DNA of 64,000 nucleotides from Candidatus Binatus sp. (GCF_049584895.1 NZ_JBAUYR010000086.1:69625-133624), one strand, 5' to 3'. Counted from the stretch's first letter, positions 1 to 64,000 are shown. The notes: generated by a model from the letters alone, not told the origin. Program-made: numbers and translations.

Positions 1-1
1 C

Positions 2-625
2 GTGGCGAAGGATTTCGGCGCGCTGCTGATCGCTGACGAAATGATCACCGGCTTCGGACGCACTGGAAAATGGTGGGGCGTCGAGCATAGCGGCACTCGC
101 CCCGATATCGTCACCGTCGGCAAGGGGATGGGTTCGGGATTTCCGGTCTCGGGCGTGCTGCTGAGCGACGAGCTGGGCAAGGCGGAGCCGTTCGGAAAGC
201 CGAGCGCGTCGTCGTCGAGCTACGGCGGAAATCCGCTGGCTGCAGTGGCAGTGTCGGAAACGATCGGCGCGATCCAGCGGGAGCATCTGGTTGAGAACTC
301 GCGCAAGGTCGGCGCGATGATGCTGTCGCGGCTCGTGCAGCTGAAGGAAAAATACGAATTTGTCGGCGACGTCCGAGGTAAGGGGCTTTTGATCGGCGTC
401 GAGCTGGTGCGCGATCTCGAAACCAAGGAACTGCTCGGCAAAAAAGTCACCGAGCTGATCTTCGCCGAATGCCTGAAACGCGGACTGGTCACGATGGCGT
501 ACTTTCCCAAGATTCGGATCAATCCGTCACTGGTGATCACCGAAGCTCAAGCCGAGGCGGGCGTCGAAATCATGGACGAGGTGTTCGCGCACGTCCGCGA
601 TCACGTTGACTGGCGCCACGCATAG
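2..625 (+). CDS. class III PLP-dependent aminotransferase, C-terminal fragment (5' end outside window)
   Basis: ORF is open to the window edge. Motifs DEMITGFGRTG and TVGKGMGSGFP (Schiff-base Lys context) are typical of acetylornithine/GABA-type transaminases. Confidence 0.85.
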   Translation: MAKDFGALLIADEMITGFGRTGKWWGVEHSGTRPDIVTVGKGMGSGFPVSGVLLSDELGKAEPFGKPSASSSSYGGNPLAAVAVSETIGAIQREHLVENSRKVGAMMLSRLVQLKEKYEFVGDVRGKGLLIGVELVRDLETKELLGKKVTELIFAECLKRGLVTMAYFPKIRINPSLVITEAQAEAGVEIMDEVFAHVRDHVDWRHA

Positions 626-640
626 GCGAATCTTTTTTCC

Positions 641-1117
641 ATGGTCAATCCGAATGGCAACGCGGCGCTGTTCCTCGATCTCACCGGCACGTTGGTCAGG
701 CTCAACGAGAATCTCGAGATTCCGCTCGACGCCAACGGCAACATCGTAATCGAACTGCTCCCCGGCGTAGCCGAAAAACTCCGCCCCATGCACGACTACC
801 TGATGTTCGTCGTGACCAATCAGTCGGGAATCACGCGCGGCCGCCTCAAAGCGGAAAAAGTGGAAGCCGCGCTGAAGGATCTCGACGCCCAGCTCGGCGG
901 CATCCTGTCGGGATGGCAAATCTGCCCGCACACCGATGCCGACAATTGCGAATGCCGCAAGCCGAAGGGCGGGATGATCACAGAGCTCGCCGATTTGTAC
1001 GGCGTCGATTTGGCGTCGTCGACGATGGTCGGCGATCAGGAAGTCGACCGGCTCGCGGGTGAAGCGGCGGGCGTCGCGAAGTTTGTCGCCGCGAAAGATT
1101 TTTTTGGCTGGGAATGA
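641..1117 (+). CDS. HAD-IIIA phosphatase, GmhB/histidinol-phosphatase-like
   Basis: Motif I region FLDLTGT, VVTNQSG, the Zn-binding insert CPH...CECRKP and GDQEVD. Fold and length fit D,D-heptose-bisphosphate phosphatase-like enzymes. Confidence 0.7.
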   Translation: MVNPNGNAALFLDLTGTLVRLNENLEIPLDANGNIVIELLPGVAEKLRPMHDYLMFVVTNQSGITRGRLKAEKVEAALKDLDAQLGGILSGWQICPHTDADNCECRKPKGGMITELADLYGVDLASSTMVGDQEVDRLAGEAAGVAKFVAAKDFFGWE

Positions 1118-1160
1118 GAGAAGCGTAAAACTGATCTTTTGTCTGTCGTCTTTTCTTTAT

Positions 1161-1187
1161 GTCATTCTGAGCGAAGCGAAGAATCCC
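1161..1187. repeat. single copy of the GTCATYCTGAGCG..AGCGAAGRATC intergenic repeat family
   Basis: gtcattctgagcgaagcgaagaatccc. The same core recurs at 2107, 25109, 26909 and 51661, and inverted at 2181, 27045 and 51743. Confidence 0.8.
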
Positions 1188-1230
1188 GGATCCTTCCTTG
1201 CCGGGAAAAGCCGCCGCGAGGAGATCGAAA

Positions 1231-2082
1231 ATGAAAATTGGACTGCTCACTCCATTCACCGGCAAGAATGCTCATCCTGCGGAATTTGCGCGTGTCGCTG
1301 AGTCACTCGGATTCGAATCGATCTGGGTGCCCGAGCATCCCGCGATGCCCGCAAATCCCAAGCAGCAGTTTCCCACCGGCGGTCCGATTCCGCCCGCATA
1401 TTTCACGATGGGCGATCAGATGATAGCGCTCAGCATGGCGGCTGCCGTCACCAAGAATCTGAAACTCGCCAGCGGTATCTGCCTCGTGCCGGAGCATGAG
1501 CCGCTCACTCTCGCCAAACAGTTCGCGACGCTGGACGCATACTCGGGCGGCCGCGTGCTGTTCGGAATCGGCGCGGGATGGCTGCGCGAGGAGAGCGATC
1601 TTTTCGGCGTCGACTTCCCCCATCGATGGAGCGAGACTGCCGAGATTGTCGCCGCCATGCGCAAGCTGTGGACCGAGGACTCGGCGTCGTTCGAAGGCAA
1701 GTACGTGAAGTTTCCGCCGGTGAAGTCGCTGCCTAAGCCGGCGCAAAAATCAGGACCGCCGGTGCTGATCGGCAGCCTCGACAAGAACGCCCTCAAGCGC
1801 GTTGCCAAGTGGGCCGACGGATGGTGCCCGATTCAACTCAACGCGGGGCAGTTGAAAACACGTGTCGACGAGCTCAAGCGCGAGTGCACGGCGGTCGGCA
1901 GGAATTTCGCAGAGCTCGATATTACGATCATGGGCGGAATCCGCGGCGACCGCACGACGGTGCAGGATGGTCTGAAGGAGTTCGCGGAAGCAGGCGCGGG
2001 TCGATTCGTCGCTGGCCTGGGAGATCTGACTTTCGAGAATTCCGAAGGGATGCTGAAGAAGATCGCCGCGCTGTACGTTTAG
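1231..2082 (+). CDS. LLM-class (luciferase-like) F420/flavin-dependent oxidoreductase
   Basis: MKIGLLTPFTG...GFESIWVPEHP...FGIGAGW is typical of luciferase-like monooxygenases. The ATG at 1231 is preceded by GAGGAG. The upstream TTG at 1198 abuts the repeat, so it was not used. Confidence 0.85.
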   Translation: MKIGLLTPFTGKNAHPAEFARVAESLGFESIWVPEHPAMPANPKQQFPTGGPIPPAYFTMGDQMIALSMAAAVTKNLKLASGICLVPEHEPLTLAKQFATLDAYSGGRVLFGIGAGWLREESDLFGVDFPHRWSETAEIVAAMRKLWTEDSASFEGKYVKFPPVKSLPKPAQKSGPPVLIGSLDKNALKRVAKWADGWCPIQLNAGQLKTRVDELKRECTAVGRNFAELDITIMGGIRGDRTTVQDGLKEFAEAGAGRFVAGLGDLTFENSEGMLKKIAALYV

Positions 2083-2106
2083 GGAAGGGCGAATGACCCT
2101 TTTTCC

Positions 2107-2218
2107 GTCATCCTGAGCGAAGCGGAGGATCTCGCGCGCCAGCGCGTTCGTGGGCAGTGGCGCCGACGCCGGAGCGTCGTCGAGATTCTTCGCTACGGCA
2201 GCCTCCGCTCAGAATGAC
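2107..2218. repeat. inverted pair of the GTCATYCTGAGCG repeat (MITE/REP-like unit)
   Basis: Arm gtcatcctgagcgaagcggaggatctcg (2107-2134) faces its reverse complement cgagattcttcgctacggcagcctccgctcagaatgac (2181-2218). Confidence 0.8.
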
Positions 2219-2254
2219 AACGATGAACTGATCAGCGCGTAGATGGCTTCGCGC

Positions 2255-2494
2255 TCAAATCTCGTCGCGGATTATTCTTGTCGCTATTACCAGCGCGGTG
2301 GCGCCGGCCGTGGACATCAGGATGGCGCCAATGAAGTTGTGCGCGCGTACGCCCAGGACCTCGAAGATCATTCCGCCGACGATGCCGCCGAGCAGGCCGA
2401 GCCCGATGTCGCACATCATGCCGTAGCCGTTGCCGTTGAGAATTTTTCCCGCCAGCCATCCCGAGATGAGTCCGATTAGAATCCATGCGAACAT
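2255..2494 (-). CDS. GlsB/YeaQ/YmgE family transglycosylase-associated small membrane protein
   Basis: 79 aa, Gly-rich transmembrane pattern ILIGLISGWLAGKI...GLLGGIVGG. Confidence 0.85.
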   Translation of the reverse strand: MFAWILIGLISGWLAGKILNGNGYGMMCDIGLGLLGGIVGGMIFEVLGVRAHNFIGAILMSTAGATALVIATRIIRDEI

Positions 2495-2676
2495 GATTCG
2501 CCTGCCTCCCTGTTTGTTGTGCGTTCGCTAGAGAGGGGAGCAAGAGCGCTGCCATCGGGATCCAGAGGATTTGCGAGTGATTTGGTCTAAATCGGACGGC
2601 TGCGATGCCGCTTTTCGACTGCACCGCCATCTTGCGACTGCGGGTGGGTTGCGAGGCAATCCGCTTTAGCTGACAC

Positions 2677-3744
2677 TTGTCGGCGCTGATGGCGAATCGA
2701 ACAAAATTGCGCGGGGCTATTTCCGGATTTGGCGAGGTTGCTGCCCGCGCGCACCTTGCTGGCTGGCGGACGCGCGAAAATATCGCAATCAGTGCGATTC
2801 ACGATCCTGTCTCGGAGCGGCGGCACGAGGCCATCCACCTCATCAAGAGTGTCCGCGTTTATGACGACCTCGAACTGATGCTCGATGGCGAGGCTCCGGA
2901 TTTTGTGGATGTCGCCAGTCCTCCGGGGCTCCATCAGGCGGCGGCGCGCCTGGCCCTGGCGGCTGGCGCGCACGTCCTCGTCGAAAAGCCGCTCGCGCTT
3001 TCGCTTGGCGAGTTCGACGAACTTGCGGCGGTTGCCGCGGAGAAGCAGCGCATCCTGATGTGCGTGCACAATTGGAAATACGCGCCCGCCTATGCGGCTG
3101 CGCGCCGAGCGATCGAGGCGGGGAGGCTGGGCGCGATTCGATTCATCTCGGTTGATCGCCTCCGGACCGAACCTGCCGGGACGGGAGGCAGCGGTGGAAA
3201 GTGGCGGGCGTCGGCGGCGTCGGGCGGCGGGATTTTGATCGATCACGGTTGGCATGTCTTCTATTTGATGAATTGGCTGCTCGGCGGCGAGGCGCCGACT
3301 TCGGTTTCAGCTCGGCTCGAGTCGCCCGCGGGCATGGACGTCGACGATGTCGCCGATGTGCGAATTCGGTTCGGTGATGGTGCGATCGGCCGGGCGCATC
3401 TCTCCTGGCGTGCTCCGGTGCGACGGACATCGGCGCTCATCTATGGCGAACGCGCAAGTCTCGAAATTGAAGGGGATCGAGTGTTCCTCACGGAACGGTC
3501 TGGGAAGACCGAGGACCTCTCGATTCCGGACATGGCCGACGATTCGTACCATGCGGCGTGGTTCGGCGGGGTGGCTGAGGAGTTCGAGCGAGCGGTCACC
3601 GAAGGAACCGATTCGCCGGTCGCGAGCCTCAACTTGGCGCAGGCGCGTGTTGCACTGGTGCTAATCGAGGCGGCGCGGAAATCGTCTATTAACAATGGTA
3701 TCGAGATCGTAACTCCTTTTTCCACTGTAAAATCACATAGTTAA
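2677..3744 (+). CDS. Gfo/Idh/MocA family NAD(P)-dependent oxidoreductase
   Basis: N-terminal Rossmann region, EKPLALS motif and a C-terminal alpha/beta domain. The start is uncertain (TTG 2677 or ATG 2689). Confidence 0.8.
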   Translation: MSALMANRTKLRGAISGFGEVAARAHLAGWRTRENIAISAIHDPVSERRHEAIHLIKSVRVYDDLELMLDGEAPDFVDVASPPGLHQAAARLALAAGAHVLVEKPLALSLGEFDELAAVAAEKQRILMCVHNWKYAPAYAAARRAIEAGRLGAIRFISVDRLRTEPAGTGGSGGKWRASAASGGGILIDHGWHVFYLMNWLLGGEAPTSVSARLESPAGMDVDDVADVRIRFGDGAIGRAHLSWRAPVRRTSALIYGERASLEIEGDRVFLTERSGKTEDLSIPDMADDSYHAAWFGGVAEEFERAVTEGTDSPVASLNLAQARVALVLIEAARKSSINNGIEIVTPFSTVKSHS

Positions 3745-3966
3745 GCCGAAATAGCCCGCCAGAAACATTCTGGCGGCCGCTGACCGCCTGACCGCTCGGA
3801 CTGTCGCTCTTGACTTTCGAGAATGTGACGGTAAAGTTTCAATTGACCGAAAGGTTAGCCGCATTTTCGAGACGCGCAGGTTACCGCTGCTCGAATTGGC
3901 GGCCATTGGACGCATTTTGTGGTTTCGGGCGACGACAGGAGTAGAGCGGGGGGGCATAGCCAGAAT

Positions 3967-4626
3967 ATGGGCGTGTCGCACATAAAAGTGGGTGTGGCGG
4001 AGCCGCGCACCGGATCGCAGGACTCGCGCGACGAGATTCTGAAGGCGGCGATGCGCCTTTTTGCCAGCCGCGGATTCCATGAGACCTCGATGTCGGAAGT
4101 GGCGCGCGAGGCGCACGTCAGCAAGGCGCTGATTTTTTGGCATTTCAAGACCAAGGAAGAGCTGTTCGTCGCAGTTTTGAACCGCCTGCTCGAACCGTAC
4201 TTTATCGATTTCGCGGAAGAAGCGGCCGCGATGGACGAGCGCCAACAGATTCTAAAGCTGGTTGAGGCGTACCTGTCGTTCGTGCGCGACAACGCGAGTT
4301 CGGTGCGGTTCTTCCTGGCGCAGATGCTTCACGATCCGACGCTGTCCGAAGGTCTCAATGAGCAGGTACTGCAGCTCTATAGCGGCTATCGCGCGATGTT
4401 GGTCGAGCTGATCACGAGCGCGCAACAGAAGGGAGTCTGCGCGCGCCGGACTGCCCCGGAATCGGCGGCGGCGTTTCTGCTTTCGGCGCTGAACGGGTTG
4501 CTGATCGAACATTTATTTATGGGCGCAAATGCGATCGACCCCGAAGGGGCGGTGGCGATGGTGGGCGAGTGGTTGTTCGGTCCGTCGGGGACATCTTCAT
4601 CGGAGGGCGGTGCACCGTCCGCCTGA
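3967..4626 (+). CDS. TetR/AcrR family transcriptional regulator
   Basis: HTH signature ILKAAMRLFASRGFHETSMSEVAREAHVSKALIFWHFKTKEELF. ATG 3967 was chosen over GTG 3919. Confidence 0.85.
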   Translation: MGVSHIKVGVAEPRTGSQDSRDEILKAAMRLFASRGFHETSMSEVAREAHVSKALIFWHFKTKEELFVAVLNRLLEPYFIDFAEEAAAMDERQQILKLVEAYLSFVRDNASSVRFFLAQMLHDPTLSEGLNEQVLQLYSGYRAMLVELITSAQQKGVCARRTAPESAAAFLLSALNGLLIEHLFMGANAIDPEGAVAMVGEWLFGPSGTSSSEGGAPSA

Positions 4627-4665
4627 CTGTTTTCTTCAACATGGTTCCAGGAGAACGCAAAAGCT

Positions 4666-5670
4666 ATGCGCATTCCATTGAGGCAGATGATCGATCTCGG
4701 CCGCTACATGCGCGCCAAGAAGAAATCCGGTGAGAAATATTTTCCACTGGTGCTGATGCTCGAACCGCTCCATGCGTGCAACCTTGCGTGCATCGGATGC
4801 GGGCGAATCGTCGAGTACAAGGACACCATCCGCGACATGATGCCGCTGGACGAGGCGTTGCATTCGGCGGAAGAAGCGGGCGCGCCGATCGTGTCGATCT
4901 GCGGTGGCGAGCCGCTGATGTACAAGCATATCGCGGCGCTGACGCGCGGACTGATCGAGGATCAGAAGCGTCACGTGATGATATGCACCAATGCGATCCT
5001 GCTCGAACGTTTCGTCAAGCAGGTGCCGCCGAGTCCCTATCTCAGCTTCAACCTGCACCTCGACGGGATGCGCGAGACTAACGATCGGGTGACCGACAGG
5101 GTCGGGCATTTCGACATCGTCGTGAAGATGATCAAGATGCTGAAGGAGAAGGGCTACCGCGTACAGACCAACACGACTGTCTTTCGCGAGACCACCGGTC
5201 AGGAGCTCGAGGACATGGTCAAGTACCTGACCAGCCTCGGCGTCGACGGGATGCTGCTGAGCCCCGGCTATCACTACCAGGTGCTGCAGAACGACGAGGA
5301 GTATCTCCGCAAAGACGAGATGCCCGCGAAGTTTTTCAAGGTTCGCGACATGGCGAACGATTACAAGATTATCAACACGCCGATTTACCTCGACTACCTG
5401 GTCGGCAAGCGCGACATGCAATGCAGTCCGTGGACCACGGTCACGCGCAATCCGCAAGGATGGAAGGGGCCGTGCTACCTCATCACAAACGGTCACTATA
5501 AGACCCTTAATGAGATGCATGCGGCGACGGATTGGGAATACTATCGAACCAAGCAGGATTTCCGCTGTCGCGATTGCAAGCTGCATTCGGGATTTGAGGG
5601 GACCGTGGCGCTCGACTTCGGCAAAAATCTGAAGGACTCATGGCGCATGGTGCGGCATTACGTGGCGTGA
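4666..5670 (+). CDS. hpnH: adenosyl-hopene transferase HpnH (radical SAM)
   Basis: CxxxCxxC (CNLACIGC) sits near the N-terminus. Length and hopanoid cluster context fit. The C-terminal CRDCKLHSGFE region is typical of HpnH. Confidence 0.88.
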   Translation: MRIPLRQMIDLGRYMRAKKKSGEKYFPLVLMLEPLHACNLACIGCGRIVEYKDTIRDMMPLDEALHSAEEAGAPIVSICGGEPLMYKHIAALTRGLIEDQKRHVMICTNAILLERFVKQVPPSPYLSFNLHLDGMRETNDRVTDRVGHFDIVVKMIKMLKEKGYRVQTNTTVFRETTGQELEDMVKYLTSLGVDGMLLSPGYHYQVLQNDEEYLRKDEMPAKFFKVRDMANDYKIINTPIYLDYLVGKRDMQCSPWTTVTRNPQGWKGPCYLITNGHYKTLNEMHAATDWEYYRTKQDFRCRDCKLHSGFEGTVALDFGKNLKDSWRMVRHYVA

Positions 5671-5671
5671 C

Positions 5672-6562
5672 GTGTTCGACTTACACAGTTATCTAAAAGA
5701 GCGCGCGCAGCTCATTGAGCGCGCGCTGAAGCGAAGCGTCGAAGAGCCCACCGGCGCCGCAGCGCGCTTGCATGAGGCGATGCGCTATTCGCTGCTCGCG
5801 GGCGGCAAGCGCCTGCGGCCGGTGCTCGCGCTTGCGTCGTGCGAGGCGGTCGGCGGCAAGCTCGAGGCGGCGATGGGGCTCGCGTGCGCGGTCGAGATGA
5901 TTCACACCTACTCGCTGATTCATGACGATCTGCCATGCATGGACGACGACGATATGCGTCGCGGACGCCCGACCAATCACAAAGTTTATGGCGAAGCGAT
6001 CGCGACACTTGCGGGCGACGCGCTCCTGACGGACGCATTCAAGGTGCTCACGCGGTCGGCGGACAAAGGTGCGTCGCCGGCGCTCGTGCTCGAGACTGTC
6101 GCGGAGCTCGCGGCGGCGGCGGGATCGACCGGGATGGTCGCAGGGCAGGTGATCGATTTGCTCGGCGAGGGCAAGTCGAAGACGGTCGAAGAGCTCGAAG
6201 AACTGCACGGCAAAAAAACCGGCGCGCTGTTCCTGGCTTCGGTGCGCGGCGGTGCGCGACTCGGTGGCGCGAGCGCGTCGCAGATCGAGTCGCTCGACGC
6301 GTACGCGCGCGCGCTCGGGCTCGCGTTCCAGGTCGTCGATGATCTGCTCGACGTTCAAGGCACGCCGGAGCAGATGGGCAAGCGCACGCAAAAGGACGGC
6401 GAGCGCGGCAAGGCGACCTATCCAGCGATATTGGGAATCGAGCGCTCGATGGATTTGACGCGCGAGCTTGAAACGCGAGCGCATCGCGCGTTGCAAGGCT
6501 TCGGCGATCGTGCCGACGCGTTGCGGCATATCGCGACGTTTGTTGTGGAGCGCAAACTGTGA
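5672..6562 (+). CDS. ispA: farnesyl-diphosphate synthase (type II polyprenyl synthase)
   Basis: FARM IHTYSLIHDDLPCMDDDDMRRG has an aromatic Tyr at -5 and is very close to the E. coli IspA motif. SARM is FQVVDDLLD. Confidence 0.85.
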   Translation: MFDLHSYLKERAQLIERALKRSVEEPTGAAARLHEAMRYSLLAGGKRLRPVLALASCEAVGGKLEAAMGLACAVEMIHTYSLIHDDLPCMDDDDMRRGRPTNHKVYGEAIATLAGDALLTDAFKVLTRSADKGASPALVLETVAELAAAAGSTGMVAGQVIDLLGEGKSKTVEELEELHGKKTGALFLASVRGGARLGGASASQIESLDAYARALGLAFQVVDDLLDVQGTPEQMGKRTQKDGERGKATYPAILGIERSMDLTRELETRAHRALQGFGDRADALRHIATFVVERKL

Positions 6563-7626
6563 GCGCGCTCGAAGCATCGGCGAGAATTACCCAAGCGCAT
6601 TCGCGCCAGGCGATGCTGGTCGAGCCCGGCCGGATCGAACTTCGAGATTACGTCGCCCCGAGTCCGAAGCCGGGCGAGTTGCTGATTCAAATTCGATGCG
6701 CGCTCAGTTGCGGCACCGATCTCAAAACATTTCGCCGCGGCCACCCGATGTGGAACCTGCCGATGCCGTTCGGGCATGAGTTTTCCGGCGTAGTAGCGGA
6801 AGCGGGCGAGGGTGTGACCGCGTTCAAGCCCGGCGACGAAATCATGGCGGCGCCGACTGCGCCGTGTGGAGTTTGCTTCTACTGCCAGCATGGGCAGGAA
6901 AATCTTTGCGACGACGCGGTCGGACGAATGGTTCATGGCGCGTACGCGGACACGCTGACGCTGCCGCCGCATGTCGTCGCGCGCAACACGTTTATCAAAC
7001 CTGCGGACCTGCCGTTCGAGGAGGCCGCGCTGCTCGAACCGCTCTCGTGCGTCGTGCACGCGAATGATACGGCGCGTGCCGACAAAAATGAGACGGTGGT
7101 GATACTCGGTGGCGGCGCTTTCGGCCTGCTGCACATGCTGGTGCTGCGAGCGGCGGGCGTTCGCGAGGTGGTGGTGGTAGGGCGCGGCGCAGAGCGTCTG
7201 AAGTGGGCGGAGAATCTGGGCGCGGACCGCGTGATCGATGCGCGCGGGGCAGACGCCGTCGCGGAAATCGCACGGCTCAATGGCGGCTTCGGTCCCGATT
7301 TGGTCATCGAGTGCACGGGGCAAGTCGAGGGTTGGGAGGATGCGCTCGCGCGAGTGCGGCGCGGAGGCCGCGTAGTTTTTTTCGGCGGCTGTCCGACCGG
7401 CACCGCGCTGAGTGTCGATACGCGACGGATGCATTACGACAACCTTACCCTGATGTCGCCGTTTCATTATCGGCCGCGCGATGTGCGCCGTGCGTACGAA
7501 TTGCTGGCGGGACGCGCGCTGAATGCAGGCGCGATCGTCAACGCTCGGAAGCGGCTGGGCGAACTCGCGGAAGTTTTCGACATGTTGGAGCGCGGCGAGG
7601 TTCTGAAATGCGCCGTGATTCCATGA
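6559..7626 (+). CDS. zinc-dependent medium-chain alcohol dehydrogenase family protein
   Basis: GHEFSGVV, a structural-Zn Cys cluster CGVCFYCQHGQENLC and GGGAFG nucleotide binding. A GTGA overlap joins it to the ispA stop. Confidence 0.85.
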   Translation: MSALEASARITQAHSRQAMLVEPGRIELRDYVAPSPKPGELLIQIRCALSCGTDLKTFRRGHPMWNLPMPFGHEFSGVVAEAGEGVTAFKPGDEIMAAPTAPCGVCFYCQHGQENLCDDAVGRMVHGAYADTLTLPPHVVARNTFIKPADLPFEEAALLEPLSCVVHANDTARADKNETVVILGGGAFGLLHMLVLRAAGVREVVVVGRGAERLKWAENLGADRVIDARGADAVAEIARLNGGFGPDLVIECTGQVEGWEDALARVRRGGRVVFFGGCPTGTALSVDTRRMHYDNLTLMSPFHYRPRDVRRAYELLAGRALNAGAIVNARKRLGELAEVFDMLERGEVLKCAVIP

Positions 7627-7635
7627 GGGGTTAAT

Positions 7636-9594
7636 ATGAATCCGGCTGCTGAAATTGGAAACACGGCGATTGCGATGTCGCCACATGACGAGTTCGTCGC
7701 GAAGATTGATTACACCGTCGATTGCGCCCAACGCGCGCTGCTCGCGCTGCAGAAGCCCGAAGGCTACTGGCATGCGCCGCTCGAGGCGAACGCGGAGATG
7801 AACGCGGAGTTCATCATCTTCAATCACTTCATGGACACCGTCGATCTCGAGACCGAGGCGCGGCTGAGGAAGCACCTGCTCGACACGCAGAGCGCGGACG
7901 GGAGCTGGGCGCTGTACCAGGGCGGCGAGGGTTATCTCTCGACGACGATCGAAAGTTATTTTGCGCTGAAGCTCACCGGCATGCGCGCGGGCGACGAGCC
8001 GATGGCGGCTGCGCGGCGTTGGATTTTGTCGAAGGGCGGAATCGTGAACTGCGGGACGCTGGCGCGCTTCTACCTGGCGTCGATGGGACAGATCACGTGG
8101 GACGCGACGGCGGCGCTGCCGGTCGAGCTCTCGCTGTTCCCGAATTGGTTCCCGTTCAACATTTACGAGCTCGGCTCGTGGGCGCGCGGAACGCTAATGG
8201 GACTGATGATGCTGCAGGCGGCGCGTCCGGAGAAAAAAATCGACTACCAGCGCGGAGTGCTGGAACTCTTCATCGAGCCGCCGCATTTCACCAAGTTCAA
8301 ACAGCCGCGCGGAAAGAATTTGTTGTCACTGCGCAACGCGTTGAATTTCGCTGACAAGGCGCTGCGCTTCTATGATCGGCACAAAATTAAGTCTCTGCGC
8401 GCACGCGCGCTGCGTCACACCGAAGAATGGTTGCTCGAGCATCAGGAGGCGAACGGCTCGTGGGGCGGGATTGAGCCGTGCTACCTGTTGAGCGCGATGG
8501 CTCTGAAAGCCAACGGCTACCGCAACGACCATCCGGTACTGAAGAAAGCGATCGAGGCGTCGCAGGAACTCATCTGGCATTTCAGCGACTACGACATGTA
8601 CATGCCGTGCGTCTCGGTCAACTGGGACACCGGCCTGGCAGGGCGCGCGCTGCTCGACTCCGGTCTGCCGGGCGATCATCCGTCGCTGAAGCAGACCTCG
8701 CAGTGGCTGATCGATCATCAAATTTTCAAGAAGGGCGATTGGTCGGTGAAGCGTCCCGATCTTGAACCGGGCGGATGGGCGTTCGAGTTCTTTAACGATA
8801 ACTATCCCGACGTTGATGATTCGGCGGTGATCCTTTCGGTGATGGCTGACTCGAAAGCCGATGACGCTGCCGCCAGGGAGCGTGCAATTCGCACCGGCGC
8901 GAACTGGGTGATGGGGATGCAATCGAAGGACGGCGGCTTCGCGGCGTTCGACGCCGACAATAATTCGACCTGGCTGAATCATCTGCCGCTTGCCGACGTG
9001 GAAGCGGTGACCGATCCGTCGTGTCCCGATCTCACCGGACGCGTGCTCGAGATGATGGCGGCGGTCGGGTATCGCACTGAGCATCCGGTGGCGAAACGCG
9101 CGATCGAATGGCTCAAGAAAAATCAGTCGCCGGCCGGTGGATGGTGGGGGCGCTGGGGTATCAACTATATCTACGGAACTTTCTCGGCGCTGTCGGGACT
9201 GCGTGCGATTGGCGTCGATATCAACGAGCCATGGATCAAGAAGGCCGTCGCATGGCTCAAGTCGAAGCAGAATCCGGACGGCGGATGGGGCGAGAGCCCG
9301 CTGTCCGACAAGGATCCGGCGTGGCGCGGACGCGGGACCAGCACCGCGTCGCAAACGGCGTGGGCGCTGATCGGATTGATCGCAGGCGAGGCCGGAATCA
9401 GCGAGCATGCGATGCGCGGCGCGCAATGGCTCTCAGAGCGGCAGAACGACGAAGGCGCGTGGGACGAGCGAGAATCGACCGGCAACGGATTTCCAAATCA
9501 TTTCTATCTTCGCTACCACATGTACGCGCATTATTTTCCGCTGATGGCGCTGGGGCGCTTCCGCAAAAGATTGGCGGAGACCGCGTCACGCTGA
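7636..9594 (+). CDS. shc: squalene-hopene cyclase
   Basis: Catalytic DxDD (YPDVDDSAV) and multiple QW repeats (QSADGSW, QEANGSWGG, QSKDGGF, QSPAGGWWGRWG, QNPDGGWGE). Confidence 0.95.
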   Translation: MNPAAEIGNTAIAMSPHDEFVAKIDYTVDCAQRALLALQKPEGYWHAPLEANAEMNAEFIIFNHFMDTVDLETEARLRKHLLDTQSADGSWALYQGGEGYLSTTIESYFALKLTGMRAGDEPMAAARRWILSKGGIVNCGTLARFYLASMGQITWDATAALPVELSLFPNWFPFNIYELGSWARGTLMGLMMLQAARPEKKIDYQRGVLELFIEPPHFTKFKQPRGKNLLSLRNALNFADKALRFYDRHKIKSLRARALRHTEEWLLEHQEANGSWGGIEPCYLLSAMALKANGYRNDHPVLKKAIEASQELIWHFSDYDMYMPCVSVNWDTGLAGRALLDSGLPGDHPSLKQTSQWLIDHQIFKKGDWSVKRPDLEPGGWAFEFFNDNYPDVDDSAVILSVMADSKADDAAARERAIRTGANWVMGMQSKDGGFAAFDADNNSTWLNHLPLADVEAVTDPSCPDLTGRVLEMMAAVGYRTEHPVAKRAIEWLKKNQSPAGGWWGRWGINYIYGTFSALSGLRAIGVDINEPWIKKAVAWLKSKQNPDGGWGESPLSDKDPAWRGRGTSTASQTAWALIGLIAGEAGISEHAMRGAQWLSERQNDEGAWDERESTGNGFPNHFYLRYHMYAHYFPLMALGRFRKRLAETASR

Positions 9595-9604
9595 GCGATT
9601 CGCG

Positions 9605-10774
9605 ATGAAACCGATTTCAATTCTCGGCTCGACTGGATCTGTCGGCGTGACGACGCTGGACGTGGTCGGCCGCTTCAGCGATCGATTTCGCGTCGTCGCG
9701 ATGGCCGCGGGACGCAATCTCGATTTGCTGACAGAGCAGGTGAATCGCTTTCATCCGGAGTTGGTATCGGTGGCGACGCCTGAGCTCGCGCGCGAACTGG
9801 CGACGCACCTCGGCGCGACTCGCGTGACGATCATGCACGGACTCGACGGCGCAATCGCCGTTGCGACGCATCCTGATGCGAAGTTGGTGATGTCCGCGCT
9901 GGTCGGTGCGATGGGATTGCAGCCGACGCTCGCTGCAATCAACGCCGGCAAGGATATCGCGTTCGCCAACAAGGAAGTGCTGGTCATCGCGGGCGAGTTG
10001 ATTACGTCGGCGGTGCGCGAGAATCGTGTGCGATTGCTTCCTGTCGACAGCGAGCACAACGCGGTTTTTCAATGCCTCGAAGGACGCGGGCGCGAGTCGT
10101 TGAAGCGAATTATTCTAACTGCATCGGGCGGACCGTTCCGCGAATTGCCCGCCGATCGTTTCGAGGCGATTACCATCGAGCAGGCGCTGAAGCATCCGAC
10201 CTGGGTGATGGGCAGCAAGATCACGATCGACTCCGCGAACCTGATGAACAAGGGTCTCGAGGTGATCGAGGCGCGCTGGCTGTTCGACCTGAAGGCTGGC
10301 GAAGTTTCGGTGGTGATTCATCCGCAGAGCGTGATTCATTCGATGGTCGAAATGATCGACGGCTCGGTGATCGCGGAGATGGCGATTCCCGACATGGCGA
10401 TTCCCGTCGCCTATGCGCTCGCGTATCCCGAGCGGCTGCCGATGACGCATCTCAAACCGCTGTCGCTTGCCGAAAATTCGCGACTGACGTTTGAGGAGCC
10501 TGACCTGCGGCGGTTCCCCTGTTTGCGGCTCGCATACGACGCGCTCGCAGCGGGGAACACGATGAGCGCGTGCCTCAACGCCGCCAACGAGGAACTCGTC
10601 GCTGGATTTCTTGCGGGACGCGTACGTTTCATGGATATCCCGCGCCACATCGAGGCAGTGATGAATCGGCATCACAACTCGGCGGCGCGAACGATCGAAG
10701 ATTTGCTCGAGACGGACGGATGGGCGCGAGCCGCGGCGCGCGAACTTATCGGAGCGCGACCGGTCGCAGCCTGA
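9605..10774 (+). CDS. dxr: 1-deoxy-D-xylulose 5-phosphate reductoisomerase
   Basis: ILGSTGSVG NADPH site, LPVDSEHNA and SGGPF motifs, ~389 aa. Confidence 0.95.
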   Translation: MKPISILGSTGSVGVTTLDVVGRFSDRFRVVAMAAGRNLDLLTEQVNRFHPELVSVATPELARELATHLGATRVTIMHGLDGAIAVATHPDAKLVMSALVGAMGLQPTLAAINAGKDIAFANKEVLVIAGELITSAVRENRVRLLPVDSEHNAVFQCLEGRGRESLKRIILTASGGPFRELPADRFEAITIEQALKHPTWVMGSKITIDSANLMNKGLEVIEARWLFDLKAGEVSVVIHPQSVIHSMVEMIDGSVIAEMAIPDMAIPVAYALAYPERLPMTHLKPLSLAENSRLTFEEPDLRRFPCLRLAYDALAAGNTMSACLNAANEELVAGFLAGRVRFMDIPRHIEAVMNRHHNSAARTIEDLLETDGWARAAARELIGARPVAA

Positions 10775-10778
10775 GACG

Positions 10779-11705
10779 ATGGCAACCGCGCAGGCCAGCG
10801 AGCAGGGCGGGGTACCGTCGTACGCGTCGAGCACGGTGCGTGACGCGTCGATGCCGCCGGGAACCTTCGACGTCGCGAGCGCGTACGAATTCTGCACGCG
10901 GCTGGCGAAGTCCCACTACGAAAATTTCACGGTCGCGTCGTGGCTGATGCCGCGCGAGATGCGTCCGCACATGTACGCGATTTACGCGTACGCGCGGATG
11001 GCCGACGACTTTGCCGACGAGCATCACGACCGCGCGATGCTCGACGATTGGGAGCGCGAGCTCGATCTGGCGTACGCCGGCGGTCCGCGCCATCCGGTGT
11101 TTATCGCGCTCGCGGACACGGTGCGTCGTTTTGATATCCCGCGCGATCCGTTCAAGGATCTGCTGACCGCGTTTCGATCCGACGTGGAGTTCAAGGGCTT
11201 CGACACGCTGGACGATCTGCTTGGCTACTCGCGCTACTCGGCGAATCCTGTAGGGCGGCTGGTCCTTTACCTGTTCGGCTATCGCGACGCGGAACGGCAA
11301 CATCTGTCGGACCTGGTCTGCAGCGGATTGCAGCTCGCCAATTTCTGGCAGGACGTTGCCGTCGATCTCGACAAGGGACGAATTTATTTTCCGCGCCGCG
11401 ACATGGAACGGTTTGGCGTGACGCCGGCCGACCTCGCGGCGCATACGTCATCGCGCCAGTTTATCGATTTGATGCGTCACGAAGTCGGCGTCGCGCGCGC
11501 GATGCTGGTCGAAGGCGGAGAGCTGCACAAACGCGTGGACAAGCGGCTGCGGCGCGACATCGTGATGTTCGCGGGCGGCGGGCTGGCAATATTGCGTGCG
11601 ATCGATCGCGTCAACTACGACGTGTTCCGGATGCGTCCGGAATTGGCGAAACTCGATTACCTGAAACTCGGATGGAGCGCTTTTCGTGGACGACTTGAAG
11701 TCTGA
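10779..11705 (+). CDS. hpnC: hydroxysqualene synthase HpnC (squalene/phytoene synthase family)
   Basis: YAYARMADDFADE Asp-rich motif and NFWQDV. It lies immediately upstream of hpnD/hpnE, as in the three-enzyme squalene route. Confidence 0.85.
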   Translation: MATAQASEQGGVPSYASSTVRDASMPPGTFDVASAYEFCTRLAKSHYENFTVASWLMPREMRPHMYAIYAYARMADDFADEHHDRAMLDDWERELDLAYAGGPRHPVFIALADTVRRFDIPRDPFKDLLTAFRSDVEFKGFDTLDDLLGYSRYSANPVGRLVLYLFGYRDAERQHLSDLVCSGLQLANFWQDVAVDLDKGRIYFPRRDMERFGVTPADLAAHTSSRQFIDLMRHEVGVARAMLVEGGELHKRVDKRLRRDIVMFAGGGLAILRAIDRVNYDVFRMRPELAKLDYLKLGWSAFRGRLEV

Positions 11706-12609
11706 CGGCGGCGCCGCAGGCCTCGCGGACGTATCGCGCAACGACGGCAGGTCGCTCGACGCCGACTACGAGCACTGTGCGCAAGTCACGCGGCGCTCGC
11801 GCTCGAGTTTCTACTACGCGTTCATTTTGCTCCCGCCCGAACGGCGCCGCGCGCTGCACGCCGTGTATGCGTTCTGCCGTTTCATCGACGATATCGCCGA
11901 CGACGAAGCGATTCGCGAGCCGGCTCTCCTGCTCAAACGATGGCGCCAGGAACTTGACCGCGTCTATTCGGGCGCACCGACGCGCGCGCTTTCCCGCGCG
12001 CTGGCCGACAGCGCGCGACGATTTAAAATTCCGCGCGAGCTGTTCGAGGAAATCATCAACGGCGTCGAGATGGACCTCTCGCGCAAGCGCTACCAGAGCT
12101 GGGAAGAGCTGCGGCCGTACTGTTATCGTGTCGCGTCGGCGCTCGGCCTCATCTGTATCGAAATATTCGGCTATTCAAATCCGTCGGCGAAGCTGTACGC
12201 GGAGAATCTCGGACTGGCGCTTCAGCTGACGAATATTCTGCGCGACGTGCGCGAGGATGCCGAGCGCGGACGAATTTATCTGCCACTGGAGGATCTCGCG
12301 CGCTTCAGCGTGAGCGAAGACGAAATTCTCGGCGGCGTGTACTCGCCGAACTTCGTCAGGCTGATGGACTTCGAGGCGCGACGCGCGCGCGAGCTCTACG
12401 CGCTGGCGCAAAGCGAGCTCGCGCCGGAAGATCGCGCGACTCTGCTGACCGCGGAGGCGATGCGGCTCATCTATGCAGCGCTGCTCGAACGCATCATCAA
12501 TTCCAACTATCGCGTGCTCGACCGCCGCCACAGCCTGTCCGCGCCGCACAAGCTCTACCTGGTCGGCCGCGCGTGGGCTGAAGGGCGCATCAGCGCGCTG
12601 CGCGGATAG
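11686..12609 (+). CDS. hpnD: presqualene diphosphate synthase HpnD
   Basis: YAFCRFIDDIADD, QLTNILRDVREDAERGRIYLP. Overlaps the hpnC end by 20 nt. Confidence 0.85.
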   Translation: MDDLKSDGGAAGLADVSRNDGRSLDADYEHCAQVTRRSRSSFYYAFILLPPERRRALHAVYAFCRFIDDIADDEAIREPALLLKRWRQELDRVYSGAPTRALSRALADSARRFKIPRELFEEIINGVEMDLSRKRYQSWEELRPYCYRVASALGLICIEIFGYSNPSAKLYAENLGLALQLTNILRDVREDAERGRIYLPLEDLARFSVSEDEILGGVYSPNFVRLMDFEARRARELYALAQSELAPEDRATLLTAEAMRLIYAALLERIINSNYRVLDRRHSLSAPHKLYLVGRAWAEGRISALRG

Positions 12610-13974
12610 ATGGCATCCGCGCGGAAAAATGTGGTCGTCATCGGCGCCGGGTTCGCGGGCCTCAGCGCAGCGGTCGCGCTCGCGGAGCGGGGACTACGAG
12701 TTACGGTGCTCGAAGGAAAGCCTGCGCTCGGCGGGCGCGCGTATTCGTTTGCCGATCCTGACACCGGCGACTTCGTCGACAACGGCCAGCACGTCCTGAT
12801 GGGCTGTTACGGCGAGACGCTCGACTTCCTCAAGCGGATCGGCACCTACGACCAGCTTGTGTTCCAGGTGGATCTGAAGATCGAAATGCTCGCGGGTCCC
12901 GGACAAAGCGCAGTGTTGAAAACGGCGCGACTCCCGGGACCTCTCCACATGATGGCCGCGCTGTTCGGCTATCGGCATCTGAGTCCTGCGGAGCGGATAA
13001 GTGTTATGCGCGGCGGGTTCCGCATGCTCGTGATGAGGCGATTCGGCGACGAGCTGCGTCGTCTCACCGTCGCGCAACTGATGGATCGCCTCGGACAGTC
13101 GGAGCACGCGCGGCAATGCTTCTGGTATCCGCTGTCGATCGCGACCCTCAACGACGAGCCGGAATCGTCGTCGTCACAGCAGTTGGTCGAAGTGCTGAGG
13201 CGCGCATTTTTTTCCCGCCACCGCCGCGACTCTGCGTTCGTATATTCGCGCGTCGGGTTGAGCGACCTGTACTGCACTGGCGCGACGCGGTTGATTGAGC
13301 GCGCGGGCGGGACTGTGGTTTCGCGCTCGATCGTCGAAATGCTGGAACTCGGCGCGGGCGGCAATGTCGCAAGCGTGCGGCTCCGCGACGGGCGGCGAAT
13401 CGAAGCGTCGGACTTCATCAGCGCCGTGCCGGCGCCCCAGTTGCTCCGTATTCTGCCTGAAAACGCGGTCGCGGATCCATTTTTCTCGCGCTTCACGGGA
13501 TTAACCAGTTCGCCAATCATCTGCGTCCACGTATGGCTCGATCGCGAAGTGACTAACTCACCGTTCATCGGCTTCATCGGCACGACTACTCAATGGCTAT
13601 TCAACAAACGCCAGATATTCGCGCAGCGCGGCGAGGCGCATCCGGGTTACCTGAGCTTCGTGATCAGCGGCGCACGAAAGCTGGTCGATAGCAGCAACGA
13701 GGAAATTCTCGATATCGTGATTAACGATCTCCACGCGATGATTCCTGCGTCGCGTGAGGCCAAAGTCGTGAAGTCACTGGTGCTGAAGGAGAAGAATGCG
13801 ACGATCGCGCCGGACCTTCGATCGCTTGAATTGCGTCCGAAGGCGAAGACGCCGATCGCGAACTTCTTTCTGGCTGGTGACTGGATCCAAACAGAACTGC
13901 CTGCGACGATTGAGAGCGCGGTGATCTCCGGGCGGGCCGCGGCGGCCGCCGTCCTCTCGCGCTCCACCGAATAG
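12610..13974 (+). CDS. hpnE: hydroxysqualene dehydroxylase HpnE (FAD-dependent amine-oxidase fold)
   Basis: VVVIGAGFAGLSAAVAL dinucleotide-binding motif and a C-terminal FLAGDW motif. The start abuts the hpnD stop. Confidence 0.85.
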   Translation: MASARKNVVVIGAGFAGLSAAVALAERGLRVTVLEGKPALGGRAYSFADPDTGDFVDNGQHVLMGCYGETLDFLKRIGTYDQLVFQVDLKIEMLAGPGQSAVLKTARLPGPLHMMAALFGYRHLSPAERISVMRGGFRMLVMRRFGDELRRLTVAQLMDRLGQSEHARQCFWYPLSIATLNDEPESSSSQQLVEVLRRAFFSRHRRDSAFVYSRVGLSDLYCTGATRLIERAGGTVVSRSIVEMLELGAGGNVASVRLRDGRRIEASDFISAVPAPQLLRILPENAVADPFFSRFTGLTSSPIICVHVWLDREVTNSPFIGFIGTTTQWLFNKRQIFAQRGEAHPGYLSFVISGARKLVDSSNEEILDIVINDLHAMIPASREAKVVKSLVLKEKNATIAPDLRSLELRPKAKTPIANFFLAGDWIQTELPATIESAVISGRAAAAAVLSRSTE

Positions 13975-14015
13975 CTATTGACTAATCGCGATTGACTAAT
14001 CGCAAACTAATCTAA

Positions 14016-15020
14016 ATGACTACCAAGTTGGCACTGGTCACAGGCGGCAACGGATTCGTGGGATGCCACGTCGTGCGCGCCCTTATTGCCCGCGGCGATC
14101 GTGTAAGGGTGCTGGCGCGCGAGAACGCGGATTTGAGCGCGCTCGCCGGGTTGCCGGTTGAAATCGTACGCGGCGATCTCCGGTATTTCGATTCGATCGA
14201 GCGCGCCGTGAACGGATGCAATGAGGTTTATCACGTCGGCGCGGACTATCGGCTGTGGCTGACCGATCCGGCGCCGATGTATGCGACCAACGTCAACGGC
14301 ACCGAGCACGTTATTCGCGCTGCAACCGGCGCGGGTGTTTCGCGGATTGTTTATACGAGCACGGTCGGGGCGCTAGGGATTCCACACGGCGGTGTAGGAC
14401 GAGAGGACACGCCGTCGTCGCTCGCAACGATGCCCGGTCATTACAAGCGATCGAAGTATATGGCGGAGCAGGCGGCGCTGAAGGCCGCGCGCGAGGGCGC
14501 GCCCGTCGTGATCGTAAATCCGTCGACGCCGATTGGTGCGCTCGACTTCAAGCCGACGCCGACCGGCAGAATCATCGTGGATTTCCTGAATCGGCGGATG
14601 CCCGCGTACGTCGAGACCGGGCTTAATATCGTCGATGTCGCAGACGTCGCGCGCGGTCACCTGCTGGCGGCAGAGCGAGGCCGGATCGGTGAGAAATATA
14701 TTCTTGGCGGCGAGAATCTTACGCTCAAGGAATTTCTCGGGCGGCTTGCGGCGATTTCCGGAATGCCTGCGCCGAAGATGAGAATTCCGTACGCTGTCGC
14801 GTTCAGCTTCGCGCTCGGCGCCGAAGCGTTTGCGCGCACCGTCACGCGCCGCGCGCCGCGCGCCAGCCTGACCGAAGTGCGGATGGCGCGAAAGCATATG
14901 TTCTTCGACTCCTCGAAGGCACGCGTAGAACTGGGCTATTCGCCCGGACCGATCGACGTGGCGATAACCGCAGCGATCGAATTCTTCAGAAACAAAGGAG
15001 CCGCGAAGAGCGCCGCGTAA
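14016..15020 (+). CDS. hpnA: hopanoid-associated NAD-dependent sugar epimerase/dehydratase HpnA
   Basis: VTGGNGFVGCHVV Rossmann motif, YKRSK catalytic YxxxK, and cluster position. Confidence 0.8.
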   Translation: MTTKLALVTGGNGFVGCHVVRALIARGDRVRVLARENADLSALAGLPVEIVRGDLRYFDSIERAVNGCNEVYHVGADYRLWLTDPAPMYATNVNGTEHVIRAATGAGVSRIVYTSTVGALGIPHGGVGREDTPSSLATMPGHYKRSKYMAEQAALKAAREGAPVVIVNPSTPIGALDFKPTPTGRIIVDFLNRRMPAYVETGLNIVDVADVARGHLLAAERGRIGEKYILGGENLTLKEFLGRLAAISGMPAPKMRIPYAVAFSFALGAEAFARTVTRRAPRASLTEVRMARKHMFFDSSKARVELGYSPGPIDVAITAAIEFFRNKGAAKSAA

Positions 15021-15028
15021 ACCTCGCG

Positions 15029-15928
15029 ATGCATCTCCTGCTATCCACCATTGCACTGCGCCCGTATGTGTTTATCTTCCTCGCGAGTTTTCTGTTTATC
15101 GCGATCGTGAACTTCGGCCTGCGCACGACGCTGCTCTTCACCATGCTGACCTACGCGGTCTCGCTCGCGTGCGAGTGGTCCTCGATCCACAACGGATTCC
15201 CGTTCGGGCTTTATCATTATATTGACGCGACTCGCGGGCGCGAGATTTGGGTCTTCGGCGTCCCGTTCATGGACTCGTTGTCGTTCACTTTCCTCGGCTT
15301 CGCCAGTTACACCGTCGCGCTCTTGCTCAGCTCGCCCCTGTATCGGCGCGGGGCGGACGTCCGAATTCTCGACACATGGAAAATCCGCCGCGCACCGCGA
15401 GTCTGGCTGATGGCAGCGCTGTTCATGGTGATGGTGGATATGGTCGTCGATCCGTTGAGCGTGCTCGGCGACCGATGGTTCCTCGGCAAGATTTTCTGGT
15501 ACGACCCGCCGGGTCCGCATTTCGGTGTCCCCATCAGCAATTATCTCGGATGGTATTTTGTCGCCGCGATCACGATTGCGATGTTCCAGTGGCTCGACGC
15601 CGCCCTCAATCGCGGCCCGGTCAAGCCGGCCGGCCTGGTCCCTGGGATGGTATCGCGCGCGCTGCTCGGCCCGATGCTCTACGCCGGAATCGTGATCTTC
15701 GGAATCACGATGTTGTTCCGCATCGATGCGCCGAATATCGGATGGGCGGCAGTTTTCATCTTTCTGCCGTTTGCCGTGCTCGCGATTCATATCCTCACTC
15801 GTCACGAATCGTCGGGCGATGACGCAGCAATCGAACGTCATCTGACAGATTTTCCTTACGAGCGGGATCTTCCTGTCTGGAAGCCAAAGAGCGGGCGCAA
15901 GCGCGAACTGCGTAGCGTCACCGCGTAG
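15029..15928 (+). CDS. polytopic membrane protein, CruF / 'carotenoid biosynthesis protein' (PF04240-like) family
   Basis: ~8 predicted hydrophobic segments. EWSSIHNGFPFGLYHY and GVPISNYLGWYF resemble the carotenoid 1,2-hydratase-type family. The family call is from memory only. Confidence 0.55.
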   Translation: MHLLLSTIALRPYVFIFLASFLFIAIVNFGLRTTLLFTMLTYAVSLACEWSSIHNGFPFGLYHYIDATRGREIWVFGVPFMDSLSFTFLGFASYTVALLLSSPLYRRGADVRILDTWKIRRAPRVWLMAALFMVMVDMVVDPLSVLGDRWFLGKIFWYDPPGPHFGVPISNYLGWYFVAAITIAMFQWLDAALNRGPVKPAGLVPGMVSRALLGPMLYAGIVIFGITMLFRIDAPNIGWAAVFIFLPFAVLAIHILTRHESSGDDAAIERHLTDFPYERDLPVWKPKSGRKRELRSVTA

Positions 15929-16008
15929 AGGCAGCGCTTCCAAAATTTCACTGACTGTGGCAAGCGTCAATCGCCGGGCTACGATCGCGTCGGCAGAGGT
16001 GAACCATC

Positions 16009-16806
16009 ATGCTGCTCAAGGACAAAGTTGCGTTGATCACGGGTGCGGGTTCGGGAATCGGGCGCGCGAGTGCACTTCGATTCGCACGCGAAGGCGCGAA
16101 GTTGATGATCGCCGACGTGCGCGCGGAATCCGCGAGCAATACCGCCGCTGAGATCGAGAAGGCCGGCGGGGTTGCGAAGTCAGTCTCGGTTGATGTGCGC
16201 GTCGCGGCCGAAGTCGAGCGCATGGTCGACGAAACGATCCGTGCGTTCGGCCGCCTCGACATCCTGTTCAACAACGCCGGCGTCTTCGTGCCCAAAACCG
16301 TAGTGGATACGACCGAGGAAGAATGGGACTGGGTCGTAGACGTGTGCCTGAAGGGAGTGTTCTTCGGCTGCAAGTACGCGATCCCCCACATGATCAAGCA
16401 GGGGGGTGGCGTGATCATCAACACCGCCAGCGGCGCGGGCATCGAGGGCGTGCCGAATCTTGGCGCCTACCAGGCGGCGAAGGGCGGCGTCGTGATCATG
16501 TCGAAGGGAATCGCGCTCGATTTCGCGCGCCAGAACATTCGATGCGTCTCGATTTGCCCGGGCGTGATCGAAACGCCGATCGCCGAGAACTGCAACACCA
16601 TTCCCGCCGGCGCGTCGCAGCTGATGTGGGAGCGCACCGGCATCATGCATCCGCTCGGGCGCAACGGAAAACCGGAAGAAGTCGGCGCGCTAGCGGCGTT
16701 CCTCGCGTCGGACGAGGCGGGATTCATCACCGGCGTCGCGGTGCCGATCGACGGCGGATTCAGCGCGGGTGCTTTCGCGCCACCGAGTCGCGATCGCGCT
16801 TCGTAG
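16009..16806 (+). CDS. short-chain dehydrogenase/reductase (SDR)
   Basis: TGAGSGIGRA, NNAG, YQAAKGG (YxxxK). Confidence 0.9.
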   Translation: MLLKDKVALITGAGSGIGRASALRFAREGAKLMIADVRAESASNTAAEIEKAGGVAKSVSVDVRVAAEVERMVDETIRAFGRLDILFNNAGVFVPKTVVDTTEEEWDWVVDVCLKGVFFGCKYAIPHMIKQGGGVIINTASGAGIEGVPNLGAYQAAKGGVVIMSKGIALDFARQNIRCVSICPGVIETPIAENCNTIPAGASQLMWERTGIMHPLGRNGKPEEVGALAAFLASDEAGFITGVAVPIDGGFSAGAFAPPSRDRAS

Positions 16807-17632
16807 CATCCGGAGCCTGACCTTCGTACGCGATCGCCGTGAGTGCGTCGGCGATTGCGGCGGTCGCGCGCGAGAGGTTTCGAATCATCTTCGGCAACTT
16901 GAGCATCGTCGCCGGATTGCGGATTAGGTACGACGTCGCCGCGAGCGGCCGCACGTTGCCGTCCGCGTCCGCCATCTCTGCTCCCACGACATCGTCGTCA
17001 ACTTCGTCGAGCACTGCGCGAATCGCAACGAAAGGCAGTCCGCGCGCGGCCGCTTCTGCAGCTATCGCGGCGGTTTCCATGTCCACCGCAATCGCGCCGG
17101 TGCTTTCTTTCGCACGCCGCTTCTCAACGCCGCTCGCGAGCACGCGATGCGAAGTCAAAATCGCTCCGGTTGAGTATGCGATACCCACCTTCGCTAGCGA
17201 ACGGCCGGCCGCGCGCAGATGCGAGTCGCTGACAGCGATCACTCGTTCGGCCACCTGTCCATCGCCATCAATAGTCATTACGCGGTCGGAAAGGATGAGG
17301 TCACCCGGCTTCAGCCCGCTCGACAGCGCCCCAACGACGCCGGTCCCGATTACCAATTCGGCGCCAGGTATCGAGTCAAAGGCTCTGCGCGCCGTTTCGG
17401 TTGCGCGACGATGCCCGATTCCGTGGCCGATAACCGCAAACTCCTTGCCGCCGATCTCCGCGCGGAAGCCATGCAAGCCATCGAGCGCGAGCGGAGTACG
17501 CTTGACCTGCCGGCGCTTGAAAGGCGCAATCTCGCGCGAGAAGGCGTAGAAGAGAAGAATCAACCCTGTAATCTCATTAGCATTGCGAAATGACGCTTGA
17601 GTAGGCCGTTCGATACTAGCAAAATCGAGCAC
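16760..17632 (-). CDS. hpnG: hopanoid-associated phosphorylase/nucleosidase HpnG (PNP_UDP_1 family)
   Basis: Nucleoside phosphorylase-type motifs (VIGTGVVGAL, AVDMETAAIA) and hopanoid context. It overlaps the SDR 3' end convergently by 47 nt. Confidence 0.72.
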   Translation of the reverse strand: MLDFASIERPTQASFRNANEITGLILLFYAFSREIAPFKRRQVKRTPLALDGLHGFRAEIGGKEFAVIGHGIGHRRATETARRAFDSIPGAELVIGTGVVGALSSGLKPGDLILSDRVMTIDGDGQVAERVIAVSDSHLRAAGRSLAKVGIAYSTGAILTSHRVLASGVEKRRAKESTGAIAVDMETAAIAAEAAARGLPFVAIRAVLDEVDDDVVGAEMADADGNVRPLAATSYLIRNPATMLKLPKMIRNLSRATAAIADALTAIAYEGQAPDATKRDRDSVARKHPR

Positions 17633-17661
17633 GTGTTTTTCGATAGTCGCGGTGCCGCGGT

Positions 17662-18522
17662 TTGAAGCGCCTCATCGTTAACGCCGACGACTTCGGCTTG
17701 TCGCCCGAGGTCAACGCCGGCATCACGCGAGCGCATCGCGACGGGATTCTGCGCAGCGCGAGCCTGATGGTCGCGGAGCCGGCCGCGCGCGCGGCCGCCG
17801 AGCTTGCGCGCGACAATCCCGAGCTCGACGTCGGTCTGCATGCTGTAGTCTGCCGGGGTCGCAGCATGCTTGACGGCTCTCGGCTCGGCGCGGCAGTGGG
17901 CGCGTCGGGAGAGTTCATCGAGAGTCCGGTCGCCGCGGGCATGCGCTATTTCTTCGACCGCTCGTTGCGCGCCGCGATGACCGACGAGCTGCGCGCGCAG
18001 GTCGAGCGGCATCTCGAGCTGGTCGGCTACCTCAATCATATCGACGGGCATCTGAACTTCCATGTCCATCCGCTGTTCGCCGATATTCTGGTGAACCTCG
18101 CCGTCGAATACAAAGTGCCGTGCATCCGGCTCCCGCGCGAGCGCGTGATGACGACGCTGCGGCTGCGCCGCGACAATGCGACGCGCAAGCTGGTCGAGTC
18201 GGCGATCTTTCGTACGCTGTCGCGCCGAACGCGCCGCATGATGACCGAGCGCGGCCTGACCTCGACCGACGCGCTGTTCGGACTCCATCAGAGCGGCAAT
18301 CTGAGCGAAGACTACGTCGTGGGCGTGATCGATCGAATTCGCGACGGCACCACCGAGCTGTATTTTCATCCGGCGGCCGACATCGGCGGTACTCCGCCAA
18401 CGCCCGCGGCGCAGCTCGAAGTCGAGATTCTGACCAGTCCGCGCGTTCACAACGCGATCGTTCGAAATGGAATCGAGCTGATCACGTTTGCCGATCTCGC
18501 GAAGGACAAACTGGCCGCTTGA
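17662..18522 (+). CDS. hpnK: hopanoid biosynthesis-associated YdjC-like deacetylase HpnK
   Basis: LIVNADDFGLS YdjC signature and HxxxH-type metal ligands. TTG start. Divergent from hpnG across a 29-bp gap. Confidence 0.72.
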   Translation: MKRLIVNADDFGLSPEVNAGITRAHRDGILRSASLMVAEPAARAAAELARDNPELDVGLHAVVCRGRSMLDGSRLGAAVGASGEFIESPVAAGMRYFFDRSLRAAMTDELRAQVERHLELVGYLNHIDGHLNFHVHPLFADILVNLAVEYKVPCIRLPRERVMTTLRLRRDNATRKLVESAIFRTLSRRTRRMMTERGLTSTDALFGLHQSGNLSEDYVVGVIDRIRDGTTELYFHPAADIGGTPPTPAAQLEVEILTSPRVHNAIVRNGIELITFADLAKDKLAA

Positions 18523-18585
18523 TTCAACTCCGCATCTGGCATTGCCTGTGATTCGGCGAAACTTCCCAACCAGGAGACCAGGTTC

Positions 18586-19101
18586 ATGGCGGACGTAAAA
18601 ATTCGGCCAGCGACGCGCGAAGACCTGCCGCGCCTGACCGAAATTTACAACTACTACGTGATCAACACTCCCATCACGTTCGACCTGGAACCGGTCACGG
18701 CCGAGCAACGCGCGCGATGGTTCGACGAGCACACCGGCACGAAGCGGCATCGCCTGTTCGTCGCGGAAGACGCCGGGCTCGTCGTGGGTTGGGCGGGGAC
18801 CGGGCCGTTTCGCGACAGGGCGGCGTACGACACCAGCGTTGAGACGTCGATCTATTGTGCGAACGATGCGAAGAGTCGGGGAATCGGAGCCGCGATGTAT
18901 CGCGTACTTCTCGATGCGCTCAAGAATGAGGACATCAATCGAGTACTGGCCGGAATCACGCTTCCTAATGAGGTGTCGATCAAGCTGCATCGCAAATTCG
19001 GCTTCACCGACGTTGGCGTCTTCACCGAATGCGGCCGCAAGTTCAACCGTTACTGGGACGTCGTGTGGATGGAGCGACCGTTGCGACTCGCCGGCGAATG
19101 A
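18586..19101 (+). CDS. GNAT family N-acetyltransferase (phosphinothricin acetyltransferase-like)
   Basis: IRPATREDLPRLTEIYNYYV...RGIGAAMY acetyl-CoA binding region. Confidence 0.8.
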   Translation: MADVKIRPATREDLPRLTEIYNYYVINTPITFDLEPVTAEQRARWFDEHTGTKRHRLFVAEDAGLVVGWAGTGPFRDRAAYDTSVETSIYCANDAKSRGIGAAMYRVLLDALKNEDINRVLAGITLPNEVSIKLHRKFGFTDVGVFTECGRKFNRYWDVVWMERPLRLAGE

Positions 19102-19140
19102 GTTGCTCGCGCCTCGACGCTGTTTGAACTAGGCTAAGTG

Positions 19141-19166
19141 AATGCGGGCCAGCGTCCTGCATTTTT
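19141..19166 (+). terminator. putative intrinsic terminator after the GNAT gene
   Basis: 8-bp stem aatgcggg/tcctgcatt (one G-U pair) with a 7-nt loop, running into a TTTTT tract. Confidence 0.4.
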
Positions 19167-19208
19167 CACCTTCACCGCGACTGCCTTATAAGGAAGAGAG
19201 ATCATCAG

Positions 19209-21788
19209 ATGAGCGATCAGGATGGAGCTCCCTTCGCCGATACTTCGCAGGACTATCGCCTGCCGAAAACCGTCACGCCCAGGCGCTACGACATTCGGCT
19301 GACGCCCGACCTCAAGGCCTTCACGTTTCAAGGCGACCTGAGTGTCGCCGTCGCCGTCAACGAAGCGACCGATGACGTCGTGCTGAACGCGCTCGAGCTG
19401 GAGATCGACAAGGTGACTGCAGAACGCGGTGGAAAATCTCTCGCGGCGAAGGTCGAGATGGAACCGGCCAAGGAACGCGCGCACCTTCGATTCGCCGAGA
19501 AACTTTCGCCGGGCGAGTGGACGCTGAAGATTGCGTTTCGCGGAATCCTGAATGACAAGCTGCACGGATTTTATCGCAGCCAGTACCAGGACGCGTCGGG
19601 GAAGACTCATGTCGCCGCGACGACGCAGTTCGAATCCACCGACGCGCGCCGCGCGTTTCCATGCTGGGACGAGCCGGAGCTGAAGGCGAGTTACAAGGTG
19701 ACGCTGGTCGTCGACGAAAACCTTGCGGCAATTTCGAATGGCGGGCAGGAGAGCGAGCGCAAGCTGCCCGGCGGCAAGAAGGAGGTGGTCTTCAAGGAGA
19801 CGATCCGGATGTCCACCTACCTGGTCGCATTCATTGTCGGCGAGTTCGACGCGACTGCGCCGGTTGATGCGGGCACGCCGCTGCGTATCGTTCACGTCCC
19901 CGGCAAGGAGTCCCTGACCGGATGGGCGAAGCAGATTGGCGCATTTTCGCTTAAATACTTTGCGGACTACTACGGGCTCAAGTATCCCGGCGACAAGCTC
20001 GATCTGATCGCGATTCCCGACTTCGCGTCGGGCGCGATGGAAAATCTTGGAGCGATAACGTTTCGCGAGACCGCGCTGCTGGCCGATGAGAAGACCGCGT
20101 CGCGCGCCGAGCTCGAGCGCGTCGCCGACGTGGTCTCGCACGAAAACGCGCACATGTGGTTCGGCGACCTCGTCACGATGCGCTGGTGGAACGGCATCTG
20201 GCTCAACGAGGCGTTTGCGACCTTCATGGAAATGCTGGCGGTCGACGCCTGGAAGCCGGAGTGGAAGCGATGGGAGAGCTTCAGCGTCTCGCGCGCGGCG
20301 GCGATGTCGATCGACGGGCTGCGCAGTACGCGCCCGATCGAGTACGAGGTGCGCAGTCCCGAGGATTGCCGCGCGATGTTCGACATCCTGACCTATGAGA
20401 AGGGTGCGGCGGTGCTGCGGATGCTCGAGCAGTTTTTGAGCGACAAGGTTTTTCGCGACGGAATCCGCCTCTACCTGAAGAAGCATCAATTCAATAACAC
20501 CGAGACCGGCGATTTGTGGGACGCGCTCGAAGCGGCGTCGCGCGAGCCTGTGCGCAAGTTGATGGACTCGTGGATCTTCCAGCCCGGTTTCCCGATGATC
20601 GACGCGTCGCCGGCTGCCGGCGGACTCAAGATTTCGCAGCGGCGCTTCTTCTATCTCCCCGAAGACAACGACCAGCTTTGGCATGTGCCCGTGATGGTTC
20701 GCGCCAAGACCGATAAGGGCGTTTCGACGCACAAAGTTTTGCTGACCACTCGAGAGACGACGATCGATATTCCCGGCAAGCTCGAGTGGGCGCTACTCAA
20801 CGAGGGCGGCCACGGCTTCTATCGCGTGCATTACGCGCCGGAATTGCTCGCGTCGCTCACGAAAAATCTCAGCGCGCTTCAGCCGATCGAACGCTTCGGG
20901 CTGGTGAGCGATACCTGGGTCTCGACCGTCGCTGGGATCGGCCCGCTGAGCGAGTTCCTCAAGATGGCGCGGCTGTTCACCAATGAGACCGACATCAACG
21001 TGTGGCGCGCGCTGATTGGCGCGTTCTCGTATCTCGATATGATAGCGTCTGACGCCGACCGGCCCGCACTCGCCGCAGCCGTGCGCGAGATTGTCGGTCC
21101 GGCAGCCGCACGTCTCGGCTGGGAGCCAAAACCGGGCGAGAGCGAGCTCATCCGCCAGTTGCGCGGCACGCTAATCGGCGCGCTCGGCACGCTCGGCGAC
21201 GATCGCGAAGTGCAAAAGCGCGCGCAGGATCTGTACGCCCGCTTCGAGGACAATCCCGAGTCCGCGGATCGCGACCTGATGCCCGCGCTGGTGAACATCC
21301 TCGCGTACTCGGGCGACGCCAGGCGTTACGAGGAGTTCAAGCGAAAGTTCAAGGCGCCGCGCACGCCGCAGGAAGAGCAGCGCTACCTGTTTGCGCTCGC
21401 AAATTTCCGCGATCGCGAGCTGCTCAGAAAAACTATGGAGATGACGATCGACGGTGAGGTGCGGACGCAGAACGCGCCGTACCTGATGCATTCGCTGCTG
21501 CTCAATCCCGCGTCGCGCTACGAGGCGTGGGACTTTGCGCGCGCGCATTGGGACGAGATGATTCAAAAATATCCCGACAACGCGCTGCCGCGAATGTGCG
21601 AGGCGGTCGTCGCGCTGCTCGATCGCGAGGACGAGGTGAAGAAATTCTTCGCCGAGCATCGGGTGCGCCTCGGCGGCAAGATAATCGATCAGCACCTCGA
21701 GCGGCTGAGCGTCGCGGTCGGATTCAGGAATCGCGAAGGAAAAAATCTGCAGGCAACACTGAAAGGACTAACAGGGGAGAAGCGATGA
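19209..21788 (+). CDS. pepN: M1 family zinc aminopeptidase (aminopeptidase N-like)
   Basis: GAMEN exopeptidase motif (SGAMENLG), HENAH-x18-E zinc site (HENAHMWFGDLVTMRWWNGIWLNEAF), and a long ERAP1-like C-terminal domain. Confidence 0.9.
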   Translation: MSDQDGAPFADTSQDYRLPKTVTPRRYDIRLTPDLKAFTFQGDLSVAVAVNEATDDVVLNALELEIDKVTAERGGKSLAAKVEMEPAKERAHLRFAEKLSPGEWTLKIAFRGILNDKLHGFYRSQYQDASGKTHVAATTQFESTDARRAFPCWDEPELKASYKVTLVVDENLAAISNGGQESERKLPGGKKEVVFKETIRMSTYLVAFIVGEFDATAPVDAGTPLRIVHVPGKESLTGWAKQIGAFSLKYFADYYGLKYPGDKLDLIAIPDFASGAMENLGAITFRETALLADEKTASRAELERVADVVSHENAHMWFGDLVTMRWWNGIWLNEAFATFMEMLAVDAWKPEWKRWESFSVSRAAAMSIDGLRSTRPIEYEVRSPEDCRAMFDILTYEKGAAVLRMLEQFLSDKVFRDGIRLYLKKHQFNNTETGDLWDALEAASREPVRKLMDSWIFQPGFPMIDASPAAGGLKISQRRFFYLPEDNDQLWHVPVMVRAKTDKGVSTHKVLLTTRETTIDIPGKLEWALLNEGGHGFYRVHYAPELLASLTKNLSALQPIERFGLVSDTWVSTVAGIGPLSEFLKMARLFTNETDINVWRALIGAFSYLDMIASDADRPALAAAVREIVGPAAARLGWEPKPGESELIRQLRGTLIGALGTLGDDREVQKRAQDLYARFEDNPESADRDLMPALVNILAYSGDARRYEEFKRKFKAPRTPQEEQRYLFALANFRDRELLRKTMEMTIDGEVRTQNAPYLMHSLLLNPASRYEAWDFARAHWDEMIQKYPDNALPRMCEAVVALLDREDEVKKFFAEHRVRLGGKIIDQHLERLSVAVGFRNREGKNLQATLKGLTGEKR

Positions 21789-22957
21789 CGGACCAATCGA
21801 AAGCAGCTGCCGCAACGATCATCCACGACGACCAGCCGTTGCATTTCGAACGCGCGATCGCGGATTCGAATGCGGTGTGGCTCGACGCGGCGGAGTTGAA
21901 AAAGCTTGCGGGATGGGAGCTTAAGCCGGAGGGAATCTGCCGCGGCGATTTGTGCGTGCCGATTCCGCCCGGACGCGAGAGCGAATTCACTTCGAAGCGC
22001 GACGGCGCGTCCTGGCTCAACTTCAGCGCGCTCGCCGACCAGATGGGCAAGCCGTGGGCGGGAGACGCAAAGAATCGCGTGTGGTACTTCGGCGCGGAGG
22101 CGGCAGATCGCGGCAACGCGCTGCGAACGCTCGAGGCTCCCGACTTCGAGCTGCCTGACCTCGACGGCAAACTGCATCGCCTGTCAGACTATCGCGGCCG
22201 GAAAGTCTTTTTACTGGCCTGGGCCTCGTGGTGAGGATGCTCCCTTGACCTGCCCGGGTGGCAGGCGCTGTACGAAGAACTCAAGGACCTCAACTTCACG
22301 ATCGTCACCGTCGCGTTCGACACCGGCGGGGCGGCTGCGGCAGGCCCGTTCATCAAGGCCGGCAATCCAGCGCATCCTTCGCTAATCGATACGCGCCACG
22401 TCGTCGCCGAACTCTACAACATGGTCAACGTGCCGACCGCGGTTTGGATCGATGAATCGGGAACGATCGTTCGGCCTAACGAAGTCGCGTATGCGCTCGA
22501 CACTTTCCGCGCGATCACCGGTATCGATTCGGCACGATACCTCGACGCACTGCGCGATTGGGCGAAGAACGGCGCGAACAGCCGCTACGTCATGAAGCCC
22601 GACGAGGTCAAGCGCAAGCTCAAACTGCCGACCCGCGAGCATGCGCAAGCTGCGGCATACTTCCGGCTCGCCGAATATCTGTGCGAGACCGGGCACGCGC
22701 CTGACGCAGTGCCGTATTTCAAGCAGGCGCGGCAATTGCGTCCCGAGAGCTGGACGATCACGCGGCAGGCGTTCGCGATGGGCGATCCGGAGCGCGACTA
22801 CGGCACCACCTTCGTCAACGAAGTCGCCAATCTGAAAGGCAAGCTCTATTACGACCTGCTTGATCTCGATGGCTCTGGGAGCAATCCGGAGCAGGAGCAG
22901 GTCGCGAAGGAGGGCGCCGAGCGCCTGCGCAAACTGGTCGAGGGTCGCAGCGAATAG
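21785..22957 (+). CDS. thioredoxin-fold (TlpA/ResA-like) redox protein, predicted selenoprotein with Sec at TGA 22232-22234
   Basis: The 21785-22234 and 22235-22957 reading frames are the same frame, joined by one TGA. The context is DFELPDLDGKLHRLSDYRGRKVFLLAWASW-U-GC, followed by the cis-Pro region NVPTAVWIDESG. An ATGA overlap joins it to the pepN stop. Confidence 0.7.
22249..22265 (+). promoter_or_regulatory. putative bacterial SECIS upper stem-loop
   Basis: CCUGCC-CGGGU-GGCAGG: a perfect 6-bp stem and a 5-nt loop containing GGU. It starts 14 nt after the in-frame UGA. Confidence 0.55.
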
Positions 22958-23001
22958 ATGTCGGCACTCGACTAAACTTCGGCATTGGCTAGGATGACGC
23001 G

Positions 23002-23712
23002 ATGGCGAAGGCGGACATCCTGATTGGCACGTCGGGCTTTTCGTACAAGGAATGGCTCGGCGGCTTTTACCCGGAGAAACTACCAGGCGCCAAGATGCTC
23101 GAGTACTACGCCGAGCGGATGCCGACGGTCGAGATCAACTACACGTTCCGCGCGATGCCGAAGTCCGCGATGCTCGAAGGATGGGCCGCGCGCACGCCGG
23201 CGAATTTCCGCTTCGCACTGAAGGCTCCGCAACGTATCACGCATTTCGCCAAGCTCCGCGACGTCAAAGAAACCACCGACACCTTCATCGAGCGTGCGTC
23301 GGTTATGGGCGAGCGGCTAGCACCCGCGCTGTTCCAGCTTCCGCCGGACCTGAAGCGCGATCTCCCGTTGCTGCAAGACTTTCTAGCGATACTGAAAAAC
23401 AGGGTTCGCGCCGCGTTCGAGTTCCGAAACAAAAGCTGGTTCGATGATTCCGTGATCAGCGTGCTGGCAGACAACGGCGCTGCGCTGTGTATCGCGGAAA
23501 CGGAAAAGCTCGCATCGCCGCTCGCGCGAACCGCGCCCTACGTCTATGTTCGATTGCGCAAGGAAACCTACGACGACGCCGGCCTGGATGTTTGGGTGAA
23601 GAATCTCAATCGCCTGGCCGCCGGTGCCGACGAAGTTTTCGTCTATTTCAAACACGAAACCTCGGCGCCCGATCTCGCGGCACGTCTGCGCGCCAAGCTC
23701 GACCGCCCCTAA
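23002..23712 (+). CDS. DUF72 (UPF0759) family protein
   Basis: IGTSGFSYKEWLGGFYPEKL...VEINYTFRAMP...FEFRNKSWF are classic DUF72 blocks. Confidence 0.85.
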   Translation: MAKADILIGTSGFSYKEWLGGFYPEKLPGAKMLEYYAERMPTVEINYTFRAMPKSAMLEGWAARTPANFRFALKAPQRITHFAKLRDVKETTDTFIERASVMGERLAPALFQLPPDLKRDLPLLQDFLAILKNRVRAAFEFRNKSWFDDSVISVLADNGAALCIAETEKLASPLARTAPYVYVRLRKETYDDAGLDVWVKNLNRLAAGADEVFVYFKHETSAPDLAARLRAKLDRP

Positions 23713-23764
23713 CGCGACTCTCTCCTTTGCGTCGCTCGTTCACTCCCAATAATCTTCGAGACTT

Positions 23765-24697
23765 ATGGCAATCGAATATCGCGTGTTGGGAAAGACCGGC
23801 CTTCGAGTAAGTACTCTCGGATTTGGCGGGTCTGAGGTTGGCTACCAGGCGGTCGCGCAGAAGACCGTCGACAAAATTCTGAACACTGCGCTCGATGCCG
23901 GTATCAACGTGATCGATACCGCCGAGTGTTATGCCGACGGCGAGGCGCTGATCGGCAAGGCGATTTCCAAACGGCGCGCGGAAGTTGTGCTCATGACGAA
24001 ATGCGGGCATGCGCCGCTTGGGTCCGCGTCCGAGCGCGCGGCCGGTTATGCGCAGCCGGATTGGGATCCTGCGATGCTCGCGCGCAGTATCGAGCGCAGT
24101 CTCAAGAATCTGCGCACCGACCATGTCGATATAATGCAGTTCCATAGCCCGCCGCTCGCGACGCTCAAGGACGGCCGCGTGATCGAAGTTCTCCACAAGG
24201 CGCGCGAGCGTGGACAGGCGCGCTTCGTCGGATGCAGCGCGGACGCGGATGAGGCGGTGTACGCGGTCGAATGCGGCGCGTTCGACACGCTGCAGATCTC
24301 TTTGAGTATCGCGGATCAGGAGGCAATCGATCGCGTGCTGCCCAAAGCGGCTGCGCGCCGGATGGGCGTGATCGTCAAGCGGCCAATCGCCAACGCGGCC
24401 TGGCTTCACGGCAAACAGCCGCCTGCCGACTGGTACACGCGGCCATATTGGGACCGACTCCAGAAGCTCGACTACGATTTTGTCAATCGAGAAGTCGAGG
24501 ACGCGGTTGCGATCGCGCTTCGATTCGCACTCGGCACGGCGGGTGTCACGACCGCGATCGTCGGCACGACACGGCCCCAGCGCGTCGCGCAAAATATCGC
24601 GCACGCCGCCGCGGGACCATTGCCGGCCGCGGAGTACGAAGCGATTCGCGCGCGATGGCGCTCAGTCGCGCCTTCCGAGTGGACCGGCCAGCGCTAG
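23765..24697 (+). CDS. aldo/keto reductase
   Basis: LGFGGSEVG, INVIDTAECYADGEALIG, LRTDHVDIMQFHSP. Confidence 0.9.
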   Translation: MAIEYRVLGKTGLRVSTLGFGGSEVGYQAVAQKTVDKILNTALDAGINVIDTAECYADGEALIGKAISKRRAEVVLMTKCGHAPLGSASERAAGYAQPDWDPAMLARSIERSLKNLRTDHVDIMQFHSPPLATLKDGRVIEVLHKARERGQARFVGCSADADEAVYAVECGAFDTLQISLSIADQEAIDRVLPKAAARRMGVIVKRPIANAAWLHGKQPPADWYTRPYWDRLQKLDYDFVNREVEDAVAIALRFALGTAGVTTAIVGTTRPQRVAQNIAHAAAGPLPAAEYEAIRARWRSVAPSEWTGQR

Positions 24698-24933
24698 CGG
24701 GGAGTTCGCAGGGACATATTCAGACGTGCGAGGGTGTCCGTGTCCAGCGTCTCGCTGCCGCCTGCAGCCTCGCCGACGAGCAATTCGGCGATGGTGACCA
24801 TCGCGATCAATGCGATCATCGAGAGCCACGCAAAACCGTAGCAGAGTGTCGCGGCGCCATGTCTAATGCGTAACAGTTTTCTGTCCCTCTCAGTAAATCC
24901 TTTAGCGCGAAGCTGACTACTTGACCACTTCAT
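24694..24933 (-). CDS. hypothetical small membrane protein
   Basis: 79-aa ORF with one clear transmembrane segment (LCYGFAWLSMIALIAMVTIA) and an AT-rich upstream region. No recognisable family. Confidence 0.3.
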   Translation of the reverse strand: MKWSSSQLRAKGFTERDRKLLRIRHGAATLCYGFAWLSMIALIAMVTIAELLVGEAAGGSETLDTDTLARLNMSLRTPR

Positions 24934-25108
24934 GACAACAGATTGTTATCAAAGCTGTTACAAACAGAACAAATAAAGTGTCGATCCCGAATTTTTTGAA
25001 AATTACGAAGATCCAAGTCCGAGATCCGTATAGACGGCGTCGACAGAGGTGACCCCTGCACCCAATCTTTTAGACGGCCCTTGCCCTTGGCGCAGATAAT
25101 TCTCTGGT

Positions 25109-25136
25109 GTCATCCTGAGCGCAGCGAAGGATCTCG
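25109..25136. repeat. single copy of the GTCATYCTGAGCG repeat family
   Basis: gtcatcctgagcgcagcgaaggatctcg, just upstream of the 25170 gene. Confidence 0.8.
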
Positions 25137-25169
25137 TGCGCTCGCGCGCGTTTCTACGGAGCATCACAA

Positions 25170-26036
25170 ATGGAAATCGGATGGATCGGAACCGGAATAA
25201 TGGGCGCGCCGATGGCGCGACGCTTGATTGGCGGAGGCCATCGCGTGCGCGTCTTCAATCGATCGCCCGAGAAGGCTCGTGCGCTCGCGGCTGACGGCGC
25301 GATGGTTGCCGCCGACACCGCCGCGTGCGTCGCGGGCGCCGACGTCGTGTTCATCATGGTGCCAGACACGCCTGACGTAGAGGCAACCGTCGCGAAGATC
25401 GAGCCCGCGCTCAAGACGGGGCAGCTCGTCGTCGATATGAGCACGATTTCACCGGCGGCCGAGCGCACGATCGCCACCCGGCTGAAGGCGGCCGGCGTCG
25501 ATTACCTCGATGCGCCGGTCTCCGGCGGTGACGTCGGGGCTCGCGACGGCACGCTCGCGATCATGGTCGGCGGCGACGCGTCCGTATTCGAGCGCGCGCG
25601 TCCGTTGTTCGAGCTAATGGGAAAAAGGATCACCCACATGGGCCCGTCCGGCGCGGGCCAGATGACCAAGCTCGCCAATCAGATCGCAGTCGCAATCAAT
25701 CTCGAGGCGGCGGCCGAGGCGATCAAGTTCGCCAAGGGCGGCGGTCTCGATGCGTCTCGAGTGGTCGAGGCGATTGGTGCGGGCGCGGCTGCCTCGTGGC
25801 AGTTGTCGAATCTTGGCCCCAAGATAATAGCCGGCGACTATCGCCCCGGGTTCTTTATAAAGCTGATTCGCAAGGACCTGCGCCTGGTGGTCGAGGCGGC
25901 GCGCGAATCAGGGCTTGCGCTGCCCGGACTTTCGCTGATGGCCTCGATGTTCAACGCGTCGGCCGCGCTCGATCACGACCTCGACGGAACCCAGGCGGTC
26001 GCGGCGGCACTCGACAGATTGGCGGACGTGAAGTAG
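25170..26036 (+). CDS. NAD(P)-dependent beta-hydroxyacid dehydrogenase (3-hydroxyisobutyrate / tartronate semialdehyde reductase family)
   Basis: IGWIGTGIMGAPMARRL Rossmann motif, DAPVSGG, and the conserved MTKLANQ region. Confidence 0.85.
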   Translation: MEIGWIGTGIMGAPMARRLIGGGHRVRVFNRSPEKARALAADGAMVAADTAACVAGADVVFIMVPDTPDVEATVAKIEPALKTGQLVVDMSTISPAAERTIATRLKAAGVDYLDAPVSGGDVGARDGTLAIMVGGDASVFERARPLFELMGKRITHMGPSGAGQMTKLANQIAVAINLEAAAEAIKFAKGGGLDASRVVEAIGAGAAASWQLSNLGPKIIAGDYRPGFFIKLIRKDLRLVVEAARESGLALPGLSLMASMFNASAALDHDLDGTQAVAAALDRLADVK

Positions 26037-26073
26037 TACCAGAGTTCGAACCCGGATTTTTTGGAGGCCCAAA

Positions 26074-26877
26074 ATGGCAGACCTGCTGACCGAAGTTAAA
26101 GACCGCGTGCTTTATCTCACGCTGAATCGCCCCGACAAGCTGAACGCGATGAGCGCCGAGATGATGGGCGCTCTGGTGGACAACCTCTCGCGCGCCGCGA
26201 CCAATCCCGAAATCGGGGCCGTCGTGCTGACCGGTGCGGGGCGCGGATTCTGCTCGGGCGGAGATATCGGCGGGATGCGCGATCGCAACGAGAATGCGAA
26301 CGCCGGAGCGACGCAGACGATAGAGGATCGCGTCGCCGGCCTGCGTCGCGGCGAAGAGGCGTCGTTGATGCTGCACGAGATGGCGAAGGTCACGATCGCG
26401 GCGGTCAACGGTCCGGCCGCCGGTGCCGGCTTGAGTCTGGCGATGGCCTGCGACCTCAGGATCGCGTCCGACGCGGCGCGTTTCGGCACCGCGTTCGCCA
26501 AAGTCGGCTTCTCGGGCGACTACGGCGGCACCTGGTCGCTGACGCATCTGGTGGGATCGGCGAAAGCGCGCGAACTGTATTTCCTGGCCGACGTGATCGG
26601 CGCCGACGAAGCGTTGCGAATCGGATTGGCGAATCGCGTCGTGCCTGCCGCCTCGTTCAAGGACGAAGTGCATGCCCTCGCCTCGCGAATCGCCAACGGT
26701 CCGACGATTGCCTACGGCTATATGAAGGCGAATCTCAATGCTGCCCTGAATCACGAATTCAACGAGCTGCTCGATCGCGAAGCGTGGGGGCAAACGATGA
26801 CCGGCCGCACCGAGGACCATCGCGAAGCCGTTAAGGCGTTCCTGGAAAAGCGCCCACCGACGTTCAAGGGGCGGTAG
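26074..26877 (+). CDS. enoyl-CoA hydratase/isomerase (crotonase) family protein
   Basis: LTLNRPDKLNA, GAGRGFCSGGD, AAVNGPAAGAGLSLAMACD oxyanion-hole blocks. Confidence 0.85.
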   Translation: MADLLTEVKDRVLYLTLNRPDKLNAMSAEMMGALVDNLSRAATNPEIGAVVLTGAGRGFCSGGDIGGMRDRNENANAGATQTIEDRVAGLRRGEEASLMLHEMAKVTIAAVNGPAAGAGLSLAMACDLRIASDAARFGTAFAKVGFSGDYGGTWSLTHLVGSAKARELYFLADVIGADEALRIGLANRVVPAASFKDEVHALASRIANGPTIAYGYMKANLNAALNHEFNELLDREAWGQTMTGRTEDHREAVKAFLEKRPPTFKGR

Positions 26878-26908
26878 GAACTCGGGCTGGGGGCTGCGGT
26901 TTCCCTCC

Positions 26909-27081
26909 GTCATCCTGAGTGGAGTCCGCGGAGCGAAGGATCTCGACGCGCGAAGCGCGGCGCAAAGCAGTCGGGTGCTCCCCTTACCGCGGTTGTTCCC
27001 CTTCCCTCGAGGGAAGGGGCTAGGGGGCTAGGGGTTAGGTTGCTGAGATTCTTCGCTGCGGCAGCCTGCGCTCAGAATGAC
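26909..27081. repeat. inverted pair of the GTCATYCTGAGCG repeat enclosing a G/C palindrome (MITE/REP-like unit)
   Basis: Arm 26909-26946 faces the inverted arm 27045-27081. The internal perfect palindrome is ccccttccctcgagggaagggg at 26998-27019. Confidence 0.8.
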
Positions 27082-27106
27082 GGCGAAAAAAGAGAGGTCA
27101 CTTACG

Positions 27107-27907
27107 ATGGACTTCAAAACAATCATCTATGGGTCGCGCGACGGCATCGCGAAAATCACCATCAATCGCGCTGAGCGGATGAACGGCTACAACGAGACGA
27201 TGGTCAAGGAGATGTGCGCGGCGATCGATCTCGCGCGCCAGGACGACGATGTCCGCGTGCTGATTATCACCGGCAGCGGACGCGCGTTCTGCGCCGGCGG
27301 CGATATCAGCGGCGCGCCCGAGAGCCGCTCGCGATTTCATGGGCATCCGATGGGCCACATGCTCGAGATGCGTGAGGGGTTTCATCAACTGGTCCTGTCG
27401 CTGCATCGCTTCGACAAGCCGGTCATTGCGGCGATTAACGGCGCGGCTGTCGCCGGTGGCCTGACGCTCGCGCTGTCGTGCGATTTCAGGATCGCGTCGG
27501 ACCAGGCACGGCTCGGAGACACTGCCCTCAAGTTTGCGCTGCTTTGCGACGAGGGCGGCGCGTACCTGTTTCCCCGCTTCATGGGACTGGATCGCGCGCT
27601 CAAGATGACGCTGCTGTCCGAAGTTTACGACGCGAAGACCGCGCTTGAGCTCGGGCTGGTCACCGAAGTGGTGCCGCACGCGGAACTCGAGGCGCGCGTG
27701 AATGATTTCGCGCGTCGGCTCGCAGACGGACCGCCGTTGGCAATCCGGCTGGCCAAACGCATGATGTACAAGCAGCGCGAGATGACGCTCGAAAACGCGC
27801 TCGAGGACGCCGCGCTCAACGTGATGATTACCAATCCGTCAGAGGACGTGCGCGAGGGTATCCGCGCCTTCCGCGAAAAACAAAAGCCGAATTTCAAGGG
27901 CAAGTGA
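27107..27907 (+). CDS. enoyl-CoA hydratase/isomerase (crotonase) family protein
   Basis: ITINRAERMNG, GSGRAFCAGGD, AAINGAAVAGGLTLALSCD. ATG 27107 was chosen because the track start at 27077 lies inside the repeat arm. Confidence 0.85.
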   Translation: MDFKTIIYGSRDGIAKITINRAERMNGYNETMVKEMCAAIDLARQDDDVRVLIITGSGRAFCAGGDISGAPESRSRFHGHPMGHMLEMREGFHQLVLSLHRFDKPVIAAINGAAVAGGLTLALSCDFRIASDQARLGDTALKFALLCDEGGAYLFPRFMGLDRALKMTLLSEVYDAKTALELGLVTEVVPHAELEARVNDFARRLADGPPLAIRLAKRMMYKQREMTLENALEDAALNVMITNPSEDVREGIRAFREKQKPNFKGK

Positions 27908-27947
27908 GTTCTCGTCCAGCCCTGCCGCTACAGGAGATCCCGTTCGC

Positions 27948-28367
27948 ATGCCGATGAAGAAAAAAGATATCGAGAAGCTGCTCAAGAAACCGATCGTCGC
28001 CGTGGTTGCGGTCACCGCGCCCGACGGCGCGCCGCACGCCGTGCCGACCTGGTACGAATACGCCGACGGGCAAATCGTGTTTCACACCGGCGCGGAGTCA
28101 TTCAAATACAAATGCCTGGTGCGCGACCCCCGCGTCACGCTGGTGGTCGATACCAAGAAGGCGCCGTACAAGACAGTGGTGCTGAAGGGCCGCGCCACGC
28201 TCGAAGAAAAAGTCGACGACAAGCGCACCGAGAGAATGGCGGTCGAGTACCTGGGCAAGAAACTCGGCAAGGCGTACGCGAAGTCGCTCAAGGGCAACAA
28301 GGTCGTGGTCGTGACCTTCAAGCCGTCGCACACGGTCTCGTGGGATTACAGCCAGGAAAGCCCGTAG
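27948..28367 (+). CDS. pyridoxamine 5'-phosphate oxidase-like (PPOX/F420-binding split-barrel) family protein
   Basis: ~139 aa; the VAVVAVTAPDGAPHAVPTWY...VLKGRATL pattern is typical of small PPOX-class proteins. Confidence 0.7.
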   Translation: MPMKKKDIEKLLKKPIVAVVAVTAPDGAPHAVPTWYEYADGQIVFHTGAESFKYKCLVRDPRVTLVVDTKKAPYKTVVLKGRATLEEKVDDKRTERMAVEYLGKKLGKAYAKSLKGNKVVVVTFKPSHTVSWDYSQESP

Positions 28368-28375
28368 TATCCGCG

Positions 28376-28542
28376 ATGGACGATCGGCTGAAAGCAAATC
28401 TCGACGCGTGGAACACGAATTCGCCGAGTGCATCTATCAGCGTTTCCCGTTCATGAAGCAGGAGAACGACGGGCACTGGCACATCGAAGGCGATCCGATT
28501 CCGACTATCTTTTCGATCAAAGCGACCAAGTCCCTCAAATGA
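28376..28542 (+). pseudogene. internally deleted, frameshifted remnant of a class I SAM-dependent methyltransferase-like gene
   Basis: ATG 28376 gives MDDRLKANLDAWN, an N-terminal-like block. The +1 frame continues EHEFAECIYQRFPFMKQENDGHWHIEGDPIPTIFSIKATKSLK*, a C-terminal-like block. The ~200 central codons are missing. Confidence 0.4.
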
Positions 28543-28630
28543 CGGTATGCTGACCGATGAATTTATTTTGCCGATTAGTTAAGAAGGACTAATAGAGACC
28601 TGTAGAAAAGTCGCTAAATCTCGACAGATT

Positions 28631-28644
28631 GTAGAAATTTCTAC
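28631..28644. promoter_or_regulatory. perfect 14-bp palindrome, candidate operator upstream of the XRE gene
   Basis: gtagaaatttctac lies in the AT-rich spacer ~90 nt upstream of ATG 28734. A half-site-like tgtagaaaa sits at 28601. Confidence 0.25.
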
Positions 28645-28733
28645 TAAACCGCGTCAGGAGCGTATGACACGTCTAGTAGCGATTAACTGCTATCTGTTTG
28701 TTTTATTTTATTTATGTGTTAATAATTCACGGT

Positions 28734-29228
28734 ATGTCGAAGGTAAAGAGTTCACCACGAACAACCGCGGCCCGCGCCGCGAAGGCCAAACCTGACACTT
28801 CACCAGTGCGTCCGAAGACCCCGAATTTCGGGGAAGTGATTCGCACCAGGCGAAGGGAACTGAATCTCACGCAGGACGAAATCGCTGCCAGGATCAAGAT
28901 TTCGACGCCATATATCGGGCACCTCGAGTCAGGCAAGCGGCATCCCTCCGACAAGATCCTTACCAAATTGGGGGAAGTGCTCGGCCTCGACAACCGCGAA
29001 CTCTTTTTTCTCGCGAACCCGCACGCACAGGCGCTGATCTCGGAGCCGGTGAGCGCCGAGGGTTCGAGTTGGGAACAGTTCCAGAAGAACGAAAAACTTC
29101 AACGCATTCATAACGTCACCCCGGACGAGATGCAGATTTTGTCGCAGGTGGCGCTGATGGGCGACATTCAATCGCCTCGCGATCTGATCTATATACTCAC
29201 CACCATTCGTCACGCGGTCGGAAGGTAG
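28734..29228 (+). CDS. XRE family helix-turn-helix transcriptional regulator
   Basis: IRTRRRELNLTQDEIAARIKISTPYIGHLESGKRHPS is a Cro/C1-type HTH. There is a basic N-terminal tail. Confidence 0.75.
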   Translation: MSKVKSSPRTTAARAAKAKPDTSPVRPKTPNFGEVIRTRRRELNLTQDEIAARIKISTPYIGHLESGKRHPSDKILTKLGEVLGLDNRELFFLANPHAQALISEPVSAEGSSWEQFQKNEKLQRIHNVTPDEMQILSQVALMGDIQSPRDLIYILTTIRHAVGR

Positions 29229-29598
29229 CTGACCCTCGCGATGTCGCTGTTGCTGCCCGCAGCCGCGGGTAGCCGGCGCATCGTACCGCGTCTCTCCTAC
29301 AGCCATTCGAAGAGTTGCTCTAGTTCTTAAGATCCAGCCCCGCTTGCCTGCGATACTAGTCGCGGCATCGAATAGCTAATCGTCAATGTAGCAGTGCGTT
29401 CACGAGCAAGTAGCAACTTGCTAATGCACTCATCATTCTATCCTATCTCACTATTCAGCCTCAGTTCACTATTTGTGTAGTTATCCAATCCCGGATCTGA
29501 TTGCCTATTGAAGTAGGGTTCTCGGCGGATCGTTGGATGCAGGCGGAAGGGATGGTCGTGTCGCAATCAGTGCGAGACACGATGGAGGAGGGTAGGCC

Positions 29599-30393
29599 AT
29601 GTTTCAACGCACTTACTACCGAACGATCTGGATCTCCGATGTGCACCTCGGCACTCGAGCGTGCAAAGCAAGTTCGCTGCTCGATTTCCTGCGTCATCAT
29701 ATTTCGGAGACGCTCTATCTCGTCGGCGACATAGTCGACGGATGGAACTGCGGACCGTCGTGGCACTGGAGCTCCGCGCAACAGGAGCTGGTGGATGAAA
29801 TCGTGCGATGGCGCCGCAGTGGCGTCAACGTAGTATTCATGCCGGGCAATCATGACGAGGGAAATCCCGGCCTCGTGGAAGAATTGTTCGGACGTATCCC
29901 GAGTGTCAGTTCGTTGATTCACACCACCCTCGACGGTTCCAGGATGCTGGTGATCCACGGACATCAGTTCGATGGCTCGCTGAATCTGAATCGGTTGCTG
30001 CCGAAGATAGGATCCAATGCGTATGCGCGCGCCCAACGGATCCATGACTGGTACAATCGGAAGAGCGAACAGACCGGCGATGAAGGCCGCTCGCTTTCCG
30101 ACTATCTCCGTGAACCCGCCCGCAAGGCTATCGAGTTCCTGACTGACTTCCGCGATCGAGCAGTGCTGGCAGCCGCGCGCGACCACAAAGCCGACGGCGT
30201 TATCTGCGGGCACATCCATCGTTCGGATCATCGGCTGATCGGAAACGTCATGTACGTAAACGACGGCGACTGGGTCCACAACCGGACCGCGCTGGTCGAA
30301 GATCGGGACGGGACGCTGCAAATCCTGCGATGGAGTCCTCCACCGCACCACATTTCGGTTTCGGCACCGATGCCGCAGGAGGCGATTTCGTGA
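29599..30393 (+). CDS. LpxH-family calcineurin-like metallophosphoesterase, PlcP-type candidate (phospholipase C for lipid remodelling)
   Basis: ISDVHLG, GDIVDGW, PGNHDE, HGHQFD, CGHIHR metallophosphoesterase blocks arranged as in LpxH. The gene is coupled to a diacylglycerol-type GT28. Confidence 0.7.
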   Translation: MFQRTYYRTIWISDVHLGTRACKASSLLDFLRHHISETLYLVGDIVDGWNCGPSWHWSSAQQELVDEIVRWRRSGVNVVFMPGNHDEGNPGLVEELFGRIPSVSSLIHTTLDGSRMLVIHGHQFDGSLNLNRLLPKIGSNAYARAQRIHDWYNRKSEQTGDEGRSLSDYLREPARKAIEFLTDFRDRAVLAAARDHKADGVICGHIHRSDHRLIGNVMYVNDGDWVHNRTALVEDRDGTLQILRWSPPPHHISVSAPMPQEAIS

Positions 30394-31646
30394 CACCTCT
30401 ACGCCCCGAATCGACGAGTCACGCAGATTCACGGATCGATCTGATTTATTTCGACGCGGGCGGTGGACATCGCGCTTCAGCGGCGGCGCTGATTTCAGCG
30501 GCTCGCCAACAGCATCCTTCCTGGAATATCAATCCGATCAACCTGCGCGAGCTGCTCGAGCCGGCCGATGTGATTCGACGCCTGACCGGCGTGCGCATCG
30601 AAGATTTCTACAACTCGCAGCTCAAACACGGTCTGACCATCGGCACCGGCCCGCTGCTGCGGATTACGCAGATGCTGATTCGGCAACTCGAGCCGACGAT
30701 CATCAAGCTGCTGGCGCACCACTGGAATCGTTCACGGCCCGAGCTGGTGGTCTCGATGATCCCCAATTTCAATCACGCGATTCTGCAAGGGCTGCGACAG
30801 GCTGACGCGATGAATCGACGATCCGAAACTCCGATGGTCACGATTCTGACCGACCTCGCGGACTGTCCGCCGCACTTCTGGATCGAACGCCAGAAGCAGT
30901 ACCTGATTTGCGGCACTGAAGCCGCGGTGGATCAGGCGCTCGCGATGGGCCACGCGCCAGAGCGCGTATTTCGCACCTCGGGAATGATCGTTCGTCCCGA
31001 GTTCTATCGACCCATCGAGATAAACCGCGAAGCCGAGCGCGTCCGATTAGGCCTCGACCCCGACTTGCCGACCGGCATCGTGATGTTCGGCAGCTACGGC
31101 TCGAGCCAGATGGCGGCTATCGCGCGACGAATCGAAACCGCCCAGCTCAAGACTCAGCTGATTTTTATATGCGGTCACAATGACAAGCTGCGCGAGCGTA
31201 TCGAAAGTATGGAGCTGCGCTATCCGTTTCATTGCGTGGGCTTCACGCAGGAAATTCCCTACTTCATGAAGCTGGCGGATTTTTTCATCGGCAAGCCGGG
31301 CCCCGGCAGCATCAGCGAAGCTCTGGTGATGGGTCTTCCACTGATCGTCGAGCGCAACGCCTGGACGATGGTGCAGGAGCGCTTCAACACCGATTGGATC
31401 GCGCAAAACGAATTCGGAATAGTGCTGCCCTCATTTCGGGAAGTCGGGACCGCGGTCTCGACAATGCTGGATAGCGAACACTTTCTCCGCTCGCACGCCA
31501 ACGTGGAAGCTTACGACAACCGCGCGGTGTTCGAGATTCCGGAAATTCTCGACGCGCTGATTTCTCATCATCGAACCGCAAACTGGAGCTTCGGGCGCAC
31601 CGCAACTGCGAGGCAGTTCGCATCAGAAATTCACTACGGCATCTGA
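30390..31646 (+). CDS. GT28 glycosyltransferase, MGDG-synthase/UgtP-like (diacylglycerol glycosyltransferase candidate)
   Basis: N-terminal IDLIYFDAGGGHRASAAAL and C-terminal ADFFIGKPGPGSISEALVMGLPLIV match MGDG_synth plus Glyco_tran_28_C architecture. The GTG 30390 start gives a GTGA overlap with the upstream stop. Confidence 0.75.
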   Translation: MTPLRPESTSHADSRIDLIYFDAGGGHRASAAALISAARQQHPSWNINPINLRELLEPADVIRRLTGVRIEDFYNSQLKHGLTIGTGPLLRITQMLIRQLEPTIIKLLAHHWNRSRPELVVSMIPNFNHAILQGLRQADAMNRRSETPMVTILTDLADCPPHFWIERQKQYLICGTEAAVDQALAMGHAPERVFRTSGMIVRPEFYRPIEINREAERVRLGLDPDLPTGIVMFGSYGSSQMAAIARRIETAQLKTQLIFICGHNDKLRERIESMELRYPFHCVGFTQEIPYFMKLADFFIGKPGPGSISEALVMGLPLIVERNAWTMVQERFNTDWIAQNEFGIVLPSFREVGTAVSTMLDSEHFLRSHANVEAYDNRAVFEIPEILDALISHHRTANWSFGRTATARQFASEIHYGI

Positions 31647-31675
31647 ACGACGCCCGAGCTGTCACCGCTGTCACG

Positions 31676-32407
31676 TTGCTGGTCGCGTTCTCTCTGGCCG
31701 CATCGGTTGCTCGAGCTGGCGCTCCGGATTTTGGCGGTCTGCAATTCAATATCCTCAGTCCCGATGGCAAGCAGAAGATCGGCGCCACCCGCTTCACAGT
31801 CTTGCGCAAAGATTCGACCGAAGAGATCAAGGGCGAGACCAGGTATCTCGACGGCGAGCGCGATAGTGAGGATGTGCGCCTCGAGGTCGAAGACCCACGG
31901 CCCACTCTCAAACTCGACACCTATGAACACTCCTTCTTCAACGCTGACGGCACGCTTCACATGGTTGATACTCTAAACGCCAAATCTGGCGTCGCGTCGT
32001 GTACGAGTTACACGTCGGGCGCGGTTAAGCTTCGCAAGTCTCAGCTTGACGTACCGGCGGACTCGTTCGCTGGCGCCTCCGGCCTGTTGATGATGGTCAC
32101 GGATCTACGGCACGGGAGCCGTGAAATCAGGTTTCACGCGTTCGCATGCGCGCCGGGACCAGAGATCTTCAGCGTCAAGGCGTCGCTTCCCGATCAATCG
32201 GAGCGTTGGCCTTTTTACTCCGGCGATCTTTTCCGCCTCGATATGCGTCCTGACCTCGGCGCCTTGAACCTGTTGATCGCGCCGTTTCTGCCGACGATGG
32301 ACGCGTGGTTCAGTCCCGCTGATAACTGGAACTACGTCGGCGGCGAATTCGACCGCTACTACCGCGGACCTCACGTGTTGACAGTGCGAGTCCCGCCGGC
32401 GAACTAA
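31676..32407 (+). CDS. hypothetical secreted protein
   Basis: TTG start, signal-like LLVAFSLAASVARAGA, no recognisable domain. Co-directional with the GT28 gene. Confidence 0.45.
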   Translation: MLVAFSLAASVARAGAPDFGGLQFNILSPDGKQKIGATRFTVLRKDSTEEIKGETRYLDGERDSEDVRLEVEDPRPTLKLDTYEHSFFNADGTLHMVDTLNAKSGVASCTSYTSGAVKLRKSQLDVPADSFAGASGLLMMVTDLRHGSREIRFHAFACAPGPEIFSVKASLPDQSERWPFYSGDLFRLDMRPDLGALNLLIAPFLPTMDAWFSPADNWNYVGGEFDRYYRGPHVLTVRVPPAN

Positions 32408-32611
32408 GGGCGACCTCCGCTCCAACTGGTCGAAAGCGCGCGGGCGTCACACCAGTGCGCATGAATTTTAATAATTCTTCTTTCGATCGTTCATACATTC
32501 GATGAACATCCCGCGCTATTCGTGCGTTGCACCGAATCGGTAATCACGCGACGCAGAATCGTGGTCGCTCGCTCATTCTGCGCGCACACATCACCAGGGA
32601 GGAACAATGCT

Positions 32612-34810
32612 GTGAAACTTCTCAGAGCAACCTTGAAATCTGTGCCCGCATTGCTTGGCGCGATCCTGCTCAGCGCGGTTCCGGCGATCGCGCACGAACA
32701 CAGCGCGCCTTGCCAGCTCGGCAACGGCATCCAACACGTCATCTACGTGCAATTCGACAATACGCATTTCCTGCGAGACAACCCGAATGTGCCCTCCGAC
32801 CTCGAACAAATGCCGCACTTGCTGAACTTCTTGCGGCAGAACGGCACCTTTGACGTTAACGACCACACGGTCCTCATCTCGCACACGGCCAATGGCCTGG
32901 TCACCTCGGTCACGGGCGTATATAGCGACCGCAATGGAGCCGCGGTGTCCAACAGCTTCGGCGTCTTCGCCGGAAGCCCGCCGGGAAGCTTCATCTCTTT
33001 CCCGGCCACCTTCAATTATTGGACCGACACGGTGAACGAAGTTTCATCCGCGACGAATGACTCGACGCCAATAATGGTGACACCGGGTCCGAATGGAAAG
33101 GTCGAGAACATGCCCGGACCGTGGGTCCCGTTTACGCGCGCTGGATGCAATGTGGGAGCGTTTTCGTTCGCAAATCTCGAATTCGAAAGTGCAACCGAAA
33201 AGCTCGGCGGAAAGACCGTGCTCACGGACGTCGCGAATATCTACGGGCCGACCTCCCCGCAGGTCGCCGAAAGCCTTAATCAGCAGGAGGCGGACTTTCA
33301 GGGAGTCGCGGTCCACTGCGCCGCGGGCAATCCAGTCTGCTCGACCGCAAACGGCGGCATTCCCGATCTGCTTCCGGACGAGCCGGGCGGGTACACGGGA
33401 TTCAACGGGCTGTTCGGCGCCAAGTATGTCGCTCCTGCCGTCGGACTTCCGGGCGGTCTGCAAGATCTAAGTGGCAACGTTCTGACCAACGCCGACTCGG
33501 GACTGGTGGGATTTACCGGGTTCGATCCTTTGGCTACCCAGGCGCTCGGCGCGATCGCTGAGATGCAGGAAGGCGGCGTCCCGGTCACCTTCGCGTACAT
33601 CGCGGACGCGCATGATAATCATCAGTTTGATTTTCCATACGGCCCAGGCGAGGCGGGCTACGTCGCGCAGTTGAAGGCCTACGATCAGGCGTTCGCACAG
33701 TTCTTCACCCGGCTGCAGAACGACGGCATCAATCAGAGCAATACACTCTTCGTCTTCACCGTCGAGGAGGGCGACCATTTCGTCGGCTCTGCGCCGACCA
33801 ACCCGAGCTGCGACGGAGTGACGACGCCGTGCGTTTACCCGAATGATCCAACGACGGGAGAAGAGTTAATCGGTGAGATCGATGCAGACTTGAATGGGCT
33901 GGTGGCGCCTATCGATTCGACCCCATTCAGCGAGCACGAGGATTCTGCGCCGACGATCTATATTATCGGCGATCCAACCAGCGCTGATTTCGACCCGGCG
34001 AGCCCTGATTCGTTGGCGAGAGGTCTGGAAGTCGCGATGGGAGGCCTGACTGCGCCCGATCCCTACACGGGCGAAAATGTGAGCACGTTGGCTGCCATGG
34101 CGGATCCGGTCGAGGAAAAGCTGCTGCACATGGTTACCGCGGACCCGCTCAGGACGCCGAACTTCACTTACTTCGGCAATCCCGATTTCTTCTTCGATTT
34201 CTCTACCCAGCCGGCGGACTTCTGCGCCGATGTCCCAATCGATTCCGGCCTGATTTGCATCGACAACGGCTTCGCCTGGAACCACGGCGACATTCAGCCG
34301 GAGATCGCTTCGACCTGGCTCGGAATCGTCGGGCCCGGAGTCAACCGGCTGGGACAGACCAATGCGTTTTTCAGCGACCACACCGACGTGCGGCCCACGA
34401 TGCTGACGCTGCTTGGCCTTCAGGACGACTACATTCACGACGGGCGGGTGATCGTCGAGGCGATCAACCAGTCAGCGCTTCCTTTCAGCCTCAAGGTGAA
34501 TAATTCGACGCTGATCGCTCTGGGCGCCGCCTACAAACAGATCAACGCGCCATTCGGTCAGCTCGGCATGAACAGCCTCACGGTCTCGACCTTCGCGCTT
34601 AGCTCGAACGACCCGAGTACCTATCTCAACCTTGAACGACAAATTCAGCAATGGACGAGGGAGCGCGACGCGATTGCCGGGGCAATGAGAGAAATACTCG
34701 AAGCGGCGGCTTTCGGTGGACACCCTGTCAATCAGTTCGAGGCGGCACTTCTGATCTTTCTGGCGAATGACCTGAACCATCAGGCGGCGAGCGTCGCTGC
34801 GTCGCTCTGA
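32612..34810 (+). CDS. large secreted phosphoesterase-like protein (alkaline-phosphatase superfamily / PLC-acid phosphatase-like)
   Basis: GTG 32612 follows GGGAGG. The signal peptide is VKLLRATLKSVPALLGAILLSAVPAIA. HVIYVQFDNTHF resembles the HVVxxxxENRSFD block of the phosphoesterase family. The function call is tentative. Confidence 0.55.
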   Translation: MKLLRATLKSVPALLGAILLSAVPAIAHEHSAPCQLGNGIQHVIYVQFDNTHFLRDNPNVPSDLEQMPHLLNFLRQNGTFDVNDHTVLISHTANGLVTSVTGVYSDRNGAAVSNSFGVFAGSPPGSFISFPATFNYWTDTVNEVSSATNDSTPIMVTPGPNGKVENMPGPWVPFTRAGCNVGAFSFANLEFESATEKLGGKTVLTDVANIYGPTSPQVAESLNQQEADFQGVAVHCAAGNPVCSTANGGIPDLLPDEPGGYTGFNGLFGAKYVAPAVGLPGGLQDLSGNVLTNADSGLVGFTGFDPLATQALGAIAEMQEGGVPVTFAYIADAHDNHQFDFPYGPGEAGYVAQLKAYDQAFAQFFTRLQNDGINQSNTLFVFTVEEGDHFVGSAPTNPSCDGVTTPCVYPNDPTTGEELIGEIDADLNGLVAPIDSTPFSEHEDSAPTIYIIGDPTSADFDPASPDSLARGLEVAMGGLTAPDPYTGENVSTLAAMADPVEEKLLHMVTADPLRTPNFTYFGNPDFFFDFSTQPADFCADVPIDSGLICIDNGFAWNHGDIQPEIASTWLGIVGPGVNRLGQTNAFFSDHTDVRPTMLTLLGLQDDYIHDGRVIVEAINQSALPFSLKVNNSTLIALGAAYKQINAPFGQLGMNSLTVSTFALSSNDPSTYLNLERQIQQWTRERDAIAGAMREILEAAAFGGHPVNQFEAALLIFLANDLNHQAASVAASL

Positions 34811-34830
34811 TTCTTTCAATTTGCGCTTGG

Positions 34831-34866
34831 CCCGGGCGGGGCATCTTAACCTCGCCCCAGCCCGGG
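34831..34866 (+). terminator. GC-rich hairpin after the phosphoesterase gene (terminator-like, no clear U-tract)
   Basis: cccgggcgggg ... ccccAgcccggg gives an 11-bp stem with one bulge. Confidence 0.3.
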
Positions 34867-35240
34867 TCTCACGCCTCTCCAATTCCCGGACCTTACGGTA
34901 TCGGGTCTGACCCACCACCGGATTTAGGAGATGAACTTCTCCGCCTCACCCCGGCGGACTCGGCGTGCTAAACAAACTGTGTGCACGAAATACAGAGTGA
35001 CAAATGCTCGCTTTGCCTGTCTCAAACTGGATGGCGCCAAGCGACGACCAAAATAATTTTGACGGAACAAAGCTACCGATGGTGGTGAGGACATCTGAAA
35101 ACCACAACAGTTAGTATTATTTCACGATGGACTACGTCTCGTTATCAGGTCTTTTGGCTTGCGCCTTGTGTACGAAATGTCGAGAATTGAGCCGCGAATT
35201 CTATACTGACATTGGCCATCGGAAAATTGGGGAGGTTTCC

Positions 35241-35573
35241 ATGGAGATTGGCGAGCGGCGCGATGGCGACATTCTGATCCTGAGTCCCACGGGAAGAATC
35301 GACAACGACACGAGTCCGGACTTCCAAACCAGGCTGCTCGCCGCGTTGACTCCCGCTGCGGCGGTGCTGGTAGATTTATCGGGCGTCGCCTACGTTTCGA
35401 GCGCCGGCTTGCGAGCGCTGATGATGGGATCGAAGCAATCGAAGGCGGCTAACGGCCGGCTCGCGGTCGCGGGGCTCGGTCCTGTGGTCAAGGAGATCTT
35501 CGAGATCAGCCGCTTCTCGCTGGTGGTGCAGGTCTTCGATACTCCCGCGGACGCACTTGCGGCTTTGCGCTAA
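35241..35573 (+). CDS. STAS-domain anti-sigma-factor antagonist (RsbV/SpoIIAA-like)
   Basis: ILSPTGRIDNDTSPDF...DLSGVAYVSSAGLRAL carries the conserved phospho-Ser context. ATG 35241 is preceded by GGGGAGG. Confidence 0.85.
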   Translation: MEIGERRDGDILILSPTGRIDNDTSPDFQTRLLAALTPAAAVLVDLSGVAYVSSAGLRALMMGSKQSKAANGRLAVAGLGPVVKEIFEISRFSLVVQVFDTPADALAALR

Positions 35574-35604
35574 CTCGCGGACAACTGCACGAGGGTAAGT
35601 GCCG

Positions 35605-36570
35605 ATGCTGATCCGTTTCTGGGGAAGTCGCGGTTCGATTCCGACACCGCTCGGATACCGCGCCGTGCGAACCAAGCTTCGCGAGGCGCTGCTGGTCGCG
35701 CGCGGCCATCGACTGGACAGCCTCGAAGCGATCGACAGTTTTCTCGTGAAGGAACTCCCGTTCTCGATCAGCGGCACCTATGGCGGTAATTCCAGCTGCG
35801 TCGAGATCGAAGCGGGCGGCACCGAAAACGAGTATGTGCTGTGTGACCTCGGCTCCGGCGTGCGCGAGTTCGGAAATGCGCTGATCGCGAAGCATGGACC
35901 CGCCAGAAAATCCCGCTTCAATGTTTTTCTGTCGCATACCCATTGGGATCACATCATGGGGTTTCCGTTTTTTACTCCGTCGTACATCCCCGGCAATGTG
36001 ATCCGGATTCACGGCTGCCACAAAGAGATGCGCGACATTTTTATTCGTCAGCAATCCAATCCCTGCTTCCCAATCGATTTCCGATCGCTCGGCGCGACGA
36101 TAGAGTTCGTCGAATTGGAACCGGGTCGCACCTACGAGATCGATGGCCTGTCAGTTACGCCGATCCGGCAGAACCATCCGAGCGATTCGTACGGGTTTCG
36201 ATTTTCAAAAGATGGCAAGTCGATGGTTTACTCGACCGACTCCGAGCACAAGTTCGACGTTCTGACCGAGAACTATCCGTTCGTCGAGTTTTTCCGCGAC
36301 GCCGACGTGCTGATCTTCGACGCGCAGTACTCGCTGGCGGATCAAATCTCGGTGAAAGAGGACTGGGGACATTCGAGCAACATGATTGCGGTCGAGCTCG
36401 CGCAGCTCGCGCGCGTCAAACACCTGGTGATGTACCATCACGAGCCTGTCCTCGACGACAAGATGATCGAGAAGGTGCTGGGCGAGACGCGGCGTTACGC
36501 CGAAATCAACGGATCTCCGCATAAGTTGACCGTCACCTCCGCGTACGACGGACTCGAGATTGTCATCTGA
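35605..36570 (+). CDS. MBL-fold metallo-hydrolase
   Basis: RFWGSRGSIP N-terminus, HTHWDH metal motif, downstream D and H ligands. Confidence 0.85.
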   Translation: MLIRFWGSRGSIPTPLGYRAVRTKLREALLVARGHRLDSLEAIDSFLVKELPFSISGTYGGNSSCVEIEAGGTENEYVLCDLGSGVREFGNALIAKHGPARKSRFNVFLSHTHWDHIMGFPFFTPSYIPGNVIRIHGCHKEMRDIFIRQQSNPCFPIDFRSLGATIEFVELEPGRTYEIDGLSVTPIRQNHPSDSYGFRFSKDGKSMVYSTDSEHKFDVLTENYPFVEFFRDADVLIFDAQYSLADQISVKEDWGHSSNMIAVELAQLARVKHLVMYHHEPVLDDKMIEKVLGETRRYAEINGSPHKLTVTSAYDGLEIVI

Positions 36571-38731
36571 GGACAAGGCTGCCGAGGAACAGTCTGCCGG
36601 ACGGCTAAGATGGCGGCTGAGCTGGCTGCATCGAACGTTCTCAGCGCCGGGACGAGCACCGGCGCTGGTCGTGCTCGCTCTCCTCGTGATTGTGCGCGCG
36701 CTCGATCCCGCTGTCGTGCAGAGCCTGAGGTTGCGAGGCTTCGATTTTCTCGAACAGCTCGCGCTGCGCAAATATCAGCCGCTGCCGGTTGAGATCGTCG
36801 CGATCGACGACAAGAGTCTCGCGCAATACGGCCAATGGCCGTGGTCGCGGGCGCGGCTTGCGCAGCTGGTCGACAAGATCGCGTCGGGCAAGCCGAGCGT
36901 GCTCGGGGTCGACGTCATCTTCGCAGAGCCTGACCGGCTTTCACCCGGACGCCTCGTCAATTCCGATCCCGAAATTCCCGCATCCGTCGCCGGCGAACTG
37001 TCCCGGCTGCCCTCGCATGAAACCGTGCTGGCCGATGCTCTGCGCAAAGTCCCGACCGTGTTGGCGGCGGGAGTTAGCGACGAAGGTCATCCTCGCAGCG
37101 CTCCCTCGCGCGTCACGATGATACTCGAATCGGGAATCAATCCGCGTCCGTTCCTCTTCACGCATCCAGAGTTGCTTCGCAGCTTGCCGGAAATCACTGC
37201 GGCCGAACGCGGTCAAGGCTCCGTCGACATGGAATCGGATCGCGACGGCGTCACTCGCCGCGTACCGCTTTTCATTTTCGCCGAAGGTCACCTGGTGCCG
37301 GACCTTGCGCTCGAAATGCTTCGCGTAGCATTGGGTGGCGGCGCGCTCGGCATCGTAACCGGAAGTGAAGGTGTGGAAGGTGCGACGCTCGGCACGCACT
37401 TTCTCCCGACCGACAGCCGCGGCCGCATATACCCGTATTTCACGCCGTCGTACTACGCCCGCTACATCTCGGCGGCGGACCTGCTCAATGGATCCTATGA
37501 CCCTTCCCGACTCAATGGCGCCGCAGTACTCGTGGGATCCAGCGCTGCGGGATTGTCGGACCTGGCGCAGACTCCGCTCGGCCTGATGCCGGCGGTCGAG
37601 GTCTGGGCACAATCCCTGGAATCGATGCTCACCGGAAATCTATTGCGCCGTCCGGCGTCGATGAACCTGATCGAGATCGCAATCGTGCTGCTCGCAGGCC
37701 TCATCATTATCTTTTCATTGCCTTACCAGAATCCGCGAGTAGCTGGCGCCGCGCTTCTATGCATCGTCGCGATCCTGTTCGGCTCTGCGCTGGCGAGTTT
37801 CAAATTTTCGAAGCTCCTGCTCGACGGCATTTATCCAGCACTGTCGTCGGTGATGGTGTTCGGCGTGATGTTGTCGGAGAATTTGCGCGTCGCCGAAGCT
37901 GGACGCCGCCGTCTCGCATCTGAGCTGCAACACGAGCGTGAAGTCGAAGCTCGGCTGGATGGCGAGCTGAATGCCGCGCGCGCGATTCAGCTGGGCCTGC
38001 TCCCGCGGCACTTCCCGGGGCCGCCTGATCGCCACGACCTCGAGGTCTTCGCTTCCATCGAGCCCGCGCGGATGGTCGGCGGCGACCTTTATGATTTCGT
38101 TTTGCTCGATCCCGAACATCTCTCATTCGCGATTGCCGACGTGTCGGGCAAGGGAGTGCCGGCCGCATTGTTCATGGCGATGACCAAAGAGGTGCTGCAC
38201 ACCGCGACGCTGCGTTATCGGAACGCGCTCGACCGTGTTTTCAATGAGGCGAACGACAAGATTTCCGCCGCGAGCGAGGAACTTGGCGCGGGCGGCACCA
38301 ACATGATGTTCGTGACGGTGTTCGCGGGAATCCTCGACCTCGCGTCGGGCATGCTGGTTTACGTAAATGCCGGCCACGACTCGCCGTTCGTAATTCGCGC
38401 CGGCGCGGAGCCTGAAGGTTTTCCGCTCGCGGGAGGGCCGCCGCTCGGCACGGTCGACGACTTTCAGTATTCGATCGAGCATCGTCAGCTTGCGCCCGGC
38501 GCGATGGTGCTGGCCTACACCGACGGAGTGACGGAGGCCCAGGATACGAACCGGATGTTGTATTCGGGCGCGCGGCTGAAGGCATTGCTCGCGTCAGTGC
38601 CGACGATCGGCGCGAGAGCGGTTGTCGATTTCGTGCGCGACGACGTCCGCAGGTTCGCCGCAGGCGCGGAGCAGGCCGACGACATTACGCTGCTCGCGGT
38701 TCGCTGGCTCGGTCCCGCTTCTTCGGGTTGA
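36560..38731 (+). CDS. CHASE2 sensor-domain membrane protein fused to a PP2C/SpoIIE serine phosphatase (RsbU-like)
   Basis: N-terminal TM, periplasmic region (AIDDKSLAQYGQWPWSR, VGVDVIFAEPD) and three TMs typical of CHASE2. The C-terminal part has SpoIIE blocks GGDLYDF, ADVSGKGVPAALFM, YTDGVTEA and DDITLLAV. Confidence 0.8.
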   Translation: MSSEDKAAEEQSAGRLRWRLSWLHRTFSAPGRAPALVVLALLVIVRALDPAVVQSLRLRGFDFLEQLALRKYQPLPVEIVAIDDKSLAQYGQWPWSRARLAQLVDKIASGKPSVLGVDVIFAEPDRLSPGRLVNSDPEIPASVAGELSRLPSHETVLADALRKVPTVLAAGVSDEGHPRSAPSRVTMILESGINPRPFLFTHPELLRSLPEITAAERGQGSVDMESDRDGVTRRVPLFIFAEGHLVPDLALEMLRVALGGGALGIVTGSEGVEGATLGTHFLPTDSRGRIYPYFTPSYYARYISAADLLNGSYDPSRLNGAAVLVGSSAAGLSDLAQTPLGLMPAVEVWAQSLESMLTGNLLRRPASMNLIEIAIVLLAGLIIIFSLPYQNPRVAGAALLCIVAILFGSALASFKFSKLLLDGIYPALSSVMVFGVMLSENLRVAEAGRRRLASELQHEREVEARLDGELNAARAIQLGLLPRHFPGPPDRHDLEVFASIEPARMVGGDLYDFVLLDPEHLSFAIADVSGKGVPAALFMAMTKEVLHTATLRYRNALDRVFNEANDKISAASEELGAGGTNMMFVTVFAGILDLASGMLVYVNAGHDSPFVIRAGAEPEGFPLAGGPPLGTVDDFQYSIEHRQLAPGAMVLAYTDGVTEAQDTNRMLYSGARLKALLASVPTIGARAVVDFVRDDVRRFAAGAEQADDITLLAVRWLGPASSG

Positions 38732-39316
38732 TCAGCGCACGGTGATTTCGACGCGTCGATTCCGCGGTTCCGCCACCTGATCTGCCGTCAAGACCGCAAG
38801 ATCCAACTGACCGCGGCCCGCGACCGAGATCGATTTGGCACTGATACCGTCATGCTCCAGACGCTCCCGAATCATCACCGCACGGCTCATCGAGAGCTCC
38901 TGATTGTGCGGCACGGTGCCGAGTGTATCGGTATGCCCAATCACCTCGACCTCGTACACGCTTCGGCGCTTGATATCCGCGAACACGGCCTGGTACTGGC
39001 GCTGCGAGTCGGGCGTCAAGGTGTCGCTGTCCTTTTCGAAGTAAAGCACGAAGTGGGCGGGCAGGATTGGCTGCGCGGCGAGCGCGTTGCCGAAGATTTG
39101 CTGAACCTGCGCCTGGTCGACTTTCACCGGCGCGGCGACGCCTCCGCGAACTTCTCCGGCCGCATACGGATGGTCGAGCAAGACCGATTTCTGGCCGTCT
39201 TCAATCGTCACCGCACCCGAGCTGCCGTCCGGATTTGGCAGGACGACGAAGAGCGACTGGCGGCTGGAACAAGACGCCAGCATCAGAAGCAGCGGAATCA
39301 GAACGATGCGCCGCAT
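38732..39316 (-). CDS. OmpA-family lipoprotein
   Basis: Lipobox LLMLASC. C-terminal OmpA block VIGHTDTLGTVPHNQELSMSRA...NRRVEI. Confidence 0.85.
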   Translation of the reverse strand: MRRIVLIPLLLMLASCSSRQSLFVVLPNPDGSSGAVTIEDGQKSVLLDHPYAAGEVRGGVAAPVKVDQAQVQQIFGNALAAQPILPAHFVLYFEKDSDTLTPDSQRQYQAVFADIKRRSVYEVEVIGHTDTLGTVPHNQELSMSRAVMIRERLEHDGISAKSISVAGRGQLDLAVLTADQVAEPRNRRVEITVR

Positions 39317-39318
39317 GA

Positions 39319-39795
39319 TCAGCGGTTGTCTTTAACTTCGATTACGAACCGGGTTCCGCGCACGCCGAGTATCGCCGTCGGCGTTTTGACCTTCATCGCG
39401 CCGGGCGAACTTCGCGCGATATCGCCGGAGATCATCGAGACCGTGCCGCGGTTCATGTCGGCCAGCATCGAGCCTTTGAAATTGCTCGAGTTGAACTTAT
39501 AGTCCTCGAGTACGATCTCACTGTCCGGGCCACTCGACATCACGGTGTTGTCGATGAAGGTGATTCCGATCGAGCCGTCGGGTCCGGTCTCGATCGTGTC
39601 CTTTTCGTAGAGTGGATCACCGACACGCGCAACGGTGCGGGCGCTATTGCGCACGATCTCGGCCTGTCCGGTCACCGTCTTGATTTGCGCAACCTGGGAG
39701 TTATCCGCGTTCGCCACAGATCCGAAGGCGGTCAGCGTTGTCAGGATGAAGGCGAGACTGGAGGCCACGCCCCGAGCACGATTTACGAAAGTCAT
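39319..39795 (-). CDS. secreted FecR-domain protein
   Basis: Signal peptide followed by a beta-rich FecR-like domain (GQAEIVRNS...GDPLYEKDTIETGPDGSIGITFIDNTV). It forms an operon with the OmpA gene across a 2-nt gap. Confidence 0.7.
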   Translation of the reverse strand: MTFVNRARGVASSLAFILTTLTAFGSVANADNSQVAQIKTVTGQAEIVRNSARTVARVGDPLYEKDTIETGPDGSIGITFIDNTVMSSGPDSEIVLEDYKFNSSNFKGSMLADMNRGTVSMISGDIARSSPGAMKVKTPTAILGVRGTRFVIEVKDNR

Positions 39796-39908
39796 TTAGC
39801 ATCCCTCGCGAATCTGACACGATTCGCGGTGCAGACTATCGCCGCGTGGCGTCAGAAGCCAGCAGTGGCAACCGCTGCAAGAGGCCGATAGTCTGGTCTG
39901 ACTAAGCG

Positions 39909-40337
39909 ATGCAATCCCGCCTTATCATCCGATCCGATTCCAGCGCGATGCGTGAGGTAGACGGTTTCGTCACGACATTTGTCAGAGATCACGGAATGGC
40001 GCCCGATGAAGCCTCGCGCACCCTCATCTTGCTCGAAGAACTGATCACCAACCTGGTGAAATATGGATATCCGGATCGGCCGGAGTGCGGACGCGCCGAA
40101 ATCGTGCTCGCGCTCGACGGCAGTCGCCTCGTAATCGAATTCATCGACGACGGCTGCGAGTTCGATCCGCTCGCAGGACCACCGCCCAATCTCGAAGCCC
40201 CGCTCGAGACCAGAACCCCGGGCGGACTCGGTCTCCACATCCTGCGTTCGCTAACCGATGAAGCGCGCTACGAACGCCGCAACGGCAACAACGTAATCCG
40301 ACTGTCCAGGACAGTCGCGCCGCCCAAACGCCCATGA
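39909..40337 (+). CDS. RsbW/SpoIIAB-like anti-sigma-factor serine kinase (HATPase_c)
   Basis: N-box EELITNLVKYG and G-box PGGLGLHIL, ~142 aa. Confidence 0.8.
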   Translation: MQSRLIIRSDSSAMREVDGFVTTFVRDHGMAPDEASRTLILLEELITNLVKYGYPDRPECGRAEIVLALDGSRLVIEFIDDGCEFDPLAGPPPNLEAPLETRTPGGLGLHILRSLTDEARYERRNGNNVIRLSRTVAPPKRP

Positions 40338-40494
40338 GACGGAACAGCCACAGGGGAGCATCATTAAGAAGAAATCAGCAGGCGGCACGAAATCCACAGG
40401 TCGGCGGTTCTTCGAGCATCGTCACGAAACCCTGCTGCCGTTTCCCCTGTTCATCCGGCGTGTCGCGCGTTGGGCGGCGCTGGCATTCGCCGTC

Positions 40495-40752
40495 GTGGTG
40501 GTGTCGCTCGCGGTCGGCATCTGCGGCTATCACTATCTCGACGGATTGCCGTGGGTCGATTCGCTGCTGAACGCGTCGATGATCCTCGGTGGCATGGGTC
40601 CGGTCGATCCGCTCAAGACCACTGCCGGAAAAGTCTTCGCGTCAGTGTATGCGCTTTACAGCGGCCTTGCGTTGATTGCGGTGATCGGAATTCTGCTGAC
40701 TCCGATCCTTCATCGCGTGATGCACGTGTTTCACATGGAGTACAAGGAATAG
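40495..40752 (+). CDS. small membrane protein with a pore-loop-like segment; 5' end unresolved
   Basis: The frame is open from 40297 but has no ATG/GTG/TTG before 40495. The upstream in-frame sequence encodes the first half of TM1. See findings. Confidence 0.4.
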   Translation: MVVSLAVGICGYHYLDGLPWVDSLLNASMILGGMGPVDPLKTTAGKVFASVYALYSGLALIAVIGILLTPILHRVMHVFHMEYKE

Positions 40753-40804
40753 AGCGATGGCGGCCCGCAATCGGACCGCCACCGAGGTTCCTTCGTGCCT
40801 AATT

Positions 40805-41158
40805 TCAGTACGGGGCGCTTTTCGGCGACGCCATCGCTTTGTCGGCGGCGCTAAGCGGGAAATCCTCGCCATTCTTAAGCTTGGCCATCAGGTCTTTGAT
40901 CTCGTCAATCTTTTTGTCGTAAGTGGCCTGCGTCAGCGGCTCCTGCGACCATCCCGCGCGCGCAATTTTGTCGTGCTTCTTCGCCTCCGCGAGCTTTTTC
41001 ATCAACTCTTGTTTCTCTGCCGGCGACAGACTCGATGCCATCTTCTCAGTCGGCATCGCGCCCGGCGCAGGCTGCGCGAACGACACCCCCTGCTGGAGCG
41101 GTGCCCCCACCCAAGCCATCGCCACCAACGCTACGATCGCGGTCTTCCGCATGCCCAT
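40805..41158 (-). CDS. hypothetical secreted protein
   Basis: Strong RBS GGAGGAAGGAG 5 nt upstream of the ATG, a signal peptide, then a Lys/Glu-rich helical body. Confidence 0.5.
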   Translation of the reverse strand: MGMRKTAIVALVAMAWVGAPLQQGVSFAQPAPGAMPTEKMASSLSPAEKQELMKKLAEAKKHDKIARAGWSQEPLTQATYDKKIDEIKDLMAKLKNGEDFPLSAADKAMASPKSAPY

Positions 41159-41374
41159 AATTTCTCCTTCCTCCCGATGGTAGCGTCCGAATGTGGCCGC
41201 TCCAGTTGGTCTGTCCTGCCAAATCGACGTTACCGAAGCATTAACGACTGGTTGACGAAGGGTGAATAAATCGATCGTTTCGGTGTCGGCAGAAGTGAGA
41301 GGGCGTTTGGAATTGTCCGAAGTATTTTGATAAGTATCTAATTAGATATACGTCAAAGTAGTTGAGAGAAAACG

Positions 41375-41962
41375 ATGGATTCCCGACAGCCTGAAATGAT
41401 GCTTCAGTTCTGCAAGGCGATGGCCGACGAGAGTCGCCTCAAGATAATCGGCCTGCTCTCGACCGCCGAGCACAGCGTTCAGCAGCTCGCGTCGATGCTC
41501 GAATTGAAGGAGCCGACCGTCTCGCACCATCTCGGGATGCTGAAGCAGCTCGACCTCGTAAGACTGCGCGCCGACGGCAATTTCCGCTGGTACCGCTTGA
41601 ATGAGGAGGTGCTCGGACAGATTAGCCGCACCGTTTTCAGCCGCGACAACATCGCACGGCTGGCAACATCGGTCGGTGCTCGCAGCGCGGAGAGGAAAAT
41701 CCTCGACAACTTTGTCGACGGAGAGCGTCTGCTGGAAATTCCGGTCAGTTATAAGAAACGACTGACTATTCTGAAGTGGCTGGTCGGTTTCTTTGAGTCG
41801 GGCATTAGTTACACCGAGTCGCAGGTGAACGCCATCATCAAGCTGCACCATCAGGATTGCGCCACGATACGTCGTGAGATGATTGGATGCGGGATGCTGG
41901 CGCGGGACAAGGGTATCTATCACCGCAGACCGGAATCCGTATGGCGGACGGTCGTTAAATAG
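41375..41962 (+). CDS. ArsR/SmtB-family HTH regulator with a DUF2087-like C-terminal domain
   Basis: FCKAMADESRLKIIGLL...ELKEPTVSHHLGMLKQLDLV winged HTH. The C-terminal YTESQVNAIIKLHHQDCATIRREMI resembles DUF2087. Confidence 0.8.
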   Translation: MDSRQPEMMLQFCKAMADESRLKIIGLLSTAEHSVQQLASMLELKEPTVSHHLGMLKQLDLVRLRADGNFRWYRLNEEVLGQISRTVFSRDNIARLATSVGARSAERKILDNFVDGERLLEIPVSYKKRLTILKWLVGFFESGISYTESQVNAIIKLHHQDCATIRREMIGCGMLARDKGIYHRRPESVWRTVVK

Positions 41963-42037
41963 GCGACTTAACGCCGAGCAGGCGCGTGCCCTGTGTAACG
42001 CAACAGGTAAAATTGCACCGAAGCGCAATTAGTCTCA

Positions 42038-42066
42038 TTGACATCTGTACCTGACCGTTCTAATAG
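42038..42066 (+). promoter_or_regulatory. sigma-70-like promoter candidate for the DUF1329 gene
   Basis: TTGACA (42038-42043), a 17-nt spacer, then TAATAG (42061-42066). Confidence 0.3.
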
Positions 42067-42144
42067 CAAGATTAGCTGTGAAAAGTTCACGCAAAAAGGC
42101 TTTTAGTCGAGACGAACGTTACGGCTCTATTACGGAGGTACGAA

Positions 42145-43458
42145 ATGGTATTGGGGACATTGGGGATTCGCAAATCGATAGTCGTCGGGGGCATTGCATT
42201 GCTTGCCCTCGCGGCCTTGAGCCTGCCTGGGGAGGCGGGTGTCAAGCCGGGCGACTTCATCACTCCTGAGAACTCGGCGCAGGTTAGAGATCTCGTTTCT
42301 CCTGGTGTGTTTTACCGAGTCCAGCACGGTATGACGATGAAAATCGTGCCGACCGTGCGCGTGGATTGGCCGCCTCCTTATAAGGATGCGACCGAAAAGT
42401 ATTCCTCGCAGGTGGAACTCTCGAAGGATCATCGCACGGTCGTCGGCTACGTCGCCGGCCAGCCGTTCCCGCTGATCGACGCTAACGATCCTGACGTCGC
42501 GACCAAGGTCGTTTGGAACAACGTGTTCCGGCCGATTCAGTCGGACGATTACGATCTCCGATACTTCGACTGCGACACCGTTTACAGCGGCTACAACAAG
42601 CCGTTCTTCGAGATCGCGTACGGACAGCTCGGTCACTATGCCGGTTACGATCTCGTTGGTCGAACCGAAGTCGAGCCTCTGCCGACCGATCCGGACTTCA
42701 AGAGGACCAATCGCCTGTGGCTGTTCCTGCTCGGTCCTGAGCTGGCACCACAGGACGCTCGCGGCACCAGCCTGCTGCGTTATCGTTATGCCGACCCGGC
42801 CCACGGTGATGACACCTGGACCTGGACCACCGGCGCGCGGCGCCTGCGCCGTCTGAACGAGTCGATCAATTCGAGCGCCACCGGAGCGCAGACCTGGGAT
42901 CCCGATCACTATTCGGGTTTCAATCCGAAGACCGAACAGTACAACTATAAGTTCCTTGGCGAGAAAGAGATGCTCGCGACGGTTGACGCCGAGCATTCAC
43001 CGGAAATCCGATGCGCCACCGACGGCGGCGCGAGCGCATGTCCCGAGCGTTGGCAGATGCGGCACATGTACATCGTCACCGCCGAGCCGCGGCGTAGCGT
43101 GAACAACTCCGAGGCGCTCGATTCGAAGACCGTCATCTACATGGATTCTGAAATGTGGTTCGAGCCGTACATCGACACGTACGATCGTCGCGGCGAACTT
43201 TTCCGCAACCACGTTTACTGGCTGGCGTATCGCGACCGCCCAGTGCCCGACGCCAAAGTCGCCATCTATCCTTTCAAGCGCGAGTTCGTCGTCGGCGCAT
43301 CCTCCCAGGATGTGCAGAGCAGCGAGGCCACCATGTGCTATCTGCCGGGCATCGAGACGCCCGAGCGCGAGTGCTGGTACATCAACATGGGCGCGGTAGA
43401 CCGCGCGTTCTTCACTACCGAGGCGATGGTGAAGATGTCCGAAGTCGGACACATGTAG
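42145..43458 (+). CDS. DUF1329 family periplasmic protein (LolA-like sorting-protein fold family)
   Basis: Signal peptide; ITPENSAQVRDLVSPGV...YVAGQPFPLIDANDPDVATKVVWN blocks are typical of DUF1329. Confidence 0.75.
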   Translation: MVLGTLGIRKSIVVGGIALLALAALSLPGEAGVKPGDFITPENSAQVRDLVSPGVFYRVQHGMTMKIVPTVRVDWPPPYKDATEKYSSQVELSKDHRTVVGYVAGQPFPLIDANDPDVATKVVWNNVFRPIQSDDYDLRYFDCDTVYSGYNKPFFEIAYGQLGHYAGYDLVGRTEVEPLPTDPDFKRTNRLWLFLLGPELAPQDARGTSLLRYRYADPAHGDDTWTWTTGARRLRRLNESINSSATGAQTWDPDHYSGFNPKTEQYNYKFLGEKEMLATVDAEHSPEIRCATDGGASACPERWQMRHMYIVTAEPRRSVNNSEALDSKTVIYMDSEMWFEPYIDTYDRRGELFRNHVYWLAYRDRPVPDAKVAIYPFKREFVVGASSQDVQSSEATMCYLPGIETPERECWYINMGAVDRAFFTTEAMVKMSEVGHM

Positions 43459-43480
43459 CCTGACGATCCTGATTGTGAGA

Positions 43481-43521
43481 ACGCCGGCAGGAGCATCCCC
43501 TCCTGCCGGCGTTTTCGTTTC
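43481..43521 (+). terminator. rho-independent terminator
   Basis: Perfect 12-bp stem acgccggcagga/tcctgccggcgt with an 8-nt loop, followed by TTTTCGTTT. Confidence 0.75.
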
Positions 43522-43533
43522 TTCATTTGTGAA

Positions 43534-43600
43534 GTGGCACAGACTTTAGGCTGTGATTCTCCGGCAGATGAGGAAGATCACAGACTAAAATCTGTGCCAC
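43534..43600. repeat. long nested hairpin (REP-like) between convergent genes
   Basis: gtggcacaga (43534-43543) pairs with tctgtgccac (43591-43600). An inner ctgtgat/atcacag pair is nested inside. It ends exactly at the stop codon of the minus-strand chromate transporter. Confidence 0.5.
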
Positions 43601-44119
43601 CTAGCTCAGCAGTACATACGCGGCGCCGCCAATCAGGACCAGTACGCCCGGATTGATGTGGCGCCAGAGTAATATCGAGAACACCACGAGCGCGATCGCG
43701 AGGGTTTGCACGTTCACGATCGAAAGCTTTGCGATCGCATACGTTCCCGACGTCATCAGGCCTATCGCCACCGGCGCCAGCCCGCGCTGAATCGAAGTGC
43801 GCCACGGCCATGCGCCCAGATGCACCCACCATCGATTCACGAACAACGTGATGATGCAGTCGGGCAGGAAGAATCCGATTCCGACCACCACCATCCCGGC
43901 CCATCCGGCCAACTTGTATCCGATCACCAGCACCATCAGCATGTTCGGTCCCGGCGCAACCTGTCCGAGGCTGTAGATGTTGCGGAACTGCGCGTCCGTC
44001 AGCCAGTGAAATGTATGCACCGTCATGTGCTGCATCTCAGGCAGCACCGCGGTGCCGCCGCCAACTGCCAGCACTGACAGCAGCGAGAAGACCAGGAACA
44101 AATGTATCAATCGTGTCAT
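43601..44119 (-). CDS. chromate transporter (CHR) family short-chain subunit
   Basis: ~172 aa, CHR half-size protein. VAVGGGTAVLPEM and AIAKL-type blocks. Confidence 0.85.
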   Translation of the reverse strand: MTRLIHLFLVFSLLSVLAVGGGTAVLPEMQHMTVHTFHWLTDAQFRNIYSLGQVAPGPNMLMVLVIGYKLAGWAGMVVVGIGFFLPDCIITLFVNRWWVHLGAWPWRTSIQRGLAPVAIGLMTSGTYAIAKLSIVNVQTLAIALVVFSILLWRHINPGVLVLIGGAAYVLLS

Positions 44120-44139
44120 GCGGTTTTGGATCTCATTTG

Positions 44140-44811
44140 CTAGTGCCGAAACCAGTGATGATGCGGGCCGCGATGAAACGGCAGATGCTCGTCCTGTGCG
44201 CGCGGTTTTGAGACGTGCGGACGGTACAGCCAGACCGATATCGGCCCAAGTCCCAGCAACACCACGAACAGCGGCAGTTTGAGGAAACTGACCGCGAGAA
44301 AAGTACCTGCGATAATTGCGATGTCAGGAAGCTGCCGAAATTGTCGTCGCCCGATTTGCAGGGTTACCGCCGAGAGCAGACCGACGGCCGCAGCCGCGAT
44401 CCCGAGCAGGAAGCGCTTCACCTCGGGGTTGTCGTGATTCGATTGATACAGTATCCCGAGCACCATCACGACGATCGATCCCGGCAGCAGCATCCCGATG
44501 ACCGACACCACTGCGCCCGCGAGGCCGCGCAGATTGTCGCCCATAATGATCGCCATGTTGACGGCGTTGAGCCCCGGCAGCGTCTCGCTGATCTCCATCG
44601 CGCCGAGAAACCCCTCGTCGTCGAGCCAACCCTCTTCGCGCACCAGGTATTCGCGCAAATAAGCGACGGCGCCGCCGCCGAAGCTCAGCCCTCCTGCTAG
44701 CAGGAAGATCCTGAACAGCGTCAGCAGGCTCGGATGAAGATCGGGCTCACTCCTGATGTTTGAGACTGGCGTTTCCGTATCCGTAGATAAGGGCGGTTTT
44801 GGTTGTTCCAC
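44140..44811 (-). CDS. chromate transporter (CHR) family short-chain subunit
   Basis: LLAGGLSFGGGAVAYLREYLV...PGLNAVNMAIIMG. Paired with the downstream half, as in split SCHR systems. The N-terminal 65 nt overlap the upstream gene. Confidence 0.8.
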   Translation of the reverse strand: MEQPKPPLSTDTETPVSNIRSEPDLHPSLLTLFRIFLLAGGLSFGGGAVAYLREYLVREEGWLDDEGFLGAMEISETLPGLNAVNMAIIMGDNLRGLAGAVVSVIGMLLPGSIVVMVLGILYQSNHDNPEVKRFLLGIAAAAVGLLSAVTLQIGRRQFRQLPDIAIIAGTFLAVSFLKLPLFVVLLGLGPISVWLYRPHVSKPRAQDEHLPFHRGPHHHWFRH

Positions 44812-45631
44812 GCTGCACCCAGTCTGTGGCCCGCGATTGCAAGGCCGTGTAGAAGAACTCTGAAAGCTCCCGCTGCTTGCGACGCACCGCTTCGGGACTG
44901 TCGAACTTCAACTGATAAGCGAACTCCGCGACTATCGGCGTGTTGGTCGTCCGCACGCGCCATACCGCGAGGTTCGCCTTCGCCTCGAGCTTGTGCCCGA
45001 AGTCCAGCATCCCGAGGTCCACCAGATATTCCTGGATCGAGACGCCGTTGACGACGCTCAGCGCAGCCTTCGGATTCGCGTCAATCTTCTTGAGCGCCGG
45101 AAACGCTTCGGCAGTCGTCTCGAATCGTTGCGTCAATATGATGTTAGGCGTGTCGAGCTCGCAGTTGTGCGAATACACCAGCCGCATCCCGAGCGCGCCG
45201 TCCTTGGGTAGGAGGATCTCCTCCTTGAACTTCAGCGTGTACTCGCACGGCAGCAGTGGCCGCGGATCGACCGCCAGCGCCACCTTTTTTTCCGGATGAC
45301 GAAACTTGATTACCAGTTCGTGCCGTGCGTCCGGGACGCCGTGATGGTAGAAGGTTCGTTTTCTCAGGATGAAGCCGTGATTGTAGAGCTTGAAGTGGGG
45401 CGTGTCGTAGAAGACCACTTCGCGCTGATGCGGCTTGATCGTCTCGTCCATCTTGCCGAGCTTGATGCCGAGCGACTTGGCCGCGTGATGCGCAAGTTTC
45501 CAGAATTTGTGAAATGGTTTCTCGTCGGGAAACAGCTCTGGCTTCAGCAGCAGCTTGTATTCGCGATACTGAATCTGGTCCGACGGTGAGATCGGTTCGT
45601 AAAGCTTTGAACTTTCGGCGTTCGTATTCAT
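44747..45631 (-). CDS. CYTH-like (triphosphate tunnel) domain protein, putative
   Basis: YREYKLLL N-terminal strand, FYDTPHFKLYNHGFILRKR and alternating basic/acidic beta-strand pattern resemble CYTH. The start could instead be the upstream codon at 45706. Confidence 0.45.
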   Translation of the reverse strand: MNTNAESSKLYEPISPSDQIQYREYKLLLKPELFPDEKPFHKFWKLAHHAAKSLGIKLGKMDETIKPHQREVVFYDTPHFKLYNHGFILRKRTFYHHGVPDARHELVIKFRHPEKKVALAVDPRPLLPCEYTLKFKEEILLPKDGALGMRLVYSHNCELDTPNIILTQRFETTAEAFPALKKIDANPKAALSVVNGVSIQEYLVDLGMLDFGHKLEAKANLAVWRVRTTNTPIVAEFAYQLKFDSPEAVRRKQRELSEFFYTALQSRATDWVQRGTTKTALIYGYGNASLKHQE

Positions 45632-45808
45632 CCCCAATTTTTCTGTCCGTTCGAGAACGTCTCGTCGGAGTTCCCGTCTGTCCGCATCAGGGCCACCGCG
45701 GCGCATCTCCCACCCATTCCCTGATTCCCCTCGAAGTATCAGTCTGATGAGTCGAGGTCAATTATTACTGATTTTCTGGCGCGTACGAAACTGTTACTCA
45801 ATCCTTTA

Positions 45809-47092
45809 ATGAAGACAGAAACCACCGTAGCCCAGCGTATCGCAGCCGCCATCCCGCGCGGCGTCAGCGTGCCGATTCCAATCCTCGCCCATCATGCGTC
45901 CGGCGCTGAAATCTGGGACGCCGAAGGCCGTCGTTACATCGACTTCGGCGGCGGAATCGCAGTGCTCAACGTCGGCCATCGTCATCCCCACGTGATTGCC
46001 GCAGTGCATGCTCAGCTCGACGCTTTCACTCACACCTGCTTCGGCGTGACGCCGTACGAGTCGTACATCAAGCTCGCCGAGCGAATGAATCAATTGGCGC
46101 CGATCTCGGAGACAACGAAAAAGAAAACGATCTTTCTGACCACTGGCGCAGAGGCGGTCGAGAACGCCGTCAAGATTGCGCGGCACGCGACCGGCCGCTC
46201 AGCAATCATTTCGTTCACCGGAGGATTTCACGGCCGCACGCTGATGGCGCTCGCGCTCACGGGCAAAATAAATCCGTACAAAGCCGGCTTCGGACCGTTT
46301 CCCGCAGATACGTTTCACGCGCCGTTTCCCGACGCCTATCGCGGCGGTAGTACTAAAAAAAGCCTCGCCGCTCTCGAGATGCTGTTCAAGTCGTCGGTCG
46401 AGCCGTCGCGCGTCGCCGCGATTATCATCGAGCCGGTGCAAGGGGAGGGCGGCTTCAACGTCGCGCCGTTCGAGTTCCTGCGCGAGCTGCGAGCGCTGTG
46501 CGATCGCCACGGCATCGTCTTCATCGCCGACGAGATACAGACCGGCTTCGGCCGCACTGGCAGGATGTTCGCCGTCGAGCACGCCGGTGTCGAGCCCGAC
46601 CTCATCACGATTGCCAAGAGCCTCGCCGGCGGATTCCCGCTCTCGGGCGTGATCGGCCGCGCCGCAATCATGGACAGCGTCGCGCCCGGCGGTCTTGGCG
46701 GCACCTTCGCCGGTAGTCCTGTGTCATGCGCCGCGGCGCTTGCCGTGCTCGACGTATTTCGCGACGAGCACGTGCTCGAGCGCGCCGAGAAGCAGGGCGT
46801 GCTGGTTCGCGCGCGTCTCGAGGTGATGCGCGAACGGTTCCCGATCATCGGCGACGTGCGCGGCCTCGGGGCGATGCTCGCGATCGAGCTGGTCCGCGAT
46901 CGCGCAACCAGGGAACCGGCGCCCGAACTTGCCAGCCGGCTCGCGAAGCATGCATCGGAGCGCGGCCTGATCCTGCTGACCGCGGGAATCTACGGGAACG
47001 TCATCCGAATCCTCGCGCCACTGACAGCGTCGCCCGAATTGATGGATGAAGGCATGACAATTCTGGAGCACTCGCTCGCCGACCTCGGCTAG
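45809..47092 (+). CDS. gabT: 4-aminobutyrate--2-oxoglutarate transaminase
   Basis: AEIWDAEGRRYIDFGGGIAVLNVGHRHP, DEIQTGFGRTG, TIAKSLAGGFPLSG (PLP Lys), ~427 aa. Confidence 0.88.
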   Translation: MKTETTVAQRIAAAIPRGVSVPIPILAHHASGAEIWDAEGRRYIDFGGGIAVLNVGHRHPHVIAAVHAQLDAFTHTCFGVTPYESYIKLAERMNQLAPISETTKKKTIFLTTGAEAVENAVKIARHATGRSAIISFTGGFHGRTLMALALTGKINPYKAGFGPFPADTFHAPFPDAYRGGSTKKSLAALEMLFKSSVEPSRVAAIIIEPVQGEGGFNVAPFEFLRELRALCDRHGIVFIADEIQTGFGRTGRMFAVEHAGVEPDLITIAKSLAGGFPLSGVIGRAAIMDSVAPGGLGGTFAGSPVSCAAALAVLDVFRDEHVLERAEKQGVLVRARLEVMRERFPIIGDVRGLGAMLAIELVRDRATREPAPELASRLAKHASERGLILLTAGIYGNVIRILAPLTASPELMDEGMTILEHSLADLG

Positions 47093-47125
47093 CACTGCGC
47101 GTCCGATTCGTATGAAATATGGCCG

Positions 47126-47998
47126 ATGAGGCTCCCCGACGTTATCGGAATCGGGCCCCCGCGGACCGGCTCGACCTGGCTCTACAACGCTCTCCGCGAC
47201 TCGGTGGATATGCCCGCGGGAGTCAAAGAGCCGCAGTTTTTCAGTACGTTCTACGACAAAGGCATCGATTGGTACGCGCACCACTTTCGATACGCGACTG
47301 GGCGCCGTCCGATAGCTGAAATATCTCCGCCGTATTTTTTTCATCCGGAGACGCCCGCCCGCATCAAGACTCACATTCCGAAATGCAAGATTGTCGCGAC
47401 CATGCGCAATCCCGTCGACCGCATTTACTCCGCGTACAAGCTCATGCGCCATTACGGATGGGTGCGTCGCGGAACTCTCGACGAGGTCCTGCAATCCAGT
47501 CCAAATCTCGGCGGCGGTAACCGTTATGCCGCGCACCTAAAGGTGTGGTTCGACAACTTTGGCCGCGAGAACGTCCTGGTCACGATGTACGATGAATTGC
47601 GCGACCAACCGCAAGTCTATCTCAATCGCGTCTGCGACTTCATCAGCGTCCCGCGCATCGCGCTCGCGCCGCGCCCGGATCTCAGTGGCGACGTGAACTC
47701 TTTTGCTCGCGCACCCAGGGATCGCCGACTCGCAGTCAACGCAACCAAACTGATGTACTGGCTCAAGGGCCATCAGGCGTATGGCCTCGTCAACGCGCTC
47801 GAACGCGTCGGAGTGTGGGATTTCTGCGGCGGTCGCGGTGAACCGTATCTGCGTCTCACGATCGAACAGGAGGAACGCCTGCGCGAGCGCTATCTGCCCG
47901 AAGTCGAGGCGTTGGAAGAATTGCTCGGGATCGATCTCTCCGCATGGAAAAAACCTCGCGCGGCCGAACGCCCCGCTCATAGGCTAGCCGTCGGATGA
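47126..47998 (+). CDS. sulfotransferase family protein (paralogue 1)
   Basis: 5'-PSB loop GPPRTGSTWL and 3'-PB region RNPVDRIYSAY. Confidence 0.8.
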   Translation: MRLPDVIGIGPPRTGSTWLYNALRDSVDMPAGVKEPQFFSTFYDKGIDWYAHHFRYATGRRPIAEISPPYFFHPETPARIKTHIPKCKIVATMRNPVDRIYSAYKLMRHYGWVRRGTLDEVLQSSPNLGGGNRYAAHLKVWFDNFGRENVLVTMYDELRDQPQVYLNRVCDFISVPRIALAPRPDLSGDVNSFARAPRDRRLAVNATKLMYWLKGHQAYGLVNALERVGVWDFCGGRGEPYLRLTIEQEERLRERYLPEVEALEELLGIDLSAWKKPRAAERPAHRLAVG

Positions 47999-48852
47999 TT
48001 CGCCGCCTTCCAGAAATAATCGGCGCTGGTCCCGGCCGCACGGGCACCACATGGTTGCATCGCGTGCTCGAGGCCCGCGTCGATCTGCCATACGGCGTCA
48101 AGGAGACGCAGTTCTTCAACACGTTCTACGACAAGGGCATCGACTGGTACGCGCATCACTTTCGCTACGCCACCGGCAATCGGAAAATCGCGGAAATCTG
48201 TCCGTACTTTTTTCATCCGCTCGCGCCCGAACGGATCAAGACCCACATTCCGAATTGCCGCATTATCACAACGCTGCGCGATCCAGTCGATCACGCTTTC
48301 TCGGCCTACAAGCTGGTCGTTCATTTTGCGTGGGCGCACGGATCGTTCGACGAGGTTCTGAAATCGCGGCCCAATCTGGGCAGCGGAAATCGTTACGCGT
48401 CGCATCTCAAGACCTGGTTCGACTTGTTCGGCCGCGAGAATGTTCTGGTCACGATGTATGACGAACTGCGCGCGCAGCCGCAGTCGTATCTCGACCGCGT
48501 GACCGACTTCATGGGCGTCGAGCGCATCGCACTTTCAGCGCGTCCGGAAATCGGCGACGATGTACATTCGTTTGCGCGCGCTCCCAAGAGCCGCAGACTC
48601 GCTCGCAGCGCGCGGAAGATGATGTACCGCCTGCAGAGTCATCAGGCGTACGGCGCGATCGACCTGCTCGAGCGAGCGGGCGTGTGGGATTACTGTTACG
48701 GACGCGGCGAGCCTTTTGGCCGTCTGACGTCCGAACAGGAACAGCGCCTGCGTGACCGCTACCTGCCCGAGGTCGAGGCGCTCGAGGAATTGCTCCGCAT
48801 AGATCTCTCAGCATGGAAGAAGCCGCAGCTGCGGCGCGCAACGGTTGCGTAA
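47995..48852 (+). CDS. sulfotransferase family protein (paralogue 2)
   Basis: GPGRTGTTWL, RDPVDHAFSAY. Long identical blocks with paralogue 1 (FYDKGIDWYAHHFRYATG, GRENVLVTMYDELR, YLPEVEALEELL). ATGA overlap with the upstream stop. Confidence 0.8.
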   Translation: MIRRLPEIIGAGPGRTGTTWLHRVLEARVDLPYGVKETQFFNTFYDKGIDWYAHHFRYATGNRKIAEICPYFFHPLAPERIKTHIPNCRIITTLRDPVDHAFSAYKLVVHFAWAHGSFDEVLKSRPNLGSGNRYASHLKTWFDLFGRENVLVTMYDELRAQPQSYLDRVTDFMGVERIALSARPEIGDDVHSFARAPKSRRLARSARKMMYRLQSHQAYGAIDLLERAGVWDYCYGRGEPFGRLTSEQEQRLRDRYLPEVEALEELLRIDLSAWKKPQLRRATVA

Positions 48853-48856
48853 GTCG

Positions 48857-49762
48857 ATGACCAATTCTCCGAACAGCGAGCGCGATCTGCGACTCCCCGA
48901 TTTCATCGGCGTCGGCCCCGGCAGAACCGGCACTACATGGCTGCATGAAGTGCTTAAGGGTCACGTCAATCTTCCAGCCGGAATCAAGGAGACTGATTTT
49001 TTCACTACCAACTATTCCAAGGGCGTCGAGTGGTACGCGCATCACTTCCGCGAGGCCGACCGCATCCGGCCTATCGGCGAAGTGAATCCGTACTTCGGTT
49101 TCTCCGAAGCCGCCGAGCGCATCGCGATTCATATTCCGCGATGCAAAATCATCTGCTCGTTCCGCAATCCGGTCGAACGAATCTACTCGGCGTATAAACT
49201 CTGGCGTCACTACACGCTGACCAACGATCCGCTCGACAAGTTCCTCGTGAAAGTTCCGCAGGTGATCGAAGTAAGCCGCTACGCGACGCATCTGCCGGAC
49301 TATCGCGCGCGTTTCGGGGACGACCACGTGCTGGTGCTGCTCAACGACGATCTGCGCGCCGATCCGCAGGCGTATCTCGATCGCGTTTGTGATTTTGTTG
49401 GCATCGAGCGCTACCCGGTGCCTGCGTCGGCGGGCGAGGGCGAGCTGATCAATTCGATAAACGATCTGCCGCGGTTTCCGCGCGCCGCCCGCAGAGCGCG
49501 CAAGTTCATGTACTGGCTCGAGGAGAAGCAAGCGTACGGCACGAGCAACTTCCTCGAGCAGGCAGGAGCGTGGCGGCTGGTATTCGGCGGCGGGCCAAAG
49601 TTCCCGCCACTCGATCCGGCGATCGAAGCGCGCCTGCATGAACTGATGCGCACCGAAATCGACGCGCTCGAGCAAATGATCGGACGGGACCTCTCCGCGT
49701 GGAAAAGTCCTCGCGTTAAGAGCGGCACCACCGCGCGCGCCGCTTCACTCCAGGAAAGATAG
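48857..49762 (+). CDS. sulfotransferase family protein (paralogue 3, more diverged)
   Basis: GPGRTGTTWL, RNPVERIYSAY. ATG 48857 was chosen over TTG 48845. Confidence 0.8.
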   Translation: MTNSPNSERDLRLPDFIGVGPGRTGTTWLHEVLKGHVNLPAGIKETDFFTTNYSKGVEWYAHHFREADRIRPIGEVNPYFGFSEAAERIAIHIPRCKIICSFRNPVERIYSAYKLWRHYTLTNDPLDKFLVKVPQVIEVSRYATHLPDYRARFGDDHVLVLLNDDLRADPQAYLDRVCDFVGIERYPVPASAGEGELINSINDLPRFPRAARRARKFMYWLEEKQAYGTSNFLEQAGAWRLVFGGGPKFPPLDPAIEARLHELMRTEIDALEQMIGRDLSAWKSPRVKSGTTARAASLQER

Positions 49763-49768
49763 ATCCTG

Positions 49769-50698
49769 ATGGCAAAGGTGTCCGTAATTATTCCGGTCTA
49801 CAACGGCGCAGCCACGATTGGCCGCGCGCTCGCGAGCGTGTTCGCGCAAACTTTCACCGACTACGAAGTGATGGTCATCAACGACGGCTCGACCGACGAC
49901 ACCGCGGCGGTGCTGTCGCGCTACGGCGATCGAATCCGCGTCATCACGCAGCCCAATCGCGGCTTGTCCGCCGCGCGTAACGCGGGAGTGCGCGCGTCGC
50001 ACGGAGAGTACCTCGCGTTCCTTGACGATGACGACCAGTGGATGCCTGAGAAACTCGCGCGCTGCGTTCCAGTACTGGACGCCGATCCGGGATGCGCGCT
50101 GGCGTACACGCTGGCTGTCAAAGTAGACGCTCAAGGAGAGCTTATGGGCTCCCAGAGCCAGACAGAGGGCCAGCCCGACGGCGTCGAGTCGCCGACGATG
50201 CAGGAGATGTTGACGCGGCCCTGGAACGTCGTGCCCAGCCAATTTGTCGTGCGGCGCGACGTCTTCGAGCGATGCGGCGGATTCCATGAGCGCTTCGTTA
50301 CGTCATGCGAGGATCTCTATTTCCTGCTGACCGCGCGCGAGTACGGTGGTTTCCGATGCGTCCCTGAGCCGCTGCTGCGCAAAGAGACGAGGCCGCTCTA
50401 TCCCAAGGCGCTCGAGCGCGAGCCCGAATGCGATCTCTTCGTCGAGCTGGTGCGCGATCGCTACGGCGCGTCCGCCGATGGACTGATCGACGGCTTCAGG
50501 CGGTCGCGGGTCAAGGTGCTGCGGCATCTCGGCCACATTCTGATCGACGAGGGCCGCCCCGAAGACGCACGCCGATGTCTCGCGCGGGTGCTCCACTACG
50601 AACCCGCGTCGCCGAAGGCCTACTACCGGTACCTGAAAACTTTTATCTTGCCCCGCGGCGCGCGAGCCTCTGCGAGCACGGACCGGCCCGGCGTCTGA
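49769..50698 (+). CDS. family 2 glycosyltransferase (paralogue 1)
   Basis: VSVIIPVYNGA, DDGSTDDT, FLDDDDQW (DxD). Confidence 0.85.
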   Translation: MAKVSVIIPVYNGAATIGRALASVFAQTFTDYEVMVINDGSTDDTAAVLSRYGDRIRVITQPNRGLSAARNAGVRASHGEYLAFLDDDDQWMPEKLARCVPVLDADPGCALAYTLAVKVDAQGELMGSQSQTEGQPDGVESPTMQEMLTRPWNVVPSQFVVRRDVFERCGGFHERFVTSCEDLYFLLTAREYGGFRCVPEPLLRKETRPLYPKALEREPECDLFVELVRDRYGASADGLIDGFRRSRVKVLRHLGHILIDEGRPEDARRCLARVLHYEPASPKAYYRYLKTFILPRGARASASTDRPGV

Positions 50699-50708
50699 GC
50701 TGCCACAG

Positions 50709-51638
50709 ATGCCGCTCGTCTCGGTAATAATTCCGGTTTACAACGGCGCCGCAATGATCGATCGAGCGCTCAAGAGCGTCTTCGATCAGACCTTCACCGA
50801 CTATGAAATCGTTATCTGCGACGACGGGTCGACTGACGACACGCCGTCAGTGTTGGCGAAGTATGGCGACAAGCTTCGTGCCGTGCGCCAGCGGAATCGC
50901 GGGTTGCCGGCTGCGCGCAATGCGGCGGTGGCATCGAGCCGCGGCGAATTGCTCGCACTTATCGATCACGACGACGAATGGCTTCCGCAAAAGCTCGAGC
51001 TTGCCGTCGCCGCGATGCGTTCCGATCCCGAAGCAGCGCTGCTCTACTCGGACAAGATCGTTGTGAACGAAGCGGGCGAGGAGTTCCGCCTGTCGGAGGT
51101 TCGTCTTGAGACTGCGCATGCGCCGACGATGGACGAAATGCTCGCGCGGATATGGCCGATCACGCCGAGCACGGTTGTGATGCGGCGCAACGCTTTCGAT
51201 CGCGCAGGCGGATTCTGCGAACAACTCATCAGCGCCGAGGACATCCACTTCTGGCTGCTGATGCGCGAGCAGGGGCATTTCATTTATCTGCCGGAAAAGT
51301 TGGTGCGATTCACCTACGGTCAGTTGTTCCCGAAGGTGTTGAATCGCGACATCGGGCCCGATGCGATCCTCGATTTGATTCGCGCGCGATACGGCGCGCG
51401 CGCCGATGGGTTGGTGAAGAATTTCATTCGGCATCGCGTGAGGATGATTGCCAACGCCGGCGTGGTCGAGATGAGTCGAGGGAACATGGAAGGCGCACGT
51501 CGATGTTTCATCCGCGTGCTGAGGTACGATCCGCTCTACCTAAAGAGCTACACGCGAATCGCGCGAACGTTCTTGCCTGGGCCGATTAGGCGCGCGCTTG
51601 GCGGGAAAGCATCGCGCGGCGCGCGCATCGACGCTTGA
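50709..51638 (+). CDS. family 2 glycosyltransferase (paralogue 2)
   Basis: VSVIIPVYNGA, DDGSTDDT, LIDHDDEW. It shares a C-terminal TPR-like tail pattern with the other two GT2s. Confidence 0.85.
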   Translation: MPLVSVIIPVYNGAAMIDRALKSVFDQTFTDYEIVICDDGSTDDTPSVLAKYGDKLRAVRQRNRGLPAARNAAVASSRGELLALIDHDDEWLPQKLELAVAAMRSDPEAALLYSDKIVVNEAGEEFRLSEVRLETAHAPTMDEMLARIWPITPSTVVMRRNAFDRAGGFCEQLISAEDIHFWLLMREQGHFIYLPEKLVRFTYGQLFPKVLNRDIGPDAILDLIRARYGARADGLVKNFIRHRVRMIANAGVVEMSRGNMEGARRCFIRVLRYDPLYLKSYTRIARTFLPGPIRRALGGKASRGARIDA

Positions 51639-51660
51639 TATCTGCAACTTTTTTCTTTGT

Positions 51661-51769
51661 GTCATTCTGAGCGGAAGCTGCTGTAGCGAAGAATCTCGCC
51701 GGACGCTCCGGCGTTCGGTGTCGCCTTAGCGCGCTTGCGCGCGAGATCCTTCGCTGCGCTCAGGATGAC
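51661..51769. repeat. inverted pair of the GTCATYCTGAGCG repeat (MITE/REP-like unit)
   Basis: Arm gtcattctgagcggaagctgctgtagcgaagaatctcgcc (51661-51700) faces the inverted gagatccttcgctgcgctcaggatgac (51743-51769). Confidence 0.8.
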
Positions 51770-51789
51770 GGAAAAAACCGTAGCCGCTT

Positions 51790-53082
<1,293 letters not shown>

Positions 53083-54045
53083 TTATTCCTGATATGCGCG
53101 ATCAGATCGAGTGCGCCGCGAGCTTCCGCCGGACAGACTTTGCGCGATGCGGTGCGGCAGCCACGTGCGCATCCAGCGCAAATAGTTTTTGAGCCGATAC
53201 GGATCGACCTTGATAGCGCGCGCGAATGCGGCTCGCGCACGAGGACGGTCGCCGTCGCGCATCGCCTTGAGGCCAATCGTCGCGAGGATGCTTCGCGGCG
53301 CTCGCGCGCGCGCATCCACCAGCGGCGCGGCAGAAACGCCGTAGCGCTCCTGCAGATACGCCTCGAAAACGTGCAGCGCTTTCGAATAGTCGGGCAGGCG
53401 CTTGAGCTGTTTGGGGAACCATGCGAAGCGCCACGTGATCAGCGGCTCGTCGATATATCCGAACGGCCCCTGCTCGCGCATCTTGATCCAGAAATCTACG
53501 TCCTCGAACCGAAAGCTGGCGCCCTTCAACGCGTCGCGATAACCGCCGCACGTGTCGTAAGAGGAGCGGCGGACGAGAGCAGCGCTCGGCATTATCGGCC
53601 ACAGTTGCGTCAGCAGTTCGTTCAGTGAGGGGGCATGATCGAAGCCGCTGCCGACCAGGGACGTGTCGAGCGCAACGCCCTCGCTGTCGGCGAGTGCGCA
53701 GTTGCAATAGACGAGCGAGAGCGCAGGGTCGGCATCGAGCGCCGCCACGCTGCGCTCGAGGAATTGCGGCGTCCAGATGTCGTCGGCGTCGAGGAAGGCG
53801 AGATACTCGCCGGAAGAATTGCGTGCGCCGTTGTTGCGCGCCGCGGCCGGTCCGCTGTTGCCTTGCTCAATCAACCGCACGCGTTCGGCATAGTGCTTGA
53901 CGATCGGGATGGTGCCATCAGTGGAGCCGTCATCGACGCAGATGATTTCCAAATCCTGGAAAGTTTGCTCGAGGACGCTGTCGACGGTGCCGGCGATGGT
54001 CGCGGCGGCATTGTAGGCAGGGATGATTACAGAAACGCGAGGCAC
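53083..54045 (-). CDS. family 2 glycosyltransferase (paralogue 3)
   Basis: VSVIIPAYNAA, DDGSTDGT, FLDADDIW. Upstream of sqdB in the same operon. Confidence 0.85.
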   Translation of the reverse strand: MPRVSVIIPAYNAAATIAGTVDSVLEQTFQDLEIICVDDGSTDGTIPIVKHYAERVRLIEQGNSGPAAARNNGARNSSGEYLAFLDADDIWTPQFLERSVAALDADPALSLVYCNCALADSEGVALDTSLVGSGFDHAPSLNELLTQLWPIMPSAALVRRSSYDTCGGYRDALKGASFRFEDVDFWIKMREQGPFGYIDEPLITWRFAWFPKQLKRLPDYSKALHVFEAYLQERYGVSAAPLVDARARAPRSILATIGLKAMRDGDRPRARAAFARAIKVDPYRLKNYLRWMRTWLPHRIAQSLSGGSSRRTRSDRAYQE

Positions 54046-54140
54046 TGTGGTTGGGACTCGGACGGAAGTCCTCGCGACAGGTTACACGCCAAGTGGCAGG
54101 CTGCTCAACGGGCCGATACCAAGGTGCAGGAGTTACTCCT

Positions 54141-54178
54141 GGAAAAGGAAACGCGAAACCCACGGAAGGTTTCGCGTT
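54141..54178 (-). terminator. rho-independent terminator of the sigma-54 activator gene
   Basis: Perfect 11-bp stem aacgcgaaacc/ggtttcgcgtt with a 7-nt loop. On the minus strand it is followed by a TTTCCTTTTCC tract. Confidence 0.6.
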
Positions 54179-54200
54179 CGAATCAGTTCCGGGTCCGCCG

Positions 54201-55385
54201 TTATACGCGGCGAACGGTTGGTTTACGGAAGGTTCGGTATGTGCGGCCTTCGGCCAGACCGAAACGGTTCAGCATCCGGTAGACGGTGTAGCGCGATACG
54301 CCCAGCAACTCGGCGGCGCGATGGCAGTTGCCCTCGGTCGCCTGCAGTGCCCGAACCAGCGCGTGCTTCGAGGCTTCGCGAATGACAGCGTCGAGCGAGT
54401 AGGGCCATTCCTTCGCGGTGTTGCTCGCCGCGCCCTCGACCAGGTCCATCGGTGCACTCGGAAGCATCGCGTCGATCGGCACGCCGATCTCTTCAGGGGT
54501 CGCGTCGTCGTGATTGAAAGGCAGGTCATCGACATCGATCCGATCGTTCTCGGTCATCAGTACCGCGCTCTCGATCGCATGGCCGAGCTCGCGGACGTTG
54601 CCGAGCCACTGATTGGCGCATATTACGTCCAACGCGGCGCGGGACACCTGTTTTACATCTTTGCCGAAGAGCCGGTTGTAGTGCTCGATGAAATGAGCGA
54701 CGAAGGCCGGGATCGCCTCGCGCCGTTCGCGCAGCGGGGGAACCAGAATCGCGGCGGCGTTGAGGCGGTAGTACAGGTCGTCACGGAATTGACTAGCTTT
54801 GACCATCGCACGCAAGTCGCGATTGGTGGCAGCGACCAGGCGAATATCAACCGAGTAGGAGCGCGACGAGCCGACCGGCTGGATCTCGTGAGTCTCGACC
54901 GCGCGCAACAGCTTGGGCTGCAGGCGCAGCGGGAGCTCGCCGATTTCGTCGAGGAAGAGGGTTCCGCCGTTGGCCGAGCGAAAATAACCGAGCGAATCCT
55001 CGCGGGCGTCGGTGAAGGCGCCGCGCACATGGCCGAAGAGCTGCGACTCCGCCAGCGTCTCGACCAGGTTCGAGCAGTTGAAGGTCACGAACGGGCCGCC
55101 GGGTGCGGAGCCGAGCGTATGAAGCGCTCGCGCCACCAGTTCCTTGCCGGTGCCGGACTCGCCGTGAATCAGGACGGTTGCTTTGTAAGGGCTCAGGCGT
55201 GAAATGGTTTTCAGCACCTTGCGTACTTGCGCCGACCGCACCACCATCCCGCCCACCCGCTCCGACCCATGCGCAAGCTGCTCGAGGCTGAACCAATCGC
55301 ACGCGGCAGCCGCCGGATCGGCGCGAAGATTATTCATCGCAGCCACGACCGGCGATCCGTTCGCCGAGTACTCTTGAAGGCGCAT
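54201..55385 (-). CDS. sigma-54-dependent transcriptional activator (bEBP) lacking a recognisable N-terminal sensory domain
   Basis: Walker A GESGTGKE, ESQLFGH, GAFTDA (GAFTGA variant), Walker B LFLDEIGE, and a C-terminal Fis-type HTH AAELLGVSRYTVYRML. Only ~50 aa precede the AAA+ core. Confidence 0.9.
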   Translation of the reverse strand: MRLQEYSANGSPVVAAMNNLRADPAAAACDWFSLEQLAHGSERVGGMVVRSAQVRKVLKTISRLSPYKATVLIHGESGTGKELVARALHTLGSAPGGPFVTFNCSNLVETLAESQLFGHVRGAFTDAREDSLGYFRSANGGTLFLDEIGELPLRLQPKLLRAVETHEIQPVGSSRSYSVDIRLVAATNRDLRAMVKASQFRDDLYYRLNAAAILVPPLRERREAIPAFVAHFIEHYNRLFGKDVKQVSRAALDVICANQWLGNVRELGHAIESAVLMTENDRIDVDDLPFNHDDATPEEIGVPIDAMLPSAPMDLVEGAASNTAKEWPYSLDAVIREASKHALVRALQATEGNCHRAAELLGVSRYTVYRMLNRFGLAEGRTYRTFRKPTVRRV

Positions 55386-55875
55386 CGTTTGGTTCCTTCT
55401 CCGCTGCTTAACTTCGACTACAATTAGTTACTAAATCTTCTCTACTAGTTGTAGGATTTTGGATATAGTCGAGTAGCGCATGGTGTGTCAAGCCGTCGCG
55501 CTGAGATTTTACCGACTGTCCTTAGCAAACGCGAGCACCTTCGTGTTTTAGCTCCTTCGATTGATTCGCCCAAGGCGGTGGCAATCATGACGAGGTTTCA
55601 CGCCAATTGATAGCCTCTTTCTCATTCTCCCTCACTTGGCATAGTTCAGGAATGAAAGACCGGCAATCATCGCCTTTAACCAGTTGAAAAATCAAGCTTT
55701 CGTGGGCTTTTCCACACCCAAGGTATAGGCTGCCCGGCGGCGAAAATTCACCGGAATTCAGCGAAAATATAGGGGAAATTGGTCGGCTTGCGGATAATCC
55801 AACGTGCGGGGCGAGCACTTTAGTCGATGGTCGGGATAACCCGCGATTGCTATTAGTATGCTGGAGGAAATAAAG

Positions 55876-56268
55876 ATGAAGATAGCTGTCACGGTCGCTC
55901 GGATCCTGCTGGGCCTGGTCTTTTTTGTCTTCGGCCTGAACGGCTTCCTGCATTTTATGCCGAATCCTCCGCCGACACCGGCAGCGGGCGCATTCTTCGG
56001 CGCGCTGATCGCGACTCATTATATGTTCGGGTTGATTTTTGGGGCCCAGGTTTTAGGGGGAGTGCTGCTCCTGATCAATGTGGCGGTGCCATTTGCACTG
56101 GTGGTTCTCGCGCCGGTGATCGTGAACATTCTCGGGTTCCATATCTATCTCTCGCCGGTACCGATGCAGTTGGCAATCGCGTTCATCGTGACGGCGCTCG
56201 AGCTTTTCCTGGCGTGGTACTATCGCGCCAATTTTGCGCCGCTGTTCAGCAGCGTGCCGCGATCGTGA
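55876..56268 (+). CDS. DoxX-like small integral membrane protein
   Basis: Four hydrophobic segments with ARILLGLVFFVFGLNGFL at the N-terminus. ATG 55876 follows GGAGG. Confidence 0.55.
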   Translation: MKIAVTVARILLGLVFFVFGLNGFLHFMPNPPPTPAAGAFFGALIATHYMFGLIFGAQVLGGVLLLINVAVPFALVVLAPVIVNILGFHIYLSPVPMQLAIAFIVTALELFLAWYYRANFAPLFSSVPRS

Positions 56269-56362
56269 TGAGACTCGATTATCGACCAAGCACGGTGAGC
56301 GGTCTAATCGCGACTGTTTTCAACACTTCGGATTCCTGTAAGCATGGAAATCAGGCAGGACC

Positions 56363-56593
56363 ATGAGACGGAATATTGTCGCTCGAGGAAAATTCTCAGA
56401 TCCGAGGCATATAGAGCTTACGAAAGCTGTGCCTGAGATCCGGGGAGAAGTGGAAGTCACAATCCGCCAATTGCCGAAAACTCGAACGCCTGACGTTTTC
56501 GAGGTTATCGCAGCGTTTGTCCCCGGGTCTCGATCTAAAACTGAAATCGATCAACAGATCCACGAGGAGCGCGACTCGTGGGATAATCGATGA
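56363..56593 (+). CDS. putative type II antitoxin (partner of VapC)
   Basis: 76-aa ORF whose stop overlaps the PIN gene start (ATGA). No family recognised. Confidence 0.5.
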   Translation: MRRNIVARGKFSDPRHIELTKAVPEIRGEVEVTIRQLPKTRTPDVFEVIAAFVPGSRSKTEIDQQIHEERDSWDNR

Positions 56594-57003
56594 GCCGCAT
56601 CTACCTCGATGCGTGCTCCATAATCTACCTGGTCGAAGCGGAAAGTCCTTTCCATGCGGTAGTCGTCCGTCGACTGCTCGAGCACCAAACCGATCCAGCG
56701 TCGCGACTTCTAACATCGCGGCTGTCATGCCTGGAGTGCCGGATCCGCCCCGTCAGAGACAAGGATCGTAGCCTGCTGGCAGCGTATGACAAGCTGTTCG
56801 GCGCGAACCGAATGTTGATTGTGGAGATAACGGCCGAGATTGTCGCAACCGCCACAACGTTGCGCGCGCGACATGGTTTCAAGACACCGGACGCGATTCA
56901 TCTGGCCTCGGCCATCGAAGAGAAGGTTGACGTCTTTCTGACCGGAGACAGTTCTCTCGCGCGATGCACCGATATAGCGGTCGAGGTCCTCGAAGGTGGC
57001 TAG
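56590..57003 (+). CDS. vapC: PIN-domain toxin VapC
   Basis: IYLDACSIIYL (first acidic residue), FKTPDAIHLASA and FLTGD blocks, ~137 aa. Confidence 0.8.
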   Translation: MSRIYLDACSIIYLVEAESPFHAVVVRRLLEHQTDPASRLLTSRLSCLECRIRPVRDKDRSLLAAYDKLFGANRMLIVEITAEIVATATTLRARHGFKTPDAIHLASAIEEKVDVFLTGDSSLARCTDIAVEVLEGG

Positions 57004-57104
57004 GTGCCAATCGCACGGGCGACTCGAAGATCGCGGATGAACAGAGCTTCCAGCGAAACTGTTTCCAACGCTTTGAATTACCTGTAAGCATTGGAATCTC
57101 TCGG

Positions 57105-57177
57105 GAGCCGGTAGCTCAGGTGGTAGAGCATGTGACTTTTAATCACAGGGTCCTGGGTTCAAGTCCCAGCCGGCTCA
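57105..57177 (+). tRNA. tRNA-Lys (anticodon UUU)
   Basis: Cloverleaf read by hand: acceptor GAGCCGG/CCGGCTC, D arm GCTC/GAGC, anticodon stem TGTGA/TCACA with loop CTTTTAA, T arm CTGGG-TTCAAGT-CCCAG, discriminator A. No encoded CCA. Confidence 0.93.
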
Positions 57178-57178
57178 C
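57136..57178 (+). repeat. 43-bp direct repeat, copy 1 (attL-like; 3' part of tRNA-Lys)
   Basis: cttttaatcacagggtcctgggttcaagtcccagccggctcac is identical to 59799-59841. Confidence 0.9.
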
Positions 57179-57398
57179 TCAAAACCCTTTTGGATTCAAT
57201 GCTTTGTAGCGCTTCAAATGACCACGCGATTGGCAGGATGCGAAAACTGTAACAGTTTGTAAAACTTTTGAGGGCGGACGAAAAAAGCGCGCGCAGCGTT
57301 CACACGACTGCGCGCGCTCTTGCGTGTCGTTAGGCGCCGGCGGCGCGGCACGAGAGCCGTCCGGGTCGAGAAAACGAAAGTCAGAGAAGGAGAGAGTC

Positions 57399-57761
57399 AT
57401 GTTTGATCACATCATGCTTAAGGTGAAGGACCTCAACTCGAGCAAGCGCTTCTACAGCGCCGCGCTGGCGCCGCTTGGCTTCAGCGTGCAGTACGACGCG
57501 GACGGAATAGTGGTCTTTGGCCCCAAGGACGCGCCCGCCTTGTGTTTGGCCAAGGGCGAACCGACCGGACCTGTCCATGTTGCATTCGTGGCCAAGAACC
57601 GCGCTGCCGTGAAGGCGTTCTACGATGCCGCTCTGCCCGCCGGCGGCAAGGACAACGGCAAGCCCGGTCTCCGTCCCCAATATTCCGCCAACTACTACGG
57701 CGGCTTCGTGAAGGATCCCGACGGCAACAACATAGAAGCCGTTTGCCATCAGGAAGAATAG
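57399..57761 (+). CDS. VOC (glyoxalase/bleomycin-resistance/dioxygenase) family protein
   Basis: MFDHIMLKVKDLNSSKRFY...DPDGNNIEAV. RBS GAAGGAG. Confidence 0.8.
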   Translation: MFDHIMLKVKDLNSSKRFYSAALAPLGFSVQYDADGIVVFGPKDAPALCLAKGEPTGPVHVAFVAKNRAAVKAFYDAALPAGGKDNGKPGLRPQYSANYYGGFVKDPDGNNIEAVCHQEE

Positions 57762-57786
57762 CGAGGCTACGGGACTGCCTTGTTAC

Positions 57787-58776
57787 TTACGCGCTCTTGC
57801 GCTGCGGAAGCTGGGGGGCGGCCACCTTCGGTTCTTCCTGAGCGCGCTCGCGCACATAGCTCGCGAGCTTCGCTGACGCAGCTTCGAGGTCCCGCTTGTC
57901 GAGGATGTCGTATCGGTCGAAAATGCTGCGCGTCTTGTGCCCCGTGAAACCCATCGCCACGCTCTCGCTGACGCCTGCACGAACGAGATTGCGAACGGCT
58001 GAGCGGCGCAGGTCGTGAATGACCAGACGGCCAAGACCCGCCGCCTTGCAGGCATTCGCCCATACCTTGCGGAAGGTGGGGAGCTTCGCGCCGTCGTGCT
58101 GAAATACGAACGGGCAAGCGAGCGAGCGCGTCGAGCGAGCGCGCTTGATGATTTCGAGCACTTCGTCAGCGAGCGGGAGCACGCGCGTCTGCTTGTTCTT
58201 CGAGTGCTCGGCGCGCAGACGAATCACGCCGTTTTGGAAATCCACGTCGCGCCATTCGAGGGTCATCGCTTCGTTCTTGCGCCAGCCGCTCGCGTAGAGA
58301 AAGCGAACTGCATCGCGCAGATGCTCAGGGAGCTTGGCGACGAGCGCATCAAATTCGGCAGGGTCGAGGAACCCTTGGCGCGGCTTCGATTTTTCCAGCA
58401 TCGGCATCACAGGGACATGGTCGCGCGAAAGTTTGCGCGCTTCGACTTGAATATTGAACGCGCGCCGGAGCAGGGCGAGTTCAAAATTGATTGTCCCGTT
58501 CGACGGCGGCTGCTCGACGCGCTCTACGACCGTTTTCACGTTGACGATGATTTTGTTGCCAGTGGCGCGCTTGACGAGCATCGCGCGACGCTTCGCGACA
58601 TAGGCTGAAATCACGTCGCGCGTCAGATTGACCGCTCGCGCGGGTTTGAGATTAGCGACAGACGCGACGAATAGCGCGCCGCAGCATTTCGCGTTCGGCG
58701 TCTCAACTTGGCTTCGCGAATATCGCGATTGGTCGAGCAAAAAAAGGCACGCTCGGCTCACCGTTAGTGGGTGCAT
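57787..58776 (-). CDS. tyrosine-type site-specific recombinase/integrase
   Basis: Catalytic blocks ASGWRKNEAMTLEW (Arg), HDLRRSAVRNL (HxxR) and GHKTRSIFDRYD (His...Tyr). The N-terminus may be shortened. Confidence 0.85.
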   Translation of the reverse strand: MHPLTVSRACLFLLDQSRYSRSQVETPNAKCCGALFVASVANLKPARAVNLTRDVISAYVAKRRAMLVKRATGNKIIVNVKTVVERVEQPPSNGTINFELALLRRAFNIQVEARKLSRDHVPVMPMLEKSKPRQGFLDPAEFDALVAKLPEHLRDAVRFLYASGWRKNEAMTLEWRDVDFQNGVIRLRAEHSKNKQTRVLPLADEVLEIIKRARSTRSLACPFVFQHDGAKLPTFRKVWANACKAAGLGRLVIHDLRRSAVRNLVRAGVSESVAMGFTGHKTRSIFDRYDILDKRDLEAASAKLASYVRERAQEEPKVAAPQLPQRKSA

Positions 58777-58827
58777 GTTTACCGAGCGTGCCGAGGCTCC
58801 AGAGGGGAAAATACCAGAGCCAATTTT

Positions 58828-59112
58828 TTACTTGGCGTGATGATCGGTCAGCCTGGAACGGACCTCCATGTCGAAAGCCATTGGCGCGCCTGGACACATT
58901 TCCCCAAGCCATTGCGTACTGATGTGGTCGGGAAGTCTGCGAAAGCTAAATACTGAGACGTAAACCGCCCATCGTTCCCCGGACAGAGACTCGACGAAAT
59001 CACGCCCGCAACGGGAGCAGTGATGTTGGCGAAGCGGTTTGTCGTGCTCGATCTCTACTTGGCGAGGTTTCGGACTAGACCACTGATGGCTGTTCCACGC
59101 GTCGCGATTCAT
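58828..59112 (-). CDS. hypothetical protein (island cargo)
   Basis: 94-aa ORF with a single CSRC motif. No family recognised. Confidence 0.25.
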   Translation of the reverse strand: MNRDAWNSHQWSSPKPRQVEIEHDKPLRQHHCSRCGRDFVESLSGERWAVYVSVFSFRRLPDHISTQWLGEMCPGAPMAFDMEVRSRLTDHHAK

Positions 59113-59334
59113 AGGGAAGCAACCCTCCTGATTGAGGACCTTTCGGCGACGAGATCTTCTATTTTTTTAATAATGCAAACGCAAATTCAGTTCAAGAGGA
59201 TTGAGAAAACGACAAAATTGTCCTTCAGAGAACAATTTATTCCCAAACTAGCGGTGGAATTACGCTCAGCTTGGTAATGGCGAGAACCTCTTAATCCTCG
59301 TCGCGCGCATGACGGATCGGCTACGGTTCGCTTT

Positions 59335-59517
59335 ATGACATGCGTATTGTGCGGCCAGAAGTCGCCCATCGAAACGAAGATCGATCAGTTCCCCCTCAGC
59401 GAGCGGGTGCGGAAGATGCTCGAAAGAGAGTTCGGCATTACGCTTGAGAATGGAGTCTGCGCTGAGTGTCTGGCCCTTCCGGCTGCCGATCGCTTGGTCC
59501 GCCCTCGTCGGGCGTAG
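59335..59517 (+). CDS. hypothetical small zinc-ribbon-like protein (island cargo)
   Basis: 60 aa with two CxxC pairs (CVLC ... CAEC). It competes with an overlapping antisense ORF at 59266-59775. Confidence 0.25.
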   Translation: MTCVLCGQKSPIETKIDQFPLSERVRKMLEREFGITLENGVCAECLALPAADRLVRPRRA

Positions 59518-59798
59518 TCCGCACTGGTCCGCGATCCCACTTTGTTCCGGCTGTCCCGAATCGTCGTCGAGCGCGAGCAAGCTCGCGGGCTTGAGGTCAG
59601 CGACTGACACGACAAATTGCCAGTCCTCCTCAACCATAGCGCGCGAGGTTTGCAAGGGCCAAATTGTAATAGATTGTAAAGCTTTTGACGCGAGACGCTC
59701 AGCAATCGACAGATACTGAGAGCAGCGCGAGAGCGAAAAGCCTATAGAAATCAGACTGAAAGCGACCGAGCGCAATCTTGCGCGAACGTGTGCTATTT

Positions 59799-59841
59799 CT
59801 TTTAATCACAGGGTCCTGGGTTCAAGTCCCAGCCGGCTCAC
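59799..59841 (+). repeat. 43-bp direct repeat, copy 2 (attR-like; orphan tRNA-Lys 3' half)
   Basis: Identical to 57136-57178. No 5' tRNA half lies upstream. Confidence 0.9.
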
Positions 59842-59868
59842 AAATATCTTCAGATCGGAGTTTCAGCG

Positions 59869-61701
<1,833 letters not shown>

Positions 61702-61776
61702 AGGGGCGGAGTCGGCTGTCGTCAGAATATCGAACGCCTCTACCTACTATGAGGAGAGCTTTGCATACCTAACTTG

Positions 61777-62146
61777 GCGGCGCTCTTCCCCTCTCCCGTC
61801 GGGAGAGGATTTAAGGTGAGGGACCTTACTCAGCGCGCGCCTAGCGCGCGATTCAAGATTCTGAAGAATGAGCGATCGGAAATTGACGCCTGAATTTAAT
61901 GTTGCATAATCGCCTGCCTCGAAGATGACGCAGAGAATGTTCTCTGCCTCGTCTGCTCGCGGCGTCGTCTGCGGGTTGTTTCATGAGACGATTCGGACGA
62001 AGGCACGGCTCTCGGGAATTTTGCAATTTCGCAGAGAAACGCAAGGCACACCGAGAACCAAAACATTGAATCGCGCGCAAAAATGCGCGCTGAACAAGGT
62101 CCCTCACCTTGAATCCTCTCCCAGCGGGAGAGGGGAAGAGCGCCGC
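61777..62146. repeat. 370-bp MITE-like element with ~80-nt terminal inverted repeats
   Basis: The left arm 61777-61856 and the reverse complement of the right arm 62066-62146 align over ~80 nt with about 12 differences, clustered in the two hairpin loops. Each arm has internal hairpins (ctctcccgNNgggagag; gcgcgcg..cgcgcgc). Confidence 0.65.
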
Positions 62147-62266
62147 GCGGATGATGGTCGAGGACCGGCTCATTGCGTTGCGTAGCAAAATTCGCCGCAA
62201 GTCTTCGTCGATCTGAATACTGCGAACGCAGGAGCCGCGGGCACGGCGGCCCGCCCCACTCAGGCC

Positions 62267-62632
62267 TTAGGATTTGGATTTTGACGACAGGTCCATGATG
62301 GGGCGGACTTCGATGGTGCCGTATTTGGCCATCGGGATCTTTGACGCTAGCTCGACCGCCTCGTCCATGTTGCTGGCTTCTACCAGGATGAAGCCGCCTA
62401 ACTGCTCCTTGGTTTCGGCGAAGGGGCCGTCCGTGACCGACAGCTTGCCGTTGCGGACGCGCAGGGTTTTGGCGGTGGTCGCACGCTGGAGGGCGTCGGA
62501 CACGATGTAATGACCGCTTCTGCGCAGCTCGTCGTCATAGGCTATTGAGTCGCGGTCGAGGGTTGCGCCCTCTGCCGGGGACAATTTTTCCATCGACTTC
62601 GGTTCGAGGTAAACGGCACACAAATATCGCAT
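62267..62632 (-). CDS. YciI-family protein
   Basis: MRYLCAVY...DGPFAETKEQLGGFILVEA...IEVRPI are classic YciI/DGPF blocks. ATG 62632 follows GGAGA. Confidence 0.8.
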   Translation of the reverse strand: MRYLCAVYLEPKSMEKLSPAEGATLDRDSIAYDDELRRSGHYIVSDALQRATTAKTLRVRNGKLSVTDGPFAETKEQLGGFILVEASNMDEAVELASKIPMAKYGTIEVRPIMDLSSKSKS

Positions 62633-62727
62633 AGGTGATTCTCCAGATCGCTCGAATGTATCGCGCACTATCTAGTCGTTCGCTGGAGACGAAAATCGAC
62701 AATGACGTCGCCACGGTTGCTGGACGT

Positions 62728-63984
62728 TCAAGCGTTCGGACTGTTTGATGAGGAGCGAAAGAGGCGCGGGCCGTATTGCACCGCCATCCGAAACGGCCGG
62801 ATTACCCAGTAGAGCGGGAACAGCGACGCCGGCAGTTGGACCAGTTCATAATCGCCCATTGTCGGCGCCAGCATCCGGCGGACGACGTAGCGCGTCCGCG
62901 CGCGCATGCTTTCGATTGATCGTATCGGAACGGCCCATGGATCGAACTGCGACCGTCCCGGGCCTGATCCGCTGAACAGTTGGCTCGCGACACGCCTTGC
63001 CAACGATTCAACTGCGCGGTCTCGTCGAGCTATCGCAACCACGTCAGGATCAACCGGCGCGCCGGCCAGCTCGTGCGCGAGCAGGATGCCGGTCAGGAAC
63101 ATCCTGCGACTGCCCAGCGTCGTCGCTTGGTCGAGTATCGCCCTCAAATCGATCGCTGGACGCGCGCGAATGGTCTCCGCTACGTCGCAAATCCCTCCGA
63201 GCGCAACCCATCCGTGCTTTGCCGCGTGAACGCAGAGGTACAGCAGCATGTCCTCCGGCGCGATCGCGGTCACGGTGCCGAACTCTAGATCAACTGTCTG
63301 CGCGCGATGCCAGAAAGCTTCCTCATCGGGGGCGAATCGGAACGAGCGCGGCGTGACCTTCCAATGAACGTCGACTGCGCCCATCCCGCCGGCGGCAAAA
63401 AACGCGTCCTCGGATTCCTGAAAGTAACCGGTCGCCAGTCCTTCGCGCCTGGTGTGCGGCGAGAGATATCGCTCGGCGGTGAGTATTTCGGCAACCCGCG
63501 GCAGATCGGACTGGCGCACCAGAATATCGAGATCGCTGAACTGGCGAAGTTCGATCGATCCGTACGCCATCGCCGCCAGCACCGGGCCCTTGAAGGCGAC
63601 GGCTGCAACGCCTGCGGCCTTCAGCAGGGCCAGCAGGCGCACGAGCTCTGCCGCCAGATGACGGTTATACAGAGCGATGAACTGCCATTCGGTCGTTAAT
63701 CTTGACGCTCCCTCTTGCGGGACTGCGGTACTGCATTCGAGTTTCAGGTACCGATGGACCAGCGGGAGCACCGCATGACTTCTGGCAGTCTCGATGAGAC
63801 GATCCCAATCGCGCACCTGCGCAGCAAGTTCGGAGGCCAGCGCCGTGCGCGAAGGCGTCGGCTTCGTGGTCGCGCTGCACAGCACGATGGATGCTTCAGG
63901 AGACAAGTTGGCGAGGTTTAGAAGAGTGTTGGATGCCACAGGGCTATGGAACATAGCGTGAGGAAGAGCCGGGCCCAAGTGCAC
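62728..63984 (-). CDS. uncharacterised nucleotidyltransferase family protein (NTP_transf_5-like)
   Basis: AFKGPVLA...YGSIELRQFSDLDILV (GS..D.D nucleotidyltransferase core) and HAAKHGW are typical of this family. Confidence 0.65.
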   Translation of the reverse strand: MHLGPALPHAMFHSPVASNTLLNLANLSPEASIVLCSATTKPTPSRTALASELAAQVRDWDRLIETARSHAVLPLVHRYLKLECSTAVPQEGASRLTTEWQFIALYNRHLAAELVRLLALLKAAGVAAVAFKGPVLAAMAYGSIELRQFSDLDILVRQSDLPRVAEILTAERYLSPHTRREGLATGYFQESEDAFFAAGGMGAVDVHWKVTPRSFRFAPDEEAFWHRAQTVDLEFGTVTAIAPEDMLLYLCVHAAKHGWVALGGICDVAETIRARPAIDLRAILDQATTLGSRRMFLTGILLAHELAGAPVDPDVVAIARRDRAVESLARRVASQLFSGSGPGRSQFDPWAVPIRSIESMRARTRYVVRRMLAPTMGDYELVQLPASLFPLYWVIRPFRMAVQYGPRLFRSSSNSPNA

Positions 63985-64000
63985 CTGATATCAAATCTAC

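Follow-up and report, generated by a model that had tools for sequence, protein, structure and literature searches.

The 64-kb window, the whole stretch of DNA that was analysed, contains an M1 aminopeptidase gene followed on the same strand by a 390-codon reading frame with an in-frame TGA (Table 1). The ORF track cuts this second gene in two, at 21527-22234 and 22421-22957, and we confirmed that both pieces lie in the same frame. The sequence-only reading had found no other stop between the TGA and MVNVPT, and translation of 21785-22957 agreed: the one internal stop is codon 150, TGA 22232-22234, in the context ...GRKVFLLAWASW, TGA, GCSLDLPGWQALYEEL..., with NVPTAVWIDESG further downstream. 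The proposed ATGA coupling to the aminopeptidase is also real, as the start codon ATG 21785 shares bases with the upstream stop codon, TGA 21786-21788. Ordinary gene callers split the gene, and its two halves abound in public protein collections.

Table 1. Features of the locus, in window coordinates
Feature	Coordinates	Strand	Details and basis
M1 aminopeptidase gene, upstream neighbour	19209-21788	+	859 aa; Pfam Peptidase_M1_N, Peptidase_M1, ERAP1_C
Shine-Dalgarno-like GGGGAG	21774-21779	+	5 nt 5' of ATG 21785; sequence reading
Complete gene, predicted selenoprotein	21785-22957	+	390 codons including Sec150; stop TAG 22955-22957; NF041054 and homologue alignments
N-terminal alpha/beta domain, residues 1-~112	21785-22120	+	No Pfam match
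C52-x4-C57 pair, motif KPEGxCxxxxCVP	21938-21955	+	Invariant pair; predicted beta-hairpin
Thioredoxin-fold (TlpA/ResA/redoxin-type) domain, residues ~113-236	22121-22492	+	Pfam, PDB profiles, Foldseek
UGA codon 150, predicted selenocysteine	22232-22234	+	Aligns with N-terminal (nucleophilic) Cys of CxxC
Cys152 (TGC), invariant partner of Sec150 in U-G-C	22238-22240	+	Invariant in alignment A1, counterparts in A2 and A4
Predicted bacterial SECIS hairpin	22249-22265	+	6-bp stem CCUGCC/GGCAGG, loop CGGGU, in D-L-P-G-W-Q-A codons
N215-V216-P217 cis-Pro loop	22427-22435	+	Invariant in A1 and A4; aligns with xPT loop of Etrx/thioredoxin structures
C-terminal all-helical domain, residues ~240-390	22502-22954	+	Helices 240-350 in P0012 model
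TPR-like repeat (one), residues 289-321	22649-22747	+	Weak Pfam TPR_2/TPR_12, below threshold

Is the stretch from the TGA to the following ATG (22421) translated? Over these 63 codons, six close relatives showed synonymous/non-synonymous differences of 13/0, 12/0, 9/0, 12/1, 11/2 and 20/7, and five close relatives summed to 57 synonymous versus 3 non-synonymous. Because the substitutions are almost all synonymous, we conclude that the stretch is translated. Residues 1-389 aligned with homologues straight across the TGA, and the long architecture aligned end to end with 38 homologues, among which G50, C52, C57, P59, C152, D202, H205 and NVP215-217 were invariant. Of the 64 longest window ORFs, 31 stop at TGA, and the gene directly upstream is one of them; the genetic code is therefore standard. 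A window-wide scan for TGAs flanked on both sides by coding-like sequence returned 22232 and two antisense artefacts, and no further selenoprotein genes.

The TGA had been placed where TlpA/ResA proteins carry the nucleophilic Cys, and alignment bore this out. Codon 150 lies opposite the first Cys of WASWCGPC/WATWCPPC (Etrx1/2, ResA, a Geobacter thioredoxin), with a HMMER gap of one residue. The homologue search that had been proposed for this column gave a clear pattern: Cys replaces Sec in ~110 full-length homologues, and the frame is conserved beyond the TGA. TGA itself stands at the column in 80/80 genome loci and in 75/77 soil metagenome loci (155 of 157 related loci, representing six phyla or more). 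The metagenome scan yielded 75 Sec-forms and 2 Cys-forms, and seven single look-ups supplied Cys-form DNA. Two relatives (P0002/L170 and P0010) have TGG (Trp) instead. The TGA-bearing genome loci come from Binatia-like 'delta proteobacterium' MAGs, Acidobacteriota, Methylomirabilota, Chloroflexota, Myxococcales and Thermodesulfobacteriota. The motif W-A-x-x-U-G-C is present at 22220-22240 as WASW-TGA-GC, U being the in-frame TGA, and the Cys152 codon is TGC in 75 of 77 sequences and TGT in 2. The C-x-x-C active site of the TlpA/ResA type is absent: the window gene has U-G-C, and C-x-C spacing runs throughout the family. Hence the unusual spacing noted earlier is real, but it is not peculiar to this gene.

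The perfect 17-nt hairpin described after the TGA is present (CCTGCC-CGGGT-GGCAGG). It starts 14 nt past the TGA, has a folding energy of -9.3 kcal/mol, and places its 5-nt loop, with GG at loop positions 2-3, 20 nt from the UGA. A published bSECIS model (PMC13188914) calls for a loop of 3-9 nt, a stem of 4-16 bp, a G in the first two loop positions, a UGA-to-loop distance of 16-37 nt and an MFE <= -7.5 kcal/mol. The hairpin lies within all of these constraints, and its suggested likeness to a minimal bacterial SECIS holds to that extent. By itself it is unremarkable: 146 of 1864 window TGA triplets (7.8%) precede a hairpin of the same minimal kind, the local fold of 64 nt has z = -0.62, and the codons of the LPxWQ peptide tend to form a stem unaided. 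A search of 22180-22340 against Rfam, which holds no bacterial SECIS family, gave no match.

Across 139 distinct Sec-form sequences, 94.2% of the stem cells were paired, versus 25-61% in slid controls, and none of 500 shuffles reached the observed pairing score. Two pairs showed compensatory changes, 24-40 (CG 103/UA 27) and 25-39 (CG 112/UA 23). The stem Leu and Gln codons were matched as CTG/CAG or TTG/CAA in 63 and 14 of 77 sequences, with none mixed. The stem Leu was never CTC, CTT or CTA, while the Leu six codons later used CTC, CTT, CTG and CTA. Judged from these comparisons, it is the conservation of TGA and hairpin together, with compensatory changes, that exceeds chance; the hairpin alone does not. 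The median hairpin energy was -10.6 kcal/mol in Sec-forms versus -6.5 in 9 Cys-forms (Mann-Whitney p = 0.0014, ignoring kinship); the hairpin was weaker or lost in 6 of these 9 and still stable in 3. The DLPxWQ peptide occurs in almost all Sec-forms, with a few departures, versus only 57 of 112 Cys-forms. These Sec-Cys comparisons are not phylogenetically independent, and nine Cys-form DNAs enter them. Within 66 nt after the TGA we saw no other conserved structure.

The thioredoxin domain was matched by Pfam AhpC-TSA (60.3 bits, gathering score 26) and Redoxin (49 bits), and by PDB profiles of the thioredoxin-family protein 3kcm, Etrx (2yp6, 4hqz), ResA and TlpA. A whole-protein model was made for the Cys homologue P0012, standing in for the Sec-containing window protein. 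It was confident and compact (pLDDT 95.7, pTM 0.92), and its thioredoxin domain matched ResA in Foldseek (E 1.8e-10, rmsd 1.6 A). The fold and cis-Pro loop are thus of the TlpA/ResA type. A PDB profile of the consensus TPR matched positions 284-320.

An N-terminal domain of ~130 aa had been described as defying assignment. It did lack any family or fold match; its length is nearer 110 residues, as the thioredoxin fold begins near residue 113. An AlphaFold model of the N-terminal 115 residues of the window protein had pLDDT 90.7, and a fold search of this domain against the PDB gave nothing at E < 1 (best match, E = 1.2). The domain is a real oddity, but one of the whole family and not of this gene. 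In all, 636 representative clusters matched it at E <= 0.001. G50, C52 and C57 were invariant in sets of 39, 91 and 92 sequences, and P59 was invariant in the set of 39 and present at >=90% in the other two. In the domain model, residues 50-53 and 56-58 form strands. Neither a hydrophobic leader nor a signal peptide or membrane anchor is present in the window protein, which is therefore probably cytoplasmic; a crude hydropathy test did assign a leader to 57 of 140 Sec-form relatives.

The M1 aminopeptidase lies upstream in only 12 of ~157 loci, all close relatives. It is a local neighbour rather than a conserved partner, and when ORFs up to 6 kb from the gene were clustered over the ~157 loci, no partner gene recurred across phyla. 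Searching the 64-kb window by tblastn with E. coli SelA, SelB and SelD gave no selA, selB or selD, the window being the part of the genome covered. Among 168 loci the same queries found only a selD adjoining the gene in L149, and ARAGORN detected no tRNA-Sec, either in the window or in the 55 related loci whose flanks were scanned. We regard the lack of Sec machinery in window and flanks as uninformative, not as negative.

Could the locus instead make two products, a 149-residue N-terminal protein ending at UGA150 and an independent gene at 22421-22957? Public annotations do show such a split: among the best 149 N-domain matches, 52 end exactly at ...WASW, and C-terminal pieces (P0004 and P0008, for example) are listed as genes in their own right. 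We nevertheless consider this highly improbable, given the strong purifying selection between the TGA and ATG 22421 and the continuity of the ~110 Cys-forms. Neither product would contain an intact thioredoxin fold, because ATG 22421 lies inside the conserved YNMVNVPT block. Nanopore-based MAGs do contain errors, L007 is frameshifted 19 codons past the TGA, and the TGG of L170 could be cited in the same sense; yet a pseudogene lesion or a sequencing or assembly error is effectively refuted by the recurrence of the same TGA in nearly all of these independent loci, across several phyla and several assemblers, with the frame intact and selected on both sides.

Insertion of an ordinary amino acid at UGA150 (Trp, Cys or Arg, through a near-cognate tRNA or a reassigned code) would suit a window in which no Sec machinery was seen, and the two TGG relatives. 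It is very unlikely: the code is standard, the column holds the catalytic Cys of homologues in a classic Sec/Cys pattern, NF041054 is curated as a selenoprotein family, and such readthrough leaves a conserved, covarying hairpin, spaced as a SECIS would be, without a role. If Sec is inserted, the hairpin might still be a by-product of the LPxWQ codons, with the SelB-binding element elsewhere. CUG-CCN-NNN-UGG-CAG self-pairs by default, and the stable hairpins of three Cys-forms and the 7.8% base rate agree with this. We think it improbable. The synonymous sites covary in 77/77 sequences, the third base of the Asp codon changes in step with the base that opens the following codon, even where this alters the amino acid (CG 103/UA 27), the stem Leu avoids codons that nearby Leu uses, the peptide is relaxed in Cys-forms, and the 66 nt after the TGA offer no other conserved structure.

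To judge from the sequence comparisons, selenocysteine is almost certainly what the in-frame UGA encodes. The Sec/Cys pairing, the conserved TGA, purifying selection downstream, a covarying hairpin that fits the bSECIS model and a curated family together support the earlier proposal of a selenoprotein. Very probably, then, 21785-22957 is one gene for a three-domain thiol/selenol oxidoreductase of the 'ResA-like WAxxUGC' family, with UGA150 decoded as Sec by means of the hairpin at 22249-22265 as its SECIS. This hairpin, embedded in the DLPGWQ codons, would recruit SelB with Sec-tRNA(Sec). Sec150 would occupy the attacking-Cys position of ResA/TlpA and form a selenenylsulfide with Cys152 across a single Gly, a centre one residue shorter than CxxC; we infer both the actual insertion of Sec and the formation of this bond. 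The N-terminal CX4C domain and the C-terminal helical, TPR-like domain may provide an internal redox relay, substrate recognition or both. Candidate directions for the reaction are reductase, oxidase/isomerase, or S/Se transfer.

A bolder reading, possible but doubtful, is an uncharacterised three-domain enzyme in which C52, C57, U150 and C152 form one redox or S/Se-handling relay, with the SECIS hard-wired into the conserved LPxWQ. If so, a strained U-G-C could act unlike CxxC, in an oxidase/isomerase-like manner or in persulfide/perselenide transfer as in the SelD [U/C]-G-C-K loop. A SECIS hard-wired in this way should make Sec/Cys switching easy, and the at least 12 state changes on a rough tree, at least 10 of them between Sec and Cys, would fit such switching.

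The suspected 'ResA-like WAxxUGC' label does exist, as NCBIfam NF041054 'WAxxUGC_long' ('ResA-like WAxxUGC motif-containing protein'). The window protein, with U written as C, scored 337.3 bits (curated cut-off 300; E = 1.2e-100). By this profile match the gene is a member of NF041054, with the three-part architecture of the other members, and nothing of substance sets it apart. The finding is correct but already known, because NCBI curates the family under the exact motif name. The name 'WAxxUGC' was absent from the literature that we searched, the BSepDB text does not mention the family, and our literature search found no experimental evidence of selenium incorporation or activity for any member. 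U-x-C/UGC Prx-like proteins have been in selenoproteome surveys since 2005-2008. In GOS, 'Prx-like (UGC-containing)' comprised 46 Sec sequences versus 855 Cys homologues (PMC2398784), a Sec/Cys mix as here, though the likeness does not extend to a confirmed common long architecture. The relatives sampled here are mostly of the Sec form, and the family is common in soil Acidobacteriota, Binatia-like bacteria, Methylomirabilota and Chloroflexota. Hence the biology is not new; what is worth knowing is the family's function and its N-terminal CX4C domain, which has no structural relative in the PDB.

Other systems resemble parts of the protein. The AhpC-TSA match would admit it to the peroxiredoxins (AhpC/TSA), but the peroxidatic motif P-x-x-x-[TS]-x-x-C(U), as quoted in PMC13188914, is not there: FLLAWASW-U carries Ala at -3 and lacks Pro at -7. 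The hairpin is placed like the E. coli fdhF-type SECIS and the consensus bSECIS, in the coding region right after the UGA; it differs from the fdhF type in its short minimal stem without a bulged U, and the likeness drawn here is one of structure and position. CGC peptides mimic protein disulfide isomerase, and SelD has a [U/C]-G-C-K loop. The SelD of L149 and that of E. coli both read GCGCK, with the same single-Gly spacing as U-G-C. The MauE active site, CGC (bioRxiv 10.64898/2026.03.05.709764), likewise sets two redox-active chalcogens one Gly apart. Both SelD and MauE differ in fold and context, and the resemblance is one of motif only.

Another close comparison is with ResA/TlpA/Etrx (1st9, 1jfu, 4hqs, 2yp6; cd02966). 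In the model the thioredoxin fold is the same (rmsd 1.4-1.6 A, target-normalised TM-score ~0.77), and the WxxWC lead-in and cis-Pro loop are common to both, with the family's Sec at the attacking-Cys position. ResA, TlpA and Etrx are extracytoplasmic, whereas the window protein lacks a signal peptide or membrane anchor, and no cytochrome-maturation or Sco/CoxB genes lie near its gene. The window family adds the N-terminal CX4C domain and the C-terminal helical domain. It has U-x-C, with one residue deleted, where they have C-x-x-C, and its chemistry may therefore differ from theirs.

Translation of 21785-22957 reads ...GRKVFLLAWASW-TGA-GCSLDLPGWQALYEEL..., and the ORF list carries this stretch as two pieces in a common frame, 21527-22234 and 22421-22957. 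The start ATG overlaps, as ATGA, the stop codon (TGA) of the gene before it, whose product is an M1 aminopeptidase of 859 aa with Peptidase_M1_N, Peptidase_M1 and ERAP1_C domains. This coupling was limited to 12 loci, and no conserved gene neighbourhood across phyla was found among the related loci. When rechecked, the sequence statements of the sequence-only reading on this gene (ORF split, single TGA, hairpin and ATGA overlap) were all correct. Elsewhere in the window, a 236-aa ORF (16839-17549, +) has a coding-like GC3 of 0.72 and no Pfam match at E <= 1e-5.

Features of the predicted selenoprotein gene, and the selD pair on a related metagenome contig
Feature	Position	Strand	Remarks
Selenoprotein gene (predicted)	21785-22957	+	390 codons, sole internal stop TGA (translation)
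In-frame TGA, codon 150	22232-22234	+	translation
GGGGAG before start ATG (21785)	21774-21779	+	read from sequence
Hairpin CCUGCC-CGGGU-GGCAGG	22249-22265	+	14 nt past TGA; folding energy -9.3 kcal/mol
Cys-type selD	L149:1642-2652	-	active loop RCGGCGCKIG
Sec-form gene	L149:4001-5107	+	

Scanning a single genome of each species gave 80 related loci. The closest (89-96% identity) lie in Binatia-like MAGs labelled 'uncultured delta proteobacterium', with copies at 95-96% in the MAGs CAVUUH01, CAVTEN01 and CAVZGB01; a Candidatus Acidiferrales MAG has a locus at 78%, and loci at 43-53% belong to Acidobacteriota, Methylomirabilota, Chloroflexota, Myxococcales and Thermodesulfobacteriota. Perhaps UGA150 simply ends a first product, the downstream ORF being a separate gene? 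From the TGA to the next ATG there are 63 codons, non-coding to a gene caller, which differ mostly synonymously from six close relatives (synonymous/non-synonymous 13/0, 12/0, 9/0, 12/1, 11/2 and 20/7), and that ATG falls within YNMVNVPT, a conserved block of the fold. Nor does decay of the gene fit well: TGA stands at the codon-150 column, with the frame running on, in 80/80 genome loci, and in a soil-dominated metagenome scan the column was TGA in 75/77 loci and TGC in the other two. Were TGA reassigned in this organism, it should not be an ordinary stop in the window, where it terminates 31 of the 64 longest ORFs, the aminopeptidase gene among them. About 110 of the best 120 database proteins have Cys at the column in an unbroken frame (WASWCGC or WASWCxC), so that homologues of both kinds, Cys and Sec, which the sequence-only reading had proposed to seek, were found. 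Given the TGA/Cys column, the synonymous bias and the ordinary TGA stops, we consider separate genes, a pseudogene and a reassigned code all very unlikely. In one relative of 89% identity (L007:8448-8640) we observed a frameshift about 19 codons past the TGA, which marks either a true pseudogene or an indel introduced by error in a MAG built from long reads.

Little weight can rest on the hairpin alone: 7.8% of the TGA triplets in the window precede a hairpin of equal minimal criteria, and the 64-nt local fold gave z = -0.62. Its stem is written in codons (GAY-YUG-CCN-NNN-UGG-CAR-N) for D-L-P-x-W-Q-x, and the peptide therefore partly dictates it. Across 139 distinct Sec-form sequences (TGA at the column), 94.2% of cells were paired, with compensatory pairs changed on both sides (CG 103 / UA 27 and CG 112 / UA 23); 0/500 shuffles attained the observed pairing score, and slid controls paired at 25-61%. 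Leu and Gln codons were also compared over the 77 distinct sequences that the window and the 80 genome loci comprise. Here the stem Leu codon was CUG or UUG only, matched to Gln CAG or CAA (63 and 14 sequences, none mixed); the Leu six codons further on used CUC, CUU, CUG and CUA. Comparison across relatives thus settles the question of the predicted hairpin, which the single sequence leaves weak. The hairpin agrees throughout with a published bacterial SECIS model (PMC13188914): apical loop of 5 nt (model, 3-9 nt), upper stem of 6 bp (4-16 bp), a G within the first two loop positions (required; here CGGGU), UGA-to-loop distance of 20 nt (16-37 nt) and MFE of -9.3 kcal/mol (<= -7.5 kcal/mol).

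The family label 'ResA-like WAxxUGC' of the sequence-only reading proved to be real. It belongs to NCBIfam NF041054 ('ResA-like WAxxUGC motif-containing protein'), an equivalog model with a cut-off of 300 bits, on which the window protein, with C put for U, scored 337.3 bits. Hence the conserved TGA/Cys column, the selected frame, the covarying hairpin and the family score all support the proposed selenoprotein, and we conclude that this is, with high probability, a genuine Sec-decoding gene.

Of nine Cys-form DNA sequences (Cys codon at the column), three had a stable hairpin; in the others it was wobble-paired or mismatched, or absent. The median energy over the nine was -6.5 kcal/mol, versus -10.6 kcal/mol for Sec-forms (Mann-Whitney p = 0.0014, for sequences that are not independent), and DLPxWQ was kept in almost all Sec-forms versus 57/112 Cys-forms. 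On a rough neighbour-joining tree with biased sampling, whose 242 distinct members comprise 133 Sec-forms, 107 Cys-forms and 2 with Trp, parsimony required at least 12 state changes, with a few Sec-forms nested within Cys clades. Hairpins lay 15-35 nt past TGC/TGT in the Cys-forms L164 (-12.0 kcal/mol), L166 (-11.3) and L163 (-6.8). L164 and L163 are lone Cys-forms within Sec clades, their hairpins perfect and wobble-paired, respectively, which may be relic SECIS elements left by a Sec-to-Cys switch; the distant Cys-forms L141 and L157 have lost theirs. Two database proteins nested within Sec clades, P0002 (L170:2566-3726, WNFT01016115.1) and P0010, have TGG (Trp) at the column (WASWWGC), and the SECIS-type hairpin of L170, TTGCCA-GGC-TGGCAA, is still intact. 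Both have the appearance of mutants a single step from TGA to TGG; the enzymes may be inactive, or the TGG may be an artefact of the consensus. Two Binatia-like MAGs, CAVUUH01 (L001 and L044) and CAWDTQ01 (L004 and L067), each carry two family paralogues, about 50% identical and both with an in-frame TGA.

The N-terminal 115 residues of the window protein model as an alpha/beta domain (pLDDT 90.7) with the invariant C52 and C57 on neighbouring strands. A fold search of this domain against the PDB gave no match at E < 1, and no Pfam family matched it. HMMER found it in 636 representative clusters; among the 149 matches listed, 52 proteins end exactly at ...WASW, one continues with CxC, and none has a clearly different architecture. 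The model of P0012, a Cys homologue, is confident and compact (pLDDT 95.7, pTM 0.92), which suggests that the three parts of the protein pack as a single unit. The window protein lacks a hydrophobic leader, and a crude hydropathy test gave a signal-peptide-like one for 57/140 Sec-form relatives (~40%), some among L008-L036. Some members of the family seem to be exported and others cytoplasmic; few bacterial selenoproteins are exported.

The feature is already known. A Sargasso Sea survey listed a single U-x-C Prx-like sequence (PMC1088965), and the GOS survey counted, for 'Prx-like (UGC-containing)', 46 sequences with Sec and 855 homologues with Cys, this group being commoner in non-marine samples (PMC2398784). 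NCBI uses NF041054 to name proteins, P0076 being one that bears the name; we found no experimental work in the literature on any family member. What remains of interest is the U-G-C chemistry, the CX4C domain and a predicted SECIS embedded in a conserved peptide.

Pfam placed AhpC-TSA/Redoxin at residues 117-230 and, below threshold, TPR at 289-321, and nothing else. In PDB profile and fold searches, residues ~100-236 matched 3kcm (thioredoxin-family), Etrx1/2, ResA, TlpA and StoA. HMMER aligned WASW-U-G-C with WASWCGPC and WATWCPPC across a gap of one residue, so Sec150 would stand in for the attacking Cys, and Cys152 for the resolving one. We rejected assignment as a ResA/TlpA orthologue, since the CxxC of those proteins is absent, and as a peroxiredoxin, since PxxxTxxC is absent. 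The protein has a ResA-like scaffold, yet judged by its motifs it should not be filed with either group.

No selA, selB, selD or tRNA-Sec lies within the 64-kb window or, L149 excepted, in the flanks of 55 loci. The metagenome contig L149 (1 Mb) has a Sec-form family member with a divergent Cys-type selD upstream of it, which is the sole sel gene seen near any of ~168 loci. The [U/C]-G-C-K loop of SelD has the same one-residue spacing as the WASW-U-G-C of the family.
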